12,239 nucleotides of DNA from IMG/VR virus record IMGVR_UViG_2671180458_000003; one strand, written 5' to 3'. The DNA is from a virus. Taxonomy: Duplodnaviria > Heunggongvirae > Uroviricota > Caudoviricetes. Of this stretch, positions 1 to 12,239 are shown piece after piece. The notes beneath the pieces were generated by a model, which made no database searches, had not been told where the DNA came from, and saw only the letters and a list, made by a program, of their open reading frames with translations. The number at the start of each line of letters is the position of its first letter. Positions within the stretch are counted from its first letter, which is position 1. The position numbers and the translations under genes were made by a program.

Positions 1-2
1 AA

Positions 3-248
3 ATGAAAACCATCTTTATCAAACCCGAGCCGGGACGCCTGATTCGTGATCCCGACACAATGCGCCCGCTGGCACAGGAGGGAGAGAAAAAGCCCTTCAC
101 GCCGTTCTGGTGTCGGCGTCTTGATGACGGCGATGTCATTCAGGCTGAAAAAGCCGCTGAAGAGGCTCCGGCTGTATCTGCGGATGCAACGACTGCGACA
201 GAAAAACCGGTCGCCCAACCGGCATCCGATAAGGAGAAACCGCAATGA
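3..248 (+). CDS. hypothetical protein immediately upstream of the tail sheath gene (possibly 5'-partial)
   Basis: 81-aa ORF whose TGA stop overlaps the sheath ATG (ATGA at 245-248), suggesting translational coupling. Ala/Thr/Pro-rich low-complexity C-terminus. The window begins 2 nt before its first ATG, so the true start may lie upstream. Confidence 0.4.
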   Translation: MKTIFIKPEPGRLIRDPDTMRPLAQEGEKKPFTPFWCRRLDDGDVIQAEKAAEEAPAVSADATTATEKPVAQPASDKEKPQ

Positions 249-1747
249 TTAATTTTGACGGGATCGGTAATGACCGCCGTATACCGCTGATTGAGGTTGA
301 GTTTAATAACTCCATGGCTGTCACCGGCACTCCGGCACAGCGTCAGTGTGTGCTGCTGTTTGGTCAGGCGAGAATGAAAGAGAATGCCGTGGACGGTGCC
401 GGTGTTCTGGATGTTCCGGTCAGGATCACCCGTGCGTCTCAGGCAACAGAACTCTGGGGGCGCGGCTCCATGATTGCCCTGATGGTGGCGGAATTTATCG
501 CCATCAATCCTGATGCTGAACTGTATGCCATTGCTCAGGGGAATGGCACCGGACAGGCGTTATCCGCCGCCATGAATCTGACCGGAACGGTCACCCGTGA
601 CGGAATTGTTTATGCCTGCGTGGGGGGGCGGCGTTATACACTCCCGGCACCAAAAGGTAAGAAAGGCAAAGAACTGACCGACGAGCTGGCCGCGCTGATC
701 AATGCCGATCCTGACGCGCCCTTCACGGCCTCCTCTGGTGCAGGAAGTGGTGATAATGGCGCAGGTCTGAAAGGGTCTCTGGGGATCACCGCCCGCTTTA
801 CCGGTGAATGCTCCGTTCATGATGTGCGCCTGAACTATCACGACGGGGAAGCAACCCCGGAAGGAATACAGGTCGCTATAGCCTATCCGAAACAAAAAGC
901 GGCTAACCCGGATATCACCCGAAGCGTGGCGGGTATGGGCGATCGCCAGTACAACTATGTCGTCATGCCCTATAAGGATGATGCAAACCTGAAAATCATC
1001 AGTGATGAGCTTCTGAAACGCTGGGGACCGGCCAAAATGTCTGACGGCGTGCTGTGGCTGGCACATACCGGCACGTTTGGTGAGGTGCAGGCATTCGGGG
1101 CAAAACGCAATGATTTTCTGGCGACCTGCACATCCATTCCCAAAGCCCCTGAACCGGATTACCTCTGGGCCGCGGCGGTCTGCGCCACCTGTGCACCCTC
1201 TCTGGGAGCAGATCCTGCGCGTCCGCTTCAGACGCTGGCGCTTCCGTCACGCATGGCCCCGGCTCCGGCCGATCGTCTGACGCGTGAAGAGCGTAACAGT
1301 CTGTTGTGGGGAGGGATTGCCACGGTCAGTGTGGCTGCCGGTGATGTGCTTCAGATCGAACGTCAGGTGACCATGTATCGCCAGAACGTGTACGGCGAAA
1401 GTGATCCCAGCTATCTGGATGTGGAAACCATCTACACCCTCTCCTGGCTGCGTTATTCCCTGCGTACTTTTATCACACAACGTTTTCCGCGCCATAAACT
1501 GGCTGATGACGGGACGCCCGTTCGTGCCGGTCAGAATATCGTGACACCGGAGATCATGAAGCTTCAGTTAATTTCGCTGGGTGAAGAGTGGGTGGAACTC
1601 GGGCTGGTCGAAAATCTGGACACTTTTAAAAAGAATCTGCTTGTGGAGCGTAATGCGTCAGATCGAAACCGCCTTGACGTGTTATGCACGCCGGATCTGG
1701 TTAACCAGTTCCGCTTCCTGGCAGCACAGATCCGTTTCATTTTGTGA
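245..1747 (+). CDS. phage contractile tail sheath protein (Mu gpL-like)
   Basis: 500-aa ORF with a strong SD (AAGGAG at 235-240) before the ATG. It is followed 8 bp later by a ~120-aa ORF, the canonical sheath-tube pair, and sits first in a Mu-like tail gene order. Call is by size and synteny, not by a recognised motif. Confidence 0.65.
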   Translation: MINFDGIGNDRRIPLIEVEFNNSMAVTGTPAQRQCVLLFGQARMKENAVDGAGVLDVPVRITRASQATELWGRGSMIALMVAEFIAINPDAELYAIAQGNGTGQALSAAMNLTGTVTRDGIVYACVGGRRYTLPAPKGKKGKELTDELAALINADPDAPFTASSGAGSGDNGAGLKGSLGITARFTGECSVHDVRLNYHDGEATPEGIQVAIAYPKQKAANPDITRSVAGMGDRQYNYVVMPYKDDANLKIISDELLKRWGPAKMSDGVLWLAHTGTFGEVQAFGAKRNDFLATCTSIPKAPEPDYLWAAAVCATCAPSLGADPARPLQTLALPSRMAPAPADRLTREERNSLLWGGIATVSVAAGDVLQIERQVTMYRQNVYGESDPSYLDVETIYTLSWLRYSLRTFITQRFPRHKLADDGTPVRAGQNIVTPEIMKLQLISLGEEWVELGLVENLDTFKKNLLVERNASDRNRLDVLCTPDLVNQFRFLAAQIRFIL

Positions 1748-1755
1748 GGTAAGGC

Positions 1756-2121
1756 ATGAGCGGAAAACAGTATCAGGGCACGGCCACTATCCGTGTGAAC
1801 GGTCAGGAATACGAGACGCTTGAGGGGGCTACATTTTCTCCGTCAGGTTTTGAACGTGAAGTGGTGAAAGGCGCGAAAGTCTATGGTTACCGCCAGAAAC
1901 CACGTGAAGCGACGCTGGACTGCAAATTTCCGGCAGGCGGAGAAGGCTCACCAGCCGCTGATGAAATCAACAACTGGACTGCGGTCACCATCGAGTTTGT
2001 GGCGGATACCGGCGAAGTCCACATGATGACGAAGGCCTGGAGCAGTGAACCGGCCTCGCTTGACGGTGGCGGGGAGATCTCCGCGAAGTTCGCCAGTGCC
2101 ACCAGTACCCGTGTCCAGTAA
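1756..2121 (+). CDS. phage tail tube protein (Mu gpM-like)
   Basis: 121-aa ORF directly after the sheath gene and 14 bp before the chaperone gene; size and position are typical of a contractile-tail tube protein. Confidence 0.6.
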   Translation: MSGKQYQGTATIRVNGQEYETLEGATFSPSGFEREVVKGAKVYGYRQKPREATLDCKFPAGGEGSPAADEINNWTAVTIEFVADTGEVHMMTKAWSSEPASLDGGGEISAKFASATSTRVQ

Positions 2122-2135
2122 TCAGGAAAAATGCA

Positions 2136-2612
2136 ATGACCACACGAAAGAAAAAAAACGCGGTTTCTGACGAAGCCGTTATTGAGGCTATCCGTGATGC
2201 ACTTGAGGACGGCGATCCACGCACCGCCGGTCTGGCAGAACAACTGGCGAAAGGCTATGTGGATCTGCTTGATGGTCTGCCATTCGGTGAGTCCCGTGAA
2301 TACCGCGTCACCTTCCGCGAACTGACGGCGAAAGACAGCATTGATGCGGAAACCGATGCTGAACGTCTTATGGAAACCCGAAACGGCCCGGTTCTGGTGG
2401 CATCACCGGCCCTGCGCGGTATTGCGCTGCTGCGTCGCCAGATTGCCGCTGTCGGTGACATTCAGGGGCCGTTGTCACAACGCCAGATTGGGCAGTTAAG
2501 CGAGCGCGATCTCTCCCGTCTGATGGCAGCGGTCAGCCTGCTGGATACCGCGCTTGCCGGAAAGCTGGCGGCTGATCGGGGGCGAGCAGGCGCAGTGTCG
2601 GGCGCAGATTGA
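2136..2612 (+). CDS. tail assembly chaperone (Mu gp41-like position)
   Basis: 158-aa acidic ORF between the tube and tape measure genes. Its 3' end overlaps an alternative-frame ORF that runs to just before the tape measure start, the lambda G/GT-like arrangement. Confidence 0.55.
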   Translation: MTTRKKKNAVSDEAVIEAIRDALEDGDPRTAGLAEQLAKGYVDLLDGLPFGESREYRVTFRELTAKDSIDAETDAERLMETRNGPVLVASPALRGIALLRRQIAAVGDIQGPLSQRQIGQLSERDLSRLMAAVSLLDTALAGKLAADRGRAGAVSGAD

Positions 2613-2736
2613 AGAAGCGGCAATAGTGCTGGGGATGGTGACCAGAAGCGGCCCGGAATGGGCGCTTAACCTCCCCTTATCGCAACTTTACCGGCACTGC
2701 CAACAAACGGAAAAAATTCTCAGAACGAAGAAGTAA
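2524..2736 (+). CDS. putative frameshift-extension reading frame of the tail chaperone
   Basis: The frame one nucleotide downstream of the chaperone frame is open from 2524 to a TAA at 2734-2736, 3 nt before the tape measure ATG (2740) and in the same frame as it. The six-frame track reports it only from a TTG at 2554. Candidate shift sites are GGG-GGC-GA (2578-2585) and the terminal GAT-TGA (2607-2612). Confidence 0.35.
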   Translation, partial: WQRSACWIPRLPESWRLIGGEQAQCRAQIEEAAIVLGMVTRSGPEWALNLPLSQLYRHCQQTEKILRTKK

Positions 2737-2739
2737 TCC

Positions 2740-4794
2740 ATGGCAAAAAACCTGAAAGCCTCCCTGATTGTCGATTTACTCGGCAATGTTTCCGCCAAAT
2801 CCCGCCAGTGGTCACAGGAGCTGGGGGCGTTCTCCCGCGTCGGCAGGACGGGGCTGGGTGGTATTGGAAATGCAGCCCGCCGTGCCGGTCAGGAGACAGA
2901 GCTTGTCGGCTCCCGTATGCAGCGTACGCTTGCCGGTGTCCGTGGCAGTATCCGCACGGTAACGTCGGATTTTGACCGTCTTCAGGGCAGTATTACCGGC
3001 ACGCTGGGACGTCTCAGCAACCTTTACGGGATGCTGGCAGGAGGGGCTGCGGTCTACGGTTTTAATAAAGCCTTTATCCGCCCGGCCGCAGAGATGGAGA
3101 ACTATATTCTGCGTCTCAATGCCATTAATCATGGCGATACGGCAAAAACGGAAGCAGTGAAAGCCTGGGCGGTACAGAACGCAAAGGAAACCACCTGGGG
3201 ACTGGCGGGGGTTATGCAGGAATACGCCTCCAGTCGCGGGTTCGGTATGAGTGACAGGGAAGCCCGCCGCTTTATTACCATGCTTCAGGATCAGGGCGGC
3301 TATCACGGCTGGTCACTGTCAGATGCACAGGGGGCGTCCCTGCAACTCAAACAGATGTTTGCCCGCCAGAGTATCCAGGCCGCGGACGCCAGTATCCTGA
3401 CCGGATACGGGATAAACGTTTACCAGTTGCTGGCCGATAAACTGGGTGTAAACCAGAAGACCATCCGTGAGAAAGGCGAGAAAGGAAAACTGGGACCGGA
3501 CAGCATTCGGCTGTTATTTCAGGTGATGGCCGAACAGGCAAAAGGTGCCCAGAAAAACGCCATGAACTCATGGACAGGGATGACATCCATGATGGGCGAC
3601 GTCTGGGACGGATTTGCCCGTGAAGTAATGGCAAAAGGGCCATTTGACAGCCTGAAAAAGAGCCTGAAAGGCTTCCTGGATTATGCCGATGCGGCACAGA
3701 AAAGCGGCTTACAGGACAAGCTGGCCACACAAACAGCCTCAGCCCTGAATCAGGGCTTTGAGTATGCCAGAGACGCAGCGACGGGTTTTTACCGGGCCAT
3801 TCAGAAAGTCAGGGAAACGCTTCAGGCATTGCGTGACGCTGGTTATGGCGATGCGCTGGATCGCATTGGTCAGGGCGCACAGACCGCCGCGAAATATCTC
3901 CTGTATATGTATCTCGCCACCCGTGCGCTGAAGGCTGTCCGCGCCATAGGTCTTGGGGCACTGCGACCGGGGGCGGCATTGTTGGGGTACGGGTTATCCA
4001 CGGCCGCTGTGCTGACCTCGCCTTTTCGTAAACCGCAGACCACCGTTCCGGGCACGCAGCCAGGACGCGGCCAGCGTTTTATGAACTTTCTTACCGGGGT
4101 AAATCCTGCTGCCGTTCAGCCCGTACTGGTCACCAACTGGCCTGCGGGTGGTCTGGCATCTGGTGGCGGGGATGTGGTGGTCAGCGGTGACGGCAAAACC
4201 GTGCGCAGCCGTAAAAAACGCGGCCCCGGACGTGGGCGGGGTGTCACGACCGTTGTGACTGCCGGTGAGCAACTGGCAGAGAGCGCCGGTAAACAGGGCT
4301 TCTTCGGTCGTATGATGAGCCGTGCCGGTGGTCTGCTTTCGGCTGCCGGAAGCCGCATGGGGTTGGGGCGTTTTGCCGGGCTTTTCCGTGGTGCCGGTCG
4401 GCTGGGCGGTGGTGCCCTGTGGGCCGGGGCCATGGCGGCTCCTGTACTGCTGGACAGCAGTGCCAGTGCCGTTGATAAAGCCGGTGCCGTGGGTTCCCTT
4501 GCCGGAAGTATCGCCGGTGGTGCGCTGGGGGCTGCCGCCGGTCCGGTCGGGGTTGCCATTGGCTCCACGGTGGGCAGTTATCTCGGTGATTATCTGGGGG
4601 GATGGCTGACCGAAGCCTGGCAGAAATTACGGGGCAGTGATGAAAATGGCGGACAGGCCACCGCGAAAACCGCCGCACGGGTGGAGCTTGTGGCCCCTGA
4701 AGGCTGGCGGGCACGCAGTATTGATGTGGATGATACCGCACAGCATGGTCTTGATGTGAACGTCTGGAACGGAGGGAACTATGGCCTCTACTGA
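2740..4794 (+). CDS. tail tape measure protein
   Basis: 684-aa ORF, the longest in the operon, directly after the chaperone pair. Ala/Gln/Lys-rich N-terminal two thirds and a Gly/Ala-rich hydrophobic C-terminal third (GGALWAGAMAAPVLL, GSLAGSIAGGALGAAAGPVGVAIGS), typical of tape measure proteins. Confidence 0.8.
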   Translation: MAKNLKASLIVDLLGNVSAKSRQWSQELGAFSRVGRTGLGGIGNAARRAGQETELVGSRMQRTLAGVRGSIRTVTSDFDRLQGSITGTLGRLSNLYGMLAGGAAVYGFNKAFIRPAAEMENYILRLNAINHGDTAKTEAVKAWAVQNAKETTWGLAGVMQEYASSRGFGMSDREARRFITMLQDQGGYHGWSLSDAQGASLQLKQMFARQSIQAADASILTGYGINVYQLLADKLGVNQKTIREKGEKGKLGPDSIRLLFQVMAEQAKGAQKNAMNSWTGMTSMMGDVWDGFAREVMAKGPFDSLKKSLKGFLDYADAAQKSGLQDKLATQTASALNQGFEYARDAATGFYRAIQKVRETLQALRDAGYGDALDRIGQGAQTAAKYLLYMYLATRALKAVRAIGLGALRPGAALLGYGLSTAAVLTSPFRKPQTTVPGTQPGRGQRFMNFLTGVNPAAVQPVLVTNWPAGGLASGGGDVVVSGDGKTVRSRKKRGPGRGRGVTTVVTAGEQLAESAGKQGFFGRMMSRAGGLLSAAGSRMGLGRFAGLFRGAGRLGGGALWAGAMAAPVLLDSSASAVDKAGAVGSLAGSIAGGALGAAAGPVGVAIGSTVGSYLGDYLGGWLTEAWQKLRGSDENGGQATAKTAARVELVAPEGWRARSIDVDDTAQHGLDVNVWNGGNYGLY

Positions 4795-6139
4795 CACGCC
4801 GGGGCGTGGCTCCTTCCGTGGTGTGCCGTTCCTGGTTTATCAGGAGCAGCGGGAACGGGGCGGACGTAACATTGTGCGCCGTGAATATCCGCTGCGTGAA
4901 AGCGGCGGTGCGGATGATTTGGGGCCAAAACTCCCGGAGTTTACATTCACGGCTCTTGTGATCGGCAATGACCTTCAGACGCAGCGAAGCCGCCTGCGGG
5001 ATGCGCTGCGGGCACCCGGTGCCGGTGAACTGATGCACCCGGATTACGGCACCTTAAATGTGCTGATAAACAGCTTTGAAAGCCGTTATAACGCCAGCGA
5101 ACAGGGAACGGTTGAGTTCACGATCAACGTGATCCCCGCCAGTGACGATACCGCACCGGCGGTGGCTGAAGACACGGCTGCCGTTCTGGAGCAGAAAAGC
5201 GGTTCAGCAATGAATCAGTTGTTTAACACGCTTTCAGACGGCTGGACAGTGATTTCAGACGGCCTGCATGATGTGCAGGCCATGACCGACACCATCAGCG
5301 ATAAAATTGATGCGCTGGAGAATGCCGTTTCGGGTATGGGGATTGTGCAGGATATCAGTGCCTTTACGGCCAGTTTCACTGCCCTGAAAGGGAATGCTGC
5401 CGCCCTGATTAATTCGCCCCGTCGCATGGCTGAATCTCTGGCCGGAATGTTTGCGGTGCTGACGGGACTGCCCGGCGATCCTTCCCTGTCACTGACCGGG
5501 AAGGCCGCAACGCCGTCCGGCAGCCTGACCACAAACCGTGACAGCATGACAGAGCAGGCAATGCCGCAACTGTACCGCACACTTTCTTCCCTGCGTTATA
5601 CCCTCAGCGGGCAGGATGATCCGCAGATCCTGATTGGTCTGACGCCTGCGGCACAGAAAAATATCAGTCTTCTGCGGACAGTCATGCAGAGCGCAACCCT
5701 GGTGTCACAGGCGCAGACGGTAGGAAAACTGCTGGATCAGGTCGTCCGGCAGAGTGCGACGCTCGTTCAGGATACTGACCGGGAGGGCGGACTGGCCTGG
5801 CTGGAAAGTTCTGCCGATGTGCAGCGGATCAACCGGGATTTGAGTGATGCCCTGGAACAACAGGTGCTGGATTTGTCCGCACAGGGCCATACCGGAACCG
5901 CCCTTGCATTACGTGATGCCAGACTTGCGCTGACAGAGGATTTAACAACGCGTAGCGTGCATCTTCCCGGCGCTTCTCAGGTCATGGTGCGAACCACCGA
6001 ACCGGCACTGGTCACGCTGTACCGTGCCACCGGCAACAGCCGTCGCTGGCAGTATTTTGTCCGCAGGAACAACATCCCTGATCCGGTTTTTGTTCCTGGT
6101 GGTCGCAGTGTGGAGGTGATCAGTGAGCAGCATGATTGA
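4781..6139 (+). CDS. Mu gpN-like DNA circulation protein (baseplate/tail-tip protein)
   Basis: 452-aa ORF overlapping the tape measure stop by 14 nt, with GGAGGG SD at 4771-4776. The N-terminus (SFRGVPFLV...) resembles the DNA-circulation N-terminal domain as I remember it. Position matches Mu gene N. Confidence 0.65.
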   Translation: MASTDTPGRGSFRGVPFLVYQEQRERGGRNIVRREYPLRESGGADDLGPKLPEFTFTALVIGNDLQTQRSRLRDALRAPGAGELMHPDYGTLNVLINSFESRYNASEQGTVEFTINVIPASDDTAPAVAEDTAAVLEQKSGSAMNQLFNTLSDGWTVISDGLHDVQAMTDTISDKIDALENAVSGMGIVQDISAFTASFTALKGNAAALINSPRRMAESLAGMFAVLTGLPGDPSLSLTGKAATPSGSLTTNRDSMTEQAMPQLYRTLSSLRYTLSGQDDPQILIGLTPAAQKNISLLRTVMQSATLVSQAQTVGKLLDQVVRQSATLVQDTDREGGLAWLESSADVQRINRDLSDALEQQVLDLSAQGHTGTALALRDARLALTEDLTTRSVHLPGASQVMVRTTEPALVTLYRATGNSRRWQYFVRRNNIPDPVFVPGGRSVEVISEQHD

Positions 6140-7247
6140 GCTGTATATTGGCGGCAGTATTTTTTCCGGCTGGCTGACGGTCAGTGTTCGTCGCTCGCTG
6201 GAGCATCTGGCCGGGTCGTTTGAACTGGGGCTGATGCTGCCCGGTGAGCGCATCCCCTCAGCCCTGCGGGCCGGTCAGTCCCTGACGCTCAGAATTAACG
6301 GGCAGACGGTCATCAGTGGCTGGCTGGATCAGGTCAGTCAGCGGATCAGTGCAACCCGTCATCAGATCAGCATCAGCGGTCGGGATAAAACCGGCGACCT
6401 GGTGGACTGTGCCGCCATCCATCCCGGCAGCCAGTGGCGAAACCGGACGCTGGCACAGATTGCCGCAGATTTATGTGCGCCCTTCGGAATAGCCGTGCGC
6501 TGGCAGGTTAACGACGACACGACTGCACGCCCCTTCAGCTCTTTTACCCTGGAAAACTCAGAAACCGTGGCGGATGCGCTGACCCGTGCGGCCCGGCATC
6601 GTGGGGTGCTGGTGACCAGTAATGCTGACGGCGATCTGGTGTTCACTCAGGCAGGAAATCAGCAGACGGACAGACTGGTGCTGGGGGAAAACCTGCTTGA
6701 TGCCGATTACAACATGGACTGGCGAGGACGATACAGCGAATACCGTGTCCGGGGGCATGGACGCGGTGGGGGTAAACGGGGAGACAGCGAATCCGCCGCC
6801 CGGCTGGCGGCCCCAGTGGGCATCATCAGTGATGAGCAGATCGGTCGCTACCGGCCGAAAATCATCCTCGCCGATCAACAGACAGACACCTCCGGTGCAC
6901 GGCAGCGCGCCCTGCGGGAGATGCGCCGTGCGGTTGCCCGTTCAGAACGGTTTTCCGCCACCGTGCGTGGCTGGTTCCGGGATGATGGCCGGTTATGGGA
7001 TGTCAATCTGCTGACCGGTGTTTCGGCCCTGCGTTTCGGTATCGAACAGACTGAACTTCTGGTCTGCCAGGTGGAGTTTTTACTGGATGAGCAGAACGGG
7101 GAAGTCACCCGGCTGGTACTGGCACCGCGTGACGGCTTTATCGTTCCGGCAGAGCCGGACAGTAAGGGTCGTGGTGGTTCCGGTGATGATGTTGATGCCT
7201 TTATTCGCCAGCAGATGAAAAAACAGGGGATCAGCTTTGATGAATGA
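6123..7247 (+). CDS. baseplate hub protein (Mu gpP / P2 gpD-like)
   Basis: 374-aa ORF; GTG start at 6123 lies 6 nt after GGAGG (6112-6116), with an alternative ATG at 6132. Overlaps the preceding stop. Position and size match Mu gene P. Confidence 0.6.
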   Translation: MSSMIELYIGGSIFSGWLTVSVRRSLEHLAGSFELGLMLPGERIPSALRAGQSLTLRINGQTVISGWLDQVSQRISATRHQISISGRDKTGDLVDCAAIHPGSQWRNRTLAQIAADLCAPFGIAVRWQVNDDTTARPFSSFTLENSETVADALTRAARHRGVLVTSNADGDLVFTQAGNQQTDRLVLGENLLDADYNMDWRGRYSEYRVRGHGRGGGKRGDSESAARLAAPVGIISDEQIGRYRPKIILADQQTDTSGARQRALREMRRAVARSERFSATVRGWFRDDGRLWDVNLLTGVSALRFGIEQTELLVCQVEFLLDEQNGEVTRLVLAPRDGFIVPAEPDSKGRGGSGDDVDAFIRQQMKKQGISFDE

Positions 7248-7851
7248 TGAAGTGTTCAGCCGCCTGATTGCCCCGGTAACGCGCGGCATTCGCCTGCTGT
7301 TTGGCCGCGGCGTTCTGACCGGCACACATGACGAACTGAAAATGCAGAATGTGCAGCTCACCGGCATGGACGGCGAAACCTTTGATGATGTGGAGCGTCC
7401 CCAGCAGTACGGGCAGATCAGCGTTCCCCTGCCGGGTGCGGAAACCTTTTTTGCCTGTCTGGGCGGGCAGCGTGATCAGACCGTGGTGCTTGTGGTGGAA
7501 GACCGCCGCAGTCGCCCGACCGGACTCACTGCCGGAGATACCGGCGTGTATCACCATGAGGGGCACCGCATACGTCTGACAAAGAACGGTCGGATCATTG
7601 TGACCTGTAAGACGCTGGAAATTTACGCCGATGAAGGTGTTCAGGTGGATACACCGGAAGCCACCTTCACGGGCAATGTCACGGTGGATAAAAACCTGCA
7701 TATCAAAGGTAATCTGACCATTGATGGCACAGGAAAATCACAGGGTACGTTCACGATGTCCGAGGCTGTTATTGCCGGGATCACCTATTCCGGCCATGTA
7801 CATCATGACAACGGTGAAGGCAGTAAGACAGGAGCGCCGGAGAATGGCTGA
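7240..7851 (+). CDS. baseplate central spike protein (Mu gp45 / P2 gpV-like)
   Basis: About 203 aa from ATG 7240 (the track starts it at TTG 7237), with AGGGGA SD upstream. Size and position match Mu gp45. The C-terminus carries a His cluster (SGHVHHDNGEG). Confidence 0.65.
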   Translation: MNDEVFSRLIAPVTRGIRLLFGRGVLTGTHDELKMQNVQLTGMDGETFDDVERPQQYGQISVPLPGAETFFACLGGQRDQTVVLVVEDRRSRPTGLTAGDTGVYHHEGHRIRLTKNGRIIVTCKTLEIYADEGVQVDTPEATFTGNVTVDKNLHIKGNLTIDGTGKSQGTFTMSEAVIAGITYSGHVHHDNGEGSKTGAPENG

Positions 7852-8281
7852 TATTGCAATTGTGTGGGATCAGGGATGCGGTTCGCTGCAACTGAACGGT
7901 GCAGACCTGCTGACAGATGACAGTCTGATGACAGCGGTTCTGATTTCACTGTTCACTGACCGCCGGGCACTGACGTCGGATGAAATCCCTGATGGCACAC
8001 GTGACCGCCGGGGATGGTGGGGAGACAGTTTTCGCCCGCGCCCCATTGGCTCCCGTCTGTGGCTTCTCAGTCGGGAAAAAACGCTGGCCTCCGTGATAAG
8101 CCGTGCCCGTGCCTACGCGGATGAGGCGCTGGGCTGGCTCAGTCAGGATGGCGTGGCGTCATCCGTGGTCTGTCATGCAGAACGTGTGGGGCACGCGCGG
8201 CTGGCGCTTTCGGTGCGCATAACCCTGCCTGATGGTTCGGTAAGACCCATGATTTTTTATGCTGATCTTAAGGGGGAGTAA
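7844..8281 (+). CDS. baseplate wedge protein, Mu gp46 / P2 gpW / T4 gp25-like
   Basis: 145-aa ORF from ATG 7844 (AGGAG SD at 7830-7834) overlapping the spike stop by 8 nt. The track ORF 7721-8281 is the same frame with a spurious upstream extension. N-terminus MADIAIVWDQG...LISLFTDRRA resembles the GP46 family as I remember it. Confidence 0.7.
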   Translation: MADIAIVWDQGCGSLQLNGADLLTDDSLMTAVLISLFTDRRALTSDEIPDGTRDRRGWWGDSFRPRPIGSRLWLLSREKTLASVISRARAYADEALGWLSQDGVASSVVCHAERVGHARLALSVRITLPDGSVRPMIFYADLKGE

Positions 8282-9363
8282 TGCCTTATCAGCCTTTACC
8301 GCTGGCACAGTTAATCACGCAGACACAGCAGGATATCAGCCAGCGTCTTCCCGGTTCGCAGCCGGGCGTGAATGAAACCACCCTGAATGCCATTGCGTAT
8401 GCTCAGGCAGGATTGTCTGCACAGGAGCATGAACATCTGGCCTGGATTGCACGTCAGATCATCCCGACAGAAGCCGATGAAGCCGAGTTGCTGAAGCACT
8501 GCGCTTTCTGGGGTGTCATGCGTAAACCTGCCTCACGGGGTGACGGGCCGGTTCAGCTGATGCTGACCACGGATGCGGGGATCACGGAAGGTGTGCTTCT
8601 CCAGCGCAGTGACGGCGTGGTTTACCGCATCACCTCCTCACTGACCGGTAAAGCCGGTACGCTGAATGTCAGTGTGGAGGCCGAAAGTGCCGGTCGTGCG
8701 GGAAATGCCCCGGCAGGGACGAAACTGACGTTTGTCACTCCGCAGGCGGGGATCAACCAGACGGCCACGGTGACCGGAACAGGGATCACCGGTGGTGCGG
8801 ATGTGGAAACGGTGCCGGAGCTGCTTTCCCGCCTGGTTTTCCGGGTGCAGAATCCGCCGTCCGGCGGTACACAGTACGATTTTGAACGCTGGGCGCGTGA
8901 AGTGCCGGGGGTGACGCGGGCATGGTGCCGCCCGGAATGGCCGCAGGCGGGCAGCGTGGGGGTGACGTTCGTTCAGGACAACAACCCGGACATTTTTCCC
9001 GGTGAAGGTGATGTGAAACGTGTGGCGGATTATATCCGCAGTCATGATGATCCGGCGACCGGCCAGCCTGTCGGTCAGCCTCTGGGGCCGACGGTGACCG
9101 TGTTTAAACTGACCAATAAGCCAGTGCCTTTCAGTATCAGGATCATCCCGAAAACACCGGAGAATCAGGCGGCAGTAAAACAGGCACTGACCGACCTGTT
9201 ATACAACGAATCCCGCCCCGGCGGTCTGGTTCTGGCGTCGTCTTTCTGGCGTGCCGTGGCGGGGGTGAAAAATCTGGAGGATTTTGAAGTGCGCAGCCCG
9301 CTGACGTCGGTTCAGGCGGGAGACAGCGAGCTGCTGACAGTGGGGGAAATCACATGGCTGTAA
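8281..9363 (+). CDS. baseplate J-like protein (Mu gp47 / P2 gpJ / T4 gp6-like)
   Basis: 360-aa ORF with a TAATG stop-start overlap and AAGGGGGAG SD. Size and position after the gp46-like gene match the baseplate J family. Confidence 0.7.
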   Translation: MPYQPLPLAQLITQTQQDISQRLPGSQPGVNETTLNAIAYAQAGLSAQEHEHLAWIARQIIPTEADEAELLKHCAFWGVMRKPASRGDGPVQLMLTTDAGITEGVLLQRSDGVVYRITSSLTGKAGTLNVSVEAESAGRAGNAPAGTKLTFVTPQAGINQTATVTGTGITGGADVETVPELLSRLVFRVQNPPSGGTQYDFERWAREVPGVTRAWCRPEWPQAGSVGVTFVQDNNPDIFPGEGDVKRVADYIRSHDDPATGQPVGQPLGPTVTVFKLTNKPVPFSIRIIPKTPENQAAVKQALTDLLYNESRPGGLVLASSFWRAVAGVKNLEDFEVRSPLTSVQAGDSELLTVGEITWL

Positions 9364-9914
9364 CCCTCACTCCGCATCAGCGCGCCCTGTTGCAGTTGCT
9401 GCCTGACGGACTGGCCTGGGACAAGCGGCCGTCATCCGTACTGGCTGCGTTATGCCTTGGCCTCAGCCATTCCACCGAACGTGTTGCATGGACGGGAAAA
9501 CAGCTGCTGGCAGAACGTTTCCCTGACAGTTCCCGTCTGCTTCTGGAAGACTGGGAGCGTTATCTCGGCCTTCCCGAGTGTGATATGGCCGGAGCCACCA
9601 TCACAGAACGACAGCGTTATGCCGGGAATAAATACCGGATGAAGCCTTCGCTGAACCGTGAATTTTATATCAGGTTTGCGGCAGAGTTTGGTTATGAAAT
9701 AGATATTCAGCCATCACCGGATTCACAGTGGGTCAGTATTGTCACGATAAACAGTGAAACCGGCTACCGGAATATGAATGTGCTGGATGATATTCTCACG
9801 CCGCTGCGTATTTATGAGGGTGGTGCGCTGGAATGTATTCTGAACCGTTATAAGCCTGCATGGCAGACGTTTATTTACGTGTATGCAAACAGTCACGAAG
9901 AGGAGAATATTTAA
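9354..9914 (+). CDS. tail/baseplate protein, Mu gp48 / P2 gpI-like (DUF2313, YmfQ-type)
   Basis: 186-aa ORF overlapping the J-like stop. Motifs LLPDGLAW and [10 protein letters not shown] match what I remember of the YmfQ/gp48 family. Lies immediately before the tail fibre gene. Confidence 0.65.
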
Positions 9915-10825
9915 TGTTCCATGTTGATAATAATTCCGGCGTGGCGAATATGCCTGAACTGGCTCCGGCGCAGAGTAATACCACCACCTGGTTTACCGAG
10001 GGGGACGGACAGAAAGGTATCAGCTGGATTGGTCAGGACTGGCTGAATATTCTCCAGGCCGAACTGCTGAATATTCTGGCTGAAGCCAGTATTCAGCCGG
10101 ATAAGGCGCAGTTAAACCAGCTTACGCTGTCCATTAAAGCCATTATCGCTGCGAATGCTTTTTCCCGGAAAAATAACCTGAAAGAAATTGCTGATGCCGG
10201 TGCGGATGCTCAGCGTCTGGCCCGTGGTTATCTTGGTCTGGGGACGCTTGCCACAAAAAACAGTCTTGGTCCCGGTGACGTTAATGCCCTGGCGAAGGTT
10301 CAGAATCTCGCCGACCTGGAGAATAAGGGAACCGCCCGTAATAATCTGGATGTTTACAGCAAGAGCGAAGGTGATAACCGTTACCTGCGCAGGGAGCAGC
10401 ACGGCGCAGACATTCCGAATAAAGGGGCTTTTATCGATAACCTCGGTTTACGGGAAACGGTAAACAGGGCTGCAAATGCCCTGCCATCGAATGGTACAGC
10501 CGTAGCGGCAAACAAGCTGTCTGCGGCACGTAAAATTAATGGTGTTGCGTTCGATGGCACAAAAGACATCACTATTACATCCGGTATGACCCAGGCTACA
10601 GCAGACGGCAGATATGTTCGTAATGTGCAACTTGGTGCTCAGAGCCGCCACTCTCCTGCGGGTAATGAAGTCACCTGGGATTATAAAACACCAGCAGGTT
10701 GTATGCTTTCCGGTATTCATGTACAGGATACCGGCTCCCGGTCTGCGGATAATATCGGTGGGGTCTATTATCGCCCGGTTCAGATTTATATTAATAATGT
10801 CTGGAGAACGGTGAGTTCAGTGTAA
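9914..10825 (+). CDS. tail fibre protein: constant N-terminal part (9914-10443) fused to the currently expressed variable C-terminal cassette (10444-10825)
   Basis: 303 aa from ATG 9914 (AGGAG 8 nt upstream, TAATG overlap with the previous stop); the track ORF 9860 is a spurious upstream extension. The N-terminus [15 protein letters not shown] is of the Mu S / e14 tail-fibre type as I remember it. The gene is interrupted internally by a gix-like crossover site at 10431-10456. Confidence 0.8.
10431..10456. other. gix/pix/hix-like 26-bp invertase crossover site (left)
   Basis: TTATCGATAACCTCGGTTTACGGGAA. Its reverse complement TTCCCGTAAACCGAGGTTATCGATAA closely resembles Mu gixL as I recall it (TTCCTGTAAACCGAGGTTTTGGATAA), with a central GA dinucleotide at 10443-10444. 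Lies inside the tail-fibre ORF at the constant/variable junction. Confidence 0.7.
10441..10560. repeat. left inverted repeat of the invertible segment (pairs with 11590-11709)
   Basis: Hand alignment of the reverse complement of 10441-10560 against 11590-11709 gives 96/120 identities, rising to about 90% or more in the ~50 bp next to the crossover site. Both copies encode nearly identical peptide (NLGLR[E/D][18 protein letters not shown]...INGVAFDGT). Confidence 0.75.
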
Positions 10826-10835
10826 ACCACAGAAA

Positions 10836-10854
10836 AGGGTGCTGAATGCACCCT
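10836..10854. terminator. hairpin between convergent genes (candidate bidirectional intrinsic terminator)
   Basis: AGGGTGC-TGAAT-GCACCCT, a 7-bp perfect stem with 5-nt loop, 10 nt after the fibre stop and 5 nt before the minus-strand assembly-gene stop. T-rich flank on the minus-strand side (TTTCTGTGGT). Confidence 0.4.
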
Positions 10855-10859
10855 CTGAA

Positions 10860-11256
10860 TTATTCCGGTTTTTCCGGCCAGGAAATCGCCTGGTAATGCC
10901 TCTCGCTGGCAATATCATTAAGGTGCATTTCTTTAAGCTGTCGGATATACGCCATCCAGCGCGTCAGCTTTAATTTATTTTCATCGCTAATCATGTCCAG
11001 TTTTAATTCTGTTTTCCAGTCATCCACGGTTCCGTTGGCCTCCTGGAGCAGCGATGAACGGCGATTTTCAGCAACCGTATTCCAGTTTACCGGCACCTTT
11101 GATATCAGGCCATCAGAAAACTGCCAGTTACCGTCAATATTCACACCTTCCGGCAGTTCGTCCACTTCAACAACAGTAAAACCTGCCGGATATAAAGCAG
11201 AGACATCTTCAGCAACAGAGCAGATAATGCCCGTTACAGGCGAAATACAGAGTTTG
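10860..11256 (-). CDS. tail fibre assembly protein (Tfa / Mu U-like), N-terminus lost in the N-gap
   Basis: 132 visible codons ending at stop 10860-10862. Carries Tfa-type motifs (GIICSVAEDVSALYPAGFTVVEV, MISDENKLKLTRWMAYIRQ, C-terminal WPEKPE). The reading frame runs into the N run at 11257. Confidence 0.7.
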
Positions 11257-11410
11257 NNNNNNNNNNNNNNNNNNNNNNNNNNNNNNNNNNNNNNNNNNNN
11301 NNNNNNNNNNNNNNNNNNNNNNNNNNNNNNNNNNNNNNNNNNNNNNNNNNNNNNNNNNNNNNNNNNNNNNNNNNNNNNNNNNNNNNNNNNNNNNNNNNNN
11401 NNNNNNNNNN
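11257..11410. other. run of 154 N (assembly gap or masked sequence)
   Basis: Literal n characters in the sequence. It lies inside the invertible segment and hides the junction between the alternative fibre cassette and the assembly-gene 5' end. Confidence 0.95.
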
Positions 11411-11705
11411 CACCACCACGCATTTCCCAGTCTCCGTCAGTCTTAAAACCGGTAATCACATTTCCTGATGACAGGGAGTAATTATATTCCAGTCCACCGC
11501 TTAATGCCTGCGCTCCCAGTCTTACCCCTGTAACATAACGCTGATTGGCCGTTGATTCCGGCATTCCTGACGTAATGTTTATATCCTGCGTGCCGTCAAA
11601 GGCGACACCATTGATTCTGCGGGCATTTGCCAGCCTGCTTGCTGCAACAGCCGTACCGTTTGATGGCAGGGCATTCGCGGCCCTGTTTACCGTATCCCGT
11701 AAACC
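11411..11705 (-). CDS. promoterless alternative tail-fibre C-terminal cassette (Sv'), 3' end lost in the N-gap
   Basis: Minus-strand frame is open from the right crossover site (codons [24 protein letters not shown]...) through ...QRYVTGVRLGAQALSGGLEYNYSLSSGNVITGFKTDGDWEMRGG into the gap. The first ~38 aa are near-identical to the plus-strand fibre after its crossover site, then the sequence diverges. No start codon or SD of its own at the 5' end; the track's Met at 11564 is internal. Confidence 0.7.
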
Positions 11706-11709
11706 GAGG
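11590..11709. repeat. right inverted repeat of the invertible segment (pairs with 10441-10560)
   Basis: See left repeat: about 80% identity over 120 bp by hand alignment. It gives rise to a mirror-image spurious ORF (11545-11760 +). Confidence 0.75.
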
Positions 11710-11719
11710 TTTCAGGGAT
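11694..11719. other. gix/pix/hix-like 26-bp invertase crossover site (right)
   Basis: ATCCCGTAAACCGAGGTTTCAGGGAT. It shares the inner half-site and core (TCCCGTAAACCGAGGTT) with the left site in inverted orientation; the outer half-site differs. Central GA at 11706-11707. Lies 55 bp upstream of the invertase ATG. Confidence 0.7.
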
Positions 11720-11773
11720 GCCGTATATCTGCTTTAAAAGGCATTTTCACCTCTTTTTAAGGAAGGTAAATAC

Positions 11774-12216
11774 ATGCTTATTGGCTATATACGCGTATCA
11801 ACAAATGATCAGAACACAGGTTACAAAGAAATGCGCTGGAATGTGCAGGATGTGAGCTGATTTTTGAAGATAAAATGAGCGGAAAAACAACGCAGCGGCC
11901 GGGACTGAAGCGGGCACTGAAGAAACTAAAACCCGGTGACACGCTGATGGTCTGGAAACTGGACAGGCTGGGGCGCAGTATGCGCCACCTTGTTGCGCTG
12001 ACAGATGAATTACAGCAACAGGGGATAAATTTTCGTAGTCTTACTGACAACATTGATACGTCAACCCCCATGGGGCGCTTCTTTTTTCACATAATGGGTG
12101 CGCTGGCAGAAATGGAGCGTGAATTGATTGTCGAACGGACACGGGCTGGTCTTGCAGCTGCCCGTGAAAGGGGACGAACCGGCGGCAGACCCCGTCGTCT
12201 CACGCAGGAACAATAG
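11774..12216 (+). pseudogene. Gin/Pin/Cin/Hin-family serine DNA invertase, reading frame disrupted (frameshift near 11817-11821; ORF also ends early at 12216)
   Basis: ATG 11774 with AGGAAGG SD gives MLIGYIRVSTNDQNT, the invertase N-terminus with catalytic Ser at position 9, then runs out of frame to a TGA at 11858-11860. The frame one nucleotide back continues LQRNALECAGCELIFEDKMSGKTTQRPGLKRALK...GRFFFHIMGALAEMERELIVERTRAGLAAARERG, collinear with Gin/Hin as I remember them. That frame stops at 12214-12216 (TAG-TAA), about 40 codons short of a typical invertase and before the C-terminal HTH. Confidence 0.65.
11866..11932. promoter_or_regulatory. putative Fis-dependent recombinational enhancer inside the 5' part of the invertase gene
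   Basis: Two Fis-like 15-mers (G-N13-C with an AT-rich centre): GAAGATAAAATGAGC at 11866-11880 and GAAGAAACTAAAACC at 11918-11932, centres about 52 bp apart. Gin/Hin enhancers are known to lie within the first ~150 bp of the invertase gene. Pattern match only. Confidence 0.25.
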
Positions 12217-12239
12217 TAAGCGTAAACTGACCGCCGTAT

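What the first reader, a model, noticed from the sequence alone, without database searches (positions are those of the whole stretch)
2524..2740. Tail chaperone with a candidate +1 (not -1) programmed frameshift into a frame ending at the tape measure start
The chaperone ORF (2136-2612) overlaps a second open frame (2524-2736) that ends 3 nt before the tape measure ATG, in the same frame as the tape measure. This is the conserved lambda G/GT arrangement. By position arithmetic the extension is in the +1 frame relative to the chaperone, not the usual -1. Plausible +1 sites are GGG-GGC-GA at 2578-2585 (P-site GGG can re-pair on GGC; the next zero-frame codon CGA is rare in E. coli) and the terminal GAT-TGA-A at 2607-2613 (shift at the stop codon, prfB-like).
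Basis: partly seen in the sequence, partly recalled or inferred. Interest (0 to 1): 0.5.

Follow-up and report, generated by a model that had tools for sequence, protein, structure and literature searches.

The report
Mu-type tail chaperone -2 frameshift site
This is the tail-assembly chaperone gene of a Mu-like E. coli prophage, carrying the same slippery sequence at which phage Mu ribosomes slip back two bases to make a longer protein; this was described in 2004, so the finding is real but ordinary.

Summary
The chaperone ORF 2136-2612 overlaps an open frame (2524-2736) that lies +1/-2 relative to it and stops 3 nt before the tape measure ATG (2740).

The gene is an orthologue of phage Mu gp41 (Pfam Gp41_Mu, 1e-31). 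CGG GGG CGA G at 2577-2586 is identical, in the same phase, to the Mu site. The curated Mu record labels that site a verified -2 frameshift, and the literature describes it as -2.

- G GGG CGA is present in phase in 166 of 170 related viral loci. In the 100-nt window compared across the first set of loci, it is the only invariant block.
- The +1/-2 frame is the long open one in all 26 loci listed and in the G6 variant.
- The extension evolves as coding sequence, is 54% identical to Mu's, and has no conserved start codon.
- The likely product is therefore a 200-aa fusion made by a -2 shift, not +1.
- The stop-codon site (2607-2613) and the shared frame with the tape measure are not conserved.

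One thing may be new. A stem starting 6 nt after CGA (2592-2601 with 2691-2700) is supported by covariation. Photorhabdus and Xenorhabdus relatives replace it with a local hairpin at the same spacing. It is probably the frameshift stimulator.

The parts
1756..2121 (+). tail tube gene, immediately upstream of the chaperone
   Evidence: Pfam Tail_tube 1.3e-30; phrog_185 tail tube
2136..2612 (+). tail assembly chaperone, Mu gp41 orthologue (158 aa), the zero-frame product
   Evidence: Pfam Gp41_Mu 1e-31 and phrog_508 1e-43. 48% identity to Mu gp41 by tblastn. RefSeq annotates it as 'phage tail assembly protein'.
2577..2585 (+). slip site CGG GGG CGA (G5 run at 2578-2582); the -2 shift is proposed to occur here
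   Evidence: Identical in sequence and phase to Mu. G GGG CGA is present in phase in 166 of 170 related viral loci. Lin et al. give the Mu site as GG GGG CGA.
2584..2736 (+). extension ('T-like' domain) read in the -2/+1 frame up to TAA 2734-2736. Translation would resume at GAG 2584 after tandem slippage, or at GGC 2581 after P-site slippage. Either way the fusion is 200 aa.
   Evidence: Fusion sequences built. 54% identity to the Mu extension, E = 3e-21. phrog_12783 at 1e-34. Codon-position substitution pattern 12/6/27. No conserved start codon.
2586..2591 (+). 6-nt spacer between the A-site codon CGA and the downstream stem
2592..2601 (+). 5' arm (GCAGUGUCGG) of a conserved long-range stem; candidate frameshift stimulator
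   Evidence: RNAalifold predicts it on 33 sequences. 99.7% of cells are paired and there are 2 compensatory pairs; no shuffle reached the observed value for four of the five measures (32 of 500 did for the fifth, further pair types). Pairing probability 1.00 in the window.
2691..2700 (+). 3' arm (CCGGCACUGC) of the long-range stem, lying in the codons for R-H-C of the extension
   Evidence: Its His (CAC) and Cys (TGC) third positions are the only invariant synonymous sites in the extension-only region.
2651..2663 (+). small inner hairpin (GCCC / GGGC) inside the long-range loop; weakly supported
   Evidence: Predicted. 99.2% of cells paired, but only one-sided changes.
2740..4794 (+). tape measure gene, starting 3 nt after the extension stop
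   Evidence: Pfam TMP_3 3e-18; phrog_973 2e-198

Best explanation
The window is the tail module of a Mu-like E. coli prophage. Gene 2136-2612 is the orthologue of Mu gp41, the tail assembly chaperone.

Most ribosomes stop at TGA 2610-2612 and make the 158-aa chaperone. A small fraction slip back two nucleotides on CGG GGG CGA (2577-2585). In this model tRNA-Gly moves from GGG 2580-2582 to GGG 2578-2580. In the tandem version, tRNA-Arg moves from CGA 2583-2585 to GGC 2581-2583. Translation then continues in the other frame to TAA 2734-2736.

The result is a 200-aa fusion: chaperone plus a 50-aa C-terminal domain. Its junction reads ...AADRGR-EQAQCR... after tandem slippage, or ...AADRG-GEQAQCR... 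after P-site slippage.

By analogy with lambda gpG/gpGT, both proteins coat the tape measure protein, and the extra domain of the rare fusion recruits the tail tube protein.

A stem starting 6 nt after CGA (2592-2601 with 2691-2700) probably pauses or tensions the ribosome and stimulates the shift.

Shown here:
- orthology with Mu gp41;
- identity and conservation of the slip site;
- conservation and coding signature of the extension;
- conservation of the stem.

Inferred by homology or analogy:
- that the shift happens in this prophage;
- that it is -2;
- its efficiency;
- the roles of the two proteins;
- the role of the stem.
For: Orthology and gene order:
- The gene order is sheath, tube, gp41-like chaperone, tape measure, then gp43-46-like genes.
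- The chaperone is 48% identical to Mu gp41.

The slip site:
- CGGGGGCGAG in the window matches Mu in sequence and phase.
- The curated Mu record has a joined CDS noted 'verified -2 translational frameshift in PMID 15469818'.
- Reviews call Mu the natural -2 case, at about 2.2% efficiency. Lin et al. give the site as GG GGG CGA with tandem -2 slippage.
- Both -2 constructions of the Mu fusion exactly match named entries: P0DJY4 and UIW09302.1. No named entry has the +1 construction.
- G GGG CGA is present in phase in 89 of 90 and 77 of 80 loci. In the 100-nt window compared across the first set, it is the only invariant block.
- The codon before GGG encodes R, K, Q or S in the viral loci, and also E, A or G in bacterial genomes. 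It always ends in G. When it is Arg, only CGG or AGG is used, although NGG codons are 22% of Arg codons in this window's genes.

The extension:
- The +1/-2 frame is the long open one in all 26 loci listed and in the G6 variant, and continues 45-52 codons past the motif in nearly every unique locus with the motif. The -1 frame closes 2-32 codons past the chaperone stop in those with the G5 motif.
- In 7 of 23 lineages the extension frame opens only 3-4 codons 5' of the motif, and it has no conserved start codon.
- The extension is 54% identical to Mu's and shows codon-position bias in its own frame.

The stem:
- RNAalifold predicts it independently.
- There are two compensatory G-C to A-U changes, and 99.7% of cells are paired against 32-43% when the partner is slid.
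- Photorhabdus and Xenorhabdus relatives have lost the distal arm. They pair the same 5' arm in a local 12-13 bp hairpin with the same 6-nt spacer.
- Stable structures start 4-6 nt after CGA in Vibrio, Shewanella and Pasteurellaceae-type relatives, with z-scores of -2.6 to -5.8.
- Pairing probability at +6 to +15 is at least 0.74 in 17 of 22 representatives, against about 11% of control positions reaching 0.7.
Against: - There is no protein or ribosome-profiling evidence for this prophage. The fusion is absent from the protein collection, and RefSeq annotates only the 158-aa product.
- Sequence alone cannot separate -2 from +1. Both enter the same frame, and the products differ by one residue.
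- Several lineages have only four Gs (AAG, CAG, TCG, GAG or GCG before GGG CGA). There, -2 re-pairing of tRNA-Gly is imperfect.
- The junction residue is unsettled even for Mu. Swiss-Prot has G and GenBank has R.
- I could not read the primary paper.
- On the window alone the stem is not significant (z = -1.26 for 115 nt).
- Six of the stem's 10 pairs never vary.
- A mixed alignment of a marine clade gave no consensus structure.
Confidence: 0.85

Rival explanations
1. A +1 ribosomal frameshift at the same site. P-site tRNA-Gly slips forward from GGG 2580-2582 to GGC 2581-2583 while the rare CGA codon waits in the A site. The product would be a 199-aa fusion with junction ...DRG-EQAQ...
For: - It enters the same target frame.
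- CGA is rare in these genes: 13 of 238 Arg codons.
- Lineages with only four Gs re-pair imperfectly after a -2 shift.
- The reporters in the 2025 preprint cannot tell -2 from +1.
Against: - The Mu site, identical over 10 nt, is annotated as a verified -2 shift and described as -2 in the literature.
- No named Mu entry carries the +1 junction.
- A +1 slip does not explain the invariant G (usually GG) 5' of the GGG codon.
- It also does not explain the exclusive use of CGG or AGG for the preceding Arg.
Confidence: 0.08
2. A +1 shift at the chaperone stop codon (GAT TGA A, 2607-2613), in the manner of prfB.
For: The extension frame is open across the stop, and a stop is a slow A-site signal.
Against: - The stop context is not conserved: GAA TGA, CTT TGA, TCT TGA, CCT TAA and GAC TAA are all seen.
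- The stop lies 3 to 51 nt from the conserved motif.
- tRNA-Asp on GAU cannot re-pair on AUU.
- No Shine-Dalgarno-like sequence is conserved upstream.
- The extension-frame peptide is conserved from the motif onward, upstream of the stop (GE..CR..IE).
Confidence: 0.01
3. The second frame is translated on its own from an internal start, for example TTG 2554 or GTG/ATG near 2626-2638. It would then be a separate small protein, as phage D108 annotates 'gp41.5'.
For: the ORF listing gives a 60-aa TTG ORF at 2554-2736. D108 and some E. coli records annotate a 48-aa ORF here.
Against: - No start codon is conserved in this frame.
- In Mu and several other lineages the first ATG, GTG or TTG lies 28-32 codons after the motif, so the conserved N-terminal part would be lost.
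- The frame opens only 3-4 codons before the motif in 7 of 23 lineages.
- No sigma-70-type promoter-like site lies nearby.
Confidence: 0.02
4. RNA polymerase slippage on the G5 run. Adding two Gs, or dropping one, in the mRNA would give the same proteins without any ribosomal slippage.
For: - A G7 transcript would encode ...RGGE..., and a G4 transcript ...RGE...
- G4 versions occur as DNA in some assemblies.
Against: - From general knowledge: known bacterial transcriptional slippage needs longer runs, mostly of A or T, so five Gs are too few.
- Slippage in the run would not explain the invariant CGA after it.
- It would not explain a structure placed 6 nt downstream.
- The literature treats the Mu event as ribosomal.
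Confidence: 0.03

Closest known systems
Phage Mu gp41 / FS-gp41 (Mup41, Mu_56): programmed -2 frameshift (Xu, Hendrix and Duda 2004)
   Same: - Orthologous chaperone (48% identity) and extension (54% identity).
- Same gene order.
- Identical CGG GGG CGA G in the same phase.
- Same target frame.
- Same long-range stem with a 6-nt spacer.

   Different: - A longer N-terminus: 158 aa against 144 aa.
- The chaperone stop lies 27 nt after CGA, against 21 nt in Mu.
- The extension stops 3 nt before the tape measure start, in its frame; in Mu the gap is 14 nt and the frame differs.
- Not tested experimentally, and not annotated in RefSeq.
Lambda gpG/gpGT and P2 gpE/gpE+E' tail chaperone frameshifts
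   Same: - Same position, between the tail tube and tape measure genes.
- Same logic: an abundant short chaperone and a rare C-terminally extended one.
- A weak Pfam Phage_TAC_7 (E / 41 / 14) match at 6.8e-5, below that family's cut-off.
   Different: Those use a -1 shift on an X XXY YYZ heptamer. Here the -1 frame closes after 4 codons, and the site is a G run plus CGA used for a -2 shift.
prfB (release factor 2) +1 frameshift
   Same: It enters the +1 frame at a slowly decoded A-site codon.
   Different: - prfB shifts at an in-frame stop, with a Shine-Dalgarno sequence 3 nt upstream.
- Here the stop is at a variable distance and no such sequence is conserved.
- The direction in Mu is -2.
Arterivirus nsp2TF -2 frameshift
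   Same: It is one of the few natural -2 frameshifts.
   Different: From general knowledge: it occurs in a eukaryotic virus, its slip site is G GUU UUU, and it is stimulated by a protein bound to a C-rich motif rather than by an RNA stem.

Membership tests
Mu-type gp41 / FS-gp41 -2 frameshift cassette | The chaperone is homologous to Mu gp41 | tested here: met
   Pfam Gp41_Mu 1e-31 (cut-off 27 bits, score 109.6). tblastn 48% identity, E = 1e-26.
Mu-type gp41 / FS-gp41 -2 frameshift cassette | The gene lies between the tail tube and tape measure genes of a contractile tail module | tested here: met
   Sheath 245-1747, tube 1756-2121, chaperone 2136-2612, tape measure 2740-4794
Mu-type gp41 / FS-gp41 -2 frameshift cassette | [quoted passage not shown] | tested here: met
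   2578-2585, with codons CGG GGG CGA. Identical to Mu. Site as given by Lin et al..
Mu-type gp41 / FS-gp41 -2 frameshift cassette | An extension of about 50 codons in the -2/+1 frame, homologous to Mu's and ending at the tape measure start | tested here: met
   54% identity, E = 3e-21. phrog_12783 at 1e-34. Ends 3 nt before the ATG.
Mu-type gp41 / FS-gp41 -2 frameshift cassette | A fusion protein is actually made, by a shift of -2 | not testable with these tools
   Needs protein mass spectrometry or a reporter assay. Known only for Mu, through the record note and the literature.
Lambda G/GT-type -1 frameshift | An X XXY YYZ heptamer with a long open -1 frame | tested here: not met
   The -1 frame is open only over 2576-2626, 4 codons past the stop. 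Across loci with the G5 motif it ends 2-32 codons past the stop. The function is analogous, but this is not a member.
prfB-like +1 shift at a stop codon | The shift occurs at a conserved in-frame stop, with an upstream Shine-Dalgarno-like stimulator | tested here: not met
   Stop context and distance vary, and no upstream block is conserved
Rfam frameshift or other RNA families | A match to a curated covariance model | tested here: not met
   No match with E up to 1 in 2300-2900

The most novel reading that the evidence does not exclude
The downstream RNA structure may be a frameshift stimulator that has not been described. It always starts 4-6 nt after CGA. In the Mu/E. coli clade it is a long-range 10-bp stem (window 2592-2601 with 2691-2700). 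In Photorhabdus and Xenorhabdus it is a local 12-13 bp hairpin built on the same 5' arm. Vibrio and Shewanella relatives have unrelated stems at the same place. If real, it could help explain why Mu-like phages shift by -2. I could not read the 2004 paper, so it may already be described there.
Probability: 0.35. Interest if true: 0.45.

Novelty: already known. Interest (0 to 1): 0.2.

Why it matters
The direct value is annotation. RefSeq leaves 2613-2739 unannotated in this prophage, which occurs in about 230 of 5,426 complete E. coli genomes. Some phage records call the extension a separate small ORF. The slip motif, in phase in a gp41-like gene, is a simple and reliable rule for annotating the fusion product.

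Mechanistically this is the classic natural -2 frameshift. The conserved, position-fixed downstream structure and the G4 and G6 variants of the site give concrete constructs for testing what sets the direction of a bacterial frameshift.

Tried and rejected
Searches that gave nothing or failed:
- The single-protein scan of genome contigs found no relative.
A later alignment worked.
- The primary paper, PMID 15469818, is not held. The -2 assignment therefore rests on the GenBank note, Swiss-Prot and later papers.
- A full-text search for GGGGGCGA found only unrelated uses; the one phage hit was a ribosome-binding site in a table.
- Rfam gave no match.
- No sigma-70-type promoter-like or intrinsic-terminator-like sites were found in 2000-3000.

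Analyses that were uninformative:
- Short local folds of the 65 nt after the site were not significant in the window or in Mu (z = -0.65 and +0.27). The significant partner is distal.
- RNAalifold on a mixed marine clade gave no consensus.

Ideas rejected:
- A shift at the stop codon.
- Independent initiation of the extension.
- Readthrough into the tape measure. The shared frame is seen in only 5 of 25 lineages.
- A chance ORF.

A correction of my own: after I assumed UIW09302.1 had the RGGE junction. One search showed it is the RGRE version.
Full report
**1. The observation**

- ORF 2136-2612 encodes 158 aa and ends in TGA at 2610-2612.
- A second frame is open from 2524, after a stop at 2521-2523, to TAA at 2734-2736.
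- The tape measure ATG is at 2740, 3 nt later and in that same frame.
- Chaperone codons start at positions divisible by 3. Extension codons start one base later, so the extension is +1 (equivalently -2).
- The zero-frame codons at the candidate site are GAT CGG GGG CGA GCA, with the G5 run at 2578-2582.
- The -1 frame closes 4 codons beyond the chaperone stop.
- GGGGGCGA occurs once in the window against 0.84 expected by chance. The single sequence proves nothing; the weight comes from comparison.

**2. What the region is**

The window is the tail module of a Mu-like myovirus.
- Sheath: 245-1747.
- Tube: 1756-2121.
- Chaperone: 2136-2612 (Pfam Gp41_Mu, 1e-31).
- Tape measure: 2740-4794.
- These are followed by DNA-circularisation (gp43-like), gp44-, gp45- and Baseplate_J-type genes.

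The same DNA occurs in about 230 of 5,426 complete E. coli genomes, and as a 'Mu-like phage' inserted in two Stx phage records. RefSeq annotates only the 158-aa 'phage tail assembly protein' and leaves the stretch up to the tape measure gene empty.

**3. Link to phage Mu**

The chaperone is 48% identical to Mu gp41. Mu has CGG GGG CGA G in the same phase, 7 codons before its stop.
- The curated Mu record AF083977.1 carries a two-piece CDS, Mu_56. Its note reads 'verified -2 translational frameshift in PMID 15469818; tail assembly chaperone frameshift product'.
- Atkins et al. 2016 list Mu among the natural -2 frameshifts.
- Firth et al. 2012 give an efficiency of about 2.2%.
- Lin et al. 2012 describe tandem -2 slippage on GG GGG CGA, in which the A-site tRNA-Arg (anticodon ICG) re-pairs better in the -2 frame than in the -1 frame.
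- I built the possible Mu products and looked them up by exact sequence. The -2 product with junction ERG-GEW is Swiss-Prot P0DJY4, 'FS-gp41'.
- The -2 product with junction ERGR-EW is GenBank UIW09302.1.
- The +1 product (ERG-EW, 187 aa) matches no named entry.
- None of the window's own fusions is in the collection.
- I could not read Xu et al. 2004 itself.

**4. Conservation of the site and the frame**

I collected 170 related viral loci in two scans, a dozen annotated phage records, and 19 loci from bacterial genomes.
- G GGG CGA, in phase, is present in 89 of 90 loci in the first set and 77 of 80 in the second. In the 100-nt window compared across the first set, it is the only invariant block, although the proteins fall to 34% identity.
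- The exceptions explain themselves. Two loci carry CGG GGG GAG, a G6 run that still uses the +1/-2 frame. One locus is truncated. One has lost a G, which fuses the two frames.
- The codon before GGG is mostly CGG, sometimes AGG. In a few viral lineages it is AAG, CAG or TCG, and in bacterial genomes also GAG, GCG or GGG.
- That amino acid varies, but the third base is always G. When it is Arg, only NGG codons are used. NGG codons make up 52 of 238 Arg codons in this window's genes.
- This is a constraint on the nucleotides 5' of the GGG codon. Backward re-pairing needs it; a forward slip does not.

**5. The extension is a protein-coding domain reached only by frameshifting**

- The +1/-2 frame is open from the motif to within -23 to +14 nt of the tape measure start. 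The extension is 45-52 codons in nearly every unique locus with the motif.
- The window's extension is 54% identical to Mu's (E = 3e-21) and matches phrog_12783.
- In the part that only this frame encodes, variable columns among close relatives number 12, 6 and 27 of 39 at codon positions 1, 2 and 3.
- No start codon is conserved. In Mu the first ATG, GTG or TTG lies 28 codons after the motif.
- In 7 of 23 lineages the frame opens only 3-4 codons before the motif.
- In the Shewanella and Vibrio 'martha' phages the region open in both frames is only 20-35 nt and contains the motif.
- This places the shift at the motif. It also excludes the stop-codon site, whose context and distance (3-51 nt) vary freely.
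- The shared frame with the tape measure is incidental: the relative frame is 0, 1 or 2 in 5, 12 and 8 of 25 lineages.

**6. A conserved downstream structure**

Folding the 115 nt after CGA pairs 2592-2601 (GCAGUGUCGG) with 2691-2700 (CCGGCACUGC). Mu forms the same stem, two pairs longer, with z = -4.68. The window alone gives z = -1.26.
- RNAalifold finds this stem on 33 distinct enterobacterial sequences.
- 99.7% of cells are paired, against 32-43% when the partner is slid by 1-3 columns.
- Two pairs show compensatory G-C to A-U changes in separate lineages. A third pair shows U-G, C-G and U-A but never C-A.
- No shuffle reached the observed value for four of the five measures; 32 of 500 did for the fifth, further pair types.
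- In the extension-only region, three third-codon positions are invariant across the 33 sequences. One is forced (Trp TGG). The other two are the His CAC and Cys TGC positions inside the 3' arm.
- Photorhabdus and Xenorhabdus relatives lack the distal R-H-C codons. The same 5' arm, at the same 6-nt spacing, pairs with a nearby sequence to form a 12-13 bp hairpin (z = -3.7 and -2.8).
- Unrelated stable stems begin 4-6 nt after CGA in a Vibrio phage (z = -5.8), a Shewanella phage (z = -4.0) and a Pasteurellaceae-type contig (z = -2.6).
- The probability of pairing with a downstream partner at +6 to +15 is at least 0.74 in 17 of 22 representatives. Only 10.8% of 277 control positions in the same loci reach 0.7.
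- One mixed marine clade gave no consensus structure.
- Rfam has no such family, and I found no description in the papers I could read.
- The placement fits a frameshift stimulator. Lin et al. report that -2 shifting is favoured by a slightly shorter spacer than -1 shifting. That the stem acts as a stimulator here is inference.

**7. Mechanism and verdict**

The best-supported reading is that most ribosomes make the 158-aa chaperone and a few per cent slip back two bases on CGG GGG CGA.
- The slipped ribosomes make a 200-aa fusion, coded by 2136-2585 joined to 2584-2736, or by 2136-2582 joined to 2581-2736.
- By analogy with lambda gpG/gpGT, both proteins bind the tape measure protein, and the extra domain of the fusion recruits the tube protein.
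- Novelty is therefore low. The downstream structure is the only element that may be new.

Noticed in passing
window 2613-2739; L107 3514-3640: RefSeq (PGAP) annotates only the 158-aa chaperone and leaves the extension unannotated in this prophage. SfMu, the Yersinia Mu-like phages and others do the same. D108 annotates the extension as a separate 48-aa 'gp41.5', whose start falls on a CTG codon.
   Followed up: partly
Mu protein entries P0001 (P0DJY4) and P0006 (UIW09302.1): The two named database versions of the Mu frameshift product differ at the junction residue. Swiss-Prot has ...ERG-G-EWL... and GenBank has ...ERG-R-EWL... They imply different tRNA-level mechanisms: P-site slippage against tandem slippage.
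   Followed up: partly
L080 and L191 about 1846 and 1082 (the same Kluyvera prophage); L193 about 1100 (Erwinia tracheiphila); proteins P0002 and P0008: Several assemblies have CGGGGCGAG, one G fewer. The chaperone and extension then form one in-frame ORF with the '+1-type' junction RGE (RGQ in P0008). These may be homopolymer assembly errors or real mutants that make only the fusion. The Kluyvera copy has a second frame break further on.
   Followed up: partly
L112 and L114, chaperone ends at 1560: A marine variant has CGG GGG GAG, a G6 run with no CGA codon, and the +1/-2 frame is still the open one. On this site both -2 and +1 re-pairing of tRNA-Gly would be perfect.
   Followed up: partly
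L195 and L197-L204 (Xenorhabdus and Photorhabdus prophages): The chaperone stop (TAG) follows the CGA codon directly (GAG GGG CGA TAG). The site has only four Gs, and a strong local hairpin follows after 6 nt. This is a compact version of the signal.
   Followed up: partly
window 4781-4794, 6123-6139, 7237-7247, 9354-9363: Successive tail and baseplate genes overlap by 10-17 nt: tape measure with gp43-like, gp43-like with gp44-like, gp44-like with gp45-like, and Baseplate_J with the next ORF. This is typical tight packing and was not examined further.
   Followed up: no
window 10860-11564 (- strand) and 10993-11481 (+ strand): Near the right end of the window, a 234-aa minus-strand ORF overlaps a 162-aa plus-strand ORF. 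In Mu this position holds the invertible tail-fibre region. I did not examine it.
   Followed up: no

Follow-up and report, generated by a model that had tools for sequence, protein, structure and literature searches.

Evidence for a Gin-type invertible tail-fibre segment in an Sp18-type Mu-like prophage of Escherichia coli

The window, a stretch of 12,239 nt from the IMG/VR virus record IMGVR_UViG_2671180458_000003, carries a tail-fibre gene, a converging tail-fibre assembly gene (tfa), a silent fibre cassette and an invertase pseudogene, and their positions are given in Table 1. The surrounding genes form a Mu-like tail module, with Pfam matches for the sheath, the tape measure, DNA_circ_N, homologues of gp44–48, and Phage_Mu_Gp48. 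The same locus of E. coli O157:H7 Sakai is annotated as "prophage Sp18, Mu-like phage", and there the DNA-invertase ECs_4992 adjoins the fibre gene, tfa, and a fibre fragment.

Table 1. Features of the fibre region and their coordinates in the window. L001 is a locus used for comparison.
Feature	Position	Strand	Remarks
Constant fibre part (Sc)	9914..10442	+	Residues 1–176, up to the crossover point; ORF 9914–10825
Left 26-bp gix-like crossover site	10431..10456		Inside the fibre ORF; central TC at 10443–10444; Mu gix match 23/26
Left arm of 150-nt inverted repeat	10439..10588	+	Shared start of both cassettes; arms 77% identical
Expressed cassette (Sv), tip type A	10443..10825	+	127 residues; no tfa downstream on its own strand
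G+C-rich hairpin	10834..10856		Between the converging stops of Sv and tfa; L001 4997–4975; 9 pairs, then a T-rich tail
tfa, 3′ 397 nt	10860..11256	-	L001 5001–5522; annotated tail fiber assembly protein
Assembly gap	11257..11410		Run of 154 N standing for 317 nt
Silent cassette (Sv′), tip type B, visible part	11411..11707	-	No start codon; TGA directly upstream of the site
Right arm of 150-nt inverted repeat	11562..11711	-	Pairs with the left arm, 77% identical
Right 26-bp crossover site	11694..11719		Central GA at 11706–11707; Mu gix match 19/26
Gin-family serine invertase pseudogene	11774..12215	+	Aligned with intact siblings and Mu gin
Left end of IS66-family insertion sequence (GTAAGCG...)	12216..12239	+	Interrupts the invertase gene; the window stops inside it

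The fibre gene encodes a protein whose residues 1–198 are 48% identical to residues 1–191 of Mu S, and its top PDB match is chain A of 5YVQ, the Mu tail fibre S (E = 1e-53). Over its last ~75 residues, tip A shares 41% identity with the C-terminal tip of Mu S and 48–59% with those of P2-like H fibres. A Pfam search matched no family in this fibre or in the alternative one described below, and homology was taken from pairwise, PDB, and tblastn comparisons.

The complete tfa gene has 173 codons, the first 125 nt of which lie within the assembly gap. Its product matches the Pfam family Caudo_TAP (E = 4e-18) and chain B of 5YVQ, and is 29–31% identical to Mu U and U′. The hairpin next to its stop codon is terminator-like in sequence on the minus strand. 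The gap was filled by comparison with the otherwise identical complete genome NZ_CP027366.1, which has 317 nt of real sequence at this place (window positions 11256 and 11411 correspond to L001 positions 5397 and 5715); these comprise the start of tfa, a spacer of 121 nt, and the final 71 nt of Sv′. The draft assembly may have broken here on account of the inverted repeat. Since 154 N replace 317 nt, the segment measures 1426 bp between the site centres. The original prediction had put it at about 1.26 kb plus whatever the gap concealed; the reservation about the gap was justified, and the apparent 1263 bp gives way to the longer figure.

The invertase gene of the window is doubly inactivated, so that this genome has no functional invertase in cis. 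One T is lost from the run at 11821–11822, which shifts the frame at codon 17 and leads to a stop after 28 codons. In addition, the insertion sequence interrupts the gene behind the second base of codon 148, before the HTH domain is reached, and from this point (12216) the window departs from L001. The 24 nt of the insertion sequence within the window occur as a repeat in 3179 out of 5426 E. coli genomes; in one of these, transposase genes of IS66 (tnpA/tnpB/ISEc23 family) lie about 60 nt downstream of them. A sequencing error was considered for the frameshift and judged unlikely, because the same deletion recurs in the complete genome of strain 89-3156, where the gene is annotated as frameshifted; the PGAP note "frameshifted" is that of NZ_CP027366.1. 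Strain 89-3156 may, however, be identical or closely related to the source of the window. Its record alone gave a 100% alignment lacking the extra T, and its chromosome matches the invertase gene at two places. An intact invertase of 186 aa is encoded at seven of the eight inspected loci. This sibling enzyme shares 74% identity with Mu Gin and 70% with Cin, and has the domains Resolvase (E = 3e-51) and HTH_7 (E = 2e-14) and the motif MLIGYIRVSTNDQ with Ser9.

Two sites of 26 bp in inverted orientation, expected to share the inner half-site and the core, were found to do so. The left site reads TTATCGATAACC TC GGTTTACGGGAA and the right site ATCCCGTAAACC GA GGTTTCAGGGAT, and the half-sites of the latter agree with each other at 10 of 12 positions. 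Their common 17-mer, AACCTCGGTTTACGGGA, occurs once per strand (10439–10455 on the plus and 11695–11711 on the minus strand), and 200 dinucleotide-preserving shuffles gave 0 matches to it with 2 mismatches allowed. The proposed resemblance to Mu gix also holds in alignment with gixL and gixR (from AF083977), which read TTATCCAAAACC TC GGTTTACAGGAA. Each site stands at the outer end of the inverted repeat, whose arms are 100% identical over the first 17 nt, 90% over 60, 80% over 120, and 70% over 200; the earlier hand estimate of ~80% over ~120 bp was therefore accurate. The longest identical runs between the arms are 17, 14, and 14 nt, and outside both sites the 40-nt flanks are only 15% identical. 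A third crossover site was sought in the 9.4-kb locus and none was found, the next best 26-mer scoring 16/24 vs 24/24; a multi-site system like Min or the shufflon was rejected for this reason.

The left site lies within the fibre ORF, as had been anticipated, and both strands read N-L-G-L-R across the crossover: the plus strand as ..IDN-L-G-L-R-E.. and the minus strand as TGA(stop)-N-L-G-L-R-D... Inversion in silico at 10443/10444 with 11706/11707 left an open fibre of 298 aa, vs 303 aa in the window, with residues 1–176 in common. The in-frame alternative fibre was thus borne out in silico, and also in nature: genomes with the opposite orientation have tip B on an annotated ORF, a "phage tail protein" of 298 aa, and the 303-aa and 298-aa fibres are each annotated as whole proteins. 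Tips A and B are identical at 72 of 134 aligned columns, mostly in their shared start, and diverge strongly past the first ~50 residues. Whichever tip is silent, its cassette stays an open reading frame in all eight loci.

The Sp18 prophage of Sakai (ECs_4989–ECs_4992) belongs to the same element family as the window, with about 90–92% DNA identity. It has the same order of fibre gene, converging tfa, silent fibre fragment and DNA-invertase, and its 26-bp sites lie in the same places. On the other hand, its silent tip is of a further type, C (in a fibre of 295 aa), its segment is 1375 bp long with TT/AA at both site centres, and its invertase is intact.

Orientation was compared across genomes, and not within one culture. 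Among complete E. coli genomes, 180 have the orientation of the window and 27 the inverted one, with tip A beside the invertase; neither a flip rate nor a bias follows from these counts, since the genomes are not independent samples. The product of inverting the window in silico is matched over 100% of its length by seven genomes, with 97.5–98.6% identity, and strain OkiPb01696 has two copies of the prophage in opposite orientations. All eight inspected loci have the junctions expected for an exchange at the site centres, with the outer half-sites fixed and the inner half-sites moving with the cassettes. A marker is provided by the final base of the 26-mer, at a distance of 12 nt from the centre, which is A beside tip A but T beside tips B and C. 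It travels with the cassette, and the exchange must therefore fall within the central 17 identical bases. The central dinucleotides of the two sites are matched in every one of these loci, as TC/GA in seven, including the window, and as TT/AA in Sakai. Orientation is also uncoupled from relatedness among prophages that are ~99% identical: L004, with tip A expressed (A-ON), differs at 9 of 1428 segment positions from L002, with tip B expressed (B-ON), and at 18 from the A-ON locus L001. These sequence comparisons indicate that inversion really happens in this prophage family.

The same rearrangement could also arise by RecA-dependent recombination between the 150-nt inverted repeats, and the gix-like sequences would then be no more than the stretch of a duplicated fibre gene that has been conserved best. 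A repeat with 77% identity is indeed present, and homologous recombination between inverted repeats can invert DNA, but identical runs as short as those found here are a poor substrate for RecA. Moreover, the exchange falls within the outermost 17 nt at each of the eight loci, where the first diagnostic base always moves with the cassette; the co-variation of the central dinucleotide at both sites, seen as TT/AA in Sakai, is relevant only to a mechanism with staggered cuts; and a gene for a Gin-family invertase is always adjacent. An origin by RecA is, in our estimation, extremely improbable.

It is also very improbable that the whole family is a fossil, with a silent cassette that is a decaying fragment and orientations long fixed in separate lineages. 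The pseudogenes of the window and of strain 89-3156 would fit such a history, as would the label "incomplete; missing N-terminus" that pipelines give to the silent cassette and the skew of 180 to 27 in the census. However, the 186-aa invertase is intact in seven of eight loci, the T deletion is found at a 100% match only in the 89-3156 record, and the silent cassettes are open in every locus inspected. The fixation of orientations in lineages is contradicted by their independence of relatedness among the ~99%-identical prophages and by the one genome with both states, and a relative with only 80% identity retains the same sites and architecture.

With a probability of about 90%, we regard the region as the invertible segment by which an Sp18-type Mu-like prophage of E. 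coli switches its host range, and as the counterpart of the G segment in the Sp18 family. The switch proposed from the sequence alone is upheld in its gix-like sites, its in-frame alternative fibre, the natural occurrence of the inverted product, and the serine invertase of the Gin/Cin/Pin family beside it. The segment is a Gin-type invertase device, a further example of a class that is long familiar. An open-access literature search found Sp18 mentioned only in passing as a Mu-like prophage, and did not find the inversion of this segment described.

By analogy with the Gin/Hin family, a Gin-family serine invertase would bind both 26-bp sites, cut both with a central 2-bp stagger, and rotate and rejoin the ends, so that the 1426-bp segment would be turned over. 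Since the left site is inside the fibre gene, the constant 176 N-terminal residues, which attach to the baseplate and are kept in both states, are joined to tip A or to tip B. The A-ON state, that of the window, has the 303-aa fibre and the B-ON state the 298-aa fibre. From the example of Mu, we infer that the two tips differ in receptor specificity, and virions of the two states should recognise different receptors.

The segment of the window would be locked in the A-ON state, since its own invertase gene was destroyed by the 1-nt deletion and the IS66-family insertion, unless a related invertase of another prophage acts in trans. Both of its sites and both of its cassettes are intact, and it appears to be an intact substrate, which can flip only with invertase supplied in this way. 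In the Gin, Cin, and Hin systems, a Fis-dependent recombinational enhancer lies in cis within the 5′ portion of the gene for the invertase. Here the opening ~140 nt of that gene show a gap-free alignment with gin and 85% identity to pinE; as this stretch is also coding, its conservation proves nothing about an enhancer. Two changes of the window lie within it, the loss of 1 nt and a substitution of T for C (GACC to GATC), and because the deletion falls in the stretch expected for the Fis enhancer, inversion complemented in trans could also be impaired.

Compared with the G segment of Mu, the window has the same type of 26-bp sites, with 12-bp half-sites and TC/GA centres (identities of 23/26 and 19/26), and the left site occupies the homologous place in the fibre gene (..NLGL(Q/R)ETVNRA..). 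The invertase lies directly to the right of the segment in both (74% identity between the intact sibling and Gin), and the tip and Tfa come from the same families. On the other hand, G measures 3058 bp between site centres, vs 1426 bp here; the variable cassettes have ~335 residues in Mu and ~125 here, the middle ~240 residues of S being missing; Mu has both U and U′, and the window segment one tfa; and the 26-bp sites of Mu are identical to each other, whereas the 150-nt repeat of the window is diverged.

The P segment of e14 with PinE (E. coli K-12) and the C segment of P1 with Cin also exchange the fibre C-terminus at 26-bp sites beside a Din-family invertase. Unlike the window, e14 has two tfa genes (tfaP and tfaE), TT/AA centres, and different half-sites. 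Among the invertible fibre segments of P2-like and other phages, those of Escherichia phage 520873 and Yersinia phage vB_YpM_44 share the arrangement of fibre, converging fibre fragment and invertase, and their invertases show 74% and 57% identity, but they are symmetric, with fibre-tfa and tfa′-fibre′ and hence two chaperone genes. Carotovoricin Er (Nguyen et al. 2001, J Bacteriol 183:6274; cited in PMC4272514) is said to have a compact invertible fragment as well, with 26-bp inverted repeats inside the alternative fibre C-termini and an adjacent invertase; it is reportedly smaller than that of the window, about 0.8 kb, and without an assembly gene.

The architecture suggested for the locus, that of Mu G, P1 C, and e14 P, is thus found in the in-frame exchange of the fibre C-terminus behind constant residues 1–176. 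The assembly gene that accompanies each tip in those systems (S-U/S′-U′; stfP-tfaP/stfE-tfaE) is reduced here to one tfa. A single tfa per segment is found in all eight loci, including the relative with 80% identity, always behind tip B or C and never behind tip A, and only the B-ON state places it downstream of the fibre gene on the same strand. Tfa hardly differs between segments that have tip B in front of it and those that have tip C, which marks it as a generalist, and the spacer upstream of tfa diverges between B-type and C-type segments. In P2-like phages, tips related to A are followed by an assembly gene at most 3–4 nt downstream. A promoter internal to the segment was considered for tfa and dropped: a sigma-70 scan of L001 4900–6120 gave 4 sites vs 3.6 expected, none of them convincingly placed.

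It is possible, though unlikely, that the switch is asymmetric by design, so that inversion exchanges the tip and also decides whether tfa is co-transcribed with the fibre gene; tip A would then be chaperone-free, or Tfa would be made otherwise. Other sources of Tfa could be a leftward transcript entering from the invertase side, or another prophage. The single-tfa layout at all eight loci, which persists down to 80% DNA identity, and a generalist Tfa unchanged between B and C are compatible with such a design. So is one hint from Sakai, where a 70-mer oligonucleotide array had ECs4990 (tfa) and ECs4991 (silent tip) 2.1-fold up on entry into stationary phase (PMC2241611). In the portion of the table considered here, these two are the sole Sp18 genes (PMC2241611). 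As Sakai is A-ON, their rise implies some leftward transcription in that state, but this is a single weak signal, and it comes from lysogens rather than induced cells. Against the design also stand the number of sigma-70-like promoters upstream of tfa on its strand, which is not above chance, and the variable spacer in front of the gene; in addition, the A-related P2-like tips each have their own Tfa, and chaperone independence is therefore not expected.

It is likewise doubtful whether the Sp18-family segment is an asymmetric variant of the G type, in which one generalist Tfa serves tips A, B, and C, or tip A is chaperone-independent. If one Tfa serves all the tips it is needed in both orientations, and a leftward transcript from the invertase side would be required when tip A is ON. 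Were the asymmetric reading true, the segment would be a host-range switch halved in size yet still functional.

Gin-type tail-fibre switches have been textbook knowledge since about 1980, and the mechanistic addition made here is small. Fibre inversions in E. coli prophages turn up routinely by sequencing (PMC4272514, PMC9881135). The inversion explains annotation oddities in more than 200 genomes of Shiga-toxin-producing E. coli, namely the "incomplete phage tail protein", ECs_4991 as a short "tail fiber protein", and a "hypothetical protein" called spuriously in antisense across the right site. An inversion of 1.4 kb is thus a legitimate difference between assemblies of such strains. The family combines three tips with a single chaperone and with crossover dinucleotides that change in step at both sites, and this natural variation could serve fibre engineering and work on chaperone specificity.

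The element at the 3' part of the tail-fibre gene is a Gin-type tail-fibre host-range switch of the Sp18 prophage family. The window encodes a Mu-like tail/baseplate module, with sheath, tube, tape measure, DNA-circularisation protein N and homologues of Mu gp44-gp48 (Pfam). Overlapping ORFs at 2136-2612 and 2554-2736 lie between the tube and the tape measure, where many phages carry a tail-chaperone pair produced via programmed frameshifting. In E. coli O157:H7 Sakai the locus is annotated as 'prophage Sp18, Mu-like phage', and an inserted copy is present in two Stx-converting phage records. Sp18-type prophages have been known since 2001. The switch is previously undescribed, and its cargo is compact and asymmetric. 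No open-access description of Sp18 inversion was found, and papers that mention Sp18 call it simply a Mu-like prophage; for E. coli prophages at large, sequencing surveys have amply recorded inversions of tail-fibre genes (PMC4272514; PMC9881135).

Features of the invertible segment and its surroundings (window coordinates unless stated)
Feature	Position	Strand	Size	Remarks
Tail-fibre gene	9914-10825		303 codons	
Left site	10431-10456		26 bp	TTATCGATAACC TC GGTTTACGGGAA
Tip A (Sv), expressed cassette	first in segment, left to right	+	127 residues past crossover	
Interval after tip A			34 nt	G+C-rich hairpin
N run	11257-11410		154 N	
Assembly gene (tfa), only one		minus	173 codons	Caudo_TAP; 29-31% identical to Mu U and U'
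Spacer between tfa and tip B	5523-5643 (L001, 89-3156 locus)		121 nt	
Tip B (Sv'), silent cassette	last in segment	minus		
Right site	11694-11719		26 bp	ATCCCGTAAACC GA GGTTTCAGGGAT
Serine-invertase gene	starts 11774			55 nt right of right site
ECs_4989	Sakai			fibre
ECs_4990	Sakai			assembly protein
ECs_4991	Sakai		67 residues	'tail fiber protein'; silent cassette from internal ATG
ECs_4992	Sakai			DNA-invertase

The original prediction of such a switch was right in both observation and interpretation, as judged from sites, reading frames and flipped genomes. The two 26-bp sites were read directly at their predicted places, and coordinates and frame bear out their inverted orientation and the position of the left one inside the tail-fibre ORF. 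A 17-mer common to both occurs once per strand and was absent from 200 of 200 shuffled sequences. A 150-nt inverted repeat of 77% identity has the sites at its outer ends; its arms match fully for the initial 17 nt, at 90% over 60 nt and at 80% over 120 nt, the last in line with the predicted value of about 80% over about 120 bp; directly outside the sites identity falls to 15%. In several loci AACG replaces AACC immediately left of the left-site centre. The proposed resemblance to Mu gix amounts to 23 of 26 positions for the left site and 19 of 26 for the right, gixL and gixR (AF083977) both being TTATCCAAAACC TC GGTTTACAGGAA. The sites of e14 diverge further (pixL, CTCTCGAAAACC TT GGTTTGGGAGAA; pixR, TTCTCCCAAACC AA CGTTTATGAAAA).

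The left site occupies the homologous position of the homologous gene in Mu, S. Alignment with Mu S gives 48% identity for fibre residues 1-198 (S 1-191) and 41% for the final 75 residues, which pair with the far C-terminal end of S; about 240 intervening residues of S are without counterpart. The fibre amounts to a shortened S. Fibre residues 189-301, the whole variable cassette A, align to the final 113 residues of chain c of PDB 9CUY/9MJN ('Short tail fiber', 554 aa; E=9e-15).

In the complete chromosome of E. coli 89-3156 (NZ_CP027366.1, L001), 317 nt occupy the place of the N run. This locus and the window agree throughout the fibre gene as far as the gap, and again from the gap to 12215; the 4 kb preceding the fibre gene contain a single mismatch. 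Within the hidden stretch lie 125 nt from the start of the assembly gene, the 121-nt spacer and 71 nt from the end of the silent cassette; with the gap filled from this record, the distance between site centres is 1426 bp instead of 1263 bp. Tip B lacks a start codon; directly before the ..N-L-G-L-R-D.. reading across the right site stands a TGA. In silico inversion of L001 at the central dinucleotides gave an open fibre of 298 codons sharing residues 1-176 with the 303-codon form, which is the in-frame alternative C-terminus that had been foreseen. A 61-aa 'hypothetical protein' called by PGAP across the right site (11545-11760, plus strand; L001 5879-6064) is an antisense reading of the silent cassette and almost certainly not a gene.

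Inversion was examined by comparing public genomes, and on this comparison the switch has demonstrably flipped in nature. The window arrangement (tip-A fibre, then converging tfa) was found in 180 complete E. coli genomes and the inverted state (query, tip A adjoining the invertase) in 27, both at query coverage of at least 80%. The in silico inverted product of the window's sequence matched seven genomes end to end (97.5-98.6% identity); these have an intact invertase and an ordinary protein annotation for the 298-codon fibre. Strain OkiPb01696 (NZ_AP042574.1) carries two prophage copies in opposite states (L003 and L004), in agreement with a Mu-like phage that transposes now or did so formerly; searches of this genome returned 5-7 matching places, of which two were read. 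Orientation is independent of relatedness: a tip-A-on locus differs from a tip-B-on one at 9 of 1428 segment positions and from a second tip-A-on one at 18.

At all eight loci the outer half-sites are constant (left TTATCGATAAC[C/G], right GGTTTCAGGGAT) and the inner ones move with the cassettes, those of tip A reading ..GGGAA and those of tip B or a third type, tip C, ..GGGAT, which places the exchange within the 17-nt stretch of identity about the centre. Homologous recombination along the inverted repeat might also invert the segment, but it does not fit an exchange so limited, in a repeat that is only 77% identical and whose longest uninterrupted matches span 17, 14 and 14 nt. Confinement to the site centre fits a site-specific enzyme. 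The central dinucleotides are TT and AA in Sakai (L007 2279 and 3654, corresponding to 10443-10444 and 11706-11707 of the window) and TC and GA in the seven other loci, a matched change required by a mechanism of cutting and rejoining with a 2-nt stagger.

The invertase of sibling prophages has 186 codons, with Resolvase and HTH_7 domains, and is 74% identical to Gin, the Mu invertase, and 70% to Cin. In the window, one T is lost from the run at 11821-11822 (TTT to TT, codon 17) and a stop follows after 28 codons. The same deletion is annotated as a frameshift in 89-3156, the only record among complete genomes that aligns at 100% without the extra T, and this allele alone also carries a change of GACC to GATC close by. 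Gin-family enhancers are located in this early stretch of the gene, which the deletion shortens by 1 bp. The invertase sequence also ends before 12216, from where GTAAGCGTAAACTGACCGCCGTAT follows; this 24-mer (12216-12239) is present in several copies each in 3179 of 5426 E. coli genomes and, where inspected, lies directly upstream of IS66-family tnpA, tnpB and transposase genes. It is the terminal repeat (GTAAGCG...) of an IS66-family insertion sequence, inserted at codon 148, past the catalytic domain but ahead of the DNA-binding helix-turn-helix. The 89-3156 genome is without this insertion, so the window derives from a near relative of 89-3156 or from a different isolate of the same strain. 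The invertase gene of the window is inactivated twice over, and its genome has the substrate intact and its own enzyme missing. A second chromosomal place in 89-3156 matches the invertase gene and might supply the enzyme in trans. In sibling prophages the invertase is followed by a DUF6645 protein of about 680 aa (L001 6737-8779, past the window's end), annotated in one genome as a partial sialate O-acetylesterase; Mu has com/mom at this position.

Mu, e14, the P2-like phage 520873 and Yersinia phage vB_YpM_44 are arranged as fibre-tfa and tfa'-fibre', whereas the Sp18 family has one tfa. It stands behind tip B or C and never tip A in each of the eight loci, one of which is a relative of only 80% DNA identity. 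Tip C (295-aa fibre, 1375-bp segment) takes the place of tip B in Sakai-like prophages (L005, L006, L007), as the silent or the expressed cassette beside tfa. Tip A and Tfa are nearly unchanged between B- and C-type segments, so cassettes have been exchanged at one side only, and Tfa, nearly identical after either tip, is not tip-specific. The S-U gap of Mu is 2 nt, against the 121-nt spacer of B-type segments, and the spacer is entirely different in C-type segments. In L001 it carries a 9-bp inverted repeat (TCTGAAATA TGCGT TATTTCAGA), and an upstream ATG within it would give Tfa a hydrophobic extension of 17 residues.

A-related tips of P2-like phages have a U-type Tfa within 3-4 nt, 31% identical to the one described here, and tip A would therefore be expected to need one. 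With tip A on, the commoner state and that of the window, tfa is oriented against the late operon, and no promoter for it was found in the segment sequence. An oligonucleotide array of Sakai, also in this state, recorded 2.1-fold induction of ECs4990 and ECs4991 on entry into stationary phase, with no other Sp18 genes in the portion of its table consulted (PMC2241611); this signal is the sole hint of tfa expression with tip A on. The solved 9CUY/9MJN short tail fibre could show whether tips of this kind fold with no chaperone bound. The Gin-type switch is of a known kind, and the single-assembly-gene layout, its one departure from Mu, e14, 520873 and vB_YpM_44, is the only part with some potential for novelty.

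Follow-up and report, generated by a model that had tools for sequence, protein, structure and literature searches.

A compact Mu-like tail-fibre switch in Escherichia coli prophages, with a single assembly gene between two alternative tips

In phage P1 (C segment, Cin) and in e14 (P segment, Pin), tail-fibre C-termini are exchanged by serine invertases, as in the locus described here; these two systems carry one tail-fibre assembly gene (tfa) per alternative tip, like Mu and unlike the present locus. Tfa proteins are usually regarded as private partners of one fibre tip, a view that complicates the host-range engineering of phages and tailocins, in which every new tip would then require a chaperone of its own. 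In carotovoricin Er of Pectobacterium, the Ein invertase flips the C-terminal part of the tail fibre and the target range changes (Nguyen 2001, cited in PMC13195805). Among Mu-like prophages, Sp18 of E. coli O157 Sakai was judged intact, packages DNA and releases Mu-like particles (Asadulghani et al., PMC2669165). To judge from its text, that paper (PMC2669165) neither describes a single-chaperone layout nor asks how one works, and no description of a single-tfa invertible segment was found in the literature searched.

The window (the whole stretch of DNA analysed: 12,239 nt, IMG/VR record IMGVR_UViG_2671180458_000003) lies in a Mu-like (Sp18-type) prophage of E. coli and contains its host-range switch, a condensed form of the G segment of phage Mu. 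The features are listed in Table 1. The inverting segment (10445-11705, Gin/G-segment type) is bounded at both ends by Mu-like gix sites and measures 1,424 bp once the run of N is filled. The crossover sites lie within the fibre gene, one at the outer end of each arm of the 150-nt inverted repeat. Matches to the reference sequence of Mu gix (gixL: TTATCCAAAACC-TC-GGTTTACAGGAA) were counted by hand with the central TC included, and amounted to 22/26 for the left site and 19/26 for the right site. Genomes carrying the segment in orientation A (tip1 expressed, as in the window) or in orientation B (tip2 expressed) were compared: the sequence switches exactly at the left gix-like site, at ...IDNLGLR, and both fusions of the constant part with either C-terminus are in frame. 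An Rfam search of the segment for known RNA elements gave no match at E up to 1.

Table 1. Coordinates of the features of the invertible segment and of its surroundings in the window
Feature	Position	Strand	Details
Fibre gene S, constant N-terminal part up to the crossover site	9914-10442	+	CDS annotated at L001 12055-12966 (identical strain)
Left gix-like crossover site	10431-10456		Central TC 10443-10444; TTATCGATAACC-TC-GGTTTACGGGAA
Inverted repeat, left arm	10439-10588		150 nt, 77% complementary; encodes a stretch of ~50 residues common to both fibre forms
tip1, expressed distal tip domain	10577-10825	+	82 unique codons + stop
Hairpin between the convergent stops	10834-10856		Terminator-like on the minus strand: 9 pairs, then TCTGTGGTTT
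tfa, tail-fibre assembly gene, 3' 398 nt	10860-11257	-	Residues 42-173 + stop; remainder in the gap
Run of 154 N	11258-11411		Represents 317 bp in E. coli 89-3156 (L001 13398-13714)
tip2, silent alternative tip, visible part	11412-11573	-	77 unique codons in total
Inverted repeat, right arm	11562-11711		150 nt, 77% complementary to the left arm
Right gix-like crossover site	11694-11719		Central GA 11706-11707; reverse complement ATCCCTGAAACC-TC-GGTTTACGGGAT matches Mu gix
Serine invertase (Gin/Pin-type) pseudogene	11774-12215	+	1-nt deletion near 11820; the window leaves the gene at 12215

The constant part makes up the N-terminal two-thirds of the fibre, matches phrog_1833 over its full length (E 8e-159) and is 47-48% identical to residues 1-198 of the S proteins of Mu and D108. 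The expressed tip, with which the fibre ORF ends at 10825, has homologues in the C-terminal end of the short tail fibre of phiTE (9CUY, E 4e-15) and in residues 433-503 of Mu S (5YVQ_A, E 8.5e-11); its identity to the tips of SfMu S' and P2-like H is 52-57%. The silent tip matches residues 436-503 of Mu S (5YVQ_A, E 3e-24) and is the expressed tip of the orientation-B genomes (L004-L006). The unique parts of tip1 and tip2 are about 35-38% identical; a tip1-tip2 identity of 52% takes in the shared repeat and lies above that of the unique parts alone. Each of the two tips is a short homologue of the distal domain of Mu S, which has been crystallised in complex with Tfa (5YVQ), and the homology reaches the very C-terminus; tip1 and tip2 belong to one fold family and share their C-terminal motif. 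Since both stop where the Mu S domain stops, no residues are left for an extra C-terminal chaperone domain. An intramolecular chaperone (peptidase S74 type) or an odd fold in tip1, the former having been proposed earlier as a fold to look for, was rejected: the fibre protein had no Pfam match at E up to 0.1 and the alignment of tip1 with the Mu S distal domain runs from one end to the other. The expressed tip had also been singled out as short, with ~88 unique residues; it is indeed short (82 unique residues), but the silent tip is equally so (~77).

The complete tfa encodes 173 aa and belongs to PF02413 (Caudo_TAP; 66.3 bits, cut-off 22.1), with matches to phrog_136 (E 7e-57) and to Mu U (5YVQ_B, E 5e-16). 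The gap was filled from E. coli 89-3156, to which both flanks are 100% identical and the window ~98% identical further upstream, and the filled stretch holds the first 125 nt of tfa, an AT-rich spacer of 121 nt and the terminal 71 nt of tip2, stop codon included. As the window is not strain 89-3156 itself, we infer this content for the window from the identical flanks. A second tfa hidden in the gap was considered and rejected, as gap closure and tblastn searches with five different Tfa proteins gave a single gene, the sole tfa of the entire prophage. This tfa is located downstream of tip2 and co-oriented with it, with the spacer between them, and is convergent with tip1. The two convergent stops are 34 nt apart, so that a plus-strand tfa cannot fit between them.

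Much of the original prediction, which had been made from the letters of the window, held for this anatomy: its cassette (10444-11706) essentially coincides with the inverting segment, the tip does end at 10825 with a hairpin and a convergent assembly gene within 35 bp, the 34 nt between the stops leave no space for a plus-strand assembly gene, and the gap-filled segment contains one assembly gene only, opposed to the expressed tip. Closure of the gap had been suggested as a way to reveal a second, plus-strand assembly gene, and none was present in the 317 bp.

Junction searches indicated that ~200 of 5,426 complete E. coli genomes, O157:H7 among them, carry the switch with the same layout, as do 18 IMG/VR contigs. 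In the loci analysed in detail (22/22), a single tfa was found between a co-oriented and a convergent tip, with no second tfa in any of the 22; these loci contain several tip variants and three tfa types. The layout is common to lineages whose fibre constant parts are 62-70% identical and whose tfa genes are 60-63% identical, which indicates that it is old and maintained. Other species were covered by two scans of genome contigs (one genome each), which gave no match for tfa and, for the fibre, a distant Kluyvera locus only; the prophage family tentatively looks confined largely to E. coli, tentatively because each species was represented by one genome. Copies of the prophage occupy different chromosomal sites in different strains (PMC7430833). 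The packaging and particle release of Sp18 and these varied insertion sites were considered together, and the family looks functional.

The comparison of sequences indicates that the single-tfa layout, an apparent anomaly when the window is viewed by itself, does not reflect decay: in Sp18-type Mu-like prophages it is the conserved and normal arrangement. The original prediction had taken the layout for an anomaly, a claim contradicted by every relative checked (~200 complete genomes, 18 IMG/VR contigs), and had named as decisive whether related intact phages share it: relatives with this layout include Sp18, which packages DNA and releases particles (PMC2669165). It had also asked whether a second assembly gene had been deleted, and every relative examined has exactly one tfa. 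It is extremely improbable that the locus is a degenerate remnant, in which a second (U'-type) tfa was recently lost from a canonical S-U/U'-S' cassette of a defective prophage and the layout has no function: canonical relatives exist (Mu, SfMu), tip1-type tips normally occur with a U'/G-type Tfa and the invertase is broken in the window copy, but a two-tfa relative was not found among the 22 loci and the layout is old and maintained across the divergent lineages mentioned above. An ancestral deletion may well be the origin of the layout, which is a matter distinct from its present status.

Both orientations occur in nature. Orientation A is the commoner: junction searches assigned 186 complete genomes to orientation A and 11 to orientation B, and the IMG/VR loci comprised 8 in orientation A and 5 in orientation B. 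Intact invertases (186 aa) were found in relatives, namely in B genomes and in one A genome (O157:H7). In the window, the invertase frame is shifted after codon 15 (alignment with the intact 186-aa homologues of L004 and L028), and the gene is labelled 'frameshifted' by RefSeq in the identical strain; once its frame was restored, the invertase of that strain matched PF00239 (E 1e-38) and PF02796 (HTH_7, E 1e-14). Because of this frameshift, which is the sole sign of decay in the window, the segment has probably ceased to invert, with tip1 as the expressed tip, unless it is flipped in trans by a different resident invertase.

Selection was observed on both tip1 and tfa. For tip1, dN/dS was 0.04-0.12 with saturated synonymous sites, values that point to maintenance by strong purifying selection. 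A lineage fixed in the convergent orientation was sampled in 5 IMG/VR loci and 7 complete genomes (e.g. strain CI5): it has lost the invertase and tip2, of which a short tip remnant is left, and has kept tfa. The gene is intact in four full-length IMG/VR copies and in the CI5 copy (the L026 copy runs off its contig at residue 63), and its dN/dS among the four full-length IMG/VR copies is 0.10-0.23; this value does not purely reflect the time after fixation, as the tfa alleles of the lineage have signs of recombination with invertible relatives.

These data bear on the earlier suggestion that the orientation of the window might be an off or low-function state, in which the chaperone would not be co-transcribed and fibreless or poorly infectious particles would result. 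The gene order and orientation fit such a state, and the frameshifted invertase marks the window copy as at least partly decayed. It is nevertheless very unlikely: orientation A is found in 186 of the ~197 junction-bearing complete genomes and in 8/13 IMG/VR loci, both orientations occur beside intact invertases, tip1 is under the constraint given above, entire lineages are fixed in orientation A with intact fibre and tfa genes, and the family is spread over many E. coli lineages and insertion sites (PMC7430833).

On balance, it seems probable that one promiscuous Tfa serves both tips and is expressed regardless of orientation. A Gin-type serine invertase would flip the segment between the two gix-like sites inside the fibre gene, and inversion would join the constant part to tip1 or to tip2, as distal domains of ~80 residues. 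The single tfa between the tips, serving both, would replace one chaperone gene per tip. The fibre-binding N-terminal half of Tfa would recognise a C-terminal motif common to all tips (YYRPxQ..ING.W...S), and Tfa would accordingly be predicted to act on tip1. Finally, tfa would be made in either orientation by means of its own signals in the upstream spacer, including a putative orientation-independent promoter, and not by read-through from the fibre gene.

Other phages provide a precedent for such promiscuity: Mu U and SfMu U' share 91% identity, although Mu S, the neighbour of the former, is a tip2-type tip and SfMu S', the neighbour of the latter, is of tip1 type; judging from these neighbours one Tfa type appears already to pair with both tip types. 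In SfMu, a P2-like phage and Certrevirus CR8, the tip1-type tip is directly followed by a Tfa of its own, the distance between fibre gene and tfa being 2-5 nt in these phages and in Mu. Over its first ~45 residues, the tfa product of the window is ~60% identical to the Tfa of CR8 (hand count on the alignment), a phage whose fibre ends in a tip1-type tip.

A chaperone for one orientation only is unlikely. Here tfa would be expressed and used with tip2 (co-transcribed in orientation B), tip1 would trimerise unaided or with host chaperones, and the switch would toggle the tip together with a Tfa cap. The convergence of tfa with tip1, with only the hairpin between them, agrees with this arrangement, as does the lack of any tfa promoter above chance in the scans described below. 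So does the affinity of tfa, which is closest to Mu U' and SfMu U (34-35% identity, against 30-32% for others), the partners of Mu S'-type tips. The presence or absence of Tfa could itself affect host recognition, because Mu Tfa remains on the mature fibre (PMC9608196, citing North 2019). Against it, tip1-type tips in three unrelated phage groups have their own Tfa at 2-5 nt, the lineages fixed with tip1 expressed keep an intact tfa under selection, and tip1 and tip2 have the fold family and the C-terminal motif in common. Folding of tip1 without a chaperone is less likely than folding with one.

The region in which signals for tfa would be expected was analysed in several segments. The spacer upstream of tfa is AT-rich and 51-121 nt long across segments (121 nt in the closed gap). 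Its 60 nt next to tfa differ by only 2-8% between lineages, against 27-33% for its distal half and ~74% for tfa synonymous sites; among tip2-type, tip3-type and L024-type segments, the spacer is completely different. The conservation could stem from recombination tracts instead of function, for tip2 itself hardly differs between lineages. Matches to a sigma-70 promoter in and around the spacers of three segments (L001, L009 and L024) did not exceed their frequency in shuffled sequences, and only the fixed lineage (L018) has a 10/12 sigma-70 match, ~125 nt upstream. A shared late-activator (C/Mor) site in the spacer was also considered and rejected: the conserved dyad CTGAAATATGCGTTATTTCAG occurs once in the 49-kb prophage region, and its absence elsewhere in the prophage indicates that it is not such a site. 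In 12-mer comparisons, all matches to the sequences preceding lys, com, the protease gene and the baseplate operon were scattered and not collinear.

The stable hairpin between the convergent stops has a folding energy of -14.7 kcal/mol (z -4.6) on one strand and of -14.2 kcal/mol (z -3.6) on the other, and its U tract is present only in the tfa (minus) sense. As the hairpin is devoid of a U tract in the other direction, the fibre transcript may run antisense into tfa in orientation A. Promoter scans at chance level, the lack of a shared activator site, a spacer that is not universal, the signs of recombination among tfa alleles of the fixed lineage and this possible antisense interference in orientation A are points against a shared chaperone.

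In a quite unlikely elaboration, inversion would alternate a Tfa-capped tip2 fibre, with sense tfa made in orientation B only, with a naked, self-folding tip1 fibre, the orientation-A transcript possibly passing antisense through tfa. If this were true, the chaperone gene itself would be a phase-variable specificity determinant, and tip1 would be a natural Mu-type distal domain freed from Tfa dependence.

Complementation in trans was weighed as well: tip1 would be folded by a Tfa from elsewhere in the cell (e.g. from the lambdoid or P2-like prophages of STEC) and the local tfa would serve tip2 only. Lambda Tfa can reportedly replace T4 gp38, and near-identical Tfa proteins pair with different tips. 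Hosts such as O157 also contain many prophages (PMC2669165). This possibility is nonetheless very improbable indeed: a need for the simultaneous induction of another prophage would be fragile, the layout is found in non-STEC hosts too (e.g. CI5), and the retention of tfa in the fixed lineages would be left unexplained.

A single Tfa for both tips is retained as the preferred reading. The locus is a natural and widespread switch in which two or more divergent tips are exchanged around a single chaperone gene. The system is suited to asking what Tfa recognises, whether one Tfa can fold several tips and by what means a gene carried on an invertible segment is expressed whichever way the segment lies.

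The P2-like phages and Certrevirus CR8 resemble this locus in their fibres, which end in tip1-type domains (44-52% identical to tip1), and the CR8 Tfa is similar to the window Tfa at its N-terminus; unlike here, there is no inversion in these phages and Tfa is encoded directly after the fibre gene, on the same strand. Carotovoricin Er has in common with the switch the inversion of the fibre C-terminus, in its case in a contractile tail-like particle (PMC13195805), but is a tailocin of P2-type ancestry. Sp18 of O157:H7 Sakai belongs to the same prophage family: O157:H7 genomes contain the segment at ~94% identity with the same layout, and the window copy differs by its frameshifted invertase.

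The closest likeness is to the G segment of Mu (also of D108 and SfMu): the locus has a Mu-type baseplate and fibre context with gp44-48 homologues upstream, gix-like crossover sites, a Gin-type serine invertase gene immediately downstream (frameshifted in the window), a tip2 similar to the Mu S distal domain (5YVQ_A) and a tfa similar to Mu U (5YVQ_B). As originally predicted, its asymmetry departs from the Mu layout: Mu and SfMu carry S-U / U'-S', and the two tfa genes of Mu are replaced here by one. The variable parts comprise ~300 residues in Mu and ~80 each here, and the gap between the fibre gene and tfa is 2 nt in Mu, in contrast to the 51-121-nt spacer of the present segments. Repeats of 34 bp were reported for SfMu (PMC4406740), whereas a 150-nt coding inverted repeat is found here. 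Finally, the Mu G segment measures ~3.06 kb (31966-35025) and the segment described here 1.4 kb.

The window was found to contain Mu-like prophage tail and baseplate genes (sheath, tube, tape measure and gp43-48 homologues) and matched E. coli 89-3156 (locus L001) at 98-100% identity from position 905 onwards. Since only 34 nt separate the stop codons of the fibre gene and of the convergent tail-fibre assembly (chaperone) gene, tfa, a plus-strand tfa cannot fit between them, as originally predicted; the hairpin in this interval is followed by a U tract in the minus sense only. The length of 154 given to the gap was incorrect: both flanks of the N run are 100% identical to L001, where it corresponds to 317 bp (the first 125 nt of tfa, a 121-nt AT-rich spacer and the last 71 nt, with the stop codon, of tip2, the silent alternative to the expressed tip1). 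No second tfa was present in these 317 bp, and tblastn with five different Tfa proteins returned a single gene (173 aa when completed with L001) in the whole 49-kb prophage region. This resolves the gap and confirms the observation of a single, convergent tfa.

Features of the fibre switch in the window
Feature	Position	Strand	Remarks
Tail-fibre gene, 303 aa	9914-10825	+	Downstream of baseplate genes
Inverted repeat, 150 nt, 77% complementary	10439-10588 / 11562-11711	both arms	Repeat search
Stable hairpin	10834-10856		-14.7 / -14.2 kcal/mol, z -4.6 / -3.6 on the two strands
tfa	stop at 10860	-	PF02413 match
Serine invertase gene	11774 onwards	+	After tail-fibre gene

Several other sequences were recorded. 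Positions 1-905 are mosaic, being only ~75% identical to L001 at 3-539 and giving no alignment with it at 540-904. The last 24 nt (12216-12239, GTAAGCGTAAACTGACCGCCGTAT) matched no relative's invertase gene and resemble TAAGCGTACACTGACCGCC, a sequence found beside a 'tRNA-OTHER' feature in this prophage family's head region (L008, ~20740-20760); an assembly join or a rearrangement could account for them. RefSeq has a plus-strand 61-aa 'hypothetical protein' (window 11575-11760, L001 13879-14064) that lies antisense to the repeat and to silent tip2; in all likelihood the inverted tip went unrecognised and gave rise to a spurious annotation. Inside the N gap, a hydrophobic 17-codon stretch (MAIVLFLFLSLIYMVMF, L001 13523-13573) runs in frame up to the annotated start of tfa. 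The L006-type lineage has ATA in place of its ATG, which makes translation of the stretch improbable, yet conservation of the DNA is high. Downstream of the window (L001 14737-17389), the interval from the invertase to com/mom in relatives encodes a 680-aa DUF6645 protein with a putative GQSN esterase-like motif (read by eye) together with DUF1378 and DUF826 genes, a module otherwise typical of Stx phages (nanS-p-like).

The outer ends of the repeat are 26-bp sites matching Mu gix (left site of the window, TTATCGATAACC-TC-GGTTTACGGGAA; Mu gix, TTATCCAAAACC-TC-GGTTTACAGGAA), which with the repeat itself delimit the invertible unit as 10445-11705, in agreement with the first proposal. Compared with intact homologues, one nucleotide is missing from the invertase gene near 11820 (TTT to TT), which shifts the frame after codon 15, and RefSeq labels the invertase of the identical strain (89-3156) a frameshifted pseudogene. 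With this frame broken, the segment is probably locked in orientation A (fibre constant part joined to tip1) in this genome, unless another cellular invertase acts in trans.

Exactly one tfa, between the co-oriented and the convergent tip, was found in all 22 related loci dissected (17 IMG/VR contigs, plus five loci in E. coli genomes or in an Stx-phage record with an inserted copy). Across these loci, tips of at least two families stand in the convergent position and tips of three in the co-oriented one, and the tfa alleles share only 60-63% identity with that of the window. When 5,426 complete E. coli genomes were searched for the specific junctions, 186 were in orientation A and 11 in orientation B (constant part joined to tip2), the majority of A being inflated by clonal O157:H7 sampling; the IMG/VR loci with an invertase were divided into eight A and five B. 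Orientation-B strains had the order S-tip2, spacer, tfa, inverted tip1 and an intact 186-aa invertase, which was also found intact in an orientation-A O157:H7 strain. Because both orientations occur with intact invertases and every locus has one tfa, natural inversion of the segment does take place and a single tfa is the standard design of the Sp18-type family rather than an accident of this copy; a recent loss of a second assembly gene is not supported.

Sp18 of E. coli O157 Sakai belongs to the same family and was judged intact, with packaged DNA and Mu-like particles seen, according to Asadulghani et al. (PMC2669165). Family copies lie at differing chromosomal sites in different strains (PMC7430833, and the genome comparison here). 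Mu-like prophage copies were also present inside Stx1a- and Stx2c-converting phage genomes (LC727895.1, LC727881.1; L003), so the element still transposes into new sites. Among species-representative genomes, the only match outside E. coli was in Kluyvera intermedia (NZ_JAKCNS010000076.1): its Mu-like fibre is distant (41% identical over 93 aa), and after it come a C-terminal Tfa-like match and an invertase of 46% identity.

Orientation A had been suspected of being an off or low-function state, but its greater frequency and the strong conservation of tip1-family proteins (dN/dS 0.04-0.12, with saturated synonymous sites) speak against this. The most telling evidence came from a fixed lineage (five IMG/VR loci and seven complete genomes, e.g. 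strain CI5) in which the invertase and the right repeat are gone and little more than a visible remnant (end ...ITAYYRLII*) is left of the co-oriented tip, making S-tip1 followed by convergent tfa permanent. A useless chaperone gene would be expected to decay, and tfa is intact in the four full-length IMG/VR copies (dN/dS among them 0.10-0.23) and in CI5; in L026 the contig ends within the gene, at residue 63.

In the fibre, the constant part is followed by a repeat of ~50 residues common to both forms and then by the distal domain. The expressed tip is indeed short (about 82 unique residues), but so is the silent one, with about 77, which corrects the original observation. Tip2 is homologous to the Mu S distal domain crystallised in complex with Tfa (residues 436-503 of 5YVQ_A, E 3e-24), and the tfa product to Mu U (5YVQ_B, E 5e-16). 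Tip1 matched Mu S 433-503 (E 8.5e-11) and the phiTE short tail fibre C-terminus (9CUY, E 4e-15), with 52-57% identity to the tips of SfMu S' and a P2-like H protein. All tips share flanking RY(V/I)..(V/I)RLG and YYRPxQ..ING.W...S motifs, and by homology tip1 and tip2 are members of one domain family. The intramolecular chaperone envisaged for the expressed tip was not found: neither tip has extra C-terminal residues or, in a Pfam search, a domain able to play that part. Unlike the saturated tip1-family sequences (window 10577-10822), tip2 (window 11412-11573) is near-identical (dS 0.02-0.08) across lineages with 62-70% identical fibre constant parts (loci L001-L025), which suggests a recent sweep of a tip2-plus-spacer module or extra constraint on its DNA.

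It is plausible from sequence comparisons, the shared flanking motifs among them, that one Tfa could serve both tips. Mu U adjoins a tip2-type tip and SfMu U' a tip1-type tip, although the two proteins share 91% identity; likewise, one tfa type (93-96% identical) adjoins tip2 or tip3, a further tip only 39% identical to tip2. Over its first ~45 residues the window Tfa is ~60% identical to that of Certrevirus CR8 (counted by eye in the alignment), and the Tfa N-terminal domain is the fibre-binding part (North et al. 2019, as summarised in PMC9608196). The main rival explanation, that tip1 needs no Tfa and that inversion toggles tip and chaperone together, is considered unlikely: tip1-type tips of SfMu, a P2-like phage and CR8 each have their own Tfa 2-5 nt downstream, so that dependence on a chaperone is the norm for tip1-type tips.

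The weak point of a shared Tfa is expression, which we infer to be independent of orientation. The gene has its own Shine-Dalgarno sequence and an AT-rich spacer of 121, 79 or 51 nt, by segment type, after the upstream tip, where the other phages examined have 2-5 nt. Between the tip2-type and fixed lineages, divergence is a mere 2-8% in the 60 nt nearest tfa, against 27-33% in the distal spacer half and ~74% at tfa synonymous sites, suggesting a constrained element, e.g. a promoter, 5' UTR or translation start region; recombination tracts could mimic this conservation, because tip2 itself is near-identical across lineages. Consensus scans of the spacers for sigma-70 promoters gave nothing above chance, and a 10/12 match ~125 nt upstream occurs in the fixed lineage only. 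The conserved spacer dyad has no second copy in the prophage, an Rfam search gave no match, and the spacer sequence differs between segment types, with none common to them.

On balance, we lean towards a compact host-range switch of the Mu type: one promiscuous tfa, placed between the two tips, would serve both. The switch is widespread in E. coli and is mentioned only in passing in the literature searched. Its fibre is ~200 residues shorter than Mu S (303 vs 504 aa). Mu and SfMu follow the canonical S-U / U'-S' order, with fibre gene and tfa 2 nt apart, whereas this family has one tfa.

Follow-up and report, generated by a model that had tools for sequence, protein, structure and literature searches.

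A 154-nt N run in the invertible fibre segment of a Mu-like prophage of E. coli as a probable gap placeholder of underestimated length

Does a run of Ns inside an invertible phage segment reflect a property of that segment, or only the place where an assembly was broken? The DNA analysed here (hereafter the window, a stretch of 12,239 nt) contains a single such run, exactly 154 nt long at positions 11257-11410, and no other N. The run sits in the unique interior of an invertible tail-fibre segment, 668 nt from its left repeat arm and 151 nt from its right one, and the nearer of the two recombination cores is 284 nt away. The original prediction, made from the sequence alone, had described this run as the window's sole one and had placed it within an invertible segment, and both its coordinates and its position inside the segment were confirmed. 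As explained below, the run is an assembly artefact, not biology, and by comparison with related genomes it stands for 317 nt.

An invertible tail-fibre segment

In the window we recognise the tail module of a Mu-like prophage of E. coli, which encodes a DUF2635 protein, sheath, tube, tape measure, a DNA circularization protein, baseplate proteins and a Gp48 homologue, and then a fibre of 303 aa. Its classification as Mu-like rests on Mu-type Pfam families, which were found both in the tail genes of the window and in the upstream head genes of its relatives. These relatives were gathered via the window's exact tape-measure and DNA-circularization proteins, which led to 20 further loci. Positions 1-905 form a mosaic boundary, in which the DUF2635 gene and the 5′ part of the sheath gene occur in two allele classes among the relatives (81 aa and 500 aa versus 76 aa and 493 aa). 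The classes are about 75% identical there, whereas the rest of the module is 97-99% identical.

The fibre gene (9914-10825, plus strand) has a constant part that extends to about position 10438 and a variable tip, Sv, that starts at 10439, within the segment. The segment is bounded by two inverted-repeat arms of 150 nt each, the left at 10439-10588 on the plus strand and the right at 11562-11711 on the minus strand, which are 77% complementary. Their outer ends carry an identical 17-nt core, AACCTCGGTTTACGGGA, at 10439-10455 and 11695-11711, with a gix-like site at about 10433-10458; we take this core to resemble the gix site of Mu. Outside the core, the arms are only 77-80% identical.

Three relatives (L011, L016 and L019) carry 10439-11711 in the opposite orientation, with the switch beginning at 10439. 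In two of them (L016 and L019) the segment is 100% identical to that of the window, but reversed. The alternative fibres share an N-terminus and have lengths of 303 aa (Sc+Sv) and 298 aa (Sc+S'v). The existence of the opposite orientation thus indicates that the segment is genuinely invertible, in the manner of the G segment of Mu. In common with Gin/Din-type systems (Mu G, P1 C, e14 P), it has an adjacent serine invertase gene, inverted recombination sites at both ends and representatives in both orientations. It departs from them in one respect: instead of one assembly gene per tip, the segment contains a single Caudo_TAP gene, tfa.

The alternative tip, S'v, is visible at 11411-11711 on the minus strand, where 100 codons plus 1 nt can be read before the gap, starting at the right recombination site. 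S'v is without a start codon of its own, and is predicted to be expressed only after inversion, as the C-terminus of the 298-aa fibre. Translation of the flipped locus L016 gives a 298-aa Sc+S'v protein, and a 298-aa gene was called in both L016 and L019. Sv and S'v appear to be homologous over their full length when the two translations are read side by side. In the complete genome NZ_CP027366, PGAP also annotates a 61-aa 'hypothetical protein' (WP_001499193.1) at about 11575-11760 on the plus strand, antisense to S'v and across the right recombination site, which is probably a spurious call.

The segment is asymmetric. In the flipped state, tfa follows S'v with a spacer of 121 nt between them. 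In the state found in the window, tfa is convergent with the fibre gene (34 nt separate the stop codons), and no chaperone gene follows that of the 303-aa fibre. The sole convincing hairpin that we found is a terminator-like stem at 10834-10856, between the convergent stops of Sv and tfa.

The arrangement is best compared with the G segment of phage Mu and its Gin system (S, U, U', S'), as described in PMC4406740. In both cases, the segment contains the alternative C-terminal tips of the fibre but not its constant part, short inverted recombination sites form the boundaries, and a serine invertase gene is located immediately downstream. The prophage is itself Mu-like, and both orientations are found in nature. 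However, the segment in the window is about 1.44 kb long (1273 nt plus 163 nt), whereas that of Mu measures 3 kb. It also has a single assembly gene, located after S'v, with no equivalent of U after Sv, and the invertase gene in the window is a pseudogene.

The true distance across the N run

Both flanks of the N run align without rearrangement to 17 of the relatives' loci, in which they are collinear. Wherever both 40-nt flanks are present, as they are in these 17 loci, they are exactly 317 nt apart. The hidden 317 nt are identical in 16 of these loci, and differ by a single SNP in the remaining one. Nine of the relatives (L012, L013 and L015-L021) are extremely close to the window, with at most two mismatches and one 1-nt indel over about 11.2 kb. 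All nine are gap-free draft short-read assemblies with zero N. Two of them (L015 and L017) also carry the unusual IS66 junction found at the right end of the window, and are thus independent assemblies of the same lineage.

Complete genomes agree with this distance. The closest of them, NZ_CP027366, is 100% identical over both flanks and has 317 nt opposite the 154 N of the window. Among the matches listed, the complete E. coli genomes with a full match to both flanks (H93-H104) extend over 914 nt for a 751-nt query, a difference of +163 nt. A version with 154 nt was found neither in the 17 loci nor among the complete genomes listed. A search of a phage collection returned only two partial matches, which are Mu-like inserts in Stx phages. 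The 34-nt left flank had no exact match in collections of viral, genome and metagenome contigs, so that for this isolate both the sequence and the nature of the gap are read from its relatives.

Since the distance between the flanks is invariant in the relatives, the comparison indicates that the placeholder stands for 317 nt, not 154, and that the N run falls short of the true length by 163 nt. The original prediction had raised the possibility of a gap larger than 154 nt, and this is borne out by all 17 relatives, of which nine belong to the lineage of the window. In practical terms, coordinates to the right of 11410 run 163 nt too low with respect to the real genome, and the missing sequence can be filled from the sibling assemblies with high confidence.

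Sequence hidden by the N run

We replaced the N run with the corresponding sequence of L017, giving a reconstruction of 12,402 nt. On the minus strand, the hidden sequence begins with the 3′ end of S'v, 71 nt made up of 2 nt, the final 22 codons and the stop codon, so that the C-terminus of S'v reads ...YYRQIQYCINGHWVSAASI*. An AT-rich, non-coding spacer of 121 nt follows between S'v and tfa. The last part consists of the first 125 nt of tfa, which are codons 1-41 plus 2 nt. Codon 42 straddles the boundary of the gap, and the first 42 residues of the protein are MQLINVKRYYPKDKPYGEDVQYFQSEDGRDFYESIPLFTKKY, as read from the ORFs in L001. It had been proposed beforehand that the gap hides about 45 N-terminal codons of the chaperone along with the 3′ end of the fibre tip. 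Both parts of this proposal agree well with what was recovered here: 41 codons and a further 2 nt for a Caudo_TAP protein of 173 aa, and the end of S'v. The spacer, which accounts for most of the extra length, had been overlooked.

The visible 3′ three-quarters of tfa (10860-11256, minus strand) start with the last base of codon 42, continue through codons 43-173 and end with the stop codon at 10860-10862. The coding part amounts to 394 nt at 10863-11256, or 131 codons plus 1 nt, compared to a previous count of about 132 assembly-protein codons. The visible 131 aa already match the Caudo_TAP family (PF02413) with 67.2 bits, and the reconstructed protein of 173 aa does so with 66.3 bits (cut-off 22.1). 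In NZ_CP027366, the gene is annotated as 'tail fiber assembly protein', with 173 aa.

The length of the N run also has consequences for gene prediction. An ORF of 234 aa at 10860-11564 (minus strand) begins at a Met inside S'v and continues through the N run into tfa; the 154 N are distributed over 52 codons and give about 52 X. In gap-free relatives, the stop codons of tfa and S'v are 643 nt apart and the genes are in different frames, whereas in the window the stops are 480 nt apart and the frame is shared; the stop codon of S'v is concealed by N codons. The wrong gap length therefore places tfa and S'v in one frame, and the 234-aa ORF is an artefact. This spacing of the stops corroborates the original description of the ORF as an artificial fusion, and the ORF should be discarded.

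No Rfam family matched the reconstructed region at E<=1. A promoter scan found 3 sites where 2.6 are expected by chance, and gave no support for a promoter of tfa's own in the spacer. Judged by their genes and spacer, the hidden 317 nt contain nothing unusual and, once they are filled in, the segment reads as an ordinary Mu-like invertible fibre switch.

The spacer is, however, the site of a change in another genome, which raises the question of whether the source of the window differs in structure from its relatives. In STEC2018-553 (L022, NZ_CP075665), an IS1A element (L022 1345-2112) interrupts the spacer of 121 nt that separates S'v from tfa, with an 8-bp target duplication at reconstructed positions 11439-11446, inside the hidden stretch. 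A private change of this kind in the source could be an IS insertion, which would make the gap larger than 317 nt, or a deletion of 163 nt, which would make 154 the exact length. A related possibility is a length-preserving mask, and the description of the genome_contigs collection does state that a few stretches in it are masked as N.

Several observations make such a change very unlikely. If an IS had been inserted, the contigs would normally reach into the IS ends, as they do at 12216-12239. Relative to the IS1 site of STEC2018-553, the window additionally lacks 183-190 nt to the left and 127-134 nt to the right, and an IS insertion in the source was judged unlikely on account of this missing unique sequence on both sides. 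With regard to a shorter exact length, the two gene ends together (125 nt of tfa and 71 nt of S'v) require 196 nt, so 154 nt is impossible as the true length unless one of the genes is truncated. A length-preserving mask, in which the number of N would equal the number of bases replaced, is likewise contradicted by the relatives: every one of them has 317 nt, and the gene ends exceed 154 nt. The original prediction had named a deliberate mask of exactly this length as the finding that would speak against it, and the 317 nt in all relatives argue against such a mask. We attach equally little credence to a broader version of this idea, according to which the sequenced isolate truly differs from its relatives, or is heterogeneous, within the AT-rich spacer that precedes tfa (through an IS1 insertion or a deletion, for example). 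The spacer would then be a recurrent target, and its disruption would alter expression of the chaperone in the flipped state.

Origin of the gap

The features described above resemble those of a scaffold gap, that is, an N run of estimated length. The N lie between blocks that are collinear with gap-free relatives, their odd number is unequal to the true distance (154 N versus a real 317 nt), and a spurious ORF was called across them. Nothing sets the run apart from other gaps of this type; the estimate is in this case 163 nt short. We consider it very probable that the N run is a placeholder of underestimated length with which two contigs were joined in a draft assembly, where the hidden 317 nt are known from the relatives and the role of read coverage is what we infer.

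In this explanation, two contigs from a draft assembly of an E. coli-type genome with a Mu-like prophage would have been joined by an N placeholder. The AT-rich hidden stretch probably led to a drop in read coverage in one library, and this drop to the break. Our best guess is that read pairs bridged the break, but that the distance between the contigs was underestimated, which would have resulted in 154 N. The base composition is consistent with these steps. The G+C content of the hidden stretch is 38%, compared to 56% in the window overall, and the 150-nt interval with the lowest G+C in the 12.4-kb reconstruction (34.7%) falls inside it. Only 9 of the 12,086 intervals of 317 nt have a lower G+C content than the hidden stretch, and all of them overlap it. 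As the hidden stretch is the regional G+C minimum, a drop-out in coverage would be the likeliest cause of the break. On the other hand, nine sibling assemblies cross the stretch without trouble, which speaks against an AT bias as the cause.

The original prediction offered another cause, namely that a mixture of segment orientations in the sequenced population, or else the inverted repeats, could have disrupted the assembly. The segment does invert in this lineage, as the flipped L016 and L019 with their identical segment and also L011 demonstrate, and an invertase encoded by a different prophage can act on such a segment in trans (PMC12529663). However, mixed orientations would fork the assembly graph at the two cores, and the gap is instead located in the unique interior. 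The limited identity of the arms outside the cores (77-80%) means that they are not confusable repeats, and the invertase gene of the window carries a frameshift and is interrupted by an IS. Furthermore, the nine sibling assemblies cross the region without a gap in either orientation, L016 and L019 being flipped. The position of the gap and these contiguous assemblies contradict the suggestion, and we regard it as highly improbable.

A near-repeat elsewhere in the same genome, such as a second prophage with a similar tfa, could also have caused a contig break. The first 116-125 nt of the hidden stretch, which are the 5′ end of tfa, are 94-97% identical to the tfa of other prophages, and similar tfa 5′ ends occur in up to 4 places per genome. 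The visible part of tfa is likewise shared with other places (H144-H149, among the matches listed). Yet the median number of tfa-like near-repeats is one place per genome, and sibling assemblies are contiguous across the supposed site of the break. Moreover, the shared block is the whole of tfa, so a gap caused by it should span tfa, rather than its first quarter together with 192 nt of segment-specific sequence. A repeat-induced break was rejected for this poor fit to the gap boundaries; we consider it improbable, if somewhat less so than a mixture of orientations.

An underestimated placeholder between two joined contigs thus remains the explanation that we favour. The N run should carry no biological claim, and its value is practical. 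More interesting than the gap itself are the double inactivation of the invertase, the flipped siblings and the presence of a single chaperone gene for two homologous tips, unlike in Mu.

An inactivated invertase and presumed inversion in trans

The gene immediately downstream of the segment (11774-12215, plus strand) is a pseudogene of a Gin-type serine invertase. It matches the Resolvase family (PF00239) with 134 bits, and carries the PGAP label 'frameshifted'. Intact alleles of 186 aa with an HTH_7 domain are present in relatives, and alignment with them identifies the lesion as a deletion of 1 nt in a T run between 11820 and 11821, which changes GGTTTAC to GGTTAC. The 3′ end of the gene is cut at 12215, where it is interrupted by the terminal 24 nt of an IS66-family element (12216-12239, plus strand). 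In L017, 126 nt of the same IS junction match beside an IS66-like tnpA, which is multi-copy in 2956 genomes. Because of this element, draft contigs of the lineage typically end at 12211-12215. The invertase of the window is thus doubly inactivated, by the frameshift and by the IS66-family insertion.

Nevertheless, the flipped siblings L016 and L019 share the deletion allele of the window, which indicates that at least one inversion took place after the frameshift. From the shared allele, inversion was presumably carried out by a recombinase supplied in trans from another prophage. A precedent is provided by the P segment of e14 (stfE/tfaE, tfaP/stfP), which is inverted by PinE and, in trans, by PinQ, and invertases of other prophages can likewise act in trans (PMC12529663). 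Like the segment in the window, the e14 segment is a small invertible tail-fibre segment of an E. coli prophage, with both orientations among sequenced genomes. It differs in having two tfa genes, compared to one here. In e14, inversion by a recombinase encoded elsewhere is described (PMC12529663), whereas for the segment in the window we infer it from the flipped siblings with the same frameshift allele.

Follow-up and report, generated by a model that had tools for sequence, protein, structure and literature searches.

A gin-like invertase gene interrupted by an inherited frameshift and an insertion sequence beside the tail-fibre switch of a Mu-like Escherichia coli prophage

In phage Mu, the serine invertase gene gin directly follows an invertible tail-fibre segment, the 3.06-kb G segment, inversion of which swaps the C-terminal part of a 505-aa fibre. 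The roles of Ser9 and of the helix-turn-helix (HTH) domain in Gin and Hin are well established, as is cross-complementation among Gin, Pin, Cin and Hin. Serine invertases also need an enhancer bound by Fis. The hin enhancer starts about 100 bp from hixL, contains two Fis sites, depends on the helical phasing of these sites and includes an ATTTA tract contacted by the invertase itself (PMC3798978). The invertase-specific residues that contact Fis belong to helix 1 of the DNA-binding domain (Gln151, Arg154 and Leu155 in Hin; PMC3798978). The Mu enhancer has been located inside gin (Kahmann et al. 1985, as cited in PMC4513852).

Here we analyzed a 12,239-nt stretch of DNA (hereafter the window) that corresponds to the late-gene end of a Mu-like (Sp18-type) E. 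coli prophage. Its genes run from tail sheath, tube, tape measure and DNA circularisation protein through baseplate genes and Gp48 to the fibre, an invertible segment and the invertase, an order shared with Mu (AF083977) and with the full prophage of E. coli 89-3156, which also carries Mu transposase, Mor, Com and methyltransferase genes. The switch comprises the following features:

9914–10825, plus strand: tail-fibre gene as currently configured (303 aa), with the constant part to 10442 and Sv(+) from 10445 (WP_000469171.1 in 89-3156).
10431–10456, plus strand: gixL-like 26-bp site TTATCGATAACC TC GGTTTACGGGAA, centred at 10443–10444 within the fibre gene.
10439–10560, plus strand: left arm (122 bp) of an inverted repeat, 80% identical to 11590–11711, encoding the junction shared by the fibre variants.
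10860–11256, minus strand: tail-fibre assembly gene (Caudo_TAP), part of the silent cassette, its start lying in the N gap (PF02413, E = 3.8e-18 for the 89-3156 copy).
11257–11410, no strand: scaffold gap of 154 N, standing for 317 nt in 89-3156 and in assembly L007.
11411–11705, minus strand: silent fibre cassette S'v, its end lying within the N gap.
11590–11711, minus strand: right arm of the inverted repeat, from BLAST of the window against L001 and alignment of the arms.
11694–11719, plus strand: gixR-like 26-bp site ATCCCGTAAACC GA GGTTTCAGGGAT, centred at 11706–11707 and aligning with the Mu G-segment boundary.

As in Mu, the invertase gene directly follows the invertible segment; the segment is flanked by two inverted 26-bp sites with 2-bp crossover cores (TC and GA) that have the AAACC-GA-GGTTT core in common with Mu gix. 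Both gix sites and both fibre cassettes are intact. The gap is not a mask of equal length: the 317 nt that it replaces cover the points at which the assembly gene starts and the silent cassette ends, and with this sequence restored the segment measures 1,428 bp. When inversion was simulated with the gap sequence of L007, it swapped the C-terminal part of the fibre as in Mu and yielded an in-frame 298-aa fibre followed by the Caudo_TAP assembly gene. The system is more compact than that of Mu, with a segment of about 1.4 kb rather than 3.06 kb, fibres of about 300 aa rather than 505 aa, and an assembly chaperone for one of the two cassettes, whereas Mu has U and U'. A further difference lies in the invertase gene, which is here a pseudogene with a frameshift at codons 16–17 and an IS truncation at codon 147.

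Several side observations concern the segment and its relatives. The expressed cassette Sv(+), which ends at 10825, has no chaperone on its own strand, the Caudo_TAP gene being carried by the silent one, and the fibre tips have similar terminal motifs, of 12 residues in one and VYYRQIQYCING in the other. A small ORF over gixR (11545–11760, plus strand), for which PGAP lists a 61-aa hypothetical protein in many genomes, overlaps the silent cassette on the opposite strand and is present in the current orientation only; it is probably not a gene. In the flipped copy of strain JNE141411 (L006, 13914–14801), the 295-aa fibre ORF is intact, and PGAP labels no more than its final 67 codons as "phage tail protein", along with a spurious opposite-strand ORF; inversion seems to confuse the annotation. 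In Enterobacter-type P2-like prophages (L021–L024, 2400–2956), upstream fibre cassettes are ordered differently between samples, which suggests an active multi-cassette, shufflon-like switch. A promoter and terminator scan of 11560–12239 returned no consensus matches.

To describe the gene in its undamaged state, we used the intact orthologue WP_000904930.1, a 186-aa protein with a Resolvase domain at residues 3–135 (PF00239, E = 1.4e-51) and an HTH_7 domain at residues 138–181. Its residues 1–182 match crystal structures of Mu Gin (3UJ3 and 4M6F; E = 2e-91), and it shares 76% identity with Mu Gin over 181 aa. Copies of this orthologue reside in Sp18-type Mu-like E. coli prophages, including that of NJS001 and a Mu-like insert in Stx phage LC727881. 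They are 98–99% identical to the window at the nucleotide level and have the same flanking genes; they differ in carrying GGTTTA and a full 186-aa ORF with HTH_7, where the window has a deletion and an IS. The N-terminal serine nucleophile lies in the context YIRVSTNDQ, compared with YVRVSTNDQ in Gin, and the catalytic domain is recognizable in the window. In contrast, an uninterrupted two-domain frame is absent, as a 1-nt deletion leads into TGA 11858, and HTH_7 is missing, with the gene cut short by the IS after codon 147. The Fis-contact region, EQVGRLL in the intact orthologue and EQAGRLL in Gin, lies beyond this cut and is not encoded by the window. The locus descends from the Gin/Hin/Cin/Pin family, yet it is not a functional member of it.

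Many database entries for related invertases (P0020, P0037, P0050 and P0120) are 151-aa products that start at an internal MSGKT methionine. We considered whether these several Enterobacteriaceae entries reflect recurrent N-terminal truncation and rejected this idea: because the upstream frame is intact (MQIGYVRVSTNDQNT... in frame), they are wrong start calls at the same internal ATG.

The invertase gene of the window is divided as follows:

11774–11860, plus strand: 5' fragment of the invertase pseudogene, identified by translation and by alignment with the intact orthologue and Mu Gin.
11819–11823, plus strand: site of the 1-nt deletion, GGTTA in place of GGTTTA (Gly16-Leu17) in intact orthologues, identified by alignment and by exact-pattern checks at 12 loci.
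11821–12215, plus strand (−1 frame): rest of the catalytic domain, corresponding to Leu17–Gln147 in the 186-aa orthologue and followed by the TA that begins the Tyr148 codon.
12216–12239, plus strand: left terminus of an IS66-family, ISEc23-like insertion sequence (GTAAGCGTAAACTGACCGCCGTAT), identified by the point at which orthologues diverge (12216) and by its match to ISEc23.

Translation from ATG 11774 yields 28 codons, of which MLIGYIRVSTNDQNT is in frame and GYKEMRWNVQDVS out of frame, ending at TGA 11858–11860 (complete product, MLIGYIRVSTNDQNTGYKEMRWNVQDVS). This fragment carries the codon of catalytic Ser9. Codon 15 is ACA (Thr), with its last base at 11818, and only GG (11819–11820) precedes the continuation in the −1 frame, which runs from TTA CAA AGA AAT GCG (LQRNAL...) at 11821 and reads LQRNALECAGCELIFEDK...GGRPRRLTQEQ up to TAG 12214–12216. 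An internal ATG at 11875 opens the 113-aa ORF that gene callers report. Since the shifted part fits the PF00239 Resolvase family (E = 8e-44), the invertase remnant is real and a chance pair of ORFs can be discounted. We aligned the window with 89-3156 and with the intact NJS001 copy (WP_000904930.1, 186 aa). Undamaged genes have ACA GGT TTA CAA (Thr15 Gly16 Leu17 Gln18; ACAGGTTTACAA) at this site, while the window and 89-3156 both read ACAGGTTACAA, one T being gone from the TTT run. An earlier note on this DNA had described the N-terminal part with its catalytic serine, the GG left between codon 15 and LQRNAL, and the stop of the original frame at 11858, and had proposed a 1-nt deletion; our translation agrees on each point, and comparison with intact orthologues places the loss exactly, GGT TTA having become GGTTA at codons 16–17. 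Its guess that the missing codon was D or A did not hold for this lineage, in which WP_000904930.1-type invertases have Gly at position 16, though Mu Gin does have Asp. Our results thus support a Gin/Pin-family serine invertase gene broken by a single-nucleotide deletion.

A second lesion, which had been overlooked, is found at the right end of the window. All orthologues cease to match it at 12215, where the native gene continues ...CAA TAC GAG CAG GTC... for 39 further codons (...CAATACGAGCAGG...) and the window ends ...CAA TAG TAA GCG TAA ACT GAC CGC CGT AT. The TAG at 12214–12216, which is not the native stop codon, combines the TA of the Tyr148 codon with the first G of the insertion sequence; some 39 codons, including the HTH domain, are absent. 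The IS is inserted after codon 147 (Gln147), and the HTH_7 domain (residues 138–181) is thereby lost. The frameshift described by the earlier note stands, and the gene is doubly disrupted.

The last 24 nt of the window occur at 9127 places in E. coli genomes. They are the left terminus of ISEc23, immediately upstream of tnpA, tnpB and tnpC (copies including L003 and L004), and the terminal repeat starts with GTAAGCG. While only these first 24 nt of the element are present in the window, they are identical to the ISEc23 terminus, and the tnpA-tnpB-tnpC order after the junction is the same in a contig that extends further (L008). The junction is common to all six Logan/ENA assemblies that carry the deletion allele, exact to the base. 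Two of the contigs, L008 and L012, run 0.3–1.3 kb past it into IS66 tnpA, tnpB and tnpC, and L008, which carries HTH_Tnp_1, TnpB_IS66 and LZ_Tnp_IS66 genes, shares 96.8% identity with an ISEc23 copy across 1.3 kb. The insertion is therefore genuine. Another ISEc23 copy (L003) is bordered by an 8-bp duplication (GCACAATA) at 3507–3514 and 6047–6054, and the 8 bp that precede the IS here (12208–12215, GAACAATA) resemble it, a likeness that is not seen with L004 and that could reflect target preference or coincidence. The event may have been either a simple insertion or one accompanied by a deletion; in the former case, with the 8 bp duplicated, the right end of the IS would be expected to read ...GACGCTTAC, then GAACAATA, then CGAGCAGGTCGG....

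We compared 11650–12239 by megablast with 5,426 complete E. coli genomes, 225 of which contained most of the query, and surveyed the deletion site with a 57-nt probe. Among the 202 complete RefSeq E. coli genomes in which the gene is present, the deletion allele was found in one (89-3156); every other match listed has the extra base. In 89-3156, the locus is C6P65_RS22265 (NZ_CP027366.1), labelled by PGAP as "recombinase family protein, frameshifted". Among assemblies at large, the allele is not rare. The exact 113-aa ORF starting at ATG 11875 was called in six independent assemblies (Logan SRR18717590, SRR21404545, SRR13816169 and SRR19635874; ENA ERZ27957070 and ERZ28618533), and an exact-pattern check detected the deleted version in six of six and the intact version in none. 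In a look-up with the exact 303-aa fibre sequence, the matches listed included four NCBI assemblies (L017–L020), among them the complete record AP026761.1, alongside 21 more similar places; all four have the deletion and lack the IS. Flanking or synonymous SNPs distinguish some of the deletion-allele copies from the window. Exact-pattern searches of viral contigs, GTDB representative genomes and JGI metagenomes found neither the frameshift allele nor the IS junction. As the same allele occurs in a finished genome and in independent assemblies, the frameshift is an inherited allele. Moreover, the frameshift occurs without the IS (89-3156, L017–L020), whereas an IS without the frameshift was not seen in the assemblies compared, indicating that the frameshift came earlier.

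The comparison with 89-3156 also sheds light on the prophages themselves. Positions 8813–11256 and 11411–12215 of the window are 100% identical to 89-3156, deletion included. Across 905–11256 overall identity is 98%, which places the divergence upstream of 8813, and 3–539 is only 75% identical. C6P65_RS22265 lacks the IS and keeps the 3' end of the gene, and the upstream tail genes have diverged, which makes it a different mosaic prophage. The window and 89-3156 are therefore separate genomes. At the left end, window 1–905, which covers the DUF2635 gene and the beginning of the sheath gene, is about 75% identical to 22920–23789 of the 89-3156 prophage (L005), while the right 3.4 kb is identical. 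The two prophages are mosaics with a common fibre and invertase module.

The deletion also falls in a region that, by comparison with hin and Mu, may act in cis. Two conserved blocks surround it:

11795–11809, plus strand: proximal conserved block GTATCAACAAATGAT, candidate Fis site, its centre about 96 bp from the gixR centre.
11843–11857, plus strand: distal conserved block GTGCAGGATGTGAGC, a candidate for the other Fis site, separated from the proximal block by the spacer that contains the deletion.

When five diverged genes (window-type invertase, Mu gin, P1 cin, pro483 and P88) were compared without gaps, invariant third codon positions clustered in these two blocks, and the same blocks occur in L021–L024. 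The blocks, which are thus conserved between the window and the 5' coding region of Mu gin, where the enhancer is located, are probably the Fis sites of an enhancer, with exact registers that we take to follow those of the hin sites. No inter-block indels were present in the intact homologues examined, and the window is 1 bp shorter. The lost T falls in the counterpart of the hin ATTTA tract. If helical phasing matters, this single deletion might conceivably kill the enzyme in cis and at the same time weaken the response of the segment to invertases acting in trans, an idea that we regard as rather improbable. If true, a natural lineage would have fixed a tighter lock than loss of the enzyme alone could provide. 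A synonymous C-to-T change at 11809 (GAC to GAT) was considered as a hit on the Fis core and set aside as weak evidence, as P1 cin has A at this position.

The consequences for the enzyme are clear-cut at the level of the product. Translation from the native start yields 28 residues, far too short for a catalytic domain, and a functional invertase from this locus is impossible; a product from the internal start lacks Ser9 and, in the lineage of the window, the HTH domain as well. We infer that enzyme activity is lost and that the orientation of the segment would be frozen unless a paralogous invertase acts in trans. A single orientation was observed in all six disrupted assemblies in which it could be read (the window, 89-3156, L007, L009, L010 and L011), while relatives with an intact invertase exhibited both: JNE141411 is flipped, with the assembly gene on the forward strand, as is 2015C-3121, in which S'v is joined to the constant part. 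L017–L020 were left out of these counts, since the 303-aa fibre look-up by which they were found is biased to the current orientation. The disrupted assemblies are probably clonal relatives, and their shared orientation could therefore be plain inheritance.

Three alternatives would undo one or other lesion. The earlier note had held that the missing base could equally be a sequencing error, which would leave the invertase intact. A single base in a short homopolymer, a window drawn from a scaffolded draft with an N gap, and an allele present in just 1 of the 202 complete RefSeq genomes with the gene would all fit such an error. However, the identical allele is found in a finished genome, four other NCBI assemblies and six Logan/ENA assemblies from different read sets, flanking SNPs separate some carriers from the window, and a T3 run is not an error-prone context, which together make this reading highly implausible. 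For the same T3 run, phase variation through the T tract was rejected, the run being too short and the allele stable over many assemblies. Restoration of a full-length invertase by ribosomal frameshifting or transcriptional slippage, for which the needed shift (−1) and the overlap of the frames at 11809–11857 would be suitable, is less probable still: the overlap lacks both a slippery heptamer (X XXY YYZ) and a long homopolymer, the orthologues are plain single ORFs, and in the lineage of the window the HTH domain is lost to the IS anyway. As for the second lesion, the last 24 bases might be a chimeric contig end, given that no more of the IS is included in the window, that the element is multicopy and that 89-3156 and L017–L020 lack the insertion. 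A base-exact junction in six independent assemblies, two of which continue into IS66 tnpA, tnpB and tnpC, makes a chimera very unlikely.

A less remote alternative accepts that the gene is dead in cis but holds that the switch still flips through a paralogous invertase in trans, of the e14 Pin type or from another prophage, such that the fibre is not frozen. Its substrate is available, as both gix sites and both cassettes are intact and the silent cassette is undecayed. 89-3156 has another locus that resembles the invertase gene in nucleotide sequence, and at least one such locus was detected in 3648 of the 5426 complete E. coli genomes; loci of this kind being common in E. coli, trans-acting invertases are likely to be available. 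Position 1 of contig L008 (SRR21404545) corresponds to window 11695, which is the first base common to both orientations (11694 is A now and would be T if flipped), and a start at precisely this predicted fork would fit an assembly graph from a population of mixed orientation. Against this, a single contig-start coincidence is slender, and the similar contig L012 starts at window 11689, likewise close to the inner edge of gixR but off the fork. Furthermore, all six readable disrupted assemblies agree in orientation, L007 is unbroken across both gix sites, and the deletion shortens the spacer of the conserved enhancer blocks, which might weaken trans-driven inversion. Taken together, continued flipping in trans seems a minority prospect, though a serious one.

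We therefore favor, with a probability of roughly 85%, the reading that the gin-like invertase gene of this Mu-like E. coli prophage was inactivated twice, that both lesions are inherited and that the segment is stuck unless helped in trans. Loss of one T from the TTT run at codons 16–17 came first and ends translation after 28 residues. In the sub-lineage of the window, an ISEc23-like element then inserted after codon 147 and removed the gix-binding helix-turn-helix. The segment of about 1.4 kb is thus left without a flipping enzyme of its own, and the orientation producing the 303-aa fibre would be kept unless a Gin/Pin/Cin-type paralogue intervenes. Such decay is ordinary for a prophage, and pseudogenes of this kind are known, RefSeq already flagging the IS-free form; only the possible double effect of the deletion on enzyme and enhancer offers a mildly novel angle.

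Unless another invertase helps, the prophage of this lineage can show just one of its two tail-fibre tips, which would narrow the host range of its particles. In this respect, it would be a natural counterpart of laboratory Mu gin mutants. The locus also offers a clean case of stepwise decay, a frameshift followed by a later IS insertion, in which the frameshift sits within a coding region that probably doubles as a cis-acting enhancer.
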